DNA of 64,000 nt, taken from a virus. Below, one piece after another: positions 1 to 64,000 of this stretch. Position 1 is the stretch's first letter. Each line of letters starts with the position of its first letter. The position numbers and the translations under genes are program-made. The stretch lies in the IMG/VR virus record IMGVR_UViG_3300034082_004296, positions 1 to 64,000 of that record; one strand, 5' to 3'. The notes below the pieces were generated by a model, which did no database searches, was not told the origin of the DNA, and was given only the letters and a program-made list of their open reading frames with translations.

Positions 1-2
1 CG

Positions 3-287
3 TTAGCAGCCATTAAATGACCGCCACAATTCGACAAACTCTTCCCTTTTCATTTGTCTTAATTCTCTATTGTCGGCATATTTTCTTTCGTGGTAAATTT
101 CAATTTCGCTCCCACCAGTGAAGTAAACGGAATATCTTAACCAAGAGCTATCGCCACCAACTTTACCAACTCTTTCAATTTTTCGTAAATCAATCGTATC
201 GCCTCCAATATCAACCAAAGGATTAACGGCTGCTAACACATTATTTGCGTCAGTGGGGGTTTCGTGCTTTTTAGAATCTGTCTGCAT
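3..287 (-). CDS. hypothetical protein in attC-bounded cassette
   Basis: 94-aa ORF; starts inside attC-like site and its TAA stop lies in GGCTGCTAAC at the window edge. Confidence 0.6.
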   Translation of the reverse strand: MQTDSKKHETPTDANNVLAAVNPLVDIGGDTIDLRKIERVGKVGGDSSWLRYSVYFTGGSEIEIYHERKYADNRELRQMKREEFVELWRSFNGC

Positions 288-365
288 ATTTTAAAGTTTT
301 GTGCTGTTAATAATCTTTAGTGGTGTAATGCCCCACCGAACGCAAATAATCGGAACGTTATAAGT
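229..365 (-). mobile_element. attC-like recombination site (long, ~133 bp)
   Basis: minus strand TTATAAC ... GTTAGCA ends; inner inverted repeat attatttgcgtcagtgggg (240-258) / ccccaccgaacgcaaataat (331-350) with an extra base. Confidence 0.65.
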
Positions 366-373
366 AATAAAAA

Positions 374-592
374 TTAAATACCAAGTGTATCTTTTAAATG
401 TTCATTTCCACCAGAAAGTAAATCATTTTTAATCACATAACATAATTGATATTTATGAATTCTACCTATATAATTTCCAGTCAAGCGATTTGAAAACACC
501 AAGAATTCATCACCCTGTGACCAAGGTTCATCATAAATATCAATTTCAAAATTATGATATATTACCTTACAAACATTTAAAAGATTTTCCAT
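374..592 (-). CDS. hypothetical protein in attC-bounded cassette
   Basis: 72-aa AT-rich ORF flanked by a ~24-bp inverted repeat (357-380 / 600-624). Confidence 0.55.
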   Translation of the reverse strand: MENLLNVCKVIYHNFEIDIYDEPWSQGDEFLVFSNRLTGNYIGRIHKYQLCYVIKNDLLSGGNEHLKDTLGI

Positions 593-615
593 ATTTTTTT
601 ATTTAATTTTTACAT

Positions 616-671
616 ACTTATAACAACAAATAAATCACATTAACACAATGGTTTACTTGCAACTGTTACAT
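616..671 (-). mobile_element. attC-like recombination site (short, ~55 bp)
   Basis: minus strand ATGTAAC-AGTTG-CAAGTAAA-C-CATT-gtgtt-AATG-TGA-TTTATTTG-TT-GTTATAA imperfect hairpin overlapping the 3' end of the HAD gene. Confidence 0.5.
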
Positions 672-1036
672 GTTTTTTTCCACTCAAAGTGATCAACGTT
701 CACTGGCCTACAAGGATCCTGCCCTTCAGATATCTTCATGAGTTCATCAACGTCATCATCAAGATGAAAGGCAAATCCTTGACTCTTTATCCAATGGATC
801 TTAGCAGCACCATTTGTAAACACGATCCTTTCCTTAGGGATACCGCACTCTTCTGCGACGCTAAACACTGTCAGATTCTGTTGCTCTATCCAGGGCCAAC
901 CCTTTTCCATACCGGCTTCCGCAGAGTATCTAGAGGTGATTATCCAGACTTCATGGCCAGATTCAACTAGGGACTTTGAATATTCCTGCACGTCGATGCG
1001 ATTTAGCGTACCATCAAAATCAAATGATACTTTCAT
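653..1036 (-). CDS. HAD-superfamily hydrolase
   Basis: DFDGT motif I, ITSR motif II, HLDDD motif IV. Confidence 0.8.
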   Translation of the reverse strand: MKVSFDFDGTLNRIDVQEYSKSLVESGHEVWIITSRYSAEAGMEKGWPWIEQQNLTVFSVAEECGIPKERIVFTNGAAKIHWIKSQGFAFHLDDDVDELMKISEGQDPCRPVNVDHFEWKKTCNSCK

Positions 1037-1405
1037 CTATTTTTTAGTTAGGTCTTCGTGAGAATAGTATGTGCTTTCTATCTGGCCGAGCTCGTAGTTA
1101 CCAGTTGGCTCCACTCGAACAACGTAAGCTTCCACTCTAGGTTTCTTGTCGTATTCAAATCGAGCATCCATTTCTCGCAAGACACGTATCTCCTGCCCAA
1201 TGGCTTCAGCAAGTTCCTTTAGCTTATCTAGACTTAAGGTAAGGTCAATATCACCATACCAGATCTTGGTAGGAGTCGGTTCCATCACAATAAGATTAGA
1301 GTTAAACACGGCTAGGTTCTTGGGATTACGATTACAGTATCCAGACTTAGAACCGGAAATCATTATACCAGCGAAACCAAGTAATTCAATAGCTTTTTCT
1401 TCCAT
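1037..1405 (-). CDS. hypothetical protein
   Basis: 122-aa ORF, promoter at 1420-1448 upstream. Confidence 0.7.
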   Translation of the reverse strand: MEEKAIELLGFAGIMISGSKSGYCNRNPKNLAVFNSNLIVMEPTPTKIWYGDIDLTLSLDKLKELAEAIGQEIRVLREMDARFEYDKKPRVEAYVVRVEPTGNYELGQIESTYYSHEDLTKK

Positions 1406-1419
1406 TTTATCTTTTTGAT

Positions 1420-1448
1420 ATTATACTAAGAAAAATGTAAAAGTTAAA
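1420..1448 (-). promoter_or_regulatory. putative early/middle promoter
   Basis: TTTAAC-N17-TATAAT on minus strand; similar motif recurs about 10 times. Confidence 0.55.
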
Positions 1449-1570
1449 ACTTTGCGACCTGTTTGAGTTAAATATAATTAGAGCCTGACACTCTAGTCGG
1501 CGTCGAGTTTATAACTCTTGAGCGGTGCATGCCGCAAAGGCGTCTGCTTAATAAAAATAACAGGTAAACT

Positions 1571-2332
1571 ATGTACTTTACACACACAGCGGGCACAATT
1601 AGCCCAACTGCAAACATTGCAGTAAACAGAAATCGCCTAAAACACTACGGCGAAACAGTCTATCTAAAGAGCGGAACTCATTTTGAGATCGAACTCTTTA
1701 ATCCCAAAACAACAAAGGTCCTTGCTAAGATCTACCTCGATGGAGTCTCAATCTCCGAATCAGGAATAGTGATCAAGCCAGGACAGAGAGTCTTCCTAGA
1801 GAGATGGATTGACGAACCTAAAAAGTTCTTATTTGAGACCTATGAAGTCGATAAACAATTTAGACTAGTCGCGGAAGCAATTAAACACAATGGCAGAGTA
1901 CGAGTCGAATTTTACGATCAAGTGATCTTATCCCCATCTAACATGGCGATTTTCCCAAGTACCTCAACGTGGACGTATGATCCTACGAGTCAGCCAGTTT
2001 ATGGTGGAACAACTCAAAACCAGATCTATTTCACGTCTTCTTTTGCTGGATCAAACGATGTGATCGGAACCCGCACATTGGGTAATTCAGAGCTAACCAT
2101 GAACTTCATGGAGACGGGTCGTGCAGAAAAAGGAGAAGCATCAGATCAAGCATTCACAAGTGATAATTCTTCTTACAATTCGTGGACATGTAATACGATT
2201 CATCTACAGATCCTACCTGAATCTCAAAAACCGGTAGAAGTGAAAGAGATTAGAAACTATTGCACAAATTGTGGAACTCGCCACAAAAAATCGAGTTGGA
2301 AATTCTGCCCTAATTGCGGAACAAAAATCTAA
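1571..2332 (+). CDS. hypothetical protein with C-terminal zinc ribbon
   Basis: C-terminal CTNCG...CPNCG; beta-rich N-terminal domain. Confidence 0.75.
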   Translation: MYFTHTAGTISPTANIAVNRNRLKHYGETVYLKSGTHFEIELFNPKTTKVLAKIYLDGVSISESGIVIKPGQRVFLERWIDEPKKFLFETYEVDKQFRLVAEAIKHNGRVRVEFYDQVILSPSNMAIFPSTSTWTYDPTSQPVYGGTTQNQIYFTSSFAGSNDVIGTRTLGNSELTMNFMETGRAEKGEASDQAFTSDNSSYNSWTCNTIHLQILPESQKPVEVKEIRNYCTNCGTRHKKSSWKFCPNCGTKI

Positions 2333-2353
2333 ATTTAAAGTCAGGCTCTAATG

Positions 2354-2380
2354 AAGGATCTTGAAAGGGATCCTTTTTTT
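2354..2380 (+). terminator. intrinsic terminator
   Basis: aaggatc-ttgaaagg-gatcctt followed by T-run. Confidence 0.75.
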
Positions 2381-2389
2381 GTTTTATAA

Positions 2390-2397
2390 GATAAATA
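2390..2397 (+). promoter_or_regulatory. T4-type late promoter
   Basis: GATAAATA just upstream of ATG 2415; motif recurs before >25 genes. Confidence 0.65.
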
Positions 2398-2414
2398 ATA
2401 AAAAAATTATTATA

Positions 2415-2741
2415 ATGTCAACATTTAATACTATTCACCTTTTTGGATTCGGTGATGCTCAAATCATCGGAAAAGAAAACAATGGTACTGTCGCATCAGA
2501 GGCTCTAACTAACCTTACTGCGTTTGTAGATCACATCAAGACATTTAAACCAGATGAAGTCACTCTTACTGATTATCATGTTATTCATATATTTAACGAA
2601 ACAGACGTTCGTTATTTGGGTAAAGGCACTGAAGTTAAAACAGATAAGACTAATTTTACTGTAAAAATTTCAGAAGTTGACCCTACTATTTTGGGTAACT
2701 TAGTTGATGAACTAGCGGCGGCCGTTATACCTAATACTTAA
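2415..2741 (+). CDS. hypothetical late protein
   Basis: start moved to ATG 2415 (MSTFNT) because the 2361 start overlaps a terminator and late promoter. Confidence 0.65.
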   Translation: MSTFNTIHLFGFGDAQIIGKENNGTVASEALTNLTAFVDHIKTFKPDEVTLTDYHVIHIFNETDVRYLGKGTEVKTDKTNFTVKISEVDPTILGNLVDELAAAVIPNT

Positions 2742-2776
2742 AAATAAACCAAAAATATGTCATTTATCAATTGGGG
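2739..2776 (+). repeat. 38-bp direct repeat, copy 1 (copy 2 at 3330-3367)
   Basis: taaaaataaaccaaaaatatgtcatttatcaattgggg identical in both copies; covers start region and MSFINWG codons. Confidence 0.9.
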
Positions 2777-3329
2777 ACATGAAAGTCCCGAGCAACGTAA
2801 AGCTCGTCAAGAGTGGGAAGATCAAATAATGTTTGAACAGATGTCCTACAGTGCCGCAGTTGTTGCTGCAGCTGCCACTGGTTCAGGTGGACTAAAAAAA
2901 CCTAGTGAATTTGTAGGAGAGGTCGACTGGTTAGTCGTTGCATCAACTGTGTTTACTCCTCCTGGAACCGACAACTATGAGGACTTCGACAACTGGGTCA
3001 CTGACACTTTTACACCTCTACTTGGTGTAAAGAGACTTGTGATAGTTGCTGATTCTGCGAATGCTCACACTCACGAAGAGCCATTTACCGATCTTACGAT
3101 CCAATTATTTAATAGTGTGACCTCTACCTGGACAACAGTATGGTCTTATAACCTCGTAAATCAAAACTATCCAGGCGGTGAAGGCGATGACTACTTTTTT
3201 AATGGTATCGACGTTACCTTTCCAGAGGTTGCATCGGTGACCAAGATCCGACTTACCTCTGATCCTGGCATAGGTCAGACATATCACGATTGGGGTCAGG
3301 ACTCTACACTGTTTAAATTCTATAAATAA
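2757..3329 (+). CDS. MSFINWG-leader family protein 1
   Basis: shared ~45-aa N-terminus ending in poly-Ala/GSGG; beta-rich unique body. Confidence 0.8.
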   Translation: MSFINWGHESPEQRKARQEWEDQIMFEQMSYSAAVVAAAATGSGGLKKPSEFVGEVDWLVVASTVFTPPGTDNYEDFDNWVTDTFTPLLGVKRLVIVADSANAHTHEEPFTDLTIQLFNSVTSTWTTVWSYNLVNQNYPGGEGDDYFFNGIDVTFPEVASVTKIRLTSDPGIGQTYHDWGQDSTLFKFYK

Positions 3330-3347
3330 TAAAAATAAACCAAAAAT

Positions 3348-4256
3348 ATGTCATTTATCAATTGGGGTAGTGAGAGCCCAGAACAATTAAAAGCTCGTCG
3401 AGAGATGGAAGAACGTATGATGTTTGAACAGATGTCATATAGTGCAGCAATAGCTGCGGCAGCCTCCGCTGGCGGAAGCCTAGATCCTTTACGAGGTTTA
3501 TTTGGAGTAGGAGCAGACGGTCTTATCTATAACCTAGGTAGAGGTGAGGCAAATTGGCCGTTTGATTCTGAGTCATTTCCTAGCTCGACAGTAATCACTC
3601 TAAACACGGATGATGATTGCTTATATGCGGCAGTCGATTTCGATGGGGAAGTATTTTTTATAAAGATCGACAAGACGACTAGGAAATGTTTGTTTTTTGA
3701 AAATGACATCAGCGATTATGTAACAAAGGGATCAAGCTCTCTGTATTATGAAGGTGATGGACGTTTTATCTACTTAGATAACTTTATCAAGAAGAGCGAT
3801 GTTTCTAGTATTATTCGAGTGACGCTAACCGAGTCGACAGCTGACGCTACTGAGGTTTCCGAAGTAGACTCGGTTGAAAAAGGATACTTGCTTAGAAACC
3901 TCTTCATATATGATGGAACTCCTTGGGCGATCGCGTACTCTGGACCAACCGTAATAATCGGGCCATTCGATATTGATGAGGGTGACTTTGTTTATTCTAA
4001 CCTTCTTCTTCCTTCTCCTAGCGATACTAGAGTGGAGGAAATACTTGCAGTATTCAGCACAGTCGAATATAATGGCACAGTATACTCAGCGATTGTTTTT
4101 GCAGATTCTGAACTGAGCGGTGATCCAAATATTGGACTCTTTAAAGTTGATACTGAGACTGGTGGTGCACTTGCTCCATACTATGTCTCATTCATCAAGG
4201 ATCTAAACCTTGCAGGTCATGGAGAAGTGCCAGTATTATCAATATTTAGTTACTAA
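3348..4256 (+). CDS. MSFINWG-leader family protein 2
   Basis: same leader; acidic beta-rich body, possibly propeller-like; TATAAATA at 3321-3328. Confidence 0.8.
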   Translation: MSFINWGSESPEQLKARREMEERMMFEQMSYSAAIAAAASAGGSLDPLRGLFGVGADGLIYNLGRGEANWPFDSESFPSSTVITLNTDDDCLYAAVDFDGEVFFIKIDKTTRKCLFFENDISDYVTKGSSSLYYEGDGRFIYLDNFIKKSDVSSIIRVTLTESTADATEVSEVDSVEKGYLLRNLFIYDGTPWAIAYSGPTVIIGPFDIDEGDFVYSNLLLPSPSDTRVEEILAVFSTVEYNGTVYSAIVFADSELSGDPNIGLFKVDTETGGALAPYYVSFIKDLNLAGHGEVPVLSIFSY

Positions 4257-4271
4257 AAAAATATAAAGTAT

Positions 4272-4601
4272 ATGAGACTATGCATACTATGTGAAAACGA
4301 AAATGTTGTTGATGCTAGACAAAGAGCAGCGATTGCCTTGCCTAAACATGAAGCCTTAATTGAAGCCATTGAATTAAAGAAGAAATTTAATCCTGATTTT
4401 TCAATAGATCACTTGACTATTCCTTTGTCTGAAACTGGTGAGCTTCCAGCAACACACTGGTTCTGCTTTATTAAGACTGATGAAGAGACTTATCAGAGGA
4501 TGCTTGCATCACAGATGTATACCATCATTGAAGAAGCAGTGCCTTCTGAATTTTTAGAAAAACATGGCCTAAAGAAGATAAAAAGTTTCGGGCCTAAATA
4601 G
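4272..4601 (+). CDS. hypothetical protein
   Basis: 109-aa ORF in operon. Confidence 0.65.
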   Translation: MRLCILCENENVVDARQRAAIALPKHEALIEAIELKKKFNPDFSIDHLTIPLSETGELPATHWFCFIKTDEETYQRMLASQMYTIIEEAVPSEFLEKHGLKKIKSFGPK

Positions 4602-4614
4602 GATACATTTAGAG

Positions 4615-5244
4615 ATGGAATCTTCTAATCATAAAGTAGTAAGGGGTTTCTTATCCCAATCAGAGAGAACACAAATACTTGATTTTGTGAATGAGATTAA
4701 CGCTCAAGTACTTCTTAACGATCATCATTTAAAATATTTAATTGGGAAGATTAATGGAAACTCTTACATGTACGATATATCTAGGACTGACCTTACTGGA
4801 AAGATAACTAGGTACCAATCTGGCGGAACGGTTATGGATCAGAAGCTTCCGGTGATTTTTGATAACTTAATCGATCGAATAGGTCAAACTATTAATATTC
4901 CGAAGGATCACTGTTTTTTACAGATTGTTGATATGGATAAGGGAGGAGTGATCGATAGACACTACGATACGGCTACTCAAGGTTTTATAAACTATAAGTG
5001 TAACGTGAGCGTGCTCTCAGAAAACTATGATTTTTGTGTAGACGGGGAGACAGTCAATGTCAATGAGGGAGACCTGTATTGTTTTGAGGCATCCTTATAT
5101 AAGCACTGGACTCCAAACCCGTTCCATTCAAGAAGAATACTTCTTAGCTTTGGTTTCATGATACCTTACGATAAACTCGGCAGAAAAGAGGACGATCCAA
5201 GAATCCGATTAAGTAATAGGATCGAAAGATACTTTCAGAGATAA
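4615..5244 (+). CDS. 2OG-Fe(II) oxygenase-like protein
   Basis: HYD...H...R pattern (RHYD, YKHW, SRRILLSF) of a DSBH dioxygenase. Confidence 0.65.
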   Translation: MESSNHKVVRGFLSQSERTQILDFVNEINAQVLLNDHHLKYLIGKINGNSYMYDISRTDLTGKITRYQSGGTVMDQKLPVIFDNLIDRIGQTINIPKDHCFLQIVDMDKGGVIDRHYDTATQGFINYKCNVSVLSENYDFCVDGETVNVNEGDLYCFEASLYKHWTPNPFHSRRILLSFGFMIPYDKLGRKEDDPRIRLSNRIERYFQR

Positions 5245-5266
5245 ATAACTTAAATCGATACCCATT

Positions 5267-6226
5267 ATGAGTAAAATTAGAATATTATCACTGGACGGAG
5301 GTGGACTCAGAGGAATCATACCGTTACTGATCCTAAAAGAGATCGAGAGAAACGAGGGTCGCCGAATCCATGAACTATTTGACGTGATTACTGGAACCTC
5401 GACTGGAGGAATAATTGCATGTGGTCTAACTTATACAAAAGACGGCAAGACACCGAGTTTGACGTTGGACCAACTAATCGAACTATATACGACTAGAGGC
5501 CATGAGATATTTCCATACAAGACTAATATTTTTTCAAAGGCGATCAGTGGAATCAATTCAATCTTTAATCCTAAGTTTTCTCCGACTGGACTAGACCGAC
5601 TTCTTGGTCAATACTTTGGTGAATCAACTCTTAGGGACACGTTAAAGCCAACTATCGTCACTTCATACGATATCAAGAATAACGAAGTTGTAATGTTCAA
5701 GAGCAGATTATCAAATGTGTCTAATGAATATAATGCTAGACTTAAGGATGTATGCAGAGGAACATCCGCTGCTCCGACATACTTGCCTTCTTATGAGATG
5801 AACTTTAAAGGTAAAGACCGACTCTTAGTTGACGGTGGAGTGTATATCAATAATCCAGCAATGGCAGCAGTCGCTGACGTATTGAAGAGCCGACCTGAAG
5901 TAGAGGTAAAGGATATCGAATGTCTTTCATTGGGCACCGGCATCTATGCCAAGAGTTTAGGCATAAAGACGACTGGTTGGGGAATGGCTGACTGGGTAAA
6001 ACCTATCACAACCCTAATGATGCAGGCATCAGCAAAGGTAGTTTCATATGAGTGTGATGAGATCTTATCAAATCACTTGAGATTACAGGTGAGTATTGAT
6101 GATGAAAAGAAGAGTGATATGGCAGATGCTCGACCAGAAACGACTAAATACTTAGTTGAACGTGTAAATTCTGAGATCATCAGTAACGATGAGACTATGG
6201 AGAAAATAAAAAACTTTTTTAATTAA
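5267..6226 (+). CDS. patatin-like phospholipase
   Basis: DGGGLRG, GTSTG nucleophile elbow, SAAPTY, DGG; late promoter GATAAATA 5240-5247. Confidence 0.9.
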   Translation: MSKIRILSLDGGGLRGIIPLLILKEIERNEGRRIHELFDVITGTSTGGIIACGLTYTKDGKTPSLTLDQLIELYTTRGHEIFPYKTNIFSKAISGINSIFNPKFSPTGLDRLLGQYFGESTLRDTLKPTIVTSYDIKNNEVVMFKSRLSNVSNEYNARLKDVCRGTSAAPTYLPSYEMNFKGKDRLLVDGGVYINNPAMAAVADVLKSRPEVEVKDIECLSLGTGIYAKSLGIKTTGWGMADWVKPITTLMMQASAKVVSYECDEILSNHLRLQVSIDDEKKSDMADARPETTKYLVERVNSEIISNDETMEKIKNFFN

Positions 6227-6561
6227 TGAAGACATACGTACAATTATTTGAGAGCTGGCACCGAGAGGAGGAGATTATTCTTACTTCTAGACAGGGACGA
6301 GAGATCGAAATTAAGGTCAAGCACGGTAAGATCGAGGAGATTGAAAATAGAAGCGGTGTGATCTTTCCATTCGTCACAGGCCAACCTCTTCAGATTCCAT
6401 TCATAAAGGGATGGGCATGTCGTAATGGCTTTAAATGGAACGGTGAAGACGCGTGTCAACCAGGCATGAAGCCTGAGAAAAAGATGTTTGGGATAAGACA
6501 TCGAGACATTCCTCAAGGTCACGAGTGGAGACGAATGTTTCCTGGAAAGTTTAGAGACTAG
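6226..6561 (+). CDS. hypothetical protein with capsid-targeting-like leader
   Basis: MKTYVQLFE N-terminus; coupled to patatin stop. Confidence 0.65.
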   Translation: MKTYVQLFESWHREEEIILTSRQGREIEIKVKHGKIEEIENRSGVIFPFVTGQPLQIPFIKGWACRNGFKWNGEDACQPGMKPEKKMFGIRHRDIPQGHEWRRMFPGKFRD

Positions 6562-6944
6562 AGAATTCCCGACTCTTCCATCAATTTCCTACACCCTTCC
6601 CAATCTACAAAAGGTCGATCTGATAATTCAGGATCCACTTTTAATGGGATTCCCAAGCAGATATCATCAATGATCAGTTGGCCATATGCTTTAGGCGAGG
6701 TTGTCCATGCTCTTTGTGTAGGATTCTCTTGGATTCCATACAAAGGGATATCGTGTTTCTCAAACCATTTTACGGCATCTTTTAAATAGTTGCCGCTTCG
6801 TGTATCGCTACGCATAGTAAAGAGAATTAGTCTATTTCCAGCCAAGACCAAGTCTCTTAATACTTCAGGTGCACCTATTTCCTTTCCAACATATGGAAAG
6901 TCATGGGTAGTACAGGTCCCATCAAAGTCTACTAATATGTCCAT
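6558..6944 (-). CDS. HAD-superfamily hydrolase
   Basis: VDFDGT, FTMR, IIDD motifs. Confidence 0.8.
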   Translation of the reverse strand: MDILVDFDGTCTTHDFPYVGKEIGAPEVLRDLVLAGNRLILFTMRSDTRSGNYLKDAVKWFEKHDIPLYGIQENPTQRAWTTSPKAYGQLIIDDICLGIPLKVDPELSDRPFVDWEGCRKLMEESGIL

Positions 6945-6954
6945 GTTTTAAAAT

Positions 6955-8367
6955 TTAAGCAAATTGTGCGAGTCCACTAAAGCTAGCATCCTTTGCTCCT
7001 TCTCGTTTTGCGTACTCGTCTGGAAATTTTTCTTGAGAAGGCAGATCTGCATATACTGGAACGAAGTACCTATGAAAATTAAGAATGCCTAAGGTCCATC
7101 CCTTTCCATAAGTAGAGGCATTTTTATAAGAAAGATAGAGCTTAATCTGTTCGTTTAACATGACTTCGACCACTGTCTTATCACCTATTTTCTGAATCGC
7201 ATCATTTAGCCCAGAGTATCCCATATCAGAGAGAGCGGATACAGTATTAGCAATCGTCTTTTCTCCATGTGTTATCGCTCCCCAAAAACCCGTTCCCATA
7301 CAGTGATTCACCATTGGGCTGATTGTTTCTCGTCCCTTGTCCTTGACCATTGGATTATAAAAAGTTAATTCATACACTCTTCTAGCATGCTCATCAGTCA
7401 TCTCAAAGAACCCTTTGGCTACCATTAGAGGATCAGTTATTCCCATTGCAGCAGCGGCAGTCTTCCAAGTAGGCCATATCACTCCTCTAGACGTATGCCA
7501 TCGATTGGAAGAACTTCCGCCATTGATCACACTAACACTATTTTGTAAATGAGGATTTATTTTTAACTGATGGACAGTTCCGTTATAATTTAATTTTCCG
7601 GTCTTTGCATCAAATTCATACGGACATGGATTGGCTGCTGGACCGGTATCTCGAGTATCATCAGCAAGGCCGCCTTCTTTGATGCTATTGAACTTATACA
7701 TGTCTTCTAATATGTTTCCAGTAAGAGCAAGATTATAATCAGTTGAACCTTTAGCTGACCATAATTTTTCATAATAAGGTCTTAATAGACCAGTATCAAT
7801 GTAAACCTTAAGTTCTGGTTTCTTTGCAGCAAGAGCAGCGTCTCTTTCAGATATTAATGCCTTATTAAAGTTCAAGTCAAGCACTTCAGGGCGATTTACC
7901 CAACTTTTAGCAAAAGTATTCATCAATTCCGCATTTGAGAAATCTAATTGATCTAATCCACATAACGTCTTAAGAGCAGTCTCAGTCTCTCCATTAAAAT
8001 AGCAGGTGACTCCGTCTCCTAATGGACCAGCATTAGACTTGAGAACTCCTAATTTCTTTAGGAAGACTTGTAGTTGAGTGTTGCCTTTAAGGTTTATAAC
8101 GTTCTTACCGAGAGTTTTACCACCGGCTGCCTCTTTAAGAATTGAAATTACTCGATTTGCTGTATTCAATTCATCCTGCTTCATTGCATTTTGAATAGTC
8201 TCTTGGCCTTTATCTCGTGCCCAGTTGGTGATTTGAGCCATATCCTTGTCGGCTTGAGTCATTTGATCAGTCGGTTTGGGTACAGCGGGCTGAACTGTCT
8301 CTACTCCAGGATCTGCATCTACTTCGTTCAATCTATTCCATTCATTGAATTTTAAAAGTCTTGACAT
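6955..8367 (-). CDS. putative GH108-like muramidase with capsid-targeting-like leader
   Basis: EGGLADDTRDTG...TSRGV resembles GH108 EGGYxxDxxDxG...TxxGI; C-terminal YGKGW; leader MSRLLKFNEWNRLNE; late promoter 8383-8390. Confidence 0.6.
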   Translation of the reverse strand: MSRLLKFNEWNRLNEVDADPGVETVQPAVPKPTDQMTQADKDMAQITNWARDKGQETIQNAMKQDELNTANRVISILKEAAGGKTLGKNVINLKGNTQLQVFLKKLGVLKSNAGPLGDGVTCYFNGETETALKTLCGLDQLDFSNAELMNTFAKSWVNRPEVLDLNFNKALISERDAALAAKKPELKVYIDTGLLRPYYEKLWSAKGSTDYNLALTGNILEDMYKFNSIKEGGLADDTRDTGPAANPCPYEFDAKTGKLNYNGTVHQLKINPHLQNSVSVINGGSSSNRWHTSRGVIWPTWKTAAAAMGITDPLMVAKGFFEMTDEHARRVYELTFYNPMVKDKGRETISPMVNHCMGTGFWGAITHGEKTIANTVSALSDMGYSGLNDAIQKIGDKTVVEVMLNEQIKLYLSYKNASTYGKGWTLGILNFHRYFVPVYADLPSQEKFPDEYAKREGAKDASFSGLAQFA

Positions 8368-8436
8368 AATATTTCTTTTTTTTATTTATTTTGGAGTTTT
8401 TGGTCAATCTGTAATAAATAACTAAAAGAAGATTAA

Positions 8437-8871
8437 GTGTTAAAACACGTGCTTGAAAGCGAGGAGTTTTTTAATCAAGAACTCAATTGGAAAGGGATCA
8501 AATTTGTAAGGCTAGAGTCTGAGGGAAACTTAATGAATCTGGGAGTCATCTTACCTGGAGAAAGTGTTCCTAATCCTGGAATAGTCCTAACCCTTCAGGT
8601 GATTCATGATTACTTGTACCAGCCACATATCGCACTGGATGAAGATCTTCGAGGTAAAGACTTGGCAGTCAAGATATATCGTGCACTGGTCGATAGGTTA
8701 GGCCATCTCTATTCAGGAAAGGGTCGTCGTCAGAATCCAATGGTGGACAGAGTATGGGCAAAACTAAAGATGGACCCTACTGTAGATTGTGCAAGTAGCT
8801 CAATTGGAGATGCATGCTGGACACTAGACAATCCTGATGGAGAGGATATCCGAGCATTTATCGAAGGTTAA
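8437..8871 (+). CDS. GNAT-like acetyltransferase
   Basis: IALDEDLRGKDLAVKIY acetyl-CoA motif A-like, NPMVDRVWAKL; late promoter 8413-8420. Confidence 0.55.
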   Translation: MLKHVLESEEFFNQELNWKGIKFVRLESEGNLMNLGVILPGESVPNPGIVLTLQVIHDYLYQPHIALDEDLRGKDLAVKIYRALVDRLGHLYSGKGRRQNPMVDRVWAKLKMDPTVDCASSSIGDACWTLDNPDGEDIRAFIEG

Positions 8872-10075
8872 ATCGGCTCCATTCTGAAAAACTTAAGACT
8901 TGATTTAAGCTCTCGCTAACCTGTCGAGAATCAACAAATATGTTTGCTGCGTCTTCTCTATTGATGATGAACGATGTGTCCCAGCCGCCAGTTCGTACGT
9001 ATGGAAACTCACTCGCTCTTGAATCAATCGCGATATCTGTCACGGTGCCTATGTTTACGAGCCAATCGCCGCTTCCCATCTCCTTGGCTAAAGTCACTTT
9101 ATCTCCCTTCTTGATCACTCTGTCAATCTGTATCGGAGTATTGAATACTGGCTTTTCCAACCAGTGCAACCATTTCTTACCGAGCTTGATCGCGATCTCG
9201 TTGCCAGTAGCTCCCTTTATTTGTCGTGATTGAACAATTGGCATGGCGCCCCAAGTATTAAACTTTTCGTTTCTTTCAAGCAACCAAACCTTGTCTGGAG
9301 TGACGTTCATCTGTCTTGGCACCGTCTCAAGACTAAATGAAGACTCTCGATTTGGATCAGGAATCAATTGAAAGGTCTCCTGTTGAGAGACTGTTGATTT
9401 ATTAATAAATTCATCCAACTGATCTCTAGAATCTCCTGAACTAATGTTTAGGTGGATAATCGAGATGCCTGCTGGAGTAAGGATTACTGAGTGACGTTTT
9501 TCTAGTTCTTCCTTTGAGTCAAGCTTAATTGAAAAGACTCTAGAGATCTTGGCAAGTTCGGCTTCCCTGTCCGCTAACATGTGTTCGATTGACTTATTGA
9601 TTAGGTATGCCTTTTCAGAAGGCTTATTACCATCCACATCATATAGTTTAATTGTAGAGACTTGTGAGCCTATCGTAAAGATCCAAAAACAGGTACCAGT
9701 ACGAAGCACTTCTTTTCCAGTAGATTTATCGGTCCTTTCGTATACTCTAAAGACTGGCAAAGCTTCTTTACCACTGGTCAGAGTCACCTTAGGTCGACCC
9801 AATCTAATGATACCAATGTAACCCGGCTTGATATCAGTATCGCTAAACACTTGACTCTTATCTGGATCAGCGATATTAGATAGTGCCTCTCTAAAAAACT
9901 GTTGGGTTTGTGAGATGTCAGAGCTAGTAGCTTCTACTTTTTCTCCCTTAGTATTAATAAAACCAATTACCTCCAGCTTAGCGAGCCTAGTGTTAGCTCT
10001 CTCTAAGTAGTGTTCTCCGCCCTCTCTCTTTAGAGTTATTGCCTCGTTTATGAAACTTTGAAAGTCCTTTATCAA
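8858..10075 (-). CDS. hypothetical virion cargo candidate
   Basis: MIKDFQSFINE leader and C-terminal VLSFSEW copy; late promoter 10095-10102. Confidence 0.7.
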   Translation of the reverse strand: MIKDFQSFINEAITLKREGGEHYLERANTRLAKLEVIGFINTKGEKVEATSSDISQTQQFFREALSNIADPDKSQVFSDTDIKPGYIGIIRLGRPKVTLTSGKEALPVFRVYERTDKSTGKEVLRTGTCFWIFTIGSQVSTIKLYDVDGNKPSEKAYLINKSIEHMLADREAELAKISRVFSIKLDSKEELEKRHSVILTPAGISIIHLNISSGDSRDQLDEFINKSTVSQQETFQLIPDPNRESSFSLETVPRQMNVTPDKVWLLERNEKFNTWGAMPIVQSRQIKGATGNEIAIKLGKKWLHWLEKPVFNTPIQIDRVIKKGDKVTLAKEMGSGDWLVNIGTVTDIAIDSRASEFPYVRTGGWDTSFIINREDAANIFVDSRQVSESLNQVLSFSEWSRFNLR

Positions 10076-10094
10076 AATAGAGAATAATTTTAAT

Positions 10095-10111
10095 TATTTA
10101 TCGAATAAATA
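10095..10111. promoter_or_regulatory. back-to-back divergent late promoters
   Basis: TATTTATC-G-AATAAATA between divergent ORFs 8858-10075 and 10129-11508. Confidence 0.65.
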
Positions 10112-10128
10112 ATAAAAAACTTCATACA

Positions 10129-11508
10129 ATGTCTAATCGAGATGTTTATTGTTCGCCTACATTTGAATCGTTTGCGATATTTGAAGACTCTAATCTAAGT
10201 CAATTAGGTCTTCCTAAAGATATGATCAGAAAGATCCACACTAAAGAGGAGCACTATACCGAAAAGTATCCTCAAATGGGTCATACATATAAGTCAAGGT
10301 CAGCTGTTCCGATGCCATATAAATATTTTATCCCATCTCCAGACATTGAGATTCCAGAACCAATTAAGTTAAGAGGTCGTAAGTCTAATCGCAGTCCATT
10401 CCAGGACAAGGAGGTTAGGAGTGAATATACTGATTTCGCATGGTATCTACAGTCCATTCCTTTTGGAGAGATCAGGATCTTTGTAGTAAATAAAGAGATT
10501 GATTTTTTTATGTTTCTATATCATAAACAAGCAAGTAAAGGTGCTACTGGAGAACAGTATGCAGTAATGGCTTGGGACCCAGAGAGAAAGAAGGTGGTTG
10601 ATTATGGATACTCTGAATTGACAACTAGTGGAGTTGATCGCGAGCAACTAAGAGGGGTTCACGATACTAAAGGAGGAAACACTAACGGTAAGATCCAAGA
10701 GTTTGTTAGAGCTATGACTCGACAAGGAGGAAAAAAATACGCTCCTTCTCTAGAGAAACCTCTATATGTTTATGCTCTACCGGTTTCTCCAAATTACGAA
10801 CCTCGAGTTACTAGAGAAGCTAGAACTGCAGCAAAAGGAGAGACGTTATCTACTGATTTCTTAAGGGTGTTTGCATCAAAATTTGCAAAGTTAGTATCAC
10901 GTGCAAATCCAAACATTCAAGAAAAACTTATAAATCAAATAGATGACATGACCTCTTCATATGGATCGAAGATTGAATTTGGTGAGGTCGCATCAGCATT
11001 AGGATCAAACCCAGGTAGTACTCAAACTTGGTTATATACAAAGTTTAGAGATTTTAGAAAAGAACTTTTTGAAGAGGGCCGAGGCCGAACTCAAGGAGCA
11101 CCTAGTGCATATACCAAGACTTCAGGATTTGAATTAGAAAAAGAATCAACTGAAGCAAACTCGATTGGGGTACCGACATATGGTACTAGATATCAGGTGA
11201 CCAAGAAAAAATTTAGTCCAGACGAAGAGTCAGTGGATGCTGAGACTGGTTACAGAGAGGCTCAGCCTGAAAAATACAAGAGAGAGTTACCAATAGCTGG
11301 TGAATACGCTTCTATTCCGAGTATTATTGCTGCTCACACACTAGACGGAGCGATCGATAAGTTCGCAGCATTCCTAGTGACTGGAAAGATTAAGACTCCA
11401 GAAATAAGCATTGCTGGAGCCCTAGGCATCACTATGGATGATACGGATGATGAGTTCAAAAGGACATCATCGGCTAAAGGAAAAGCTTCAGGAAACTGGT
11501 TATTTTAA
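10129..11508 (+). CDS. hypothetical late protein
   Basis: 459-aa ORF; PTFESFAIFE near N-terminus. Confidence 0.75.
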   Translation: MSNRDVYCSPTFESFAIFEDSNLSQLGLPKDMIRKIHTKEEHYTEKYPQMGHTYKSRSAVPMPYKYFIPSPDIEIPEPIKLRGRKSNRSPFQDKEVRSEYTDFAWYLQSIPFGEIRIFVVNKEIDFFMFLYHKQASKGATGEQYAVMAWDPERKKVVDYGYSELTTSGVDREQLRGVHDTKGGNTNGKIQEFVRAMTRQGGKKYAPSLEKPLYVYALPVSPNYEPRVTREARTAAKGETLSTDFLRVFASKFAKLVSRANPNIQEKLINQIDDMTSSYGSKIEFGEVASALGSNPGSTQTWLYTKFRDFRKELFEEGRGRTQGAPSAYTKTSGFELEKESTEANSIGVPTYGTRYQVTKKKFSPDEESVDAETGYREAQPEKYKRELPIAGEYASIPSIIAAHTLDGAIDKFAAFLVTGKIKTPEISIAGALGITMDDTDDEFKRTSSAKGKASGNWLF

Positions 11509-11510
11509 TC

Positions 11511-12128
11511 ATGAAACATATTCTTAACTTACAAAATTGGCGTAAACTTAATGAAGGAGTTGAGTCTACTGAGAGCATGACTGCTGCTGATATCACGGTA
11601 GATGAGCTTAAAAAAGCTAGTTCTGTCGTAAGTGGATTGGTACAGAGAGGATTTGCTAAAAATGAAGCAATTGCATTGGCCGGAAACATGTCAGTAGAAT
11701 CTAGATTTAAGACTGATGCGACTGATGGTCGGGCAGTTGGACTATGTCAATGGCAAGGAGATCGACTAAAGGCTCTAAAAGCATATGCCAAATCTAAAGG
11801 TTTAGATCATACCTCAATGTCAATACAATTAGACTTTATTAAGTATGAGATGAAAGATTACTACTTGCCGTATGTTCAGGGAGTTCCGAAAGATCTAGTA
11901 TACATTAATTCTGGGACAACATCTGCTCCGAAATATATTAAGACTAGAAAGGAACTTACTAAGACTAGTGCTGAATCTAGAAATTTTGAAAATGGAATAA
12001 AAGGAAAGACTACTGTATCTGATTTAACTGGATCATTGTGTGATAAAGTATTTAGACCAACTGCTTCCCTTTCTCATCGAGACAGAAGAATCGCAAATGC
12101 TTTGAAGATAAGTAAGACAGTCGGCTAG
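11511..12128 (+). CDS. phage tail lysozyme (Phage_lysozyme2-like) with capsid-targeting-like leader
   Basis: AGNMSVES...GLCQWQGDR...IQLDFIKYEM signature; MKHILNLQNWRKLNE leader. Confidence 0.8.
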   Translation: MKHILNLQNWRKLNEGVESTESMTAADITVDELKKASSVVSGLVQRGFAKNEAIALAGNMSVESRFKTDATDGRAVGLCQWQGDRLKALKAYAKSKGLDHTSMSIQLDFIKYEMKDYYLPYVQGVPKDLVYINSGTTSAPKYIKTRKELTKTSAESRNFENGIKGKTTVSDLTGSLCDKVFRPTASLSHRDRRIANALKISKTVG

Positions 12129-12616
12129 TCAACGTCTTCGATAAAGATTCCGTTTTGAGCTCTATAATCAAGTTCAGCAGAATACATCTTATTTGAAAAG
12201 CTGTCTCCCATGTTTCTCTCGGCATTGTATGTGATACATGCTTTTAACCAGGCATCACTCATCTTAGACATCGGTACCCAAGTCAACGGCTGACGTCCAT
12301 CTTTACCTCGACCTCCTCTGTGAAAATGCTCACGAATCACCTCAAACGGAGCGTCCTCATATACAGTAAGCTCAGTGTAGGCTAATGGATCCTTCCATGT
12401 TTTACCAATCAGTCCTAATAAGAACTTCTTTACTTTTATCATGGGTGACAGTTCAGTTGAGTGAACGTTTCTTCTTAAATACTCGTGACCGCCATCAACC
12501 ATGTATTCAAGACCGTTCTTGTCAACATATGTCACGTAATCGTGACGATGCATTGATTTAAGTATTGTGCCGTCTGGCGTCATGATTCTATTCAAGATTA
12601 TTCTAGGGTCTTCCAT
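12125..12616 (-). CDS. hypothetical phage protein
   Basis: 163-aa ORF, SMHRHDY...MVDGGHEYLRR. Confidence 0.7.
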   Translation of the reverse strand: MEDPRIILNRIMTPDGTILKSMHRHDYVTYVDKNGLEYMVDGGHEYLRRNVHSTELSPMIKVKKFLLGLIGKTWKDPLAYTELTVYEDAPFEVIREHFHRGGRGKDGRQPLTWVPMSKMSDAWLKACITYNAERNMGDSFSNKMYSAELDYRAQNGIFIEDVD

Positions 12617-12617
12617 T

Positions 12618-12818
12618 TTAATTTATTTTTATTTTATATCTTATCTCAACATCCTGCTTAGTACCTATCTCCACCTTACCTAGTGAAAACTCATAAGCAT
12701 CTTCATGTAACACCATGTACATGTCTTTAAATCCTGTCTTGATCACGTGGATCAATTCGGGTTCATCGACTAACTGAAAGCACTGAGCTGTGCTCTTGAT
12801 CTCTTTCCAATCCATCAT
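12618..12818 (-). CDS. hypothetical protein
   Basis: 66-aa ORF in minus-strand operon. Confidence 0.6.
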   Translation of the reverse strand: MMDWKEIKSTAQCFQLVDEPELIHVIKTGFKDMYMVLHEDAYEFSLGKVEIGTKQDVEIRYKIKIN

Positions 12819-13207
12819 TTTTCTATTATAGTTGCATGTAAAACATATTCTGAATTCTTGGTCTTAAAGTGCACTTTGCGATGACCTTTAGTCTTCTTGT
12901 CCTCCAAGATCTCAACGATCTCAGTGGTCATCCATCGATAACTTGAAACAGATTCCTCCATAGCTTTGATCGTGTGTGGATCTAAGCACAAGCTAAATCC
13001 TACTTGCGGGTCCTGATGAACCGCCTTGCCGAAGCCTTCTTCAGTCCATTCGATCCATACTATCTTATTACCAACATTGCTTCGCCCATCGCCTATCCTC
13101 TTAAGGAATATTGGATAGTTACAAATATCACACTTATTACAGACAGTATCGTGTAACTTTTGGCGATGTTCTGTTACCTTTTCACAAGACGTACAGTATA
13201 TTTTCAT
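12815..13207 (-). CDS. hypothetical protein with N-terminal zinc finger
   Basis: CTSC...CNKC. Confidence 0.65.
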   Translation of the reverse strand: MKIYCTSCEKVTEHRQKLHDTVCNKCDICNYPIFLKRIGDGRSNVGNKIVWIEWTEEGFGKAVHQDPQVGFSLCLDPHTIKAMEESVSSYRWMTTEIVEILEDKKTKGHRKVHFKTKNSEYVLHATIIEK

Positions 13208-13228
13208 AGTTATCAGTTATTAATGTGA

Positions 13229-13310
13229 TCCTCGCTTTGCCCGAAAAAGAGCTTGCGATTAACAAGCTCTCGTCGGTATATTGGCGACTGTCAAGGCAGT
13301 CGGAGGTTGC
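13229..13310 (-). ncRNA. candidate small structured RNA / attenuator leader
   Basis: GC-rich intergenic; hairpins CGACUG/CAGUCG and AGAGCUUG/CAAGCUCU+U-run; TATAAT at 13317-13322. Confidence 0.4.
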
Positions 13311-13325
13311 TTAGTTATTATACTA

Positions 13326-13694
13326 TTATTCTCTAAAAGATAAAATCTTTTTTGTATATTCTATCAAGTCTGACCAGATTCCTCTGAACGTGACTGCTCG
13401 AACCTTTCGATTATCGATCCAAATATATTCTTCCCCGTCCTTGATCCTGGGCTTGTCCATTACTAGCGAATGATATTGAAAACCTTCACGACGAAGCCAT
13501 AATTCAGTAACTGCACGATCCTTAGACTCTCGAGCAGTAAAGAAGTGAACTTGTGCGCCAGCTTCATACCAAGCATTGCATCTTTCAAGAGCACCTTCAA
13601 TAGGGTTAGCTAAAAAATATAGGTGAGAGTCCTCGTTCTTGATATCTTCGCATATCGTACCATCGATATCAATTAGCAGTATGTACTTCTTCAT
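13326..13694 (-). CDS. HAD-superfamily phosphatase
   Basis: IDIDGT, FTAR, MDKP, WIDN motifs. Confidence 0.8.
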   Translation of the reverse strand: MKKYILLIDIDGTICEDIKNEDSHLYFLANPIEGALERCNAWYEAGAQVHFFTARESKDRAVTELWLRREGFQYHSLVMDKPRIKDGEEYIWIDNRKVRAVTFRGIWSDLIEYTKKILSFRE

Positions 13695-13947
13695 TAGTTA
13701 AGTGTATTGGGCTTTTGCAGTCACCTTTATGGGATCCCCAGCGATTACCTCCAATTCCTACTACTATATACTCACAGCCGTCTAGTGTATAGATCTCATA
13801 TTGTCGAGTATAGTCGTGAGAAGATTTTTCTAGGGTCTTAATAGGCAGGCGTCGGTGAGCATCTTTTTCTTTTTTAGAATCACATGAATGGACTCCAAAA
13901 AGGACTGCACTAAATATGATTATCCTCTTCATACTGGTCTTATACAA
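13669..13947 (-). CDS. putative lipoprotein
   Basis: hydrophobic N-terminus ending VHSC. Confidence 0.5.
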   Translation of the reverse strand: MYKTSMKRIIIFSAVLFGVHSCDSKKEKDAHRRLPIKTLEKSSHDYTRQYEIYTLDGCEYIVVGIGGNRWGSHKGDCKSPIHLTNEEVHTAN

Positions 13948-14238
13948 TCAGTTAGAACTAAGGTTTTTATAAAAGTCCTTGCCTGAGCCCTCAATATAGT
14001 GTACTGCCATTCCAGTAGGAGTATGTAGCTCAATAAACATTGGCTTGCCAGTATAGGTACAAAACTCAGTAATGTTGTCAAGATTAGTAAGTTCAATCAA
14101 GAAGTTTCGGTTTTCTCCGAGTATCTTGATTGAGGCATCAGTAAGATCAAGCTCGTCCGATATCGTGATCTTAATGCAGCCGATGTCAGTGACAATCGCC
14201 TTAAAATCATTGAGTTCGGGTTTGGTGTGTTTTTCCAC
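13948..14238 (-). CDS. hypothetical protein
   Basis: 96-aa ORF, GTG start. Confidence 0.55.
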   Translation of the reverse strand: MEKHTKPELNDFKAIVTDIGCIKITISDELDLTDASIKILGENRNFLIELTNLDNITEFCTYTGKPMFIELHTPTGMAVHYIEGSGKDFYKNLSSN

Positions 14239-14268
14239 TCTAAGGTAGATTTTTTATTATTTATGCTA

Positions 14269-14306
14269 AATATACTCTAAAAGTAAAGAGTATTAAAAGA
14301 TAAATA
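14269..14306. promoter_or_regulatory. divergent early (minus) and late (plus) promoters
   Basis: TTTAAT-N17-TATATT on minus (14269-14297) abutting GATAAATA (14299-14306). Confidence 0.5.
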
Positions 14307-14326
14307 ACTAAAAATAACTAAATAGT

Positions 14327-15148
14327 ATGTCGTTTATCAATTGGGGTCATGAAAGCCCAGAACAGAAGAAGATACGCAGGAGGTTTGAGGAAGAACAGGC
14401 GATCTTTGAACAGAGAGCCGCTGCTGTTTCTGCGGCCGCTGCAGCTGCCGCTGGAAGTTCAATTAAACCTGGAATAAGCGTGCCAGCATACTGTGGAGGA
14501 GAAAAAATAGTACTTGACTTTGTAGCTATTGATTTTGATCTCTTAACAAGTAAAAAGTTTAAATTAACTGATTCTGACCTTGATAACTATGATAACTTAC
14601 AAGAGGACTTAGATACTCAGTTTAGGGCGGACCGTAATCAATACCTTAAGCGGCAGAATGCAAATAGATTCTTCCAAGAGGTAGGGCGAGTAAGCTCGAT
14701 CCAGCCAGAACTCCCATTGCCTACTCCAACTATCTATCATAAAGGTTTGACAATGACTTCTCCTTTTACTCGACGTCTTCCGGTGACAGAGTATCCGGAA
14801 TGGACCGAACTCAAAGGGGATCCTGAATCAAGCGCTTCTCAAAAGATGCCCAACGTAGAGTACATAAATTACCTAGAAGAGGTTGAACTGATCTTGGATC
14901 TGCCTTCTAGTGGATCACCGGGTGATGCGGTTTGGTGTATCGAAGATTCGACTTTTTATGCATGGGATCAGGGGGCTGGAGAGTTTTCAGCAGAGTTTCA
15001 TGAGCTGTGGCTCGAGCCGATTCGTCAGGCACAAAACTCTACTCGTGACTCGGCAGCGAAAAGCAAATTTGAGTTGATTCTCGCGTCTCGACCTTTCATG
15101 GCTGCCGCCAAGTATCTATTGGATTATAAACTAAAAAATAAATTTTAA
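14327..15148 (+). CDS. MSFINWG-leader family protein 3
   Basis: same leader; body contains DLPSSGSPGDAVW...FYAWD, a motif type seen in fibre proteins. Confidence 0.8.
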   Translation: MSFINWGHESPEQKKIRRRFEEEQAIFEQRAAAVSAAAAAAAGSSIKPGISVPAYCGGEKIVLDFVAIDFDLLTSKKFKLTDSDLDNYDNLQEDLDTQFRADRNQYLKRQNANRFFQEVGRVSSIQPELPLPTPTIYHKGLTMTSPFTRRLPVTEYPEWTELKGDPESSASQKMPNVEYINYLEEVELILDLPSSGSPGDAVWCIEDSTFYAWDQGAGEFSAEFHELWLEPIRQAQNSTRDSAAKSKFELILASRPFMAAAKYLLDYKLKNKF

Positions 15149-15152
15149 ACTT

Positions 15153-15536
15153 ATGTTATTTGACATGCAAGACTACGTTAACTCGGGAATTATCGGACCT
15201 AATCAGACTCCAATGACTTCTCAAGATTGGGAGGACATGATGGTCACAGCCGAAGCGACTCTAGGCGCATTCAATAAGTCAGTTTTTGGTTATATTACGT
15301 ACGCAAATATCGCTAGCTCTCCTTGTAGTGACCAACTAGCTGAATTATTGCAGCAACGACTTGACACATACAATGAATATTACGCACAGTTACAAAGTTT
15401 TAAGCAAGCGCTGATGGACGACACTGCAACAAAGGATCAGTACAAAGCCTATTCTACTGCCTTTGATACTTATGTAGAATCAGTAAGATCGATCGTTGCC
15501 ATTCTAGATGGAGACAAGTTTAAGATCACTAACTAG
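15153..15536 (+). CDS. hypothetical helical protein
   Basis: 127-aa ORF following MSFINWG gene. Confidence 0.65.
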   Translation: MLFDMQDYVNSGIIGPNQTPMTSQDWEDMMVTAEATLGAFNKSVFGYITYANIASSPCSDQLAELLQQRLDTYNEYYAQLQSFKQALMDDTATKDQYKAYSTAFDTYVESVRSIVAILDGDKFKITN

Positions 15537-16077
15537 ACAGACTGACCTGAGCCAGTTTAGAAGTCTCATACGATCAGTTAGACCAGATATCTCAGAAAGC
15601 GTCTTAATTAGCCTTGAAAAAATCATTGACTCGTCAGACTGTAAGAACATTAGGTTTGAGAAGATGTCTAGTCGTGCGGCAGGAATCTCCAAGACTGATG
15701 AATGTGTGATCAGCACCAACGTATTGACTCTACCTATAGAGTATCTAGTCTACATCATCCTACATGAAGTATCACACCAACATCAGTATCATAAGTACGG
15801 AAAGGATTATGTGCTAGATGTATACGATGGGACCCTATCACTAGACGAGGCTACTCTTAAGCTTTTACGTGTTGAACAGATCGCAGATAGATTAGCTATC
15901 TGGAGAATGAGAGGAATGGGACTAAATAGAGTAAAACCTCGATATTTGGGATTGACTGATACTAATCAGATTAAGAATCATCTAAGTAAAATTAGAAAAG
16001 ATGTTATGATGATGGGTCTCACATCTATAGAAGAGATAAACGATCACATTCATCGATCAATCAACAGAGAAACTTAG
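15508..16077 (+). CDS. putative zinc metallopeptidase-like protein
   Basis: IILHEVSH (HExxH) and downstream EQIAD. Confidence 0.55.
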   Translation: METSLRSLTRQTDLSQFRSLIRSVRPDISESVLISLEKIIDSSDCKNIRFEKMSSRAAGISKTDECVISTNVLTLPIEYLVYIILHEVSHQHQYHKYGKDYVLDVYDGTLSLDEATLKLLRVEQIADRLAIWRMRGMGLNRVKPRYLGLTDTNQIKNHLSKIRKDVMMMGLTSIEEINDHIHRSINRET

Positions 16078-16121
16078 ATTTTTTTACTAAATTTAGATAA
16101 ATAACTAAAAAGAAAAAGATT

Positions 16122-16709
16122 ATGTCAAATATTTTAAATTTTAAGAATTGGCTTAATGAGTCTAGGCTGATTAATGAAGCAACTGACGATGCTACTACTG
16201 AGATCAATGGATGGTTTAGAAAAGTAGTAAAAGATGAATATGGAGGATTAGATATTTATCCAACATTAGCTTTCTGTTCATATGTGTCTGACGGACAAGC
16301 AAAAATTAACGCAGGATACTATGCTAATTGGATAAAGGCTGGAGCCACTGAAAAAGCAGCAGAACCATATGATATCTTAGCTATTTTTAGATCAGCTATC
16401 CGAATTTCAAATATTCCAAAATTACAAACTAAAGATGCTAACTCACTGCACGCAGCGATTCAAGGACAAATAGACAAAAAAATAAGTGATATAATTAATT
16501 ATGCACCAATGGGGACAGGCATGCCACTGGGAAAAGATGCACAAGCAATAAAATTATTATCTGGTAAAAAATCTACATATCCATATTACAATTACAAATT
16601 GAAAAAGCAGGTACAGGGAGGAGTTCCATGCACTGATGCTACATATACTGGGCCTGGAAAAGGAACTTTATATCAATTAGCATTAGAAGTAGCAGCTCCT
16701 TATTTTTAA
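16122..16709 (+). CDS. capsid-targeting-like leader protein A1
   Basis: MSNILNFKNWLNE; late promoter 16096-16103. Confidence 0.75.
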   Translation: MSNILNFKNWLNESRLINEATDDATTEINGWFRKVVKDEYGGLDIYPTLAFCSYVSDGQAKINAGYYANWIKAGATEKAAEPYDILAIFRSAIRISNIPKLQTKDANSLHAAIQGQIDKKISDIINYAPMGTGMPLGKDAQAIKLLSGKKSTYPYYNYKLKKQVQGGVPCTDATYTGPGKGTLYQLALEVAAPYF

Positions 16710-16727
16710 TTAAATCTTAAATCAAAT

Positions 16728-16758
16728 AAAAAAGCCCTAATTTCTCAGGGCTTTTTTT
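16728..16758. terminator. bidirectional intrinsic terminator
   Basis: A-run-agccct-aatttctc-agggct-T-run between convergent genes. Confidence 0.75.
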
Positions 16759-16775
16759 GCATTATAAATATTTAA

Positions 16776-17219
16776 TTATTTTGAATAATTAATAGCATAA
16801 ATACTATGAATAAAATTAGGTTCAATCTTCGTTTCAATATTAAAAAAGATGATCTTATTAGATTCTGGGTAAATATTACAGAAATTCCAGAAATCTCCAT
16901 CACCTAATGTCAATTTAATCATATCATCTACTCTTTCGATATTCGATATTTTTACATCCTTAATAAAATTAAACTTATTATCTGAAAAGTGAAATTCATT
17001 TACTTGTAAATTATTTTTATCAAGATCAAAGACTAAGTTAACATCCCAAGGAATAATTGCAGGCTCAGATAATTCAGAAGGTTCAACTAATGATGAAGAT
17101 TTAATATCAGCAGGTTCGTCAAATTGGACTTGGTAAAATAAATCTGACTTGATTTCGATCTTTTGTGCATTACCAAAAGTTCCGATCAATAATGCTAAAG
17201 CTAAAACTAATTTTTTCAT
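16776..17219 (-). CDS. secreted protein B1 (signal peptide)
   Basis: MKKLVLALALLIGTFGNA|Q; paralog of 17878-18297. Confidence 0.75.
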   Translation of the reverse strand: MKKLVLALALLIGTFGNAQKIEIKSDLFYQVQFDEPADIKSSSLVEPSELSEPAIIPWDVNLVFDLDKNNLQVNEFHFSDNKFNFIKDVKISNIERVDDMIKLTLGDGDFWNFCNIYPESNKIIFFNIETKIEPNFIHSIYAINYSK

Positions 17220-17250
17220 GACTCTTTATTTTAATTGGTTATATAGCTAT
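17203..17250. repeat. 48-bp direct repeat, copy 1 (copy 2 at 18281-18328)
   Basis: aaaactaattttttcatgactctttattttaattggttatatagctat identical; covers 5' UTR and start of B genes. Confidence 0.9.
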
Positions 17251-17286
17251 TATACTTAAAAAAAAAGTAGTTTTAAAAGATAAATA
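17249..17286. promoter_or_regulatory. divergent early (minus) and late (plus) promoters
   Basis: TTTAAA-N17-TATAAT on minus (17249-17277) abutting GATAAATA (17279-17286). Confidence 0.6.
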
Positions 17287-17303
17287 ACTAAAAATAAAAG
17301 ACT

Positions 17304-17870
17304 ATGTCAAATATTTTAAATTTTAAGAATTGGCTCCGAGTTAATGAGGATACTACTACTACAACAAATACTAAACCGGGAAATGAAGCTCCAAATTATT
17401 GGTTTTCTAAATTAGAAAAAATAGTTAGTTCTAGTGAAATTTGTTTTAAATTTAGTTATGCTGAAAAAGATAAAGTATATAATAGCTTAGAAATGTCCAC
17501 TGGTCAAGCAAATAGAGAAAGGCAACTATTAGAGATTGCAATACCTTTGAAAGGAGTTGATAACTACTATACATTAAATAGATATTTACTTGATGGAACA
17601 TGTGGATATCCTAGGACTGACTTTGATACGACGAAAACTACTGAACAATTAATGAATCCTGTGACCTTTGGGATCAGAAATGGAGCAGGTCCATTAGCTA
17701 AAAAGACACCGGCTCAAGTAATAGATCATCTCTCAAAAATACCAGCTTATGGAAAAACTCAGAGTGGAAAGCCTTGGGGAACACAATATGGAGATGCAAA
17801 ATACGTATGGAACTTAATGTTATATATGATGGTTAAAGCAGGTCTAGGTAAGTCTCCAAGCGAAGCATAA
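17304..17870 (+). CDS. capsid-targeting-like leader protein A2
   Basis: MSNILNFKNWLRVNE; 33 nt identical to A1 start (16121-16153 vs 17303-17335). Confidence 0.75.
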   Translation: MSNILNFKNWLRVNEDTTTTTNTKPGNEAPNYWFSKLEKIVSSSEICFKFSYAEKDKVYNSLEMSTGQANRERQLLEIAIPLKGVDNYYTLNRYLLDGTCGYPRTDFDTTKTTEQLMNPVTFGIRNGAGPLAKKTPAQVIDHLSKIPAYGKTQSGKPWGTQYGDAKYVWNLMLYMMVKAGLGKSPSEA

Positions 17871-17877
17871 TTAATTT

Positions 17878-18297
17878 TTAATAGAATTTTTTAACATCAT
17901 AACGAGTAATATAAGTTCCTTCTAATTTATTATCAATGATATTATAAAAGATGATCTTTTTAGATTTTTTAAATATTCTACAGTATTTATAGAAAGGAAA
18001 ATCATATGCGATTTCCAAATCAATGTAATTTTTATTTTTAGTAACGTTAGCTATATTACCATGAAACGATGAGTTTATTAATAGAACACTATTATTAAGA
18101 TCAAAACAAATACTCACATTAATCATGTCTAGAGTAGAATCCTCAAAACTAATATCAATCGGCATTAGCTTTTTTTCGATTTGATCCTTATCTAAACTTA
18201 ATGATATTAAATTAGAGTATTGATTATTTGCTACAATCTCTTGACAATTACTAAAAGTCCCGATTAATAACGCGAATGCAAAAACTAATTTTTTCAT
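17878..18297 (-). CDS. secreted protein B2 (signal peptide)
   Basis: MKKLVFAFALLIGTFSNC|Q; shares FDL..N and KIIFxNI with B1. Confidence 0.75.
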   Translation of the reverse strand: MKKLVFAFALLIGTFSNCQEIVANNQYSNLISLSLDKDQIEKKLMPIDISFEDSTLDMINVSICFDLNNSVLLINSSFHGNIANVTKNKNYIDLEIAYDFPFYKYCRIFKKSKKIIFYNIIDNKLEGTYITRYDVKKFY

Positions 18298-18361
18298 GAC
18301 TCTTTATTTTAATTGGTTATATAGCTATAATACTAAAAAAAGAGTAGCTTTAAAACAGTCT

Positions 18362-18559
18362 CTATTCTTCTTCCATTTTTAATTTTTGATTACCGTCCGC
18401 GTCACAGTGTGGTGGAGGGTACCCATGTTTGCTAATCGTTCTGTGTCTCCAAAATGAGGCCCAGTTCTTGATAATAATGTTGGCGACTGCTGAGACTAAG
18501 ATCAAGACTCCGATAAAGTGCCAAAATGATCTAAACGTAAATTCTAAAAATGTCATCAT
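18362..18559 (-). CDS. small membrane protein
   Basis: likely start MMTFLEF; one TM segment; HGYPPPHCDADG tail. Confidence 0.6.
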   Translation of the reverse strand: MMTFLEFTFRSFWHFIGVLILVSAVANIIIKNWASFWRHRTISKHGYPPPHCDADGNQKLKMEEE

Positions 18560-18560
18560 G

Positions 18561-18965
18561 TTAAGTTGTTTTATTTTTATTTCTTTCCTCTTTCTTCTGT
18601 TGATGGTGGGCATCACATAGGGTAAAATACCAGCCTAAATCCTTTCGTAGTTCTCCAGGCTCTCCGCAATCCTCACAGATAGTGTAACTTTCATGTTCAG
18701 CCTCAATAATCCTTTTATGAACCTCATCTGAACCTGTATTGATATAGAATCTAAGACCGCCGAACTTTTCCTTGACCTGAATGATCTGCTTATCCCAGCC
18801 AAGTTCAATTAGGTCCTCGATAAGCCTTTGAATTAAGGGATACCATCCCTCATTACAGTCAAAACTGCAAGAGTCCTTTATTTGAGGTCGATCTGGTCGC
18901 CAGCCGTTCTCAAGACCGCCAATCGATTCTAAATAAGCATCTAATTTTTCCTTAGGTGATTCCAT
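18561..18965 (-). CDS. hypothetical phage protein (QVKEKFGGLRFY type, Zn-binding)
   Basis: QVKEKFGGLRFY, CEDCG...TLCDAH; promoter TTTAAC-N17-TATAAT 18984-19012. Confidence 0.75.
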   Translation of the reverse strand: MESPKEKLDAYLESIGGLENGWRPDRPQIKDSCSFDCNEGWYPLIQRLIEDLIELGWDKQIIQVKEKFGGLRFYINTGSDEVHKRIIEAEHESYTICEDCGEPGELRKDLGWYFTLCDAHHQQKKEERNKNKTT

Positions 18966-19007
18966 TGAGTACCTTTTTTAGTTATTATACTCAATAATCT
19001 GATTAGG

Positions 19008-19901
19008 TTAAATAAATTTTACGTGCTTCTTTTCAACTAGTGACTCTAGGTCATAGTCTTCCATCTCTGAAACTATTGAACTGACTCCAAAGTCTTCTTC
19101 AAAATCGGTAGTTGCTGAGCCGACTAATTGAATGCTAGTGATTTGAGTCTCAATTGATGTGATCTCAATATCCTCGTCTGGTGGACTGTCGTATGAGCCT
19201 GAATAATACTTTCGAGTAAATTCAATCGCTGACGTAAAGTAGATTGCGATTTCAAATCGGCGAAGCTCTTTTTCTTTAAGTTGTTCATCTAGTTCAGGTC
19301 GACCGACATGGACACATTCAAAGGTTGCGTCCCACTCTACCTCTTCAGTATCGTAACTTTCACCATTGATTGCATCCATTAGCGAGTCATTAGGTATTTT
19401 CCAATCAAGTAGGATAACGTTAGATCCATCTTTAAATATAGCATCCAAGGCATCCTGAACTACTGTGTTCTCAATTGGCTGGTTTAGATCAGCTGATTCA
19501 AATAGGTAATCGTCTCCAAATATGTCCTTTTCAACTGAATTGAGAGCATCTGATATGTTAGTGTGTTTTAGAGTCTTCCAGTGGAATGGAGTCTTATTGT
19601 TGTTACGAACAATACTCAGTTTTCCAGGAGACTTGGAATTGATTGCAGCCTTTAAGGAGTCTTCGTCCTTCCAATTGATCCTTACTCCTTTTAGCTTCTT
19701 ATCGTCCTTGCGAATTCGATAAAAAGTGTCAGATAGAAACATCATCATTGCCCCAGGTCTGACTTCAGCACAACTGTTGACGTGAGCAGCATAGAGCATC
19801 TGCTCTCGACCCTTACCCTTAGGCTTACCCTTGATCAGGACTATTCCATTCTGTTTAACTGATTCGTTGATTGACCCAAAAGGTCTAATGTATTCCTTCA
19901 T
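19008..19901 (-). CDS. hypothetical virion cargo candidate
   Basis: MKEYIRPFGSINE leader; late promoter 19907-19914. Confidence 0.7.
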   Translation of the reverse strand: MKEYIRPFGSINESVKQNGIVLIKGKPKGKGREQMLYAAHVNSCAEVRPGAMMMFLSDTFYRIRKDDKKLKGVRINWKDEDSLKAAINSKSPGKLSIVRNNNKTPFHWKTLKHTNISDALNSVEKDIFGDDYLFESADLNQPIENTVVQDALDAIFKDGSNVILLDWKIPNDSLMDAINGESYDTEEVEWDATFECVHVGRPELDEQLKEKELRRFEIAIYFTSAIEFTRKYYSGSYDSPPDEDIEITSIETQITSIQLVGSATTDFEEDFGVSSIVSEMEDYDLESLVEKKHVKFI

Positions 19902-19963
19902 ATAAATATTTATCTCAGCTCTAATACTAATTTTAAAACCTATTTTAAGATAAATAAACTAAA

Positions 19964-20719
19964 TTGTCTAAAATTACATTGAAACATAAAGCGAATACTT
20001 TTAATCGGTGGATTAACGAAAAAGTTCAATATAATCGAGACCTTTGTCCTAAGTTTTGGGAAGAAGGTAAAATGGACCAGGCGATACGAGCAAAATTACT
20101 TGCAATTGCAGAAGATTTTTGGTCTTCATTAAAATTGGAGGTTCCGATCATGGATATTCAATTGACAGGTTCACTTGCTAATTTTAATTGGAACTCAGGA
20201 TCAGACTTAGACGTACACATAATAATTGACTTTTCCCAGATCGATGAAAACCTAGAGCTCGTTAGAAAAGCATTAGATGGCCAACGATTTATGTGGAACA
20301 TGCGTCATCCTGTAATTCTTAGAGGACATGACGTTGAATGTTATGTGCAACATAAGGATGAACAACACGTCGCGTCAGGCCTCTTCTCTATCCTTAGGGA
20401 CAAGTGGATAATCGTTCCTTCGTGGAATGAGCCCAACATTGATCAAAGGGATATCGATGAAAAGATTAGGGTCATTAAGTCTGAAGTTAAGATGATAAAG
20501 AAAAAATCAAAGTTTACTGAGGGCGAATCGGCTGAAGTATTATATGACTATTTAGAGAGATTTAAAAGAAAGATAATGAGCGACCGTCGAGAGGGATTGG
20601 CCAAGGGAGGAGAATTTGCAGTAGAAAACCTAGTCTTTAAAGAGCTACGCCGTGACGGAACGATTGAAGAAATAATTGAATTGCTTTCAGAAATATATTC
20701 TAAGATCTATTCTGAATGA
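19964..20719 (+). CDS. Pol-beta superfamily nucleotidyltransferase
   Basis: LTGSLANFNW...SDLDVH and DVECY; NTFNRWINE near N-terminus; late promoter 19949-19956. Confidence 0.75.
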   Translation: MSKITLKHKANTFNRWINEKVQYNRDLCPKFWEEGKMDQAIRAKLLAIAEDFWSSLKLEVPIMDIQLTGSLANFNWNSGSDLDVHIIIDFSQIDENLELVRKALDGQRFMWNMRHPVILRGHDVECYVQHKDEQHVASGLFSILRDKWIIVPSWNEPNIDQRDIDEKIRVIKSEVKMIKKKSKFTEGESAEVLYDYLERFKRKIMSDRREGLAKGGEFAVENLVFKELRRDGTIEEIIELLSEIYSKIYSE

Positions 20720-20745
20720 TAAATAATAAAAAATAAAAAGCGATC

Positions 20746-21516
20746 ATGCATAAGTATTTTAATTTTACAAAAATATTCGAAGCCGAGCAAATGGGCATGC
20801 CCCTTAGCCCAGAAGAAATGGGAACACCGGAAGCACCAATTGGATCTGTGCCTGATGAAAAGATCGAAGACTTTGCTCTATTAGCAAAAGAAAACCTTCT
20901 AGAGATCACAGTTACTAAAGACGACTTTGATAAGTTAAAGATGGGACAGTCTGTCCAAAAAACGGATGCTCAGTGGAAGAACAAAGAGAATGAGACTGAG
21001 ATAAAAGGAGTCAAGTTAGTAATCATAAATACTAAGAACGATACTTCTAAGAATGAACCAGACTCGTTAGTTTTCAATCTAGACGATACTTCTACTACTG
21101 ACATTATAGAAGGAATCAAGCTAGGAAACGTCACACAGGTTCTAAAGGGATTTGGACAGGACGGGACTGAGATTCCAGACATAACCGTTAGGTTTATCAA
21201 ATCAGTAGATATAGACACTTCACCTGACTTGGACACGGTTCCTGCAACACCTGAACAAGTGGAAAGCGGTGCGGTTTTACCAGAACCAGTCGAGGATGAT
21301 ATGCCTAACGAATCTAGAGGAATCATGAGTTTTAATCAATTTGTGAATGAGGGTAAGAAAAACCTAAAAGATGTATTGGATAAGAAGGGCAAGAAAAAAG
21401 AGGACTTAGACAAAACAAAAAAGGCAAAATCTGGTAAAAAATTCCCAGACATGAGCGGAGACGGTAAAGTCACTAAAAAAGACATCCTAATTGCTAAGGG
21501 AGTAATTAAAAAATAA
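20746..21516 (+). CDS. hypothetical virion cargo candidate
   Basis: YFNFTKIFE and IMSFNQFVNE motifs; C-terminal DMSGDGKVTKKD. Confidence 0.7.
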   Translation: MHKYFNFTKIFEAEQMGMPLSPEEMGTPEAPIGSVPDEKIEDFALLAKENLLEITVTKDDFDKLKMGQSVQKTDAQWKNKENETEIKGVKLVIINTKNDTSKNEPDSLVFNLDDTSTTDIIEGIKLGNVTQVLKGFGQDGTEIPDITVRFIKSVDIDTSPDLDTVPATPEQVESGAVLPEPVEDDMPNESRGIMSFNQFVNEGKKNLKDVLDKKGKKKEDLDKTKKAKSGKKFPDMSGDGKVTKKDILIAKGVIKK

Positions 21517-21523
21517 ATTAGAT

Positions 21524-22330
21524 ATGCGAATCAATGAATGTTCTTGTGGATGCGGAGGAAGCTCAGATAGCTGCAATATGAATAATAAAAAGGAATTAAA
21601 TTACATGTTCTTTGGAAACCTAGAGTCGATCAAGAGAATGATTGATGAAATGGTACAAATGGATGCCCATGAAGTAGATGAGATCTTAAATGATGGACAC
21701 GAATGGGCAGTAGATCATATAGCTTCTTCACTAGATGACGTACAGGAAGTATATAGTTTCATAAAGAATCGTGTATCTGTTCCACTAAAAAGAGAACGTG
21801 ATGTATTTTCAGAAGATGAGATATTTGTCAAGACTTTTGAAAGCTATGTAAATGAGGTATCGACTAAAAAATGGAGAGAGATTGAATCTGATGTTCGAGG
21901 AAGAGGATTAGGTGCATTTGCAGACAGAGTAGCGACTCACAGTAAGCAGCACGGAACGAGTCCTATTACTGAGATCAAGATGGTTTGTCGAAAATCTAAG
22001 GAAGAAGAAGTAAATCTTTCAGTAACTGGATTGGAAATTAAAAGCAGTTCAGAAAGTTCACCGCATTCAATTGTTAGTACTAGAAAAGACTTTAAAATGG
22101 TCGGTCGAGATTCTGATTGGGGATCAGTTTCAATTTATGCTTCTATCTATGGTGACGGTTCAATTGAAATGTACGAAAGCGGAAGAATACCTGTTCTTGT
22201 TGCTGATCGAAAAAACGCAAAAGATCTTATTGAGTTTCTAATATACGAGGGAATCATAGAAGACCCAAATAGTTTAGACTGGCGAAAGTTTACCATTGGA
22301 TATACTTCATTTGAAGAAGCATATCGATAA
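21524..22330 (+). CDS. hypothetical virion cargo candidate
   Basis: MRINE start, internal VKTFESYVNE. Confidence 0.7.
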   Translation: MRINECSCGCGGSSDSCNMNNKKELNYMFFGNLESIKRMIDEMVQMDAHEVDEILNDGHEWAVDHIASSLDDVQEVYSFIKNRVSVPLKRERDVFSEDEIFVKTFESYVNEVSTKKWREIESDVRGRGLGAFADRVATHSKQHGTSPITEIKMVCRKSKEEEVNLSVTGLEIKSSSESSPHSIVSTRKDFKMVGRDSDWGSVSIYASIYGDGSIEMYESGRIPVLVADRKNAKDLIEFLIYEGIIEDPNSLDWRKFTIGYTSFEEAYR

Positions 22331-22340
22331 TAAAAGATTT

Positions 22341-22367
22341 AAAAGCCGAGTTTAACTCGGCTTTTTT
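22341..22367. terminator. bidirectional intrinsic terminator
   Basis: aaaagccgag-tttaa-ctcggctttttt. Confidence 0.8.
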
Positions 22368-22370
22368 ATT

Positions 22371-22637
22371 TTATAGTAAATCAAACTTTGTTCCAAGTCT
22401 TTGCTCAAGCTCCTCAAGTGTGTACTTGTTTATAGCTAAATTCATAAGAGTTAGTTTTTCCTCTCTGATAAAGGATCCATCTAAGCCATTGTCTATTGAG
22501 TTGGGTTCAGATATCGAAACTTCTTCACGAATCTCATCAAGTTCGGATTTAGTAGCATAGTCTGTGATATAGTCCATCACATCTTCAAATTCGATATCGA
22601 CTCCAACCTCTTTATAAACTGTCAGTGATCTTCCCAT
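22371..22637 (-). CDS. hypothetical protein
   Basis: 88-aa ORF in operon. Confidence 0.6.
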   Translation of the reverse strand: MGRSLTVYKEVGVDIEFEDVMDYITDYATKSELDEIREEVSISEPNSIDNGLDGSFIREEKLTLMNLAINKYTLEELEQRLGTKFDLL

Positions 22638-22640
22638 CCC

Positions 22641-23030
22641 CTAGCTTTTAAATATTTGAGTTAATCGATCGAGTCCTGAAGAAGCAGTGTCTGAGAATCT
22701 TTGAAACTTTATCTTATATACATGAAACTCTTTTCCAGGAATCTTGATTCGCAATCGATCAAAAATATCTCTAAACTCTTCAGTGTGAGATTTTACATAC
22801 TGCCAAAAGATTCGTTCGTTCATTGGTGAAGTAAATTCCCAACGTGCATCGAAATATGTGCCGAGCTCGATAGTGGTCTCAGTCTCAAGATCTTCTAGGG
22901 ATACCCTAACCGCTCTTCGATAAGTACAATTATGATTGGGAATTCGCTTGAAATTAAGCAGTCGCCCATCAGGTAGCTCAATCGAATCCTCATAATAGAT
23001 ATCGATTAGTTTTTCCATTTCATCTGTCAT
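22641..23030 (-). CDS. hypothetical protein
   Basis: 129-aa ORF in operon. Confidence 0.6.
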   Translation of the reverse strand: MTDEMEKLIDIYYEDSIELPDGRLLNFKRIPNHNCTYRRAVRVSLEDLETETTIELGTYFDARWEFTSPMNERIFWQYVKSHTEEFRDIFDRLRIKIPGKEFHVYKIKFQRFSDTASSGLDRLTQIFKS

Positions 23031-23042
23031 ATTTATGGTGTG

Positions 23043-23252
23043 TTATTGATTACGTTTCCAATATAGTTCACCGTCTACATATATCTCCAAAACTTTGGAG
23101 TTTAAAGTAAGACGGCTACAATAGCCCTTAACATACTTGACCTTATCATAGATCAGTTTCTTACCGTTGTTCATCACCGCCATTACCTCAGATCCTCCAG
23201 GAGTAAGGCTAAGATCGTGTAATCGGTGTTCATCTTTTACTCTAATTGACAT
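23043..23252 (-). CDS. hypothetical protein
   Basis: 69-aa ORF. Confidence 0.6.
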   Translation of the reverse strand: MSIRVKDEHRLHDLSLTPGGSEVMAVMNNGKKLIYDKVKYVKGYCSRLTLNSKVLEIYVDGELYWKRNQ

Positions 23253-23329
23253 AATTCTAATATTTTTTTAAAACCATTCATCTAAACTGGGGAACAGCTT
23301 AAGATAAATAACTAAAATAATTATACACA

Positions 23330-23920
23330 ATGCCAGGTAGAGTTTTAAATTTTTTAGAATTTTCTGATAAATATTCTAACGCAAGCAGCGAACCGACTAG
23401 CATAGACGACTTAACAGGAGCAGCCGCAAATTTCGAAGAAGGCTTCGATGACGAAACATATGACCAACCACAAATAGGACCGAACAGACCTGTTTCTGGA
23501 AGCTATGAAGCAACTCCGTCTAAACCTGGAGAAGAAGGATCTCCTGCATTCTCAGCAAGCAACACTGAAGAGATGAATGCTCCAAAAGAGGAGGAAGAAG
23601 ATGAGACTGAGGAATCAGAAGAATCTGAAGAAGAAGAATCTGAAGAATCTGAAGAAGTAGAGGAAGGAAATCCTGAAGCTGGTGCAAATCCTAAAAAGAA
23701 AGTTGAAGAAGGATTTTCTTTATTAAAAGGATTTTCAAAGTTTATAAATGAAGAATATGAAGATCATGGTGACTATCCAAGTCTTTTTGATGAATATGCT
23801 GAGGAAGAAGAAGAAGAAGAGGAATACTACGATGAAGAAGAAGATGATGATGCTTGTCCGACATGTGGAGAAGCTCCAATCTCAAACGAGTACGGATACT
23901 CTTGTGGATGCAACATGTAA
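23330..23920 (+). CDS. highly acidic putative prohead core / cargo protein
   Basis: Glu-rich tracts, VLNFLEF and KGFSKFINE motifs, C-terminal CPTC..CGC; late promoter 23303-23310. Confidence 0.7.
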   Translation: MPGRVLNFLEFSDKYSNASSEPTSIDDLTGAAANFEEGFDDETYDQPQIGPNRPVSGSYEATPSKPGEEGSPAFSASNTEEMNAPKEEEEDETEESEESEEEESEESEEVEEGNPEAGANPKKKVEEGFSLLKGFSKFINEEYEDHGDYPSLFDEYAEEEEEEEEYYDEEEDDDACPTCGEAPISNEYGYSCGCNM

Positions 23921-23940
23921 AAAATCTTTAAGTTTTAGAA

Positions 23941-24543
23941 ATGGAACAGTTTACCCCAATCGTCATTGCTTTCATAACTGGAGTATTAGGCCCGGTCTTG
24001 ATTATACTAATTAAAAATCGACTAGATAAAATAGCTAAACCGGACATGTTAACTGATGCTCTTAAGACTGGTGAACTAGTTACTGCACGTATTGATCACA
24101 TAAGAGAAGATTTTAAAGCTGATCGAGTATGGATCTCTCAGTTCCATAACGGAGGGCACTTTTATCCAACTGGCAAGTCAATCGCTAAATTTAGCGTGAT
24201 TTATGAAACTGTTTCTGCAAATACACAATCAATTCAAAGCAATTTTCAAAACATTCCAGTAAATCTATTTACTAAATCAATGAATAGGTTATTAGAGGAA
24301 GATACGATTGAGATACCTGACTATAAAGATGAGACTATTCCTACATATGGCCTTAAGTATATTGCAGAAGAGTCTAATTGTAAATCTAGTTATCTTTTTT
24401 CGATAAAAACAATAGATGATAAATTTATAGGAGTCTTAGGCGTAGACTTTACTAAAAGAAAGACTAGACTTGATCAAGAAGATATTAATCACCTAATCGT
24501 TCACTCTTCCTCTTTGGGCGGAGCCTTAATGAGCACACACTAA
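23941..24543 (+). CDS. N-terminal TM plus GAF-like domain protein (possible holin)
   Basis: single TM then RVWISQFHNGG...FIGVLGVDF; architecture like T4 holin T. Confidence 0.5.
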   Translation: MEQFTPIVIAFITGVLGPVLIILIKNRLDKIAKPDMLTDALKTGELVTARIDHIREDFKADRVWISQFHNGGHFYPTGKSIAKFSVIYETVSANTQSIQSNFQNIPVNLFTKSMNRLLEEDTIEIPDYKDETIPTYGLKYIAEESNCKSSYLFSIKTIDDKFIGVLGVDFTKRKTRLDQEDINHLIVHSSSLGGALMSTH

Positions 24544-24546
24544 GAT

Positions 24547-24741
24547 ATGAAGAGACTCGTAGAAAACTTTAGAGAGTTTCTAGATCTAGCTAAGATCAAT
24601 CAAGGACCGGATGGATGGACAATCTATGGAGCCAATCCCAAAAAGAAAAAGCGAAAGCTTAAAACTCGTCGTCCTCATCGTCTAGGTCGAATTGATCTTG
24701 AAAAGAGAGACGAGGATTTATCGGAGAATACTCCCAATTAA
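24547..24741 (+). CDS. small basic protein
   Basis: MKRLVENFREF leader-like start; overlaps convergent ORF by 83 nt. Confidence 0.45.
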   Translation: MKRLVENFREFLDLAKINQGPDGWTIYGANPKKKKRKLKTRRPHRLGRIDLEKRDEDLSENTPN

Positions 24742-24916
24742 GTAGAACATCATCTAGTTCTTCATCGATAGAGATTAGAGTTTGAAAATAGGAAGAATCA
24801 TCTGACCCTTTTCCAATAATAATATTTTCTCTAATCATATCTATTTTCTTAATAATAGAATCAGTTAGTTCCTTTTTTAGAGCAGCCGATGCTGCCATAA
24901 CATCTTTTTCTTTCAT
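24659..24916 (-). CDS. hypothetical acidic protein
   Basis: TAAAAC-N18-TATAAT promoter (24922-24951) ends 5 nt before ATG. Confidence 0.6.
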   Translation of the reverse strand: MKEKDVMAASAALKKELTDSIIKKIDMIRENIIIGKGSDDSSYFQTLISIDEELDDVLLNWEYSPINPRLSFQDQFDLDDEDDEF

Positions 24917-24985
24917 GGTTTATTATATCTCAAAACGGTAGATAAGTTTTAGAATAAATAACATTATAAAATAAACCTTTGAAAT

Positions 24986-25450
24986 ATGCGAATTAAGAGA
25001 CTTTATGAGGCTGATGATATTCAACAGATGCCTATGAACGGACAAGCACCAGCTGCAATGCCTCAAGCTGCACCACAAATGCCAGACATGGCTCCACCAA
25101 CTCCAGTACAATCACCGGCGGAGATGATGCCAGATTTTAGCTTTGAGGAAGAGCCACATGGAAAAAAAGAAGACCCGCAAGAGGCTTTACCTCAGCCTGA
25201 TGTGATGAACTTGACTATTCAAGAACTAATGGATCGTTGCCAAAGCATCAATCCTTTGGTATGCATGGGATTGGAGCAATTTATCAACTCAAATAAGGAT
25301 GCAATCATGAGCCAAACTACAGGAGATTCTCCTGAAGAGGATGTATTAGATACTGAGACTGATCTTAACTTTTCAAAACAAATGGAACCACAAGCTCCTG
25401 AATTTTCACTAGATCAGCCGGCTGCAGAGTTAGACTTTCCACAAGAATAA
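24986..25450 (+). CDS. acidic Pro/Gln-rich late protein
   Basis: MRIKRLYE start; late promoter 24953-24960. Confidence 0.7.
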   Translation: MRIKRLYEADDIQQMPMNGQAPAAMPQAAPQMPDMAPPTPVQSPAEMMPDFSFEEEPHGKKEDPQEALPQPDVMNLTIQELMDRCQSINPLVCMGLEQFINSNKDAIMSQTTGDSPEEDVLDTETDLNFSKQMEPQAPEFSLDQPAAELDFPQE

Positions 25451-25453
25451 TCA

Positions 25454-26191
25454 GTGAAGATAGAATCGATTAAGATAATCGATGGTAAGAATCGATGGAG
25501 TGAGTCTAGGAAAAAGTTAGTTCATATAGTATTGGATTTAGGCAAATATGAAGAATTGCCTTCAAATAAAATACCTGGATTCTATGAAAGACTTAAGAAA
25601 TACATTCCGACTCTACAGAAACATCGATGCTCAGTAGGAAGAGCTGGAGGATTCTTTAAAAGGGTAAAAGAGGGTACATGGATGGGTCATATTATTGAAC
25701 ACATAGCCCTAGAACTTCAGACTCTTGCTGAAATGGAAACTGGATGGGGTAGAACAAGAGGAGTAAAAGGAAAGATTGGGATATACAATGTTGTTTTTGA
25801 ATATGTGGATGCAGACTGCGGAAAGACTGCGGCAAATGAAGCGATTCGGGTGGTTAAGGAAATAATCGCTGATCGTGATCCAAAGATAGATGGAATAGTC
25901 TCAAAATTAAAAAAGATGAAGAAAAAAAGATTAGACGAAGGTTTTGGTGCTATTTCAATGGAACCAGATACGGCAAAACGAATACTTGAACCTGATACCT
26001 CACGTGCAAGCGCTATGATGTTTTATTCGGGATCATCTGGGACCGTTCCAACTCACTGGAATAATTCTCCGTTCCTTGCGGGAAGAAGTGGGGGCAGCGC
26101 ATTCGGATCTAATCCTAGAGCAGACAAAAAGACTAGAGTAATGTCATACCAAGAATTTGTGGAGGCTCATAAGAAGTTTACGAATAAATAA
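25454..26191 (+). CDS. stand-alone cyanophycin synthetase N-domain protein
   Basis: residues 1-145 match CphA1 N domain: HRC59...EGTWMGH79IIE82H83IALELQ...GRTR; no ATP-grasp or Mur domains. Confidence 0.85.
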   Translation: MKIESIKIIDGKNRWSESRKKLVHIVLDLGKYEELPSNKIPGFYERLKKYIPTLQKHRCSVGRAGGFFKRVKEGTWMGHIIEHIALELQTLAEMETGWGRTRGVKGKIGIYNVVFEYVDADCGKTAANEAIRVVKEIIADRDPKIDGIVSKLKKMKKKRLDEGFGAISMEPDTAKRILEPDTSRASAMMFYSGSSGTVPTHWNNSPFLAGRSGGSAFGSNPRADKKTRVMSYQEFVEAHKKFTNK

Positions 26192-26209
26192 TAAAAAAGA
26201 GAGAATTAA

Positions 26210-26512
26210 ATGGCTTACGTAAAGAGTTTTAAGAGCTTTCAAAATGCTGAAGAAAAGGCATCCAAAGAGGTCGAAGCTGGTGCAAATCCTCAAATGATTA
26301 AGGAGGAGGACGTAATGCTGACCGACCCTACATTAAAGGACTTAAGCGCAAAGATATTACAATACAAGACTCAAATAAACCTTTGGGAAAAAGCAATCGA
26401 GGAACGTAAAAAAGTATTGGGCGATACTCTTGCCAAAAACGCAGCAGCCGCTCAAAACGCAGCTGCAAACCAGCCACAGGCACCAACTCCAACACCAGCA
26501 CCCACTGCATAA
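26210..26512 (+). CDS. hypothetical virion cargo candidate
   Basis: MAYVKSFKSFQNAE; late promoter 26183-26190. Confidence 0.65.
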   Translation: MAYVKSFKSFQNAEEKASKEVEAGANPQMIKEEDVMLTDPTLKDLSAKILQYKTQINLWEKAIEERKKVLGDTLAKNAAAAQNAAANQPQAPTPTPAPTA

Positions 26513-26955
26513 TGGAAAGAAAGATAAAAACATATCATCAATACATAAATGAATCGACTAAAGAAGTTGTATACCCAACTAATTTTAAAGGCATGGTACA
26601 GGGCGCACTTGGTGGACTATATACTTCGATTATGGCTATAGCTAGGGAGCTAGCAAATGAGAAGGCTGCCCGAAATCCAAGCAGATATGATGGTAATGTT
26701 CAGGAAGTTGACATCACCAGAGCAATGAACATGATCTTTCATAGTGATTGGAAAAAGAAGATGAAATCACAAGCGTTGGATCAAGTAATGAAGAGTTCAA
26801 TGGAAAGAGCCGGCAAGCAGGACACAGTAATAGCGAAAAAGAACCAACGAGCTATGGGTAGAATGATGGGGGACAAAGAATTTAACTTGAATGTTGATAA
26901 ATCGAGCGTTAGATTTAGTGACGAAAAAGGAAATGGTACTGGTAAAAATCAATAA
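26512..26955 (+). CDS. hypothetical virion cargo candidate
   Basis: KIKTYHQYINE leader. Confidence 0.7.
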   Translation: MERKIKTYHQYINESTKEVVYPTNFKGMVQGALGGLYTSIMAIARELANEKAARNPSRYDGNVQEVDITRAMNMIFHSDWKKKMKSQALDQVMKSSMERAGKQDTVIAKKNQRAMGRMMGDKEFNLNVDKSSVRFSDEKGNGTGKNQ

Positions 26956-26961
26956 TATAAG

Positions 26962-27696
26962 ATGACGGAACTACAGTTAATCACCGATATAAATGATGAG
27001 ATCACCTTCTCGGGTGCTTTACCTTACGGTCTTCCAGAAAAGGAAATCAAACGTATCATTGAAAACGATTCAAGATACTTTTGGGATAACTGGAGACATG
27101 CTGTTGAGAGCAGATATCTGCTTCTACCTTTAGAGCTATTTCAAAATGCTACGTTTAAGAAGTTTAGACAAATCCAATTACCTGACTGTGTACAGTTCGT
27201 TGTCGATTTTAAGGAGGCAAAGGGAGGATCCATCTTTGGGACAATTGATAGAGACTTTGCCGAACAGAAATTTATAGGTTCGGAGCTATTTTTAACTCCC
27301 TTCATTGGGGAGAGCATCATGTATAGGACAGTAATGTTCTCGTTTCTAGACATAACTAAAGCAATGGTTCTAGATACGATTGCGTATGATTATAATAAGA
27401 ACAGTAAACTTTTAGGTGTGGTAGGTAGAACTCCTAAAACAAATGCAGTAATTAAAGTATTTAAAAAACTGGACCAGGACAAGTTATTTGAAGACGAGAT
27501 GTTTCAACGATATGTTCGTGCTCATGCAAAGGTAAGACTTGCACATATGCTCCAGTCATTTGACTACACTTTACCTGGAGGAGTCAAGGTAAATTATCAA
27601 AATATCGTTACCGTTGCTGAAAAAGAAATGGAAGACGTTAAGGCGATGATGAAGGGCGAAAATACGCCCGATTGGTTTTATCTTACTAGACAATAA
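26962..27696 (+). CDS. neck protein (T4 gp13-like)
   Basis: C-terminal LPGGVKVNYQNIVTVAEKEMEDV resembles gp13 LPGGVTLNG motif. Confidence 0.6.
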   Translation: MTELQLITDINDEITFSGALPYGLPEKEIKRIIENDSRYFWDNWRHAVESRYLLLPLELFQNATFKKFRQIQLPDCVQFVVDFKEAKGGSIFGTIDRDFAEQKFIGSELFLTPFIGESIMYRTVMFSFLDITKAMVLDTIAYDYNKNSKLLGVVGRTPKTNAVIKVFKKLDQDKLFEDEMFQRYVRAHAKVRLAHMLQSFDYTLPGGVKVNYQNIVTVAEKEMEDVKAMMKGENTPDWFYLTRQ

Positions 27697-27705
27697 TTAT
27701 TTAAT

Positions 27706-28083
27706 ATGGCAAGCCTTAGAGACTTTTATACCCGAACTGATGAGGATCCTAAATACTTAGGCGATCGTTTAGAGATTAGTGATGAATTAGAGTCTGCGAT
27801 ACAGCAAGTAAAGATGACTCTATTTACCCGAAAGGGAGAGGTTCTAGGAGAACCCGACTTTGGAATAGAATTAGATAATTATCTTTTTGAATATTCGATC
27901 GATCCTAGTCGATTGGGTAAAGATGCAACTGGTCAAATCAATAAGTATGTAGCAGAAGCACGAAAAAGAAAGATAACTGTTTCTCCTTCACTATATCCGG
28001 ATGACAAGGCCAATCGTGACATTTTCGTACTTCTTATCGACATACCTGAGACAAAGAACTCCTTTGCTCTATTCTACGACTAA
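27706..28083 (+). CDS. baseplate wedge protein (gp25-like)
   Basis: LFTRKGEVLGEPDFG...YLFE signature. Confidence 0.8.
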   Translation: MASLRDFYTRTDEDPKYLGDRLEISDELESAIQQVKMTLFTRKGEVLGEPDFGIELDNYLFEYSIDPSRLGKDATGQINKYVAEARKRKITVSPSLYPDDKANRDIFVLLIDIPETKNSFALFYD

Positions 28084-28460
28084 TCTTCCAATAAATTAAT
28101 CACAGATAGGATAGATCTTATATTTCTCTGTTCGTTTGAGTGGCTCTCAATTGAGATTCTGATAAGATCTAACTTGTGAGAATGTTCAGACTTCTCACTA
28201 TATAAAGCAGATAGTGTTAAGTCATCCTTAGAATCAGTCAAGAAAGCAATTTTCCTAGCTTCATCATTAGAATAGATCTTTTTACCATTTTCATCCAATG
28301 CTGAATTGATCTCAGATTTAATTTCAGATTCTCTCTGAACGATCTTTTCTGAGATGAGTTGGATTCCATCATTAGTAACCAAAGCCTTAAGCTGTAGGTC
28401 TGAGATTTCAACAGGAAGGACAGTTAGCCTGTTGATTAAGTCATTTAATTTTTCTTTCAT
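28080..28460 (-). CDS. hypothetical coiled-coil protein
   Basis: promoter TTTAAT-N17-TATAAT at 28478-28506. Confidence 0.65.
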   Translation of the reverse strand: MKEKLNDLINRLTVLPVEISDLQLKALVTNDGIQLISEKIVQRESEIKSEINSALDENGKKIYSNDEARKIAFLTDSKDDLTLSALYSEKSEHSHKLDLIRISIESHSNEQRNIRSILSVINLLED

Positions 28461-28501
28461 AAGTATAATTTTTAACTATTATACTTAATTAAATGGTTAG
28501 A

Positions 28502-30226
28502 TTAAAGTTGACCTTCGCCAGAAGTCTCGCCTCCGTCTTTTACCTCACTACCTCCGCCTTCAGCGGCAGCTGCAGCTGGAGCAGCGGCTGCACCTCCTCC
28601 ACCTGGAGCAGCACCACCTGGAGCAGCACCACCTGGAGGTGGCGGCATCTCTTCAGACTCTTCCGCATCCGGTTTCTGATCGAACCATGCAAGGTTTGAC
28701 TTGATTTCGGAATCTGTCATTTTTAATTCTTCTCTGATCAAGTATTCGGTAGAGAAATATGGAGTACCGTCGTCTTTCATGACTCCTTTTTTGGCTTGGA
28801 ACGAAGCTATTCGTTTGGCTTCTATCTCGTTCTTCTTCATTTCCTCAAACACGTTATCGTTGTAATACTTGATCCCAATAGCGTTATTAAACTTATAGTC
28901 TTCTGCAAGTTCTGGAAAGTCTAGACACATTTGCAAATACCAAGGTTTTACCATCATCTCTGAAAAAGCAGTTCGTAACCTATTAATAAATTTTTGATAA
29001 CGAACTTCCTCCCTAGTGATACCCTCAGCGTTTAGAGTAAATGCACCCATTCCAGATTGGCCTTCCCATCTTGAATAAGGAATCTTGGAGTCCATCTTTA
29101 ATTTTTTATAGAAATAGTTTAGGAGCTCTGATCCTGAAAGGTTTGGACCTGGCGTCTGTAGGGCTTCTATTTTTACCTGCTGATTCTGATCGTTTACTGG
29201 CAGGATGTAGTTTTTATAGAATAAGATATTTGGTTTACCATCAACATTAAGCTCTCCGGAATCTCCGTTAAAGTAGATGTCTTCCTTAAACATGTTTAGG
29301 AATTCACGAACATCTTCTTGACCCTTTTGAAAACTTTTACTTCCAATCGGTACAGTTGTTGTTAATCGAATTGGAGCATTCATAACATGCCAAATAACTT
29401 TACTATGTTCGATTATTCGAAGTAGGTTAAAGGATCTGATTAGACGCTCAACAAAACTTACTCGTTTTGTTCTAAAATGATTGGCATATGAAATATAGAT
29501 TACTTGAGAGTCATTAAGAACCCTGGTTGAACCAGTCTGCTGGTCGTATTGTAACCATTGTAAAAATATCTTGCCCTTAGCATCTTTCTGTAACTGAGGA
29601 GCTATGCTGGCGGGATCCAATTCCTTAAATCCTATTATCTCTTTAGGTTTATCTAAGTTATCATAGATGATCTCAAAAGAAAGGTGGCCTTCGACTAAGA
29701 ATTGGAAAGCATACTGCCAGGCTGATATTCCTTCTCCAAAGCTCCATGCATTATAGATACGTTCAAAGTTATCATGATACTTTTTAAGTACCTTTTCCTG
29801 AAAGTTTAGACGTTCCTCTTTGGTGTCTCCTCGATAGAGAATCTTTCCAGTAAGGTCCTTTGCATACACAAACCTTTGCTCTTCATCATATACGATCATG
29901 TCATCAACAATGGTCTCAAGAATAAACTCAATCTCACCATTTGCCGCAACGTCTCTTAGTCTCTCTCTTTTTACCACATAGTCTAACTGAAAAAATGCAA
30001 TGGCTTTAGTTCTTAATTGTGATGTAGTATCTGAGATTGCCATCGAAAACTTAAGTAGCTCATCGTTTGCATTGAGTCTAGAAGTCCTAGACTGTAGCTG
30101 ACCCTCAATAAAACCAATTGCCTGTGAGTTTCTAAGCAAAAGGTCCTCGTGTCGAGTACCAAACTTACTGAGGCTCGATAAGGTACCGTTTGTTTTTCTT
30201 CCTGATGTGTCTAAGAATCCACTCAT
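28502..30226 (-). CDS. portal protein (T4 gp20-like)
   Basis: 574 aa; LRIIEHSKVIW, IPYSRW, ITREEVRYQKFINRLR resemble gp20 conserved blocks. Confidence 0.85.
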   Translation of the reverse strand: MSGFLDTSGRKTNGTLSSLSKFGTRHEDLLLRNSQAIGFIEGQLQSRTSRLNANDELLKFSMAISDTTSQLRTKAIAFFQLDYVVKRERLRDVAANGEIEFILETIVDDMIVYDEEQRFVYAKDLTGKILYRGDTKEERLNFQEKVLKKYHDNFERIYNAWSFGEGISAWQYAFQFLVEGHLSFEIIYDNLDKPKEIIGFKELDPASIAPQLQKDAKGKIFLQWLQYDQQTGSTRVLNDSQVIYISYANHFRTKRVSFVERLIRSFNLLRIIEHSKVIWHVMNAPIRLTTTVPIGSKSFQKGQEDVREFLNMFKEDIYFNGDSGELNVDGKPNILFYKNYILPVNDQNQQVKIEALQTPGPNLSGSELLNYFYKKLKMDSKIPYSRWEGQSGMGAFTLNAEGITREEVRYQKFINRLRTAFSEMMVKPWYLQMCLDFPELAEDYKFNNAIGIKYYNDNVFEEMKKNEIEAKRIASFQAKKGVMKDDGTPYFSTEYLIREELKMTDSEIKSNLAWFDQKPDAEESEEMPPPPGGAAPGGAAPGGGGAAAAPAAAAAEGGGSEVKDGGETSGEGQL

Positions 30227-30227
30227 A

Positions 30228-30848
30228 TTATGTTAAAGTATTTGTTAAAAAGTCTTCGTAGACCTTTGTCAGATCAATTGGATCTGGATAGAGACCGTCC
30301 ACTGTAAGCGTAGGGTTGACTAGCATACCAAATCGGTCCCAGTCAATCAGCTTTGCCTCTAGCACCTGATCCATATCATATTTATTTATTGCGTAATTTA
30401 GGTTGTTTACTCCAAGTATGGTGCTTAATGCAGTTGGAGTGATTAGGTAGAATCGTTGATCAATCAATCGACGCTCCTCAATAGGTCGTAAGTTTCCGTC
30501 CTTGTCAAAAAGGTTGTTTAGCCCATTGAGCTGTGAAAACTTCCAATATGCCTCAAGGATCTTTGCGCTGGCTCGAGGAGGCATGACTTTTAGATTTAAG
30601 ATAAGAGCAGTCTCCTTCCAGTTATCATGAAAAAGAAGCAAACCGACTGGATTTAGATCTAGGTAGTTCTTACCTGTTAGTGCATGGACATATTCCTCAT
30701 TTAATGAGGGAACCATTACCTGTGTCTTAAAGTAATAAAACCTACCTGGAATAACTTCGCCTCTTTTTTGAGGGATGCCGAAATCTTTAGCTACAACATT
30801 AAGAGGTAGTGTTCCGTTATTCTTAGGTATGTTATTAAAATCCTTCAC
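30228..30848 (-). CDS. DNA end protector-like protein (T4 gp2-like)
   Basis: PGRFYYF...LNLKVMPP resembles gp2; adjacent to gp4 as in T4. Confidence 0.45.
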   Translation of the reverse strand: MKDFNNIPKNNGTLPLNVVAKDFGIPQKRGEVIPGRFYYFKTQVMVPSLNEEYVHALTGKNYLDLNPVGLLLFHDNWKETALILNLKVMPPRASAKILEAYWKFSQLNGLNNLFDKDGNLRPIEERRLIDQRFYLITPTALSTILGVNNLNYAINKYDMDQVLEAKLIDWDRFGMLVNPTLTVDGLYPDPIDLTKVYEDFLTNTLT

Positions 30849-30856
30849 CTAATATT

Positions 30857-31357
30857 TTACACCTTATTAAAGAGAAAGTTTTCTGTAATTATACCGAATC
30901 GCATATTATTCTGTTTAGCATAGACCCTAGCTGCTCTAAACTTTGCATCATTGATGATATATGCTTTAGCATGGCGAGCATAATTAAGAGTCGCTTTTTC
31001 AGTAAGTCTAGTTGGAGCCTCAGGTGGAGACAAGTATTTTTGAGGTTTGACTTCAATCAACCACTTAGTGATTTCACCTTCAGGTGATTTAGTGGCCATG
31101 TAACAGTCGACCCAATAAGTAGACTCCTGCTTTAGGATTGGATTCCAATATTTTATGGGCATGGGTTCTGACGCATACTCAACAACGGCTTCGGTGTTAT
31201 CACAGTAACTTAAGAACTTAAGTTCCCAGCTCGAACGATAGATTATCTTAGTAATATCTCCACTGTATTTTTCAGGATTCATTGGAGTAAAATATCCCTG
31301 TTTGACCCTGCCTCGTTGAGGTTTAAGAAAATCATGTATATCCCGTTCTTTTGCCAT
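30857..31357 (-). CDS. head completion nuclease (T4 gp4-like, TnsA-type)
   Basis: PMNPEKYSGD...YRSSWE...YWVD...IEVKP...ITE. Confidence 0.9.
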   Translation of the reverse strand: MAKERDIHDFLKPQRGRVKQGYFTPMNPEKYSGDITKIIYRSSWELKFLSYCDNTEAVVEYASEPMPIKYWNPILKQESTYWVDCYMATKSPEGEITKWLIEVKPQKYLSPPEAPTRLTEKATLNYARHAKAYIINDAKFRAARVYAKQNNMRFGIITENFLFNKV

Positions 31358-31373
31358 ATTGATTATTTATTCC

Positions 31374-31409
31374 AAAAAAAGACCTCACCCTTGAGTAAAA
31401 GGTGAGGTC
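31374..31409 (-). terminator. intrinsic terminator
   Basis: gacctcacc/ggtgaggtc stem with A-run on plus strand. Confidence 0.65.
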
Positions 31410-31435
31410 ACTAAATCCAATGGGTTAAGATTAAA

Positions 31436-31744
31436 TTACCCTAAGTATTTTTCAATAAGTCCATCTGCATCATCTGGGCCAAGTTTTCCCTTTTCAACAA
31501 GCTTAACTAGCAGTGCAGCAATTACAAGTTTTTCAGGCATGTCATCATCCATTACCTCAATTTCTCCATTTTCAGCAGCTTCTGCAAGATCCCCATAAGC
31601 ATCCTCAGCAGCCTCTTCAACGTCTTCCTCAGACCCTACTAATTCTATTAGTTCATCAAGTAAGGATTCGTCAATTTCAAATGGCATTTCTGGCTCCTCC
31701 ATCTCGTTTACTCGATACTCTCTTAAATTCATGATTCTTCTCAT
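31436..31744 (-). CDS. acidic virion cargo / core candidate
   Basis: MRRIMNLREYRVNE; late promoter 31763-31770. Confidence 0.7.
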   Translation of the reverse strand: MRRIMNLREYRVNEMEEPEMPFEIDESLLDELIELVGSEEDVEEAAEDAYGDLAEAAENGEIEVMDDDMPEKLVIAALLVKLVEKGKLGPDDADGLIEKYLG

Positions 31745-31769
31745 GATTATTAATTTTTTTATTATTTAT

Positions 31770-32903
31770 TTAGACGTAGAGCAAATCTAGCGGAGATTCT
31801 GAAAAGTATTGCAGAACAAACTCATTAAAGGAATCAAAGGTAAGGGATGAATCGTGTTTTGACATAAACGAATAAAGGTCATTGACGTCTTTGATTAATC
31901 GAACATTTCGATAGTCCACATTGTATTTTTTACGAAGATCAGCCATTACCTTATTCCATAGGAACACTCGATAGCCTTTCTTAATTAGATCAATTGACTG
32001 GTTCTTACCTGCCATATCACTATCGAATAGGATTAAGGTATTTGATTTGCTTAATAGGTTTTCTAACAAGAGTTTGCTTTTAGAAATACCAGTAGTTGCA
32101 ATAGAATTATTTAGGAACATTGAATCTATTTGACCTTCAGTCACTAGAATAGGTTTTGAAAAGTCAACATTCAATACATTAAAATAATTATTGATCGAGT
32201 CAATATCAGCAATAATGTCATCTTCGACATTTCGAACAAGTCCGTTCTTTTTTAACTCAGAATAGTTTTTAATTAGATATTTTGGTCCACTGATTCCTTC
32301 TCCAATTCGACGTATTGCAAAGCCTAGGATCTTACCAGTTCGTTGGTCTAGATTAAAAAGATAGATTTTATCCTCTCTTGAATCAAAATAACTGCACCTT
32401 TGAAATGCAGGAAGAGTGTCAAGGGCTCGATTCTTTATGAATAGTCCAAGTTCAGTGTCTGGATCAATCTCACTACATGGAGTCAATGAAAATCGAAGAG
32501 CTACCTCTTCTATTTTTAAGAGATGATCGCTTGCGCTTTTATTGATTAGAAGTTCAATTAACGATCCTCTCTTCTTTTTAGAAGTTTGGGGTGTCCACTT
32601 GACTTGGGCCTTGACATCAGGTAAACCTAATGAATATTTGAGCGCAAACTTAGAGATAAACTTAGGAATATCTGATTTTACTCCACATCCATCATTATAA
32701 CATTTATAGAAACCTCGATCTGGATATATGTTACCTCTCTTTTTTCTGGAATCTGTTTTAGAATCACCACAATATGGGCAGGCAAAATTGATCTTATCGC
32801 CAGATTCATATACCTCCTGTTTAAATCGATCTTCTGGAAATCTTTTCTTTAGGACATCCTTTATAAAGCTATATATGTTATAACCCGTCAATAGATCAAG
32901 CAT
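31770..32903 (-). CDS. DNA primase (T4 gp61-like)
   Basis: CPYCGDS...CYNDGC zinc finger; TEGQIDSMF and FDSD TOPRIM motifs. Confidence 0.9.
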   Translation of the reverse strand: MLDLLTGYNIYSFIKDVLKKRFPEDRFKQEVYESGDKINFACPYCGDSKTDSRKKRGNIYPDRGFYKCYNDGCGVKSDIPKFISKFALKYSLGLPDVKAQVKWTPQTSKKKRGSLIELLINKSASDHLLKIEEVALRFSLTPCSEIDPDTELGLFIKNRALDTLPAFQRCSYFDSREDKIYLFNLDQRTGKILGFAIRRIGEGISGPKYLIKNYSELKKNGLVRNVEDDIIADIDSINNYFNVLNVDFSKPILVTEGQIDSMFLNNSIATTGISKSKLLLENLLSKSNTLILFDSDMAGKNQSIDLIKKGYRVFLWNKVMADLRKKYNVDYRNVRLIKDVNDLYSFMSKHDSSLTFDSFNEFVLQYFSESPLDLLYV

Positions 32904-34332
32904 TTTCCTCCTCTTCTAATTCAAGAACAGGGTTTGCTTTTTCCTTCTTCTTCGTCATTCTTTTCAAATACTTATCGAGTTCAGGTTTTGGAACTATTGT
33001 AGTATTTAGGCCATATCGAGTAATGACTCCCAAGTATTCCTGAAAATCTTCCTCAGCTACATCAACATCAGCATTGCCGATTACCTTCCAGAATTTTTCT
33101 GGAACTTCAATGTATTCTAGTGTTTCTTGATCCACTATGTATAGAGGGTAGATATCAGCATCAGTCAATACTTTTTTACTCTTGACGGTTACTACTTCAA
33201 CTGCACGTTTTAAATTAGTATCAAGCGAGCTCATCTTCATTGCAGTAAGTAATCGATTTATTGGTTCAATTATTAGGGAAAAGAACTGTGAATCGATATC
33301 CATTAATAGAGCGATCTCGTCAGGATAGGTTCCAGGTGAGTATGCAAATACATCATGTCCGCCTTCATTTGTTTCAGGATTACAGTAGTAAAACTTGATC
33401 TTGTCCTTTTCTCTAATCTTAGGATATTTCTCAATAAGTCCAGTCTTAATTAGGATATGATTATAGATGGCGGCAGCTCGAGGAAAGATCGAGATTCCTT
33501 TCTTAAGTTCAAGTCTCTCTTCACTCGTGATATACTTATTATAGACTCGAATATTGAAATTAAATGCTAATTCATCTGGATGAAGAGAACGGGCTTCATT
33601 TTTAAGAACAGTTAGTCGAGGAATAATATCTTTTTCAATATCGAGTCGCTTACCTCGATCCATAATAAAGGAGGTAAGTTCAGTTAGTTTGTCTCGAGCC
33701 CAAATCGGATAAGAACCCTTAACTGGTTCAAGACCTTTGATTATCAAGTATCTCTTTTCTTGTGGTTCTAATTCATAATTTGGATTAGGTTCGTATGCCA
33801 CTCGAATAGCATAGTTTTTCTTTTTAAGCCAAATGCCAGTCTCTGACAAGTTTTCTAATTTAAACTTAAGTCGGTTTTTAGTATTAAATACTTTTCCATA
33901 TTTCTCAAAGCACATATCAAAATAATTGGAAAGTCGATGTCGGTCAATATTGATACAGATATTTAGTGCTTCATCTTTTGAAAAATCTGCACCAATGATT
34001 GAATCTAGGGCAGAGTCAAACTGTACATAGATTGAATCAGTATCGGTGTAAATAGCAGCTTCATCCTCAATCTTATTAATAGTATACCCATCGATTCCTA
34101 ATAATTTATGGAGTTCAGTGTCAAGATGCCACTTTTCTAGAAAATAGTGATTTACTGCCTTAATTGAAAACTTGATTAGATCTTGGCCCTGTAGAGTGAT
34201 TGACTGTGCGATATCTGGATTGTAGAAATAGAACCACTTATTCCCAAATGCTCCATAAATAGAGTTAATTAAGATCTTTATCGCGTTTTGCTTTAGATCA
34301 AGTTTTTTAATATGTTTTTCTTTATCTTCCAT
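32896..34332 (-). CDS. family B DNA polymerase, C-terminal half only
   Basis: KILINSIYGAFG (motif B), YTDTDS (motif C), KKKNYA; lacks exonuclease and motif A. Confidence 0.85.
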   Translation of the reverse strand: MEDKEKHIKKLDLKQNAIKILINSIYGAFGNKWFYFYNPDIAQSITLQGQDLIKFSIKAVNHYFLEKWHLDTELHKLLGIDGYTINKIEDEAAIYTDTDSIYVQFDSALDSIIGADFSKDEALNICINIDRHRLSNYFDMCFEKYGKVFNTKNRLKFKLENLSETGIWLKKKNYAIRVAYEPNPNYELEPQEKRYLIIKGLEPVKGSYPIWARDKLTELTSFIMDRGKRLDIEKDIIPRLTVLKNEARSLHPDELAFNFNIRVYNKYITSEERLELKKGISIFPRAAAIYNHILIKTGLIEKYPKIREKDKIKFYYCNPETNEGGHDVFAYSPGTYPDEIALLMDIDSQFFSLIIEPINRLLTAMKMSSLDTNLKRAVEVVTVKSKKVLTDADIYPLYIVDQETLEYIEVPEKFWKVIGNADVDVAEEDFQEYLGVITRYGLNTTIVPKPELDKYLKRMTKKKEKANPVLELEEEENA

Positions 34333-34448
34333 GTAATGTTATACTTATTAGACTCGATACAGTTTCGGAAACTAAAATACTAAACGTTTCATAAACATTA
34401 AATCTTCGAAGGGTTTCTTGGAAATAAATAACAAAAAGAAGTTTAGGT

Positions 34449-35075
34449 ATGGATGACCGTGGCCAAGATGGGACAGTTGATAAGACTTCAGAATTAAAGA
34501 CGGTTCTTCCATTCATGACAGAGTTTCCTTTTGGAGATTACGACATATCAATGGTTGAGCGAGGAGACGACCTTATAAAGCTGGGAGTCTCGCCAATTTT
34601 AGTGAAGGAGTTTGGAGATAATGGAACAATACGAAGCCTTAACTTCTACTATATTGAAGATGGATCAGACATTTCAATTTCTCTCTATGCGGGCGACGTT
34701 GAATGGATCGCAGAAGAGGCGATTCATATCAAAAAGATGGATGATTTACGTAAGACACTAGACGATTCACTAGAGAGCGATGACCTTCTATTAAAGACAA
34801 AGACGATCAAGAAGGGCAGAAAGTTCCTAAAGTTGCTAAACTGTGATAACGTTACTGGAATAGACTTCAACGAACTAATCATAGACTTTACTAATATTTA
34901 TGAGACCGCCCTAAATTCAAAGATTAGATTGGGTTTACAAAAATTGAGCGAGGCGACACTAAGATCCACTGAGTTTTCAGAAAAACAATTTAAAGCGGTG
35001 CGAGCCTTCCTTAATTTTCAAATCCATTACATAAAGATCCTACTTGGGATCGTGATTGCAGCTAAAATATACTAA
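34449..35075 (+). CDS. hypothetical late protein
   Basis: 208-aa ORF; late promoter 34423-34430. Confidence 0.65.
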   Translation: MDDRGQDGTVDKTSELKTVLPFMTEFPFGDYDISMVERGDDLIKLGVSPILVKEFGDNGTIRSLNFYYIEDGSDISISLYAGDVEWIAEEAIHIKKMDDLRKTLDDSLESDDLLLKTKTIKKGRKFLKLLNCDNVTGIDFNELIIDFTNIYETALNSKIRLGLQKLSEATLRSTEFSEKQFKAVRAFLNFQIHYIKILLGIVIAAKIY

Positions 35076-35078
35076 CTT

Positions 35079-35837
35079 ATGGCAAAACGAAGATTAAGCA
35101 AAGACGAATTAGAGGATATTGAAACTTGGCAACGGGAACGTGAAGCACTGACTGCCGCCAAGATGTTCACCAATAAAATAGAGATAAAGTGCAAGTCAAA
35201 GGCTCAAAAGGATGCCCTGACCGCTATTGAGGAGCATGATATCTCAATTATAACTGGACCTCCAGGAACAGGCAAGACTTACTTATCCTGTGCAAGAGCA
35301 TTAAAGTATCTAAAAGAGGATCCTGGTACGTATAAAAAGATTATCTTAATAAAATCAGTTAACGTACCTAAGGATGAGGAGATAGGTTACTTAAAGGGCA
35401 CATTAGAGGAGAAGATGGAGATGTACATGTATCCATTCATCTCTAACTTCCATAAAGTGATTGGTAAACAGGCGACTGAAGCACTAAAAGCATATGGAAA
35501 CATTGAGATACTACCTATCAAGTTTGCATTGGGTGTGACTCTAGATAACGCAGTCATCTTAATTGATGAAGCTCAACAGATAGCTAAGGATCACCTACAT
35601 ACACTATTGACCAGGATCGGTAGTAATTCCAAGATGGTATTCTTGGGAGATATTAAACAAAAATCGGTAAATAAGGGACAAAAGAGTGCTCTTGAGATCT
35701 TGATTGAACATTTTGTAGAGATTGAGGAGATAGGGATTGCTCAGCTTTCCAAAGAGGATATTGTACGTCACCCAATTATTATGAAACTAGAAGAGGTGTT
35801 TGAAAAGATAGAAAATTCTGAAAAACTAAATAAATAA
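35079..35837 (+). CDS. phoH: PhoH-family ATPase
   Basis: GPPGTGKT, IGYLKGTLEEK, DEAQ, TRIG, GDIKQ, DIVRHP. Confidence 0.9.
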   Translation: MAKRRLSKDELEDIETWQREREALTAAKMFTNKIEIKCKSKAQKDALTAIEEHDISIITGPPGTGKTYLSCARALKYLKEDPGTYKKIILIKSVNVPKDEEIGYLKGTLEEKMEMYMYPFISNFHKVIGKQATEALKAYGNIEILPIKFALGVTLDNAVILIDEAQQIAKDHLHTLLTRIGSNSKMVFLGDIKQKSVNKGQKSALEILIEHFVEIEEIGIAQLSKEDIVRHPIIMKLEEVFEKIENSEKLNK

Positions 35838-35852
35838 AAATAAAAGATTAAA

Positions 35853-36176
35853 ATGAAAAATCATGTAAAGAAATTTGGTTCATTTGTCAATGAACATTTT
35901 CACTATCCGAGCACAAAAAAACTTAGGTCTCAATTAGTAGGAGGAAAAGGGCAAAAGGCTCAATATGATGAACTTGGAGGAGGAGATCAAGTTGAGTTGG
36001 AAAGTCAGTTTGCAGAATTAAGCGGCGACCCTGAACTAGCCAAAGCATTTGTTAGAAAGCTATCTAAATATAACTCGATTGAGGATATAAAGGCAGGCTT
36101 AGAACAAATGTTGGATGTTTTAAGAAATCCTAGGACTGAAGATAATGAACCTGATTGGGACATGCGTAACTATTAA
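35853..36176 (+). CDS. hypothetical virion cargo candidate
   Basis: MKNHVKKFGSFVNE; late promoter 35829-35836. Confidence 0.7.
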   Translation: MKNHVKKFGSFVNEHFHYPSTKKLRSQLVGGKGQKAQYDELGGGDQVELESQFAELSGDPELAKAFVRKLSKYNSIEDIKAGLEQMLDVLRNPRTEDNEPDWDMRNY

Positions 36177-36235
36177 TCTTTAACTTTTAAATGATTTGAA
36201 AACTCTGAAAAAATAAATAAAAATAAACTAGTATT

Positions 36236-36529
36236 ATGAATACAAATCATATAAAAACGTTTGGTCAATTTGTGAATGAATCTACTGAAGCGGGTTGGGA
36301 TCCAACTACTATTTCTTCTGTACAGGGAAAACTGGCGGTTACTAAAACTGGTAAACTGGACACAGCTACAATTCAAGCCCTTAAGGGTTATCAAGAAGGA
36401 CACTCAATATCAGTAACTGGGAAGATAGATAAAGCAACTCTAGCAAGTATGGGAATAAAAGGAAAATGGGTAGATGCAGGACATACATCGGCTGAACGAA
36501 AAGCAGGAATGAATTCAGCGATTCGATAA
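36236..36529 (+). CDS. peptidoglycan-binding domain protein with capsid-targeting-like leader
   Basis: HIKTFGQFVNE then VQ..L...TGKLDTATIQALKGYQ....VTGKIDKATL (PG_binding_1-like). Confidence 0.7.
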   Translation: MNTNHIKTFGQFVNESTEAGWDPTTISSVQGKLAVTKTGKLDTATIQALKGYQEGHSISVTGKIDKATLASMGIKGKWVDAGHTSAERKAGMNSAIR

Positions 36530-36550
36530 AAATAAAATTTCCTAGATATC

Positions 36551-36580
36551 AAAAAAGCGACTTACTCAGGTCGCTTTTTT
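36551..36580. terminator. bidirectional intrinsic terminator
   Basis: aaaaaagcgac-ttactcag-gtcgctttttt. Confidence 0.75.
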
Positions 36581-38136
36581 GATAAATCTACTATCTTATC
36601 TGATGTCTCAAATTTTTGTTCTCGATAGATCTCCTTTCTTACTTTTGCATGTCGAATCGAATAGCCATCGAGCTGATCGACTAGGTCCCAAACAAGGACT
36701 TTTGTCTTTTCGGCTAATTTTCTCATCCCTCGACCTATCGCTTGACGTAGGGTGACTTCAGCTTTTATTGATTCTGCTAAGATAATGTGGTGCAGATTCT
36801 TAGAGTCGATTCCAGTAGCAAAAGTACCGAAAGATGCGACCAAGATCACATCATCTTGTGATTCCAATATATCTTTAAATCGATCACGCTCTTTAGAGTC
36901 GACTTCGCCATCTATATAGAAGGTATTAGGGTTCCATTCCAATAATTTAGACTGGATTGCCTTTCCATAACCATTTTTGACGTCTGAAAAGAGGATCAGT
37001 GAGTTTTTTCCAAATTTTCGAGCAAGATCGCTAATAAAATCAAGTCTCTCCTTACTATCAAAGATAATTCCCTTTTCAATGGCTAACATGTCCCTCCCAA
37101 AGTCCTTGGGGTTGTTATACATCTCTTTTCCAGTCTCCTTGAGGTGCCAGTATTTTTGAATCATTGGATCCGATTCGTCATACTTTAGTTTGACAATCTT
37201 AATCTTAATATTTGGTGAATATCCATTATCAATTAGGTGTTTTGCTGAAAGAACCATCACCAATGGGCCAACATTTTCCTGCACTTTAAAGAAATCTGAA
37301 AACTGTTCATCTAGTTTAACGGTACCCGATAAACCAAGACGATATTCCCAATTGACGCAACATAGAAGGATCTCTCGAATGGAATTACCCTTAGACTTGT
37401 GTACCTCATCCACTTGAACTATTGAAAACTGTCGAAAGATTTCAACTGGGAGGTTTATTAGGCTCTGATAGGTTGAGATTACTATTTCAGCCGCATTGAA
37501 CCTCTCTTGAGTGAATTTGTCTTTACCTCCAATCGTACATACGTTCCATTCTTTACCAGGTCGAGCATACATTTCAAACTTTTCAGCGGTCTGGCCTACT
37601 AGTGAAATATTCGGGACTATAATTAGGGACTTCTTTTCTTTAGTAATCTTTCCTCCGTCTCTTAAGAATGAATTATAGATGAAAAAGATAAGGGTCTTAC
37701 CGGCAGAAGTCGCTAATTCTTGAGTACAAAACTTGTATTTAATTGCTCTAAATGCACCTTCTACTTGATAGTCCCTTGGCACGATTGGAAGGCCTCTCTC
37801 ATCAATAATTCCGTCCAGTAATTTCTCTACGTATTTTAGATACTGATCGCGACTTATTTTATTATTAACGAAAGTTTCTGCACCTTCAATCTCACAATCA
37901 TATCCAGACTTATCGGCAAAATTATAGATTTCCTTCCATAATCCAATGGCAATATTACCGTCCTTTGTAATAAATGAATCTAATCCGTCCCATACTCCAC
38001 GATCGACTAGGACATTAAACGCTGCTTTTTTAGATTTGCGCTTAAAAAACCTGAATAGACTAGTCTTTTCACTGTTTAAGGTGGAGTCAACTAGTTTGAT
38101 AAATTTCTTGTCTTGTGATACTTTGAATTTTAGCAC
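36562..38136 (-). CDS. uvsW: SF2 DNA helicase (T4 UvsW-like)
   Basis: PRDYQ, ATSAGKT, DEVH, GLSGT, QAIGRGMR. Confidence 0.88.
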   Translation of the reverse strand: MLKFKVSQDKKFIKLVDSTLNSEKTSLFRFFKRKSKKAAFNVLVDRGVWDGLDSFITKDGNIAIGLWKEIYNFADKSGYDCEIEGAETFVNNKISRDQYLKYVEKLLDGIIDERGLPIVPRDYQVEGAFRAIKYKFCTQELATSAGKTLIFFIYNSFLRDGGKITKEKKSLIIVPNISLVGQTAEKFEMYARPGKEWNVCTIGGKDKFTQERFNAAEIVISTYQSLINLPVEIFRQFSIVQVDEVHKSKGNSIREILLCCVNWEYRLGLSGTVKLDEQFSDFFKVQENVGPLVMVLSAKHLIDNGYSPNIKIKIVKLKYDESDPMIQKYWHLKETGKEMYNNPKDFGRDMLAIEKGIIFDSKERLDFISDLARKFGKNSLILFSDVKNGYGKAIQSKLLEWNPNTFYIDGEVDSKERDRFKDILESQDDVILVASFGTFATGIDSKNLHHIILAESIKAEVTLRQAIGRGMRKLAEKTKVLVWDLVDQLDGYSIRHAKVRKEIYREQKFETSDKIVDLSKKRPE

Positions 38137-38151
38137 GAGAGTGCATTATTT

Positions 38152-38586
38152 TTATAGACCCAGTGTCTTTTCTATATCGAGTCGAGTTTTGATACCAAAG
38201 ATGATATTATCGATGGTCTTGATGGATTCATTGAAAAAGGTGATCTGGTTCTCGAATATCTCTAGAGATTCTTTAGTTGCTGATGTCCTACCCTCGATTA
38301 CCATGTTTTTTTCGTTGGCTTGATATCGGATCTGAAGATTCCTTGAGATATTTTCCATCTCCAAAGAACGCTCATCCCTGTATTTTTTTCTAAGTAGAGT
38401 CACGTGTTCCAATAGAGTATGATTGTCTTCTAACAATCTTTGACGAAGGGAGAGCATGTTTACTTGTGCCTCCTTAAGAGTTTTAAGGTTGGAAAGCTTT
38501 TCAATATTTTCATAGATCTCTTTAGAGACTTCAGCACGTCTGTCCTGAAATTTTTTAGAAATCTTGGATTTTGTCTCCTCGTTCAT
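38152..38586 (-). CDS. UvsY-like recombination mediator
   Basis: 144-aa helical protein adjacent to UvsW; C-terminal IKTIDNIIFGIKT resembles UvsY end. Confidence 0.5.
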   Translation of the reverse strand: MNEETKSKISKKFQDRRAEVSKEIYENIEKLSNLKTLKEAQVNMLSLRQRLLEDNHTLLEHVTLLRKKYRDERSLEMENISRNLQIRYQANEKNMVIEGRTSATKESLEIFENQITFFNESIKTIDNIIFGIKTRLDIEKTLGL

Positions 38587-38629
38587 GCTAGAATAGTTTT
38601 ACTCTTTATACTCAAAAAAGAGGAAGGGT

Positions 38630-39121
38630 TTAACTCACAAAATCGATAAACTTATAATAGGTCGAGCCTATCTTAAAGTGTTCGTCGTTTACCATTTCGT
38701 CCTTACTTATCGATGAGACTACCTCGTTTCCTGCAGGAGAAGTCGAGCCGTCCTCAAAATAGTAATCAACAAATTCTTCACCTTTTTTACCAAGAATTAG
38801 GTTCTTGATCTTATATTTTTCAAAAATTTGTGGTATCTTATCTTTAAATGATACATCATCGTCAAGAACCATAAAGATGGATGGATAATCTATTAACTTA
38901 CCATCTTGACTAATAGCAGCAGACTGTTTTACATAATCGTCCTCAAGAAGATCAGAATCAAGAGCAGAGGTATAGGTCTCTTTGTCCTTGAATGTGATTA
39001 TCACAAAGGGAATCTTTGTTTGGATCGCATCCCTAACTTGGGTCCAAGTATGACTAGTCTCTTCAGTAGTAGACTTTATGTCCTGCTGATAGTCTTCGTA
39101 TAGTTTGATATATTTAGTCAT
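38630..39121 (-). CDS. hypothetical virion cargo candidate
   Basis: MTKYIKLYEDY; late promoter 39144-39151. Confidence 0.65.
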   Translation of the reverse strand: MTKYIKLYEDYQQDIKSTTEETSHTWTQVRDAIQTKIPFVIITFKDKETYTSALDSDLLEDDYVKQSAAISQDGKLIDYPSIFMVLDDDVSFKDKIPQIFEKYKIKNLILGKKGEEFVDYYFEDGSTSPAGNEVVSSISKDEMVNDEHFKIGSTYYKFIDFVS

Positions 39122-39164
39122 CCTTTAAGATAAAACTTTTTATTATTTATCAATAAAATATAAT

Positions 39165-39752
39165 ATGAATGAAATAACTAGAATTTTAGTCTTTGACTTT
39201 GACGAGACACTATTTAGAATGCCCGGATATACTGATAGATTTTCAGTAGAGAGAATCCGACCGGAACTTAACTTTCCAGACCCTTACTCTTTTTACGATC
39301 ACCCAAGCTCAATGGATCCTGAGATACACAATATCCAACTGATAGGCCCAGTGTATGAAGATTGGAAAGCTGCAAGCGAAGATCCTAATGCAAGAGTGAT
39401 CTTAATAACTCATAGGACTGAGGAACTTCGACCTTGTGCCCAAAGACTATTGGACCAGCATAAAATTAAGTTTGACGAAACTTATTTCCTAGGTAGACTG
39501 AGTGAAAAGATCACGATTCTTGATGAGGAATTAAGCTATTTGCCCAATATCAAGGAGATCGCGATCTATGAGGATTCGCTAGAACAGTTAAGAAAGTATC
39601 AGGATTTCTTCTATGAAAAAGTAACTCGACTAAAAACCGTAAAGAGCCTAGATGATATGATAATATTAAACATGCAGTTTGTAGATAAGTCTAAAGTAAT
39701 CTCACTATACGACTTTAGTTCAGGCGAATCAAGAAGAATTGAATTGATATGA
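39165..39752 (+). CDS. HAD-superfamily phosphatase (RNA-repair HAD-like)
   Basis: VFDFDETLF, ITHR, IYEDS motifs. Confidence 0.75.
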   Translation: MNEITRILVFDFDETLFRMPGYTDRFSVERIRPELNFPDPYSFYDHPSSMDPEIHNIQLIGPVYEDWKAASEDPNARVILITHRTEELRPCAQRLLDQHKIKFDETYFLGRLSEKITILDEELSYLPNIKEIAIYEDSLEQLRKYQDFFYEKVTRLKTVKSLDDMIILNMQFVDKSKVISLYDFSSGESRRIELI

Positions 39753-40345
39753 TAATAATGATAGAAGGTGCTCGGCACTCCGGTAAAACTTTTTTAATTG
39801 ATAAGTTTTTTGAACAAAATACAAATCCTGATGTTCACTACTACAAGTTTCAATTTGCAAAATACATTGATGATCTTGAGATGAGGGACCAAGAAACCGG
39901 TCCAGGTGTACACTATTTTAGTATCGCGAATGTCCTAACTATTCTTGAACTCAATAAGACTCTACTAAAGGATAAGATTCTAGTCTTTGATCGATGTATT
40001 TTTTCAGCATATGTGTGGTCGATCTATCGAGAAAGAATGGGACCATTTAGATTATTAGAAGAGTTTAGAAGAATACTAGTTAGTGATCTCTATCAAGACG
40101 TTAAACTATTGTATGTTGAACGTGATGAAAGCATTGAAATTATAAAGAGGGAAAAGGATTACTTTGGTAATTTTGAAAATTCAAATCGTGAAAGGGAACT
40201 CTTTGAGAGGATCTTCTCTGAATTCAATCCTCGAATAACAAATTCAGCTAGAAATAACGAATTTAGTCGCACAACCAATCATTTTGATGAGGCGAGTTCT
40301 ATTCAATTTAATCGAATGCTAAATGATCTAATAAATAGAGGTTGA
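39749..40345 (+). CDS. P-loop nucleotide kinase (thymidylate-kinase-like)
   Basis: IEGARHSGKT and LVFDR. Confidence 0.75.
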   Translation: MIIMIEGARHSGKTFLIDKFFEQNTNPDVHYYKFQFAKYIDDLEMRDQETGPGVHYFSIANVLTILELNKTLLKDKILVFDRCIFSAYVWSIYRERMGPFRLLEEFRRILVSDLYQDVKLLYVERDESIEIIKREKDYFGNFENSNRERELFERIFSEFNPRITNSARNNEFSRTTNHFDEASSIQFNRMLNDLINRG

Positions 40346-40377
40346 TAGCCATAATAAATAATAAAAAATATTTTAGG

Positions 40378-40935
40378 ATGGCTAGCAAATACATACCAAG
40401 CTATTTACAATACATTAAGGAAGCAGAAGAAGCGGCTTCTCCTCTAAAAGGTTACCCAGCAGATCAGCTGATTACCCGAATCGGTGAACTAATGGAGGTG
40501 TTATCAGATCAAGTAAGATTTGGAGTACCTTCAGATAACTTAGGTAGAGCAACTACTTATCGGGATGCAAATGGTGCTATTCAAAGAATCAAGGATATTG
40601 TACACTATTATACTAGCAAAAATGAGCAGGTCAGATTCTACTGCTGGTCGTTAAGCTATGGTGGAACCTGGAAAGCAGCTAAAAATCTTAGAAAAAAGAT
40701 AGAGGACGCTGGTGGATTTGGTGAAGAAATGAATAATGTCAACTTAAAAAAAGTAGTTGAGTATTTTGAGAACAACCCAGAGGATTCAGATAACCTTCGT
40801 AGTATCTCAATAAGTATTGACTCAGACAGTATCAGAAAAGCGATGGCTACACCAAAACCGGAAGAGAAACCGGAGGCGTCACCTGCCTCGACTGAAAAAC
40901 AGGCAGAGCAAAAACCAGCTGAACCAGAAATCTAA
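40378..40935 (+). CDS. hypothetical virion cargo candidate
   Basis: start moved to MASKYIPSYLQYIKE after late promoter 40353-40360. Confidence 0.65.
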   Translation: MASKYIPSYLQYIKEAEEAASPLKGYPADQLITRIGELMEVLSDQVRFGVPSDNLGRATTYRDANGAIQRIKDIVHYYTSKNEQVRFYCWSLSYGGTWKAAKNLRKKIEDAGGFGEEMNNVNLKKVVEYFENNPEDSDNLRSISISIDSDSIRKAMATPKPEEKPEASPASTEKQAEQKPAEPEI

Positions 40936-40946
40936 AAGATAAATCC

Positions 40947-42821
40947 ATGGCAGGAATAAACAATTTAAAGGAAGTCTATGAAAAGAAGGGCGAGTCCTTC
41001 TTAAATGGACTACTTAACCAATACGTCATCATTAATGAAAAAGTAGACGGTGCGTTCTTTGGAGTAAAAAAGACCCAGGACGACACGTTCAAGTATTTCA
41101 AAAAATCGGGTGAGATCACATATGTTGACCAGGTACTAATGAAGTACTACAATCCTGCAATAAAACACTTTCATGATCTCCCTATTGAAAAGAGACAGCG
41201 AATTCCAGCAAATTTCTTTTTTGGGTTTGAATACTTTACTAAGAGTGACAGTAGATCGAGCAAGAGAAAAGAAATGCCTAAAAATAACCTGGTTCTTTCG
41301 TATATCCATCGATTGGATGAGACTGGTAAGATCGCCGAGACCCTACAGTCTAAGGAGCAGCTTACACGATGGGCTAATTACTTGGAAGTAGAGGCACCAC
41401 CAATAGTATTTGAAGGTAAACTAGACGATGAACAAAAGAGCAAGATACTAGAGTTCGTATATACTGAACAACGAGGTCTTGAAGAAAAGTTTAAGACTAC
41501 TTCATTTACTAAATACATCGTTTCAGTACTTTGTCCAGATGAAAAGTCAGAGTTTTCGGACAGGGACCTAGAGACTCTTGTATTTAGGTTCTATGGAGAG
41601 GATTCCGAAAACGAGGCATTTTTAGCAAAACTAGTGGATCCTATTTTTCAACAAAGATCACAGGATGTCCAGCCCAAGCAGTCAAACTCACAGGATTATA
41701 TTTGGTTAATTGTTATTGACCTAATGAATCACTTTGAGATGTATGATATCGACGATCTTCGTAAGATGGTAGCAGATACTGATCAGTATGAACAAAAATA
41801 CATAGGTCTTATCAATTGCATATTTAAGGACTTTATACAGGACTATTCTCAAAAGTATGAAGGTCTTGAATTGGACGTGCCTGAATACTTAAAGAGACCT
41901 GAATTTGAACTTGATGTAAACTTGGTGGGTGATCCAGAAGTGGTGAATATTATTAACCTAAATGCTACTAATCTTGAGATCTATAAAGTTTTACTTAATT
42001 TTTTTAGAAAGGTAAGAAAACGTTCAAGCTCAGGATTCTTTACCCCAGAAATGGTCTCACAGCTTAACCTAATCGTGCAAAAGATCAAGAACATTATTAT
42101 GGGAGACGCCGTGTATGAGGGACTCTTTCCAAGCTTTAGCGAGTTCATAGGATCACCTAGCGATTGGATGACGTTGAGCGAGATTGAGCACGCAAAAACA
42201 ATAGGTGAGACACTAGAGCCACAAAAGATAAACATTTTAATCGGAGGATTTCAACCTGTAACACTGGGTCATATCAAGGCAGCAACTGCAATGAAGGAAA
42301 AGAACGGAAATAAGACAATATTTGTAGCAATAAAGGGCGAGACACCTACTAAAAAGTCTCCGTTTTCCCTTACTACTACCAAGCTTATGCTAAACAAGGT
42401 ACAGCAAGAATATCCAGAAATGATAGCAGACGTCATGATCGTCCCTAGCGGGCAGATCACCGATATTATAAGAGAACTTAGACCTAAATACGAACCCATT
42501 CTATGGGGAACGACTGATCGCCGAGTAAAGGACTATGCTCTACAGTTTGACTATATCAAGAAGAGGGACATACCGTTAAGAATATCTAAGGATTTTAGAC
42601 TTGTTGAGCTTCCTAGCTTTGTAAAGTCAGAAGAGATTATAGAGCTAATTAAGGACTCTAACTTTGAAGGCTTTAAAAAAGAGACACCTGCATCAGTATC
42701 GGCTGAGTTTTTTAACTTACAGAAAGAGATAGGACAAAGAATTAAAGTAAACGAGGCTAGCCAGGACTCACGATTTAGTGAGCCTGATCAAAAGGATGAT
42801 GATTCTGAAGAAATAGTCTAA
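40947..42821 (+). CDS. ligase-like adenylation domain fused to HxGH-type nucleotidyltransferase domain
   Basis: N-terminal NEKVDG and FGFEY; C-terminal GGFQPVTLGH and KKSPFS. Confidence 0.6.
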   Translation: MAGINNLKEVYEKKGESFLNGLLNQYVIINEKVDGAFFGVKKTQDDTFKYFKKSGEITYVDQVLMKYYNPAIKHFHDLPIEKRQRIPANFFFGFEYFTKSDSRSSKRKEMPKNNLVLSYIHRLDETGKIAETLQSKEQLTRWANYLEVEAPPIVFEGKLDDEQKSKILEFVYTEQRGLEEKFKTTSFTKYIVSVLCPDEKSEFSDRDLETLVFRFYGEDSENEAFLAKLVDPIFQQRSQDVQPKQSNSQDYIWLIVIDLMNHFEMYDIDDLRKMVADTDQYEQKYIGLINCIFKDFIQDYSQKYEGLELDVPEYLKRPEFELDVNLVGDPEVVNIINLNATNLEIYKVLLNFFRKVRKRSSSGFFTPEMVSQLNLIVQKIKNIIMGDAVYEGLFPSFSEFIGSPSDWMTLSEIEHAKTIGETLEPQKINILIGGFQPVTLGHIKAATAMKEKNGNKTIFVAIKGETPTKKSPFSLTTTKLMLNKVQQEYPEMIADVMIVPSGQITDIIRELRPKYEPILWGTTDRRVKDYALQFDYIKKRDIPLRISKDFRLVELPSFVKSEEIIELIKDSNFEGFKKETPASVSAEFFNLQKEIGQRIKVNEASQDSRFSEPDQKDDDSEEIV

Positions 42822-42848
42822 AACTTTAGTCTACTTTGCAAATATAAT
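42819..42848 (+). promoter_or_regulatory. putative early/middle promoter
   Basis: TAAAAC-N18-TATAAT upstream of 42868. Confidence 0.5.
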
Positions 42849-42867
42849 ATACAAAACTTTTCTTAAA

Positions 42868-44427
42868 ATGAAGTTTAATGAACTAGACGAATCTGATAAA
42901 CTTTACATCTGTGAGACATACTACAATCGAGATCTTTCTTGGGACGAACGCATTGCTGGACTCTCTGAAAAATTTGAGTGCTCCACTAGAACGATCGCTA
43001 ATTGGATCACAAAGCTTAACCTTAACGCAAAGACGGTTGAAGAATCCCCACAGTTAAAGCTGGCACAGTCCAGAGAATACAATAAAAAGACCAAGCGATT
43101 TATCATAACTTGGGCACAAAATAACACACCAGTACACACAGACTTTTTAAATAATATTAAGGCATATGCCGAATTTATTAATGCTGACCTACATGTGATC
43201 GCTGGTCGATACAAAAATCCAACTAGTATTTGGTCCACAAGTCAAGAATATGAGGAGGTTTGGGCTGAGGAGGTATTAGGCTATCTTGATGCAAATCGAC
43301 ACGATATCCACAAGTACTTATCTATTATGTCTGACGTAAAGATACAACCGACTGCTGTCAATCCAATGACTGGTATGGAAGGACTAAGCGGAATCAATTC
43401 TTGTGTGTTTGGTTCGCCGAAGGTACAGATGGAGATGATTCCAGTATTAGAAGGCAATGTTCCTAAGATGATGGTCACCACTGGAGCATGTACCACTAAA
43501 AACTATACTGATTCTAAATCGGGTAAAAAGGGAGAGTTTCACCACACTCTGGGTTTTGTGATCGTTGAGATCAAGAACGGAGAGATCTTTTTTATGAGAC
43601 AGGTGACTGCCACTGACAAAGGAAGCTTTACGGATCTATTCTATAGAGTAGATAAGGAGGAGGTGACTAGAATCAATAAAGTCTCTGCAATAGTTTGGGG
43701 AGACCTGCACTATGGCAGCCATGATACTAGAGTGGTCAGTAAGACTCTTGACCTAATGGAAGAACTTAATCCTGACCATGTAATACTACATGATGTTTTT
43801 GATGGAAAGTCTATTAGTCACCATGAGGAAAAGGATCCTTTCCTACAGTATCAAAAGGAGATGGATGGTACAAATTCTCTAAAAAAGGAGATCGAGGATC
43901 TCTTGGAAGGACTTGCCGATTTTGAAGAATATAATACGGTAATCGTTAGGAGCAATCACGATGATTTTGTGGATAGGTGGTTAAAAAACACCGACTGGCG
44001 CAAGAGCGTCACTCCTAAAAACTCTTTAGAGTACATGCAATACTCATCTGCAATACTTAGCGGTGAGGCACCAAATGGTGTGATTCCATGGGTGATAAAT
44101 GACAAGTATCCACACTTTATAACCCTAGGTAGAAGTGACAGCTATATAGTTAATGGATGGGAATTAGGTCAGCACGGAGACATAGGTTCAAATGGCAGTA
44201 GAGGTTCACTACAACAGTTTAGAAGACTTAATAATAAGATTGTAGTAGGCCATTACCACTCTCCAGGAAGAAAGGATGGAGCACTTGCAGTAGGAACATC
44301 AACCCAATTAAGAGTAGGTTACAACATAGGAGCTAGCGCATGGTTACAGTCTCATGTAATCATTCATGAAGATTCAAAAGCACAACACATTAACTTTATA
44401 AACGGAGAATATACTACTTTGAAATAA
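42868..44427 (+). CDS. HTH plus calcineurin-like metallophosphoesterase (possibly T5 A1-like nuclease)
   Basis: N-terminal HTH; GDLH, HDVFDG, SNHD, QHGD, GHYH motifs. Confidence 0.75.
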   Translation: MKFNELDESDKLYICETYYNRDLSWDERIAGLSEKFECSTRTIANWITKLNLNAKTVEESPQLKLAQSREYNKKTKRFIITWAQNNTPVHTDFLNNIKAYAEFINADLHVIAGRYKNPTSIWSTSQEYEEVWAEEVLGYLDANRHDIHKYLSIMSDVKIQPTAVNPMTGMEGLSGINSCVFGSPKVQMEMIPVLEGNVPKMMVTTGACTTKNYTDSKSGKKGEFHHTLGFVIVEIKNGEIFFMRQVTATDKGSFTDLFYRVDKEEVTRINKVSAIVWGDLHYGSHDTRVVSKTLDLMEELNPDHVILHDVFDGKSISHHEEKDPFLQYQKEMDGTNSLKKEIEDLLEGLADFEEYNTVIVRSNHDDFVDRWLKNTDWRKSVTPKNSLEYMQYSSAILSGEAPNGVIPWVINDKYPHFITLGRSDSYIVNGWELGQHGDIGSNGSRGSLQQFRRLNNKIVVGHYHSPGRKDGALAVGTSTQLRVGYNIGASAWLQSHVIIHEDSKAQHINFINGEYTTLK

Positions 44428-44451
44428 ATAACTTAGAAATAGGTAATTTGC

Positions 44452-44571
44452 ATGAAGTATATTTTAAACCACATTAAGTACATACTTGAAAAGGTAACTA
44501 ATACTCGTATCATATGTGATAAGTGTGGATGGAATTGGGCAATTATAATAATGAGCAAGCCGACGCTTTAA
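44452..44571 (+). pseudogene. 39-aa leader-bearing ORF, possibly a truncated zinc-finger remnant
   Basis: MKYILNHIKYILEKVTNTRIICDKCGWNW...; single CxxC; late promoter 44423-44430. Confidence 0.35.
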
Positions 44572-44585
44572 AATAATCAATTAGC

Positions 44586-44777
44586 ATGGCCAAGAAAAAC
44601 GACAGTCAGCAAAATTTTGAAGATTACCGAAAAGGTAAAGCCAAATTACAAAATGCAGTTCTTCAGCACCCAGAAGAGAGTAAAGGAGGAAAATCAGTTT
44701 ATGATTTTATGAAAGGCTCAGTCAAACGAAACATGTGGGTGATTCCATATGAGCAGTTTAAAAAGCGAGATAAATAA
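44586..44777 (+). CDS. small basic protein
   Basis: 63-aa ORF, C-terminal VIPYEQF. Confidence 0.55.
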   Translation: MAKKNDSQQNFEDYRKGKAKLQNAVLQHPEESKGGKSVYDFMKGSVKRNMWVIPYEQFKKRDK

Positions 44778-44796
44778 CTAAAATCTTACAGGTAAT

Positions 44797-46755
44797 ATGA
44801 GTTTTGAAGCATACCTAAGAAACTGGCTACGTCTTAATGAAGCCAAGGACGACGACACAGCAGAAAAGAAAGAACCTAGTGATCAGCCTTCTGGAATGGA
44901 TGAACTCAGTACCATCATTGAGTCTGGAATAGGCGGCGAGACTAGCGATAAGATTGCTAGGACTACTTCATTTGAATCTATTGAACAGGTATTACAAAAA
45001 CTTGACATATTACTATTAGAAAAAATACAGTCTAATCCAGAACTACAGAAGATCCTAATGGCAATGGTAGTTCCTGGCAAGGTTGAGTGGTTGGGCGAAT
45101 ACTTGACCAAATCAAAAAAGAGCTTGAGTGCGCTATCTACTGATAAAAAGAAGGTGGACCCAAACCAAAACTTTGATGGCTATAAGAGGTTCCTGATTAG
45201 GGAGGCAGACGTAAAGAGTAGGATCTATAAGATGCACCTCATATTTAAGTATGTGACTGAGGCACCTGACCTGGATAAAGACACAAATATCCTACTTGCA
45301 CTAAAACAAATCGGGGCGCCTTTAACTGTATCGACTGAAGAGGGAGCACCGACTGTGAAGATTGGTAAGATTGGGAGAATCGACAATAAAGTAGAATCCA
45401 ATGAGTTTGAAATGATCGGCTCTAACGGAGAGAATAAGATAGTGAAGAAGGAGGAACTTAAGTCCATTCTTGAAAAAAATCCTGAATTGGCTGAACGTGC
45501 AAAATCGATGGCTACCGAGTCTCACAAGAAAAAGCTGAATAAGTTATTACAGAGAACAGAGGAAGCTATTAGAAAGGAGATTATGAACTCCCTAAATGAC
45601 ACTAAAAACATCATCTCAGATCTACCCAATGACGAGACTAGTAGAGAAAAGTTAGAGGTGGATTGGAAGCCTCTGATCGACGCCCTAGGTTATTCAAAGT
45701 TCTTTGCTGCACCAATCAAGGAGAAGGAGAAGGAAATCACCAAGACCGAGAGACCAAGTCTTAGAAAAAAGAACAGAATCAAGGAGAAACTAATGAATGC
45801 TCTTAACTCAGCATTGCTTCCTCCAATGACTAATGGCGAGATCTCTGAACCTGGTGGAGATTACTATAAACTATTTAAAAAGCTAGAGGAGCAAAATGCG
45901 GCCTGGCTTGAAGCTTCCATTAAGGAGTCATTGACTGATGTTGGTCGAATCGCACAGTTTAATACAGCAGCCAGAAATGAGGAGAGCTCGCTAGAAGAAA
46001 ATCAGTTAGCCTACCTATATGCATGTAGCGCATGGATAACTAAATATGTTGAGAGCGAGGTTGACGGAGAACTATCAAAGAGGGACACGGATAATGCATT
46101 AGCAAAGATTAAGTCGATCACCCAAGCCAAAGAGCGCGAGATCAAGAACTATTATCTCTCTAAGGACTTTAATATGAAGAACTTTAAAGGTATACAATTA
46201 AAGCCCGATCTTAGGTTACCTCTTTATCAAAAGGTTAGACTTGCAGTTAGCGAAGCAGACCGAATAGCTGAGAGCCCATTAAAGAACCTACTTAAGGGGC
46301 TAGGTCAAATCATAGTAGGACTCTTTTCAACGGTACCTGACAGAGGAAATGCAGAACTCGCTAGAAAGAATGCTGCCCAAAATCAAGCGATATTCAATGG
46401 AATATTTAGCATCATTAAAGGAGGAGTATACGCAGTAAGCAAGCAGGCTGGGCGAGACCTTGAAAAAGGAGTGAGCAAAGTCACTAATAAGCTAAGACTA
46501 GACGCAGTAGGCTTGACACCTTATGAAAAAGGAGAAGGTCCTAAATTCTATAAGTCAGCTGAAAAGAAGACAAATGAGGATGCTGGGATAGGTACCTCTC
46601 CAGGAACGGCGATGCAAACTCCAGGGAGCCTACCAGACAATACAATGGATACACTATCTCTAGCAGGGCCAGGAAGAAGAAAGAAAAAGAAAACGGGCTC
46701 TCAAATGGTAAAAAGAGTGTCAAGCTTTAAGGATTTCTTGAAAGGAGACGATTAA
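44797..46755 (+). CDS. large helical virion cargo candidate
   Basis: YLRNWLRLNE leader and C-terminal VSSFKDFL; late promoter 44769-44776. Confidence 0.75.
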   Translation: MSFEAYLRNWLRLNEAKDDDTAEKKEPSDQPSGMDELSTIIESGIGGETSDKIARTTSFESIEQVLQKLDILLLEKIQSNPELQKILMAMVVPGKVEWLGEYLTKSKKSLSALSTDKKKVDPNQNFDGYKRFLIREADVKSRIYKMHLIFKYVTEAPDLDKDTNILLALKQIGAPLTVSTEEGAPTVKIGKIGRIDNKVESNEFEMIGSNGENKIVKKEELKSILEKNPELAERAKSMATESHKKKLNKLLQRTEEAIRKEIMNSLNDTKNIISDLPNDETSREKLEVDWKPLIDALGYSKFFAAPIKEKEKEITKTERPSLRKKNRIKEKLMNALNSALLPPMTNGEISEPGGDYYKLFKKLEEQNAAWLEASIKESLTDVGRIAQFNTAARNEESSLEENQLAYLYACSAWITKYVESEVDGELSKRDTDNALAKIKSITQAKEREIKNYYLSKDFNMKNFKGIQLKPDLRLPLYQKVRLAVSEADRIAESPLKNLLKGLGQIIVGLFSTVPDRGNAELARKNAAQNQAIFNGIFSIIKGGVYAVSKQAGRDLEKGVSKVTNKLRLDAVGLTPYEKGEGPKFYKSAEKKTNEDAGIGTSPGTAMQTPGSLPDNTMDTLSLAGPGRRKKKKTGSQMVKRVSSFKDFLKGDD

Positions 46756-46800
46756 TCTCAGACTTAGATAAGCATAATAAATAATAAAAACTAAAATACG

Positions 46801-48702
46801 ATGGGATTTATTGATTTAGGACTCAATGGAGTGGCTGGAGACGGCCTTATAAACCTTTCAAGACCTGCCGGCATTAATCAAAACACGACAGGTAGCGGAA
46901 CTGATGAAAAGACAGCAAAGGTCGAAGGTGAATCTGGAAACCAGATACCCTTGATCGGTACAAGCTCTTCGTTTAACCCGTTCTATATCTTTAGATATTC
47001 AAATTTTGCAGCTGGAGCCAGTGCAAATACTACTGGTAATTATGACTTGGCAGGACACCGTTTGCTCTATGATACTGCAAGGTACCTTGGAGACTCGGCT
47101 GCAAGATTAAGAAATGCGGCTAGGGAAGAAGTTCAGGATCCAACTGCAACTAAGATAGTTAAGTGGGCAAACGATCAAGCCGTAAAAGGAGCGAATCATA
47201 AAGGGCCACTGTATCCATATCCGTACTCTCTTTCGGATTTTTATCACTGTAAATGGTACGGTCAGATACCTAACAATCGATTACTGACTCTTAGACGATA
47301 TCCTATCCCGGTTGAGGATAACTTAGCGGTAGCTGCTGAGAAGCTTCCATTGGTACCTATTGCACAAGCTGTTACTTGGTGGGGCGAAGGGACTGGCAAT
47401 ACACTAGGTAAGATCTTGGCAATGACTTGGGGGTTTAACTGGACAACGTATCCAAAAAAGGGAGAGGAGATTCAAGATGTACAGGGAAACGAAATACAGC
47501 TTGAACAAATATTCGATGTGCTTGGTATAAAAACGGAAAATGAGCCGGCTAGACAATTATTAATTACTGCATTTGCTAACCAGTCAGGAACAAATCCATA
47601 TGCCTTATCTGGATTCGATAAAGTCCTACAGGAAAACATAAAAAAACAATATGAGGACGGTGCGTATGCTAATCGAATAAGAGGACCACTTAATGTAATA
47701 ACGGAGACACAACAGAGAGATAGAGGATATACATTTTCTTCAGGTACTGGCGGTATCGTGTTAACTTTTGAATATAAGTTAAGGACTCTTGGAACTCCAA
47801 GACTTAATCCAAAGATAGTGATGTTAGACTTAATTAGTAATTTTCTAAGTTTAACATATAATAGAGCTAGCTTTTGGGGAGGAGGATATCGTTATTTTCA
47901 ACAGACTGGTCCATTATTGCCTGGGTTTAATACAGACAGTATGGAGAAAGGCGATTATGCTAATGCATCTAAGGATCTACTTTCAATGTTGACTCAAATG
48001 GTAGCTGGCGGTGGATCAGATCTTAAAGATTTTATAAATAAAGCGATTTCGGCTGCGGGAAGCAGTGTCACTGATACCCAAGGTATAGAAGACATATTTA
48101 AGACTGCTGTTGAGAGTAGAGTCGGACAAAATTTACTTGCATCTAGACTGGGCGCACTTCACCAGACCCCACTAGTGATGAGGGCACTGGCTGACGGTAG
48201 AGCAGTTGGCGAGTGGCACCTAATGGTAGGAAATCCAATGGATCCAGCTGCCGTGATAGGTAACTTAATCCTAAAGAGTACCTCCATTGATTTTGGAGAA
48301 GAGTTAGGAGCAGATGACTTTCCAACTGAAGTAAAATTTACAGTCACATTGGACCACGGTAGACCTAGAGCAAAGCAAGATATCGAATCAATTTTTAATC
48401 ATGGAGGAGGAGACATGTTCTTTACTGCATTAGAACCGCCAGCAAGTACTAGAAATTCATTTGGAGAATATAATAGTCAGAGGGCACTGGACACTAATGG
48501 AACATTGCCTACTGCAACAAATGGAGCAGCCGCTGCCCAGCGATCACAATCAACTGCTACATTATCAGATAATGGAGCGACAGCTAACGCGGAAAACTTA
48601 GCAAACTATTTTAAAAAAGATGTTGAAAGAAGATACGGAGACGGATTCGCCAAGTCACCTATACTTACAGACTATTTCTTAAAACTATATACAAACGATT
48701 AA
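46801..48702 (+). CDS. putative baseplate/tail structural protein
   Basis: first gene of a late operon (promoter 46776-46783) containing gp53- and gp5-like genes. Confidence 0.55.
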   Translation: MGFIDLGLNGVAGDGLINLSRPAGINQNTTGSGTDEKTAKVEGESGNQIPLIGTSSSFNPFYIFRYSNFAAGASANTTGNYDLAGHRLLYDTARYLGDSAARLRNAAREEVQDPTATKIVKWANDQAVKGANHKGPLYPYPYSLSDFYHCKWYGQIPNNRLLTLRRYPIPVEDNLAVAAEKLPLVPIAQAVTWWGEGTGNTLGKILAMTWGFNWTTYPKKGEEIQDVQGNEIQLEQIFDVLGIKTENEPARQLLITAFANQSGTNPYALSGFDKVLQENIKKQYEDGAYANRIRGPLNVITETQQRDRGYTFSSGTGGIVLTFEYKLRTLGTPRLNPKIVMLDLISNFLSLTYNRASFWGGGYRYFQQTGPLLPGFNTDSMEKGDYANASKDLLSMLTQMVAGGGSDLKDFINKAISAAGSSVTDTQGIEDIFKTAVESRVGQNLLASRLGALHQTPLVMRALADGRAVGEWHLMVGNPMDPAAVIGNLILKSTSIDFGEELGADDFPTEVKFTVTLDHGRPRAKQDIESIFNHGGGDMFFTALEPPASTRNSFGEYNSQRALDTNGTLPTATNGAAAAQRSQSTATLSDNGATANAENLANYFKKDVERRYGDGFAKSPILTDYFLKLYTND

Positions 48703-48704
48703 TC

Positions 48705-49289
48705 ATGTTAACTACTAAGCTATTAAGAGTAAAAAAGTTTTTTACAAATGCATTTGGAGAGTCAGTAATAGACTTGACAAGCTCTACATTTAGTTTTGGA
48801 GAGGCAACTGGTCCAGCTGGACCAGTCGTAATTTCAGAATTTGAAAACATGCGACCTGACCTAGTGTCTGATCGTGTTCTTGGATCACAGGAATATTGGG
48901 AAGCGTTACTTAAATTTAATGGAATATCTAATCCGTTTTCGATTGAACAAGGTGAAATAATACTTGTTCCAGGAATCAGTGAGATCTCAAAACTGATAGT
49001 CCCTCCAAAGAGTATTTTAGAAAAGGGGACTGAGCCTACTAAAAAGAACGAAGATGCGGTGATTAGACCCAAGACTGCAAAAGACCAACAAAGATTACAG
49101 TCAATTAGGAGCAAGGTGCCCGAAGTAGTACCGCCTAATGTTAACCTGAGTGGTGTAAAAAACGTTAAGGTCGTAGAAGGAAGAGTAATCTTAGGAGGAG
49201 ACATGACGCAGACCAGTGCAACAAATACTAATCAAGCAGCGGCTAGAAGTAGGATACAGGATCAGTTAAAAAACGGGAATAATTTTTAA
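48705..49289 (+). CDS. baseplate wedge protein (gp53/LysM-like)
   Basis: MRPDLVSDRVLGSQEYWEALLKFNGISNPFSIEQGEIILVP. Confidence 0.75.
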   Translation: MLTTKLLRVKKFFTNAFGESVIDLTSSTFSFGEATGPAGPVVISEFENMRPDLVSDRVLGSQEYWEALLKFNGISNPFSIEQGEIILVPGISEISKLIVPPKSILEKGTEPTKKNEDAVIRPKTAKDQQRLQSIRSKVPEVVPPNVNLSGVKNVKVVEGRVILGGDMTQTSATNTNQAAARSRIQDQLKNGNNF

Positions 49290-49291
49290 AG

Positions 49292-50806
49292 ATGGGATTT
49301 AATCAAGTCATAAAGACTCATATTCAGCCGTCAATTAAACTAATAACACTTGACGATTTTGACAATTCTGCTGAGAGTACAACTGGGTCGATCACTAGAA
49401 AAAACAAGGGCAGAGCAGACTTTAGTCAGCTCGCAGGTTCGATTAAACCGTTTGTTAAGTTGGCTGGACAGGTAATCACTGATATTGAGTATTTAACTAT
49501 CGACGAGTCTAGCTTTATTCCAAAGCTTGATCTAACATTTACGGACCCTTCTGGAGAATTTTCAGGTAATTATTTTCCAAAAAGAAATTTGATGGTGAGT
49601 GTATTTATAAACAGTGGAAATGACAAGCTTAAACCAGTAAAATCGGACTACTTAATCACTAAAGTAAAATCTATTCCTATTACTAACAGAGGAACAGGTA
49701 TTAATATTAGTCAGGGAACAATTTACATGATTAGGGCTGAGTTGTTTGTGCCTCGACTCTACAATAATGTCTCCAAAAGCTATCCTAATATAACATCAGT
49801 AGATGCAATAAAAGCGATATGTTCTGAATTAGGACTGGGTTACGCCCAAAACGAATTCACGCCAGCTGACTCTATGACCTGGATAAATTATAATACAAGT
49901 CCACTAAACTTCCTAAGAGAAATAACTAACTATGTGTATCAGGACGATGAGTCATTTTTTACAGGGTTTATCAGCAAGGAACTGATCTTTAACTTAATTA
50001 ACGTAAATGAACAATTGATAAAAAACGAGGTAGATGACACTTTTTCAAGTAATTCTAATCCACTTTCGTTAGGCGTAACCCAAACTCAAAAAAACGATCC
50101 AGCAAATGCAGCATTTGCAGAAGAGGTAGTGGTTAATTTTTTGACTAATCTAAGAAAAAACATTAATAAACCCAATTACATATATGAAGCTAACTTAATA
50201 TCTGATCAAGGTGCAGTACTTAAACAGGACGGATATAAGAAAAAGATTTATTATTACGATCATTTTGAGCCAGTTGAAACGGATGACAATGGACAGCCAA
50301 ATAAGTTTAAACAGTTCTTTGTTGCGCCAAATAATGCACCAGACCTACCCGAATCAACTATGTTGATTCCAGACGATGAGGGAATGGATGAGATCGGTAA
50401 TAAAAAATGGATGAATATTAATTACGGCAACACTCACGAACACTGGAATGCAGCTCGGGTGTTTAACTCACACAACTTAAAGGAACTAGAAAAGATAAAA
50501 CTTAGAGTCTTACTTAAGGGAGTAAACTTTCAGGTGATACGAGGAATGGTTATACCTGTCCTAATGACTCTTTCGCTTGGAGAAAAGATTCGTAAAGAGA
50601 GCGATCCAAATGGAGATACGCCGATCGACCTATCAAGTAATACATTTGAGGGAGAAACACTCGATTCTGAACTTACTGGCTGGTACTATGTAAAAGAGGC
50701 AAAGTACACATTTGATCCGACTGATCCTCACATATTCTATACTGAACTTATTCTAGCTAGAAGAGAATGGGTGCCTAATAAAATAATCTTTACCGCAAAT
50801 GCATAA
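49292..50806 (+). CDS. putative baseplate hub protein
   Basis: position; C-terminal LTGWYYVKEAKYTF...TELILARRE typical of hub proteins. Confidence 0.5.
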   Translation: MGFNQVIKTHIQPSIKLITLDDFDNSAESTTGSITRKNKGRADFSQLAGSIKPFVKLAGQVITDIEYLTIDESSFIPKLDLTFTDPSGEFSGNYFPKRNLMVSVFINSGNDKLKPVKSDYLITKVKSIPITNRGTGINISQGTIYMIRAELFVPRLYNNVSKSYPNITSVDAIKAICSELGLGYAQNEFTPADSMTWINYNTSPLNFLREITNYVYQDDESFFTGFISKELIFNLINVNEQLIKNEVDDTFSSNSNPLSLGVTQTQKNDPANAAFAEEVVVNFLTNLRKNINKPNYIYEANLISDQGAVLKQDGYKKKIYYYDHFEPVETDDNGQPNKFKQFFVAPNNAPDLPESTMLIPDDEGMDEIGNKKWMNINYGNTHEHWNAARVFNSHNLKELEKIKLRVLLKGVNFQVIRGMVIPVLMTLSLGEKIRKESDPNGDTPIDLSSNTFEGETLDSELTGWYYVKEAKYTFDPTDPHIFYTELILARREWVPNKIIFTANA

Positions 50807-52079
50807 TTTCTATGGAGTACGAAATAAAGTTGATAACTTTAGAAAAGGTCTATTTTTAGACCCATATGATCAGCCGACCTACTTGACCTTTGCAATAGAT
50901 TTTAAGTTTGAGAGCATCCCTGAAGATGGTATAACTGGAACAAACACGACGATTGACCCATTATGGAAAAGCCCGCTCTTTGAAAAGGGATCAGAAGAAA
51001 ATTATAATAGTGCCCAAACATATTTAGGTTCGATCGGTTATAAGGACCGAGAGGAACGAATCGCAAAATTCAAGTCTATACTTGAGTACCTGACCTTTAA
51101 TGCGCCATGGTATTTTCAGTCAATCTCAGGCCTGGACAAGATGTGGGAGGTAGCGACTAACATGAGCGATGCACGTAAGAGCAAATCGGCAACTATTACT
51201 ATTGATACGATGGAAGCGATTGACTTAAGAATAACACAATTAGCAAATCTATATAGATCATCAATATACGATACTGTATACATGAGAGAGCTAGTACCAG
51301 ACAACTTGAGATGGTTCTGCATGGACGTGTATATAGCAGAGGCCAGAAATATTAGGTATAATCCAGCAGGACAATTTAGTAATGTTGCCAGTGCAATAGG
51401 CATAGACACAAGCGGAATAAATCGATTCTTGACTAATGCTGGTTCTGCTGCTAGTTCACTATTAGGCAATCGTGAGCTGGACCAGAGCAGCCCGTTAAAG
51501 CAGTTTGGTTTCGTAAAGTTTAAGTGTAGGCAGTGCGAGTTTGACTTTTCAGGCAGCTTTCCAGGAGGTCAAAAGCTTGATGTTTCGATGGAGACGACTG
51601 CTAAACCTACCGCAAATAGCTTCAAGATCAATGTCGGTTATTTTGAGGAGGAGAGTGAGTATAATGACTCTACTAAAATAACTGAAGATCCAGCGACTAG
51701 TTCAATTCGTAATCCATGGAACGCTCGAAACACGGCAGCTAATCTTCAGACTAGAATAGAAGGAGCATCTGATTTGCCTTTTGTTGGAGGATTCGTGGAT
51801 AATGCAAGACAGTATTCTCAAGACCGACTTCAAACGATTGGAGGACTTGTGAATCCCGCGCTTCGTGCTGCATTTAACTCATCCGGAATTAGGAGCATTG
51901 GGGATCTATATGCTGGTAACAATCCATTTACTGACGGCGAAGGAAAGACAATCAGCGGCAATTTTCCAAGAAACGACAGTTCAATCGCGAGCAGGGCTCA
52001 AGCATTATTAAATAACTCAATTTACCCAGATAAGTTTCCAAATAATGATGGTGACCGAAACCTGGGCAGAATCTACTAA
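50799..52079 (+). CDS. putative tail tube initiator / baseplate protein
   Basis: context in baseplate operon; tube-like beta pattern. Confidence 0.4.
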   Translation: MHNFYGVRNKVDNFRKGLFLDPYDQPTYLTFAIDFKFESIPEDGITGTNTTIDPLWKSPLFEKGSEENYNSAQTYLGSIGYKDREERIAKFKSILEYLTFNAPWYFQSISGLDKMWEVATNMSDARKSKSATITIDTMEAIDLRITQLANLYRSSIYDTVYMRELVPDNLRWFCMDVYIAEARNIRYNPAGQFSNVASAIGIDTSGINRFLTNAGSAASSLLGNRELDQSSPLKQFGFVKFKCRQCEFDFSGSFPGGQKLDVSMETTAKPTANSFKINVGYFEEESEYNDSTKITEDPATSSIRNPWNARNTAANLQTRIEGASDLPFVGGFVDNARQYSQDRLQTIGGLVNPALRAAFNSSGIRSIGDLYAGNNPFTDGEGKTISGNFPRNDSSIASRAQALLNNSIYPDKFPNNDGDRNLGRIY

Positions 52080-52090
52080 TATAATACTAT

Positions 52091-52771
52091 ATGATGTTAG
52101 ACCGTAATCACGACATATCAAACAGGGACATAAACGACCTATTGGATAAGCAATTCTTAGGAGTTGTCGAGCTCATAGACGACCCTAGAAAGGAAGGTCG
52201 AGCCAGGGTTAGAGTATATAGCATCCATGACGATCTGCCCGCTGAGGATATACCATGGGCATATCCTAAAAACAAGAGTCTGTTCTTTGGACAAGGAGGC
52301 AAGGCCGGTTCAATCTCTATACCTAAAGTAGGAAGTATTGTTGCCGTTAGATTTGACAATGGTAATCCATACTCACCAGAATATTTTGCAATCCACGAAT
52401 TAGCACAAGATATCAAGGATGAGTTGAATACTGAGTATGATGGAAGCCATATCATTCTATTCGATGGAGACCAGGAGTTAAAGCTGTGGTTTACCGTAGG
52501 CAAAGGGCTAACTATCTCAGTAAAGGGCGCAAGTATTAACTTAGCACCGGATAACCTAATAACAATCAAGACTGATAATAAGGTGGTAGTTGATTCACCT
52601 AATATCGAATTAGGGTCACCAGACATTCCAAGCATATCAGAATATCTATTAAAGGGGGAGACTTTTCTTAACATGTTTAATACTCATGTACACCCATCAT
52701 CTGGCACTCCACCGCTAACTCCGATACTTCCAGACAGTGGAGTAATAAGCGGAACCACAAAAACTAAATAA
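52091..52771 (+). CDS. baseplate central spike protein (gp5/VgrG OB-fold)
   Basis: GVVELIDDPRKEGRARVRV...IPWA...IPKVGSIVAVRF; C-terminal NTHVH. Confidence 0.85.
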   Translation: MMLDRNHDISNRDINDLLDKQFLGVVELIDDPRKEGRARVRVYSIHDDLPAEDIPWAYPKNKSLFFGQGGKAGSISIPKVGSIVAVRFDNGNPYSPEYFAIHELAQDIKDELNTEYDGSHIILFDGDQELKLWFTVGKGLTISVKGASINLAPDNLITIKTDNKVVVDSPNIELGSPDIPSISEYLLKGETFLNMFNTHVHPSSGTPPLTPILPDSGVISGTTKTK

Positions 52772-52773
52772 AG

Positions 52774-53355
52774 ATGGCACTAGAAGATCAAGCAAAAGCA
52801 GTAACTAAATTAGGATCACTAGGAACAGATATTCCTGGATTAGACGCAGATAGCGTGATTGAAAACCTGATCAAAAGGGACGAGAATCTTGGTAAATACT
52901 TAACAATGATTGATAATGCAAAAGCAGAAAAGGTATATCGCGGAATGTCTGAAGAAGAGGCAGAGGTGTCAGCTGAAGAGTCAAAGAAAAAAGTACTTGA
53001 AGAGATAAAAAAGAATCTTAAACCTGCAGTCGAGGAAGATATTATTAAGATGAAACAGGAATACAAGACAGCAAAGGAAGCACTTGACTCGATTCCGACT
53101 GAGACTCAAGCAACTGTCGCGACTGCTGCGTTACCTGCTGCACTTCATCCAGCAGTACCAAATCCAGCATATACTCTAGGCATTGCATTACAGACAAAAA
53201 AGAATCTACTTAAGACTCTTAATATAGTCCTGTCATCTCTAACCACTGTAATAACACTGGCTAATAAATTAAAGTTTGAGTTGCCACCAGTTGTGTTAAC
53301 CCTAGTTAGCACCCTAACGATTGTGACAACAGGCCTCTCACTTATTCCAGGTTAA
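52774..53355 (+). CDS. hypothetical structural protein
   Basis: 193-aa ORF after gp5. Confidence 0.6.
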   Translation: MALEDQAKAVTKLGSLGTDIPGLDADSVIENLIKRDENLGKYLTMIDNAKAEKVYRGMSEEEAEVSAEESKKKVLEEIKKNLKPAVEEDIIKMKQEYKTAKEALDSIPTETQATVATAALPAALHPAVPNPAYTLGIALQTKKNLLKTLNIVLSSLTTVITLANKLKFELPPVVLTLVSTLTIVTTGLSLIPG

Positions 53356-53629
53356 TCCCATTATCAAACTTATATTTTTCCCAATCTTGCTTATTCATTA
53401 GGTCAGGAAAGCGCTCTCCTCCATTACAGGATTCTTTGACATATAGCTTGCCTGGTATATCACAGCCGCAATATACACAATATTCTAGCCTTACGCACTC
53501 GTCTTTACAAATCATTGCACGATAGGCGACCTGTTCCTTTTCGTGTTCAGGCAGAAGATACATCTTGTCCCCAAGCATCTTGAGGTTACCTTCAATGTAG
53601 TGCTTAATATTTTTTAGAGTTATTTTCAT
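53342..53629 (-). CDS. Cys-rich hypothetical protein
   Basis: CKDEC...CVYCGC...SC. Confidence 0.65.
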   Translation of the reverse strand: MKITLKNIKHYIEGNLKMLGDKMYLLPEHEKEQVAYRAMICKDECVRLEYCVYCGCDIPGKLYVKESCNGGERFPDLMNKQDWEKYKFDNGINLE

Positions 53630-54390
53630 TGTTTCATCATTTTTTTTTCGACTTTAGTTATCTTACGTGCTTCATATCCTCCTCTAGCAGCATTAATTAA
53701 TTTTATGTGATTTACTACATCGATTAGCTGATCAAAGCGCCAAGCATCCTCTAATAGGTGGGTTTCGTTGAATTCATTGATGCTAAAAGTGGACTCTAGA
53801 AAGGTTGCGCCAAGCATCGAAGCACCTAATAAGAGTATGTCCGGCGTCATGAAGGAGTTATTCTTAAAACCTATTGAGTACTTTTTTTCAAATTCGATTG
53901 AGATAGCTTGAAGGTATTTTATGTAGTCAAGTCGAGGTTCCCCAAAAGAGTGATGGACTACCATATCTGGCTGAGATGCCTCGATCGCTCGGTCGATCTC
54001 ACGTTGAGAGTTGCCGCCAGTATAGAGAACAAGATAATCTGAACAGTCCCGAGCATGTGCAAGAAGGGTAAAATCCTTTAATCGAGCTTCAGAAATTCCC
54101 AACATAAAGCCTGTACCTCCGTTTGGAAGCTTAGAATAGTATGGACGAGCTAAGTCTACATCACGAATAGAGGAGACTACTGGAAACCATGAAATTTCTC
54201 GTTCTCTACACTCTAAATCAATTTCATCGTATTCTAAAGGCGAAGTGATGCTGCTCTTAGCCGGATCGAGCGCCAAATAATTGATTATGCCAGGATTAAA
54301 TGATCGGATCACATTTTTTATCCTGATCAAATTATTTGCGGTGTCCTGATTAGTCCAATCTATTGATAAACATATTTTTGCTTTTTCCAT
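53626..54390 (-). CDS. degenerate NeuB/SpsE-like TIM-barrel protein
   Basis: VLYTGGNSQREIDRAIE and ASMLGATFLESTFS echo NeuB ILSTGMATLEEI and AVALGAxxIEKHFT. Confidence 0.5.
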   Translation of the reverse strand: MEKAKICLSIDWTNQDTANNLIRIKNVIRSFNPGIINYLALDPAKSSITSPLEYDEIDLECREREISWFPVVSSIRDVDLARPYYSKLPNGGTGFMLGISEARLKDFTLLAHARDCSDYLVLYTGGNSQREIDRAIEASQPDMVVHHSFGEPRLDYIKYLQAISIEFEKKYSIGFKNNSFMTPDILLLGASMLGATFLESTFSINEFNETHLLEDAWRFDQLIDVVNHIKLINAARGGYEARKITKVEKKMMKQ

Positions 54391-54454
54391 TAGAACCTTT
54401 TCTTTTTTTCTTATACAATATAGATTAGATCTAGTTTAGAAAAAATCCCAATTA

Positions 54455-55462
54455 ATGGATCACTATGCAAATTTAGGAGTTCCCAAGACTGCTACCCAAG
54501 AAGAGATAAAAAAAGCATATCGAAAGCTTGCAGTAAAGTATCACCCAGACAAGACTAATGGTAACAAGGAGTCGGAAGAGCTTTTTAAAAAGATTTCAGA
54601 CTCATATACTGTGCTCTCAGATGAAAGGAAGAGGGAAGAGTATGATAAAAAATCTAGAGTAAATTCTAACTGGTCTTCAGGATATGAGAGCACGGGTTTT
54701 GGATTTGACGATTTTGTGAGAAATTTTGCGGATGCCGACTTTAGAAGAAGATCGAGTGATCGCGCAAGAAAGACACAGGGACGCACTCATCCAACTCCAC
54801 CTAAAACCGAACATCTTAATATTTATGTACACGATAAAATAGATTTAAAGGACGCGATTTTAGGTAAAAAGATCGAGATAAGTTTTAGTAGAGAAAAAAT
54901 AAATTATACTGGCAAGGCAGGTAACACGTTAACCTTTGATAAGATCGATGAGGAGAAAGAGATTAACATTAGTATCGACCTTAGAAAAAAATACATTGCG
55001 ATTAAACGTGATACTGGAGCATACATAATATCTGCTAGGGTACCTGGTCTAGGAAATGAGGATGTAATCACACAGTTAAACATATGGGGAGAGATTGAAC
55101 AGGTTCCTCTGATGGGAGACTTGCATGTGACACTGGAACTAATTATGCCTGAAAACATTAGGATCGAGGATAACTGCGTGATACAAACAGTCGATATATC
55201 TTTATCAAAATTACTCTTTAATGAGACCAAGATCAAGATAGAGACGATTGTCGACAAAAAATACGAAGTTGACTTTAATGGTCCGAAATCTGCATCTAAT
55301 CTTAAGTTTTCAATACCTAATGAAGGACTGGTTGATGGCCAAGGTAAGATCGGAGAATACCTAGTAAAATTTAACGTGACCTTGCCTCAGGTTGAAGAGT
55401 TACCAAATAAGGATTTAGTAAAATTAAAGTCGATATTATTAAATTGCGAAAATAAAACTTAA
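54455..55462 (+). CDS. DnaJ-family co-chaperone without zinc finger
   Basis: J-domain with KYHPDK; DnaJ C-terminal-like domain. Confidence 0.9.
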
Positions 55463-55508
55463 AAAGTTTAAAGAAGCCCTTAATAAATAATAAAAAATAT
55501 TTTGGGCT

Positions 55509-57485
55509 TTGTCAAATCTAAAATCAGCACAAACTAACACTAACGATTGGGTACTAATCGTTGAAAATGTAGGTGAAAAACTTCAAGTAAGGGATTCATC
55601 TACGACTGGCACAGTCCTCGAAGGAGTATGTGCGGTATTCGGTCAGATGAATAACAATCGCCGAGTATACGAAAAAACGGAATACTTACCTCACCTTACC
55701 TATCTTCAAGAAAAGATTAATAAGCGTCAGTTAGTAGGAACGGTTGACCACCCTCAACATTTCGAACCAAAATTAAGCGAAGCTTCACACATTATTGAAG
55801 GCTTAACATATGACGGTGGAGATAAAGTATACATTAAAGTAAGACTCCTAGAAAACACTCCACATGGTAAATTAGCGAAAGCATTACTTGACGGAGGAGT
55901 TCAGTTATCAGTTTCTTCAAGAGCAGCTGGACAGGTAAGTGAGAGTGGTTATGTAAAATTACAGCGAATCTTTACCTATGACTTAGTAGGAGAACCTGGA
56001 TTTACTGATGCAATTCTACGTAAAACAGTTAGTGAATCACTAAAGAATGACTTTTCAATGATTACTGAGAGTTATAACTCGATGAAGGAAAACTCTTTTA
56101 TTCATAAGTCTGGACTAATGGATATTTCAGAAAATTTAAACTTTGCAGATAATTTTAAAGTCTATAAGATAAATAAATTAGAAAATGGTTCAGGAACACA
56201 GTTCCGAGGAACTTTGCAAGAACAAAAAAATAACAACACAATGGCCGAGTTTGTAACAAAAGAACAAATGGACAAATATTCAGAAGTTCTTAAAACACAA
56301 TTCAATGGAATTAAAAAAGAACTTAAAAATCACAAGTCTGTTTTGGAGTCTGCTCAATCAGGTAATGGATCAACTAATTCAGAATTAGTTGGATTCGTAA
56401 ATTATTTAGCAGAATCTCTAGAAGGAGTGATTAATTTCGCTGATTATCTTTCTCACAAACTAAACGAGTCAGTTAAATATACTGAGCACGTTTCTGAGAC
56501 AGTTAACAACTCTATCGATTATTCTTCTTATTTAGGAGAAAAATTGAACCAGTCAGTTAACTATCAAGATTACCTTTCAACTAAGGTGAACGAGTCAATC
56601 AACTACGCAGAGTATATTAAAGAAAATGTAAACAATTCTATTAAGTACCAAAATTATTTGGCTGAAGAACTAGATAAAGGATTACAGTATGTTGAATACG
56701 TTGCTGAAGGAACTAATCGTTCTATTGAGTTCGGAGAATATCTTTCAGAAAATATTAACTTAAACAGAGATTACTCTCAATATGTTGCTGAAAAATTAGG
56801 ACAGTCTATTGGATACTCTGAATATTTAGCTGAATCTCTAGGAGACGGAAACCATGTAGGTACTCGAAATGTTTTAGGTAAAGTTTCTAAATTAAATGAA
56901 TCTAATTCAATTGACAATCTAATCTCTAAGGTTGATCAAGTGATTACTGAAGTAAACGATAAGTCATCTAAAGCAGTTCTTGAGAGCAAGTATCCTTTCT
57001 TAAAGGTTATGGGAGAAGCAAACAAGAAAGTTTTCTTTAACTTACAATCAGACACTAAACAAGCTATCGTTGAAGCTCTTAACGGATCAGTTTGGTTTAA
57101 CGAAAACGACATCGTTGGTATCATGGAAGCTGTTGTAAATCACAAAGAACAAAATATTCCTACCTATATCAGATTCATGCCAGTAGAATACAAAGCTACT
57201 TGGAACGAAATGAATGAAAACGAAAAAAGTAAAGTTCACGCAAAAGCACAGCTTTATACAGTAAACACTCCATACCAAGTTAAAGCATTTTGGGATGATA
57301 TTGATATGAGAGGAATCAATGAAAGAATTGAAACACAAAAATATAACACAAAAATAACGCAACAACTCAACGAGAGCCAAAGTACAGAAGGCTTAATACC
57401 TGTAAATCAGGTTGTTGAGATGCAGAGAGGTTACTCTCAAGGTTACTTAGAAACAATGTTGAGAAACGCTGGTTCTAGATTGTAA
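55509..57485 (+). CDS. prohead protease (gp21-like) fused to repeat scaffold
   Basis: NNNRRVY, GTVDHP, VSSRAAG, TYDLVGEPGF; TTG start; late promoter 55482-55489. Confidence 0.85.
   Translation: MSNLKSAQTNTNDWVLIVENVGEKLQVRDSSTTGTVLEGVCAVFGQMNNNRRVYEKTEYLPHLTYLQEKINKRQLVGTVDHPQHFEPKLSEASHIIEGLTYDGGDKVYIKVRLLENTPHGKLAKALLDGGVQLSVSSRAAGQVSESGYVKLQRIFTYDLVGEPGFTDAILRKTVSESLKNDFSMITESYNSMKENSFIHKSGLMDISENLNFADNFKVYKINKLENGSGTQFRGTLQEQKNNNTMAEFVTKEQMDKYSEVLKTQFNGIKKELKNHKSVLESAQSGNGSTNSELVGFVNYLAESLEGVINFADYLSHKLNESVKYTEHVSETVNNSIDYSSYLGEKLNQSVNYQDYLSTKVNESINYAEYIKENVNNSIKYQNYLAEELDKGLQYVEYVAEGTNRSIEFGEYLSENINLNRDYSQYVAEKLGQSIGYSEYLAESLGDGNHVGTRNVLGKVSKLNESNSIDNLISKVDQVITEVNDKSSKAVLESKYPFLKVMGEANKKVFFNLQSDTKQAIVEALNGSVWFNENDIVGIMEAVVNHKEQNIPTYIRFMPVEYKATWNEMNENEKSKVHAKAQLYTVNTPYQVKAFWDDIDMRGINERIETQKYNTKITQQLNESQSTEGLIPVNQVVEMQRGYSQGYLETMLRNAGSRL
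56168..56175 (+). promoter_or_regulatory. internal late promoter for nested scaffold
   Basis: GATAAATA inside protease gene, upstream of in-frame ATG 56241 with A-rich leader. Confidence 0.5.
56394..56843 (+). repeat. about 11 tandem 14-aa (42-nt) repeats in scaffold
   Basis: units such as YSSYLGEKLNQSVN, YQDYLSTKVNESIN, YAEYIKENVNNSIK. Confidence 0.85.
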
Positions 57486-57513
57486 CAAAAAACTAAAAAA
57501 ATCATTTTAACAA

Positions 57514-59172
57514 ATGGCACGTACTAAAATTTTCAAACGTTCAAGCGACAATCGCTTAGCGAACACATGGCAGCCGATTTTAGAAGGTTACGGTGCTGAT
57601 GTTGCTAAGACTCCATGGTTAGCTGAGTATGCTCACAACCACGCGATCTTTGATAACACTACACCTATCTTCGAGCAAACGACTCCAGGTGTATTTTTCC
57701 AAACTCCAGGTTCTCTTGGTGGTTTTATGGGGAACCCATCAGCTCCAACATCAGCAATGACTCCGTTCACTGCAGGTGCTAAGAATTCTTTCTCAGCTGA
57801 TGCTAACGGTTCAGGTGATAAATTTCCATCACTTTTACCAGTTGCTATTCAAGTAGCAGCAAAAACTATTGGTTTTGACCTAGTTCCAGTTATCCCTATG
57901 GATTCTCCAGTTGGATTCCTTCCTTACTTGGATTATCTATATGCTGGCGGTAGAACTTCTACTGGTAACTTCGATCCTTATTTGGTTAAGTTAGAAGGTT
58001 TAACATCAGATAGCTTCGCTGTTGCTCTTACTCCTGGTGATGCAGTAGCTATTGTTCCTGCTGGTGATTTCACAGCAGAGTTCGTTGGTTATTCACGTGT
58101 AGACGGTACAATAATCATCAAGATCACAGACGACGGTTCAGTTGACGGCGCTACTACTGCTGCTGCAGAGTATGTTGGTGCAGCGATTACTATCGATGGT
58201 AACGCCCTTGTTGTTGGTGCTGCATGTACTGGAGTTTCTCTAGTTTCTGCATTAGAAAACCACATCTCTGGTTTCACTTCAGTATCTGATGCAGATTACG
58301 CAACTACTCCATTCAATGGTTCTTACCTTCCTTCTACAGGATCTGTACCTGGATCAATGAAGAGAGAAGCTGGTGAAAACTCTAAATTCCGTCAAATGGG
58401 ATTAAGAATGTTCACTAAGTTTGTTGAGGCTGAGACTGACCAAGTTTCTATCTCTGCAACTGTTGAGCAGATCCAAGACTTGAACAGAGTTTGGAACTAT
58501 GACGTTATCTCTATGTTAGAGAACGTAGCGGTTAATGACTTGGCTCAATCAATCAACAAAAGATTAGTTGACCGTGTATTACAATTAGCTGATGTTCACT
58601 CTACAGAAGTTAACTTAGTTGAAGGTGGTGGTGGTGTTATTACTGACCTTGACTTGACTGCTGGTGGATTTGATAACACTTCTACATTACAAAGAAGATT
58701 AGTTACTAAAGTTCTTGAAATGGCAAACTTGATTTACCATAGAGGACGTTTCGGAGCTGGTACTTTCTTAGTAACTAATGGACGTGTTGCTTCTGCAATG
58801 GCTGATGTTGCTGGTTACTCAATCGCGCAAGTTCCAACTGATATGGGTGGAGTTGCAGGTAACCTTTACCCAGCTGGTAAAGTTTATGGAGTACAAGTTT
58901 ACGTTGATCCTAACATGGCTTGGGGAGACTCAAGAATCATGATTGGTCGTAAAGGTGCTGACGAAGAGCCAGGTGTTAAATTCATGCCATATATCATGGC
59001 TGAATCTCTTCAGACTATTTCTGAAGGTACATTCTCTCCAAAAATCGGTATGAAATCAAGATACGCGATTACTGAAGCTGGATGGCATCCTGAAACTCAG
59101 TACATTAATATTAATGTTACTGGAGCTGCTCTTGGAGTTCTTACAGGTTCAAATGTACTAGTAGGTATCTAA
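57514..59172 (+). CDS. major capsid protein (T4 gp23-like)
   Basis: DLVPVIPMDSPVG, EQIQDL, PYI...TFSPKIGMKSRYA; follows protease; strong codon bias. Confidence 0.92.
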   Translation: MARTKIFKRSSDNRLANTWQPILEGYGADVAKTPWLAEYAHNHAIFDNTTPIFEQTTPGVFFQTPGSLGGFMGNPSAPTSAMTPFTAGAKNSFSADANGSGDKFPSLLPVAIQVAAKTIGFDLVPVIPMDSPVGFLPYLDYLYAGGRTSTGNFDPYLVKLEGLTSDSFAVALTPGDAVAIVPAGDFTAEFVGYSRVDGTIIIKITDDGSVDGATTAAAEYVGAAITIDGNALVVGAACTGVSLVSALENHISGFTSVSDADYATTPFNGSYLPSTGSVPGSMKREAGENSKFRQMGLRMFTKFVEAETDQVSISATVEQIQDLNRVWNYDVISMLENVAVNDLAQSINKRLVDRVLQLADVHSTEVNLVEGGGGVITDLDLTAGGFDNTSTLQRRLVTKVLEMANLIYHRGRFGAGTFLVTNGRVASAMADVAGYSIAQVPTDMGGVAGNLYPAGKVYGVQVYVDPNMAWGDSRIMIGRKGADEEPGVKFMPYIMAESLQTISEGTFSPKIGMKSRYAITEAGWHPETQYININVTGAALGVLTGSNVLVGI

Positions 59173-59194
59173 TCTTAATAGACAGATATAAATT

Positions 59195-59223
59195 AAAGAG
59201 GATTCGAAAGAGTCCTCTTTTTT
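59195..59223 (+). terminator. intrinsic terminator after capsid gene
   Basis: aaagaggattc-gaaa-gagtcctcttt followed by T-run. Confidence 0.8.
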
Positions 59224-59260
59224 GTTTATGGAGATAAATAATAAAAAACTTATAGAAATT

Positions 59261-59629
59261 ATGACAAGTTTAATGTCAACATTCTTAGGAATACAATCTC
59301 AATTTAAAGTGTTTCATTGGCAGACACAATCTTATGCTAAACATCAAGCATATGGTGGAATATATGATACACTTAGTGAATTATCTGACGATTTTATGGA
59401 AATATACATGGGAAAATACGGTCGAGTAGCCCTAGAGGGAGATACTGATTCTATCTTATTAGGTAATATTGGAGAAGTAAACATAGAGGAATTCCTGGAC
59501 ACTATTGTAGAATTCTTATTAAGTTTTAATCATAAGCTAGATGGTAACAAGGACAGTGATCTCTTAAATCTTAGAGATGAGATGCTAGCTGCAATTAATA
59601 AGCTTAAATACTTATTAACTCTAAAATAA
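59261..59629 (+). CDS. ferritin/Dps-like four-helix protein
   Basis: FHWQTQSYAKHQAY...DDFMEIYMG...LRDEM...KYLLTL; start moved to ATG 59261 after late promoter 59233-59240. Confidence 0.7.
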   Translation: MTSLMSTFLGIQSQFKVFHWQTQSYAKHQAYGGIYDTLSELSDDFMEIYMGKYGRVALEGDTDSILLGNIGEVNIEEFLDTIVEFLLSFNHKLDGNKDSDLLNLRDEMLAAINKLKYLLTLK

Positions 59630-59640
59630 TTTTAAGAAAG

Positions 59641-60246
59641 ATGTCATTTATAAATTGGGGACACGAGACACCTGAACAATTACAGGCTCGTAAAAAAATG
59701 GAAGATACTCTTCTTTTTGAACAGGCAGCATATAGTGCGGCAATGGCGGCAGCTGCCGCTGCGGGATCAAGCGCACCACTTAGTACATACATTGTGACTA
59801 TCGATACTGCATGGCTATATCCAATAGCTGATATTGACTATGTTCTTGAAACTACTGAGATTAACTTTGTACAGGAAGGAAATGATCTTATTTTTAATAC
59901 ACTAGGCGATCTTACTGATTTTTACGATGAGGTATTTATTAAAACATCTGAGAGTCAGCCAGTAGGGAATGTTGGATATTCACTTGGAGTAGGTACACTA
60001 TTGTTAGAAAAGAGAAAATCTCTTAATTTAAAACTTAGTACTGGAGAAAAGGTTGTTACGTGGAGATTATTTGAACAATTAACAAATCAAGAGGACGTAC
60101 TTAGTCCAGGAAATTCGCCAGATGGCACCATTGGATATGGTTCTATCTACAACGATTATGATCTAAATGGAATACAAGATCCAACTAATGCAAGCCCGCC
60201 TCCTGCATATTCAGATCCACTCAGAATTATTAAGTATATTGATTAA
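59641..60246 (+). CDS. MSFINWG-leader family protein 4
   Basis: MSFINWGHETPEQ...AAAAAGSS leader; unique body. Confidence 0.8.
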   Translation: MSFINWGHETPEQLQARKKMEDTLLFEQAAYSAAMAAAAAAGSSAPLSTYIVTIDTAWLYPIADIDYVLETTEINFVQEGNDLIFNTLGDLTDFYDEVFIKTSESQPVGNVGYSLGVGTLLLEKRKSLNLKLSTGEKVVTWRLFEQLTNQEDVLSPGNSPDGTIGYGSIYNDYDLNGIQDPTNASPPPAYSDPLRIIKYID

Positions 60247-60251
60247 ACAAC

Positions 60252-60279
60252 AAAAGAGGACTTATGTGTCCTCTTTTTT
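60252..60279. terminator. bidirectional intrinsic terminator
   Basis: aaaagaggac-ttatgt-gtcctcttttt. Confidence 0.8.
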
Positions 60280-60282
60280 AGT

Positions 60283-60471
60283 ATGGCGGGCTCTCTTAAC
60301 CGAGAGAATAAACTAGTTCAAATGAAATTTGAGTTTATGATGGCATCCTTTTGAGCTCGTGAATCTTGAATTTTGAATATTCATCGCAATCAAACATCGG
60401 TTCTAGATAGTGTGTAGGGCATTGCTGCTCTTATAAACTTGCATACTCTTGCTCAGGTTAAGATCGCCCAT
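60283..60471 (-). ncRNA. candidate structured RNA downstream of DIP1984-like gene
   Basis: long closing helix with tandem GA/GA loop and G-U pair on minus strand; internal 7-nt TCA repeats. Confidence 0.55.
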
Positions 60472-60900
60472 TTAGATCTCAGTAGTATGATTAAATTTAT
60501 CTAGTTTTTCCTGTATCAATTCGATCTTGTTTTCGATCTCATCAATCTTGGCATCTTGCCATAGGATATCAAGCTCAGCATTCATCACAGTTGTGACGTT
60601 TTCGTATCTTTCTCTCCAAGTACCATTAGCAGTACTTACGGATCTTACTCTTTGTACCAGAGCTTTTAATTCAGAAAGCTCAAAAACTAGTGATCTAATT
60701 GGTTCAGAAGCAGTGTGGATTCGGGTCTTTAATTCGACTAAGTTAGCCAATTCGTTCTCAGCTTGTAAATAGAGATCTTTAGTACTATATGGTCTCTCTG
60801 CTCCCTCTTGAACAGAGTTATAACGATGGATCTTTTCCCAAATCTTCTGGATTCCAGCGATCTTTTTATTCTTTTCCTTTAGAGCTTGTGCGATTGTCAT
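60472..60900 (-). CDS. DIP1984-like coiled-coil protein
   Basis: MTIAQALKEKNK...NSVQEG.ERPY...LKTRIHTA...IQEKLDKFNHTTEI pattern. Confidence 0.65.
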   Translation of the reverse strand: MTIAQALKEKNKKIAGIQKIWEKIHRYNSVQEGAERPYSTKDLYLQAENELANLVELKTRIHTASEPIRSLVFELSELKALVQRVRSVSTANGTWRERYENVTTVMNAELDILWQDAKIDEIENKIELIQEKLDKFNHTTEI

Positions 60901-61159
60901 AATTATTATTTTTTTGTTTTTTAGTTACTCGTCGTCGATACTTCCTTAAATCATTAACTAGAATAACTTTAGGTGCAGTACCATTATAGATAGGATCATT
61001 TTGCCAAGTAGTATAGATTAGTCTACCCATTTGATCGTTAATGATATAAATAGTAGAACGATCAGCTGTTGCAACAACATACTCATTAGAAATAGGCTCT
61101 TGTAAAAAGCTTAAGTTAACACAGGCTGTCAGAAAAAGGATTAATATAATTGTTTTCAT
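60866..61159 (-). CDS. putative secreted/lipoprotein
   Basis: MKTIILILFLTAC signal-like N-terminus. Confidence 0.55.
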   Translation of the reverse strand: MKTIILILFLTACVNLSFLQEPISNEYVVATADRSTIYIINDQMGRLIYTTWQNDPIYNGTAPKVILVNDLRKYRRRVTKKQKNNNYDNRTSSKGKE

Positions 61160-61165
61160 GATTAA

Positions 61166-61396
61166 TTATACTATTACTTCAGGGTAAGGTTTCCATTCTA
61201 CCTCTTCTTCGTTCCTTCTGAAGGCAAGAAGTATCTCGCCAGACTCATCTTTACCGATAGCCACAAATCCATACCCTTCACAGATATGTGGAAGATAGAA
61301 ACCATTTTCAATCTTGGAGGCTATTTCTAAGATATCAAAGTCCCATCCAAACTCAGGATCTTTGTGTTCACAATATTGTTTTGAAAACTCTGCCAT
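61166..61396 (-). CDS. hypothetical protein
   Basis: MAEFSKQYC...ICEGYG. Confidence 0.65.
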   Translation of the reverse strand: MAEFSKQYCEHKDPEFGWDFDILEIASKIENGFYLPHICEGYGFVAIGKDESGEILLAFRRNEEEVEWKPYPEVIV

Positions 61397-61420
61397 TCTA
61401 TTTAGATTTAATTAATAATC

Positions 61421-61460
61421 ATTAATAGTTAGTAATAATTATTAATAGTTAGTAATAATT
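61421..61460. repeat. perfect 20-bp tandem duplication
   Basis: attaatagttagtaataatt x2. Confidence 0.9.
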
Positions 61461-61587
61461 ATTCTTTTGTATCAAGAAATTCCTCAAACCACAAAAAAAG
61501 AAGAATACCAGGTATAGTTAAAATAATTCCTGGAAGTATAAACAAAGCAATTATGGATCTGCCAACCACCGTCAAGTATTTTTTCAT
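61459..61587 (-). CDS. 42-aa membrane protein (not in ORF track)
   Basis: MKKYLTVVGRSIIALFILPGIILTIPGILLFLWFEEFLDTKE; ATGA overlap with upstream ORF. Confidence 0.5.
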   Translation of the reverse strand: MKKYLTVVGRSIIALFILPGIILTIPGILLFLWFEEFLDTKE

Positions 61588-61826
61588 TTTATTAGTTTTA
61601 CTCTTGTTACTTCACCCTTTCTATTTACTCGATACTTTATTTTAAACGTATCTACCATTATTGTATACTGTTCATTTAGATGAAGACAATTCCACTCACA
61701 GTTATCGTGGTGATATAGGTGAACGTGTATCTCGTCTAGTTTTTTACACTTTAGATATTGTACTCTTTGATGATTCCAATTAGAACAACTAGTTAGCAAT
61801 AAAAGTAATATTAATAGTCTCTTCAT
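61584..61826 (-). CDS. putative lipoprotein
   Basis: MKRLLILLLLLTSC lipobox. Confidence 0.6.
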   Translation of the reverse strand: MKRLLILLLLLTSCSNWNHQRVQYLKCKKLDEIHVHLYHHDNCEWNCLHLNEQYTIMVDTFKIKYRVNRKGEVTRVKLIK

Positions 61827-61836
61827 AATATAGATC

Positions 61837-63204
61837 TTAGCTATTATACTCTTTTTGAAGTGCTTTTTTCAATTCTTGTAAATCTTCTCGATACATGTTC
61901 AGAGGCTCCTTCTTCTTAATCTCTTCAAGTTCCCTCTCTTTTTGAAACTCAGCACTTATTAAGTCTTCATATGTTTCCTTAGTAAGTGAATGAATCGGCA
62001 TCCCTAATAGGTATTGATATGATCCATTTATCTCATCAAAGTTATCTGTCTCCAAGTAGAGAATTATCTCTTTTCTAGGAACATTATTGATCTTTAACTT
62101 ACCCTCAATTATGGCTTTTACGAAACGTGCTCTATTTGAGAGTAGAGCGAGTTCTTGATTTAGAGTATCAATAATAAATTGCTTTCTCTTTTCATAAAAA
62201 GTGAGCCTAAATTGAACGAAATATTCAATAATCTCACTGGCTGAATTAAAGATTTTTAATTTACCGTGTTCGTCCAATACTGTAAAGTTCTCAGTCTGGC
62301 GTTCTTCCATCTTTAGGAGTCTCTTTAATCTTACTGAGTCACCTAACATCTTAAGATCTTCTCGTCTAAACTTAAGAACATAATTGATGTTAGACTTGCA
62401 GTTATTTTCGTAACTTGCAATTCTTCGGGAATCTTCAAGATCGATTAAGTGCTGGTCGAATTTTTCATAAGTAACAGAAGGAGGAAGCTCTGTAATATTC
62501 ACAGTCGTGGTATTTTTTACTTCATACTTTCCACTAAATATCCATGAAAACTTTTCGGGGTCTATTAGTTCGCAACCTCCAATAAACTCTCTGTTCCATG
62601 GAGTAGGTTCAGCATATTTTTTACCCTCTAGAGATTTTAAACAGGCATCGATTAGGCTAATTGGATTGCGATTTAATATATTTGTTGCGAAGCCTACTGC
62701 AATCCCGCTACCGCCATTCAGGAGGACAGTTGGGATAATAGGTAAGAAATATTTAGGTTCGATCTCATTGCCTTCCTCGTATCGAGATTCTAATAATTCA
62801 AAATCTTTATATAGGAGTCTAAAGTTCTTATGTAACTTGGTTGCTATATAACGAGGAGCGGCTGCTTCTGGCGAACGTAAGGATCCAAACTGACCAATAT
62901 CTTCTAATACTGGCATTGAGTTCTTAAACCTTTGTGCCATGCCAATAATTGCTGAATTAAGAGAGCCGTCTCCATGGTGATAAAAAGCGTCTGCCGCCAC
63001 CCGACCGGCTAATTGAAAGATCTTCATTGGTTTTTCTGAACCGTTCTTCCATACTTTATTTGCAACAAAGATTACTTTGCGTTGAGTTGGCTTGAATCCA
63101 TCGATCACTGATGGAATTGCCCGCTCTTCAACGACATATACTGCATACTCCTTATAGTCGTTATCTAAATAGTCGGTTACTGTCTTTATTTCTGGCTTTC
63201 GCAT
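61837..63204 (-). CDS. type II DNA topoisomerase, GyrA-like subunit (T4 gp52-like)
   Basis: DGFKPTQRK, YHHGD, AAAPRY catalytic Tyr, NGGSGIAVGFAT. Confidence 0.92.
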   Translation of the reverse strand: MRKPEIKTVTDYLDNDYKEYAVYVVEERAIPSVIDGFKPTQRKVIFVANKVWKNGSEKPMKIFQLAGRVAADAFYHHGDGSLNSAIIGMAQRFKNSMPVLEDIGQFGSLRSPEAAAPRYIATKLHKNFRLLYKDFELLESRYEEGNEIEPKYFLPIIPTVLLNGGSGIAVGFATNILNRNPISLIDACLKSLEGKKYAEPTPWNREFIGGCELIDPEKFSWIFSGKYEVKNTTTVNITELPPSVTYEKFDQHLIDLEDSRRIASYENNCKSNINYVLKFRREDLKMLGDSVRLKRLLKMEERQTENFTVLDEHGKLKIFNSASEIIEYFVQFRLTFYEKRKQFIIDTLNQELALLSNRARFVKAIIEGKLKINNVPRKEIILYLETDNFDEINGSYQYLLGMPIHSLTKETYEDLISAEFQKERELEEIKKKEPLNMYREDLQELKKALQKEYNS

Positions 63205-63527
63205 TTAAAATAATTGTTTTCTATAAGATACTCATAAAGACCTTCAAGATCTTTACATATTTCCACTTGTTCACCATCATTGATCTTAGAATATGCATTC
63301 ATTTCTGGATTTCCTACACCGTCTTGTAAATAGTTTTTCTCATACATAAACCAATTAAACCAGTCTAATCCTTCAGCTGTTAAGATTTCTCCCCAAAGAT
63401 ACTCGATTACGACATGGTAGCCTTCAGTAAACTCTATTAAATCGACTCCCTGTTCATAGGATTTATCAATCCGTGATGAGTTTTGGACCATCTGGTCAGT
63501 GATAAATTTAAAGTGTTCAAATGTCAT
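63186..63527 (-). CDS. hypothetical protein
   Basis: 113-aa ORF between topoisomerase subunits. Confidence 0.65.
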   Translation of the reverse strand: MTFEHFKFITDQMVQNSSRIDKSYEQGVDLIEFTEGYHVVIEYLWGEILTAEGLDWFNWFMYEKNYLQDGVGNPEMNAYSKINDGEQVEICKDLEGLYEYLIENNYFKCESQK

Positions 63528-63558
63528 AAGTTGGGATTTTCTTATCTTTTACTTGGGC

Positions 63559-63669
63559 CTAAACTAAAGTTTTGATTGCCCATGAAATGAGACCTATTAT
63601 GGATCCCATTATAATCATCCAAATAAAGACAAACTTAGGCCTTCTTTCAAACTCGTTGTAGTATTTCAT
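63559..63669 (-). CDS. 36-aa membrane protein (not in ORF track)
   Basis: MKYYNEFERRPKFVFIWMIIMGSIIGLISWAIKTLV. Confidence 0.4.
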   Translation of the reverse strand: MKYYNEFERRPKFVFIWMIIMGSIIGLISWAIKTLV

Positions 63670-63675
63670 TAGTTA

Positions 63676-64000
63676 TTAGTTATTTCCAAGGATTCTGTCC
63701 TTTCGTGGTTGAGAATCCTTACCAAACCATGACTCAAGTGAGTCTCGATAGTCTTTATCGTTCTTGATTTGCACAAGATAAGGATTTTTGATTATTTCTT
63801 CGTATTCGGCGTCCTCGAGGGCTCCCAATCCCTTTTTGTATTCGATTTCCCAAGAAGAGGTCTTATTCTTCCTCAGCCAGGCATCAAACTCTTCATTTGT
63901 GTAAAAATTAAGTGAGTCTTTGCCTTTTTTAGCGACAACTAGTGGAGTCATTACCTTGTATACCCTACCTTGGTCAAAAAGTTCGGGCCAAAAGCGATTA
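63676..64000 (-). CDS. type II DNA topoisomerase, GyrB-like subunit C-terminus (partial)
   Basis: frame open to window edge; WPELF...TPLV...YKKGLGAL...WFGKDSQPRK. Confidence 0.85.
   Translation of the reverse strand, partial: NRFWPELFDQGRVYKVMTPLVVAKKGKDSLNFYTNEEFDAWLRKNKTSSWEIEYKKGLGALEDAEYEEIIKNPYLVQIKNDKDYRDSLESWFGKDSQPRKDRILGNN

What the first reader, a model, noticed from the sequence alone, without database searches (positions are those of the whole stretch)
60283..60900. DIP1984-like coiled-coil protein followed by a rod-shaped RNA with 7-nt TCA repeats: candidate ribonucleoprotein system
Seen: a ~190-nt non-coding stretch fills the space between the stop codon and a terminator. On the gene's strand its ends pair: GGGC-GA-UCUUAACC-U-GAG..AGAGUA..AGUU with AACU..UAUUCU-CUC-GGUUAAGA-GA-GCCC, including a tandem GA/GA loop and a G-U pair that favour this strand. 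The interior has periodic units AUUCAAA-AUUCAAG-AUUCACG-AGCUCAAA and CAUCAUA-AACUCAA-AUUUCAU. Such a long UTR is exceptional in this compact genome. Known: oligomeric RNA binders such as TRAP read short periodic repeats, and type III toxin-antitoxin systems pair a protein with a repeat RNA. Inference: the protein oligomer binds one repeat per subunit, forming an undescribed RNP (regulator, toxin-antitoxin or sponge).
Basis: partly seen in the sequence, partly recalled or inferred. Interest (0 to 1): 0.85.

Follow-up and report, generated by a model that had tools for sequence, protein, structure and literature searches.

The report
Phage protein with heptad-repeat partner RNA
Right behind a small helical-protein gene, this T4-like freshwater phage encodes a conserved, folded 189-base RNA with evenly spaced 7-base units; gene and RNA are kept or lost together in relatives, so they probably form an undescribed protein-RNA particle of unknown job.

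Summary
A 189-nt non-coding stretch (60283-60471, minus strand) lies between the stop codon of a 142-aa gene and an intrinsic terminator. Its ends form a long rod with a tandem G·A loop. Inside are a GCAA-capped hairpin, three GAU triplets and a short run of 7-nt units.

The window's own repeat run is weak; the case rests on comparison. A like RNA follows, or in one case neighbours, the gene's relatives in all but two of about 56 non-redundant loci, down to 27% protein identity and in other genomic contexts. The rod shows compensatory changes. It pairs better on the gene's strand in 30 of 31 lineages. Lag-7 periodicity is general, with consensus y-U-Y-A-A-R-a.

In syntenic phages, 13 loci have both parts, none has only one, and two lineages keep remnants of both. 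One distant locus has the RNA on the opposite strand.

The protein has the DIP1984/DUF6847 fold (3KDQ) and is predicted to form a symmetric dimer.

No Rfam family or paper matches. Binding, processing and function are untested. A type III toxin-antitoxin reading is not supported.

Earlier notes of this scan report the same kind of pair on other DNA.

The parts
60472..60900 (-). Gene for a 142-aa helical protein of the DIP1984/DUF6847 fold, phage subfamily with N-terminal MTIAQALKEKNK and C-terminal LDxFNHT motifs
   Evidence: ORF. NF038048 E 1.1e-7 over the full length and PF20935 E 1.1e-5. AF2 model pLDDT 90.5. 3kdq_A is the top match: Foldseek prob 1.0, TM 0.58; VIA Z 12.5, rmsd 4.8, 140 aa aligned.
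60283..60471 (-). Structured non-coding RNA of 189 nt, co-transcribed 3' of the gene
   Evidence: Fold. Model R1 hits 60283-60472 at 155 bits, the only hit in the 176-kb record. Homologous RNAs are seen.
60434..60469 (-). 5' strand of the closing rod P1 (RNA nt 3-38)
   Evidence: Covariation.
60288..60320 (-). 3' strand of the closing rod P1 (RNA nt 152-184)
   Evidence: Covariation.
60464..60465 (-). 5' half of the tandem G·A internal loop (RNA nt 7-8). It pairs with RNA nt 179-180 at 60292-60293.
   Evidence: Read directly from the sequence. GA, GGA/GAA or AGUA/GAA-type loops sit at the same place in other lineages.
60416..60431 (-). Hairpin P2 capped by a GCAA (GNRA) tetraloop (RNA nt 41-56)
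   Evidence: P2 pairs covary (helix 5). A GCAA-capped hairpin is found in 7 of 36 lineages against 4% of shuffles, so it is not universal.
60383..60398 (-). Three GAU triplets spaced 7 and 6 nt apart (RNA nt 74-89)
   Evidence: Invariant columns in A2 and A3. Seen in most lineages.
60348..60378 (-). Main heptad run: AUUCAAA AUUCAAG AUUCACG AGCUCAAA (RNA nt 94-124)
   Evidence: This is the most conserved block of the RNA in A2, A5 and A6.
60322..60342 (-). Second, degenerate heptad-like tract including CUCAAAU (RNA nt 130-150)
   Evidence: The UCAAAAYUC unit is conserved at this place in relatives.
60252..60277 (-). Intrinsic terminator ending the gene-plus-RNA transcript. It also faces the convergent late operon.
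   Evidence: Equivalent terminators lie 172-220 nt after the stop in 25 of the non-redundant relatives scanned.

Best explanation
The gene and the RNA are the two halves of one accessory module. The gene lies last in a leftward operon that includes a topoisomerase II gene, so early or middle expression is inferred. Its transcript runs on for 189 nt to an intrinsic terminator.

This tail folds into a closed RNA. The 5' and 3' ends pair into a long rod interrupted by G·A-type internal loops. The interior presents a GNRA-capped hairpin, three GAU triplets and a mostly single-stranded run of 7-nt units (consensus y-U-Y-A-A-R-a).

The small DIP1984-fold protein, predicted to be a symmetric dimer, most likely binds this RNA. 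The invariant heptads would be read by the invariant N-/C-terminal residues of the protein, and the rod protects the ends. The result would be a ribonucleoprotein that acts in trans.

Shown: the RNA is real, structured, strand-specific and strictly linked to the gene.

Inferred: direct binding, which part of the RNA is bound, the stoichiometry, the expression timing and any cellular target.
For: (1) A like RNA follows the gene in relatives from 96% down to 27% identity. This holds in T4-like phages, in 386-kb and 462-kb phages with different neighbours, and in a GC-rich contig that keeps UCAAG heptads.

(2) The rod and P2 covary. 89.3% of cells are paired against 78.1% in shuffles, and 13 of 22 pairs change on both sides. 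The covariation score is 0.327 against 0.167 (0 of 500 shuffles) and 0.06-0.13 when partners are slid. Distant lineages close the RNA with unrelated sequences.

(3) The rod arms pair better on the gene's strand in 30 of 31 lineages, by a mean of 6 kcal/mol (p = 5e-6).

(4) Periodicity is general. Autocorrelation is 0.43 at lag 7 and 0.39 at lag 14, against about 0.23 baseline. Chains of 3 or more heptads occur in 55% of 56 gene-downstream regions against 2.1% of 560 control regions.

(5) Linkage is strict. Of 25 loci anchored on the neighbouring DUF5856 gene, 13 have both protein and RNA and none has only one. Two lineages (L092/L093 and L101/L102) keep only the first 12-13 codons and have lost the RNA too.

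(6) A search starting from the RNA core found 17 loci. Twelve have the gene about 100 nt upstream. The other 5 fail the covariance model and are taken as chance matches.

(7) In L044 the RNA lies on the opposite strand about 850 nt away, after an intervening gene. So it is a separable unit that still stays beside the gene.

(8) The homodimer prediction passed. The score was 0.60 against a best of 3 controls of 0.00. That mark was reached by 20 of 30 proteins solved as pairs of one chain and by 1 of 23 solved as single chains. The runs agree in at least 96% of contacts and the partner's pLDDT is at least 89. 3KDQ was solved with several chains, so the pass may partly reflect likeness to it.

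(9) The protein's invariant residues cluster at residues 1-12 and 130-139, outside the predicted dimer interface.
Against: No experiment or model here shows protein-RNA contact, and the tools cannot co-fold RNA. A symmetric dimer does not by itself explain a rail of 4-9 units.

The window's own heptad run is short and would not stand out alone. An in-register heptad score ranks it only 5th in the genome.

Gene and RNA are adjacent, so joint loss can result from a single deletion.

Two canonical bacterial DIP1984 genes and a crAss-like homologue lack the heptad RNA. The fold therefore does not require such an RNA.

No expression data could be obtained.
Confidence: 0.55

Rival explanations
1. 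The RNA is an independent trans-acting decoy or sponge for a host factor, such as an RNA-binding protein, a nuclease or a tRNA-handling enzyme. The neighbouring protein works in the same pathway but does not bind the RNA.
For: The heptads are single-stranded, G-poor and invariant across hosts. In L044 the RNA is its own transcription unit. The unit U-U-C-A-A-R-A resembles tRNA T-loop and anticodon-loop sequences (my own reading of the consensus).
Against: It does not explain why the RNA is never found without this gene. It also does not explain why the heptad consensus stays constant from T4-like phages to huge phages of other contexts, as the protein's terminal motifs do.
Confidence: 0.2
2. 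The tail is a cis-acting 3' UTR element that stabilises or autoregulates the gene's mRNA and has no function as a separate RNA.
For: It starts 0-8 nt after the stop codon in most loci, ends at the terminator, and no promoter-like site lies between gene and RNA.
Against: In L044 the RNA sits on the opposite strand. In L085 and several larger variants it is displaced by 150-270 nt. A closing rod, a GNRA hairpin and conserved repeat motifs are far more than an exonuclease block needs.
Confidence: 0.1
3. It is a toxin-antitoxin-like pair in which the RNA neutralises a toxic protein (type III-like).
For: A protein gene is coupled to a repeat-bearing RNA, and the module is accessory and is lost in some close relatives.
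Against: There is no ToxN/AbiQ-like fold or match and no defence-system match. The units are 7 nt and degenerate rather than 34-36-nt tandem repeats. The RNA lies downstream with no terminator between it and the gene.
Confidence: 0.05
4. The repeats act at the DNA level, as iterons of an origin, a partition site or an operator bound by the neighbouring protein. The inverted ends would then be incidental.
For: Short evenly spaced repeats next to the gene of a small dimeric helical protein are typical of centromere-like sites.
Against: The rod is kept through G-U pairs that favour one strand in 30 of 31 lineages. It also shows compensatory changes. G·A loops and a GNRA cap are RNA motifs, and an intrinsic terminator follows in the gene's direction.
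Confidence: 0.03

Closest known systems
DIP1984 family / Pfam DUF6847 (NF038048, PF20935; crystal structure 3KDQ of a Corynebacterium diphtheriae protein; often annotated 'septicolysin')
   Same: The length is the same, the sequence match is full-length and colinear, and the predicted fold is the same: four helices and a beta-hairpin.
   Different: It scores below both curated cut-offs and has its own invariant N- and C-terminal motifs. The two canonical members examined here have no heptad RNA nearby. The family has no known function. Papers only list it on Acinetobacter plasmids.
Ro60 (Rsr) with Y RNAs
   Same: A protein gene lies next to the gene of its small RNA. The RNA's 5' and 3' ends pair into a long stem with conserved internal loops, and a large interior module is left free.
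   Different: No TROVE-domain protein is found in the record held. The partner has an unrelated helical fold. Y RNAs carry no heptad run, and there is no Rfam match.
RNAs read by oligomeric proteins through evenly spaced short motifs: TRAP with GAG/UAG repeats, HutP with UAG-N4-UAG-N4-UAG, CsrB/RsmZ with GGA, CrcZ with A-rich motifs (from my own knowledge of these systems)
   Same: Short motifs recur at a fixed spacing. HutP sites also have a 7-nt period. The motifs lie in a largely unpaired tract.
   Different: The protein family is different (no TrpBP or HutP match) and is predicted to be a dimer, not a ring. The RNA is a closed stand-alone molecule encoded beside the protein gene, not a leader or a global regulator. 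Binding is untested.
Type III toxin-antitoxin systems (ToxIN, CptIN, TenpIN)
   Same: A protein is coupled to a repeat-bearing RNA encoded next to it, in the phage-host arena.
   Different: The antitoxin repeats there are 34-36-nt near-identical tandem units upstream of an endoribonuclease toxin. Here the units are 7 nt and degenerate, the RNA is downstream, and the protein is not a ToxN-like nuclease.

Membership tests
DIP1984 family / DUF6847 | Score over the curated cut-off of NF038048 (70 bits) or PF20935 (27 bits) | tested here: not met
   32.1 bits (E 1.1e-7, profile positions 2-148 of 149) and 25.8 bits (E 1.1e-5). Many close homologues carry a precomputed PF20935 hit. I read it as a divergent sister subfamily.
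DIP1984 family / DUF6847 | Fold of 3KDQ: a helical bundle with a beta-hairpin, about 150 aa | tested here: met
   AF2 pLDDT 90.5. 3kdq_A ranks first by Foldseek (prob 1.0, TM 0.58, E 3.7e-3). It also ranks first by VIA-align (Z 12.5, rmsd 4.8, 140 aa aligned), with the next hit at Z 9.2.
Type III toxin-antitoxin | Toxin is a ToxN/AbiQ/CptN/TenpN-type endoribonuclease | tested here: not met
   No such Pfam, PHROG or PADLOC match. The fold is DIP1984-like.
Type III toxin-antitoxin | Antitoxin is an array of near-identical repeats of about 34-36 nt upstream of the toxin gene, with a terminator between them | tested here: not met
   Period 7, 2.7 copies. The RNA lies downstream and the only terminator comes after the RNA.
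Type III toxin-antitoxin | The protein is toxic and is neutralised by the RNA | not testable with these tools
   Needs expression of the protein with and without the RNA.
TRAP / HutP-type repeat-reading regulators | Protein of the TrpBP or HutP family forming a ring | tested here: not met
   No such Pfam match. Only a symmetric dimer was tested and predicted.
TRAP / HutP-type repeat-reading regulators | Target RNA carries short motifs at a fixed spacing | tested here: met
   Lag-7 autocorrelation is 0.43 against about 0.23 baseline. The consensus is y-U-Y-A-A-R-a, and GAU triplets are 6-7 nt apart.
Ro60-Y RNA | TROVE-domain protein partner | tested here: not met
   No PF05731 match in the 176-kb record, which is about 70% complete. 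The adjacent gene has another fold.
Ro60-Y RNA | Match to a Y RNA model | tested here: not met
   No Rfam match at E <= 1 in the window region or at E <= 10 in 7 lineages.
   It is absent from the cmscan lists at E <= 10 for the RNA of this record (L001) and six relatives (L078, L023, L046, L052, L067, L049).

The most novel reading that the evidence does not exclude
This is one lineage of a very widespread, uncatalogued class of ribonucleoprotein. The protein family alone has 1,760 clusters at 50% identity. A DIP1984-fold dimer would hold an end-closed RNA that displays a rail of U-turn-like heptads resembling tRNA T-loop or anticodon-loop sequences. Phages would make it early, to titrate or recruit a host tRNA- or RNA-handling factor for counter-defence or an RNA-damage response.
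Probability: 0.12. Interest if true: 0.9.

Novelty: categorically new. Interest (0 to 1): 0.78.

Why it matters
If the pair is a ribonucleoprotein, it gives a first functional handle on a large protein family that has a solved structure but no known role. The profile finds 1,760 clusters at 50% identity. It also adds a structured RNA class that is missing from Rfam.

The RNA's design is unusual: a protected, end-closed scaffold presenting a rail of identical 7-nt units. That makes direct tests easy to set up:
- mutate the heptads or the rod;
- count the protein copies bound per RNA;
- pull down host partners.

The module is accessory, sits in an operon with a topoisomerase II gene and is lost in some sister phages. 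It may therefore mark a host-takeover or counter-defence function.

Tried and rejected
- **Broader covariance model.** Formal covariation therefore rests on the near group (16 sequences). Distant lineages are judged from individual folds.
- **RNAalifold on plain MAFFT alignments.** It found no pairs on A2, because the arms were misaligned.
- **Whole-molecule fold energy.** It does not tell the strands apart: 15 of 31 lineages favour the gene's strand. Only the rod arms do. The arms were chosen from the sense fold, which gives a mild bias.
- **Self-versus-cross duplex control.** It was confounded by shared arms and GC-rich terminators. The RNA's own 3' arm was best in only 5 of 36 cases, and I give it no weight.
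- **In-register heptad score.** It is not specific in this AT-rich genome: the RNA ranks 5th.
- **RNA-level conservation of the gene's 5' end.** I asked whether the invariant N-terminus reflects heptads in the mRNA. Rejected, because synonymous sites vary freely.
- **tRNA or tmRNA reading of the GCCC-N-CCA 3' end.** ARAGORN finds nothing, and the CCA occurs only in the near group.
- **RtcB or TROVE genes in this record.** None found.
- **Phage T5.** There is no PF20935 match at E <= 1, so that earlier lead could not be reproduced with this model.
- **Annotation libraries and papers.** PHROGs and PADLOC give nothing informative. There are no papers for DUF6847, PF20935 or RAGATH-27, and only plasmid gene lists for DIP1984 and septicolysin.
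- **Protein atlas.** It returns only the same family.
- **GCAA-capped P2.** It is not universal: 7 of 36 lineages.

Full report
**What is in the window.** The window is the first 64 kb of a 176-kb viral record. It is a T4-like phage. A Gp23-type capsid gene lies at 57514-59172 and a topoisomerase II gene at 61837-63204. On the minus strand, a 142-aa ORF (60472-60900) ends a leftward operon. It is followed by 189 nt without a conserved ORF, then by an intrinsic terminator at 60277-60252. No promoter-like site lies between the gene and this tail. The ORF-free stretch is the fourth longest of 138 in the record, where the median is 28 nt.

**The fold.** On the gene's strand the 189 nt fold at -45.8 kcal/mol (z -2.7; none of 200 shuffles as good). 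RNA nt 3-38 pair with nt 152-184 in a long rod. Inside lie:
- a hairpin capped by a GCAA tetraloop (nt 41-56);
- three GAU triplets (nt 74-89);
- the run AUUCAAA-AUUCAAG-AUUCACG-AGCUCAAA (nt 94-124).

On its own the repeat run is weak. TRF gives period 7, 2.7 copies and score 31. The TTCA-N3 pattern occurs once against 0.07 expected. An in-register heptad score ranks the site only fifth in the genome.

**The protein.** It gives full-length but sub-threshold matches to NF038048 (DIP1984 family) and PF20935 (DUF6847). An AlphaFold model built from 34 homologues has pLDDT 90.5, with four helices and a beta-hairpin. Its best structural match is 3KDQ, the DIP1984 protein. Foldseek gives probability 1.0 and TM 0.58. 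VIA-align gives Z 12.5 over 140 residues (rmsd 4.8), against 9.2 for the next entry.

Residues 1-12 (MTIAQALKEKNK) and 130-139 (Q..LD.FNH) are invariant or nearly so across relatives. Synonymous sites in the first codons vary freely, so this conservation acts on the protein, not on the mRNA.

A two-copy fold passed its controls. The score was 0.60 against a best of three controls of 0.00. That mark was reached by 20 of 30 proteins solved as pairs of one chain and by 1 of 23 solved as single chains. The runs agree in at least 96% of contacts, and the partner's pLDDT is at least 89. The interface is symmetric, spans residues 21-110, and leaves the conserved termini free. 3KDQ was solved with several chains, so this pass may partly reflect likeness to it.

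A profile of the family finds 1,760 clusters at 50% identity with E <= 0.001, nearly all 140-150 aa long.

**Comparison with relatives.**
- Homologues from 97% down to about 27% identity were collected from viral contigs, genome bins and assemblies. Most lie on phage contigs of 20-460 kb. The genome bins are mostly freshwater Bacteroidota, which hints at the host.
- In all but two of about 56 non-redundant loci, the stop codon is followed or neighboured by an RNA of the same plan. That plan is a closing rod, GAU triplets, then a run of UCAAR or UUAAR units, usually ended by a terminator 172-220 nt after the stop.
- This holds in a 386-kb phage with unrelated neighbours (34% identity) and in the 462-kb phage LR756500.
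- It also holds in a GC-rich contig binned with a Planctomycetota genome, where the units read UCAAG.
- The core aligns in register across sub-lineages.
- Autocorrelation of the core peaks at lag 7 (0.43) and lag 14 (0.39), over a baseline of about 0.23. The unit consensus is y-U-Y-A-A-R-a.
- Chains of three or more strict units occur in 55% of gene-downstream regions, against 2.1% of 560 control regions taken from the same loci.

**RNA structure.** A covariance model was built from six near relatives, covering four rod helices and P2. It finds one copy in the whole 176-kb record and every near-group RNA. On 16 aligned RNAs:
- 89.3% of cells are paired, against 78.1% in shuffles;
- 13 of 22 pairs change on both sides;
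- the covariation score is 0.327, against 0.167 in shuffles (0 of 500) and 0.06-0.13 when partners are slid.

That alignment was fitted to the model's structure, which leans the counts towards it.

Distant lineages close the RNA with unrelated sequences. They often carry GGA/GAA, GGAU/UGAA or AGUA/GAA-type internal loops where the window has GA/GA. The rod arms pair better on the gene's strand in 30 of 31 lineages, by a mean of 6 kcal/mol (p = 5e-6). This argues for an RNA made from this strand rather than a DNA-level inverted repeat. The arms were chosen from the sense fold, which gives a mild bias. No Rfam family matches at E <= 1 in the window region, or at E <= 10 in seven lineages.

**Linkage.** I anchored on the neighbouring DUF5856 gene and fetched 25 loci.
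- Thirteen have both the protein (profile E < 1e-60) and the RNA (model E < 1e-9). None has only one.
- Two sister lineages have the same flanking genes, with topoisomerase 74-91% identical, but lack both parts. They keep only the first 12-13 codons of the gene. L092 also keeps about 15 nt of the RNA's 5' end.

A search of the viral collection starting from the RNA core gave 17 loci. Twelve have the gene about 100 nt upstream on the same strand. The other five fail the covariance model and are taken as chance matches.

In L044 (32% identity) the RNA lies on the opposite strand about 850 nt away, after an intervening 283-aa gene. It has its own closing rod and about ten 7-nt units. So the RNA is a separable unit that still stays beside the gene.

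**Exceptions.**
- L050 has a rod without a core.
- The crAss-like phage cr6_1 homologue (26% identity) is followed only by a short hairpin.
- The two canonical DIP1984 genes found in 401 Bacteroidota genomes have no heptads nearby.

**Interpretation.** The best reading is a two-part module whose protein binds its neighbouring RNA. I put this at about 0.55.

The argument is indirect. Co-occurrence is strict across deep divergence and changing context. The two parts decay together. And an invariant RNA unit is matched by invariant protein termini that lie outside the predicted dimer interface.

Which RNA part is bound, how many protein copies bind, and what the particle does are all open. A symmetric dimer does not by itself explain a rail of 4-9 units.

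Rivals:
- An independent decoy RNA whose neighbour acts in the same pathway without binding it (0.2).
- A cis-acting 3' UTR element (0.1; weakened by L044 and by displaced copies).
- A toxin-antitoxin-like pair (0.05; the defining features of type III systems are not met).
- DNA-level iterons (0.03; contradicted by strand-specific pairing and covariation).

**Comparison with what is known.** The protein is a divergent relative of a family with a structure but no known function. The papers found mention it only in gene lists of Acinetobacter plasmids. The RNA is not in Rfam.

In design it recalls Y RNAs, which have paired ends with a free interior and a gene beside the protein's. It also recalls RNAs read through evenly spaced motifs, such as those of TRAP, HutP, CsrB and CrcZ. 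It meets the membership criteria of none of these. The unit also resembles tRNA T-loop and anticodon-loop sequences (U-U-C-A-A-R-A). That is my own reading and is untested.

**Earlier notes of this scan.** They describe the same kind of pair on other DNA: large phages, bacteria, an archaeon and a giant virus. I treated them as leads.
- Universal co-occurrence: reproduced on my own loci.
- The RtcB and Ro60 links: not found in this record.
- The RAGATH-27 and T5 leads: not reproduced here.

Noticed in passing
L092:3400-3600 (also L093) and L102:3560-3700 (also L101): Sister phages with the same flanking genes carry a decayed remnant of the module. The first 12-13 codons (MTIAQTPKEKNKK..., MPIAQSLKEKTK...) are followed by a premature stop, and the RNA is gone. 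L092 keeps about 15 nt of the RNA's 5' end.
   Followed up: partly
L044:3820-3990 (minus strand): The partner RNA here is encoded on the opposite strand, about 850 nt from the gene, after an intervening 283-aa ORF. It has about ten UUAAR heptads and its own GGGGUAGG/CCUACCCC closing stem.
   Followed up: partly
L085:1966-2110: A duplicated fragment of the gene's 3' end (it would read IELLQDKVDEYNTTHKIE) lies between the stop codon and the displaced RNA.
   Followed up: no
window 61397-61583: A 187-nt gap free of ORFs of 70 aa or more, which holds a 42-aa ORF (61459-61587, minus strand) and a 20-nt unit (TAATAGTTAGTAATAATTAT) repeated twice in tandem at about 61424-61463.
   Followed up: no
window 23031-23329 and 44428-44796; genome 108449-108884: The three longest ORF-free gaps of the record (299, 369 and 436 nt). 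They are candidates for other non-coding elements.
   Followed up: no
L073:2020-2060: Downstream of a canonical bacterial DIP1984 gene lies a T-arm-like GGTTCGATCCCCAC, possibly a tRNA or tmRNA fragment or an attachment site.
   Followed up: no
L080 (crAss-like phage cr6_1, NC_055894.1 49397-49891): gp57 is a 164-aa distant homologue (26% identity). It is followed only by a hairpin of about 60 nt, without heptads. A structured non-coding region of about 350 nt lies upstream of the gene.
   Followed up: no
window 59222-59629: A DUF5856 protein (PHROG label 'starvation-inducible transcriptional regulator') lies directly after the major capsid gene. This neighbourhood is conserved in the relatives used as the synteny anchor.
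   Followed up: partly
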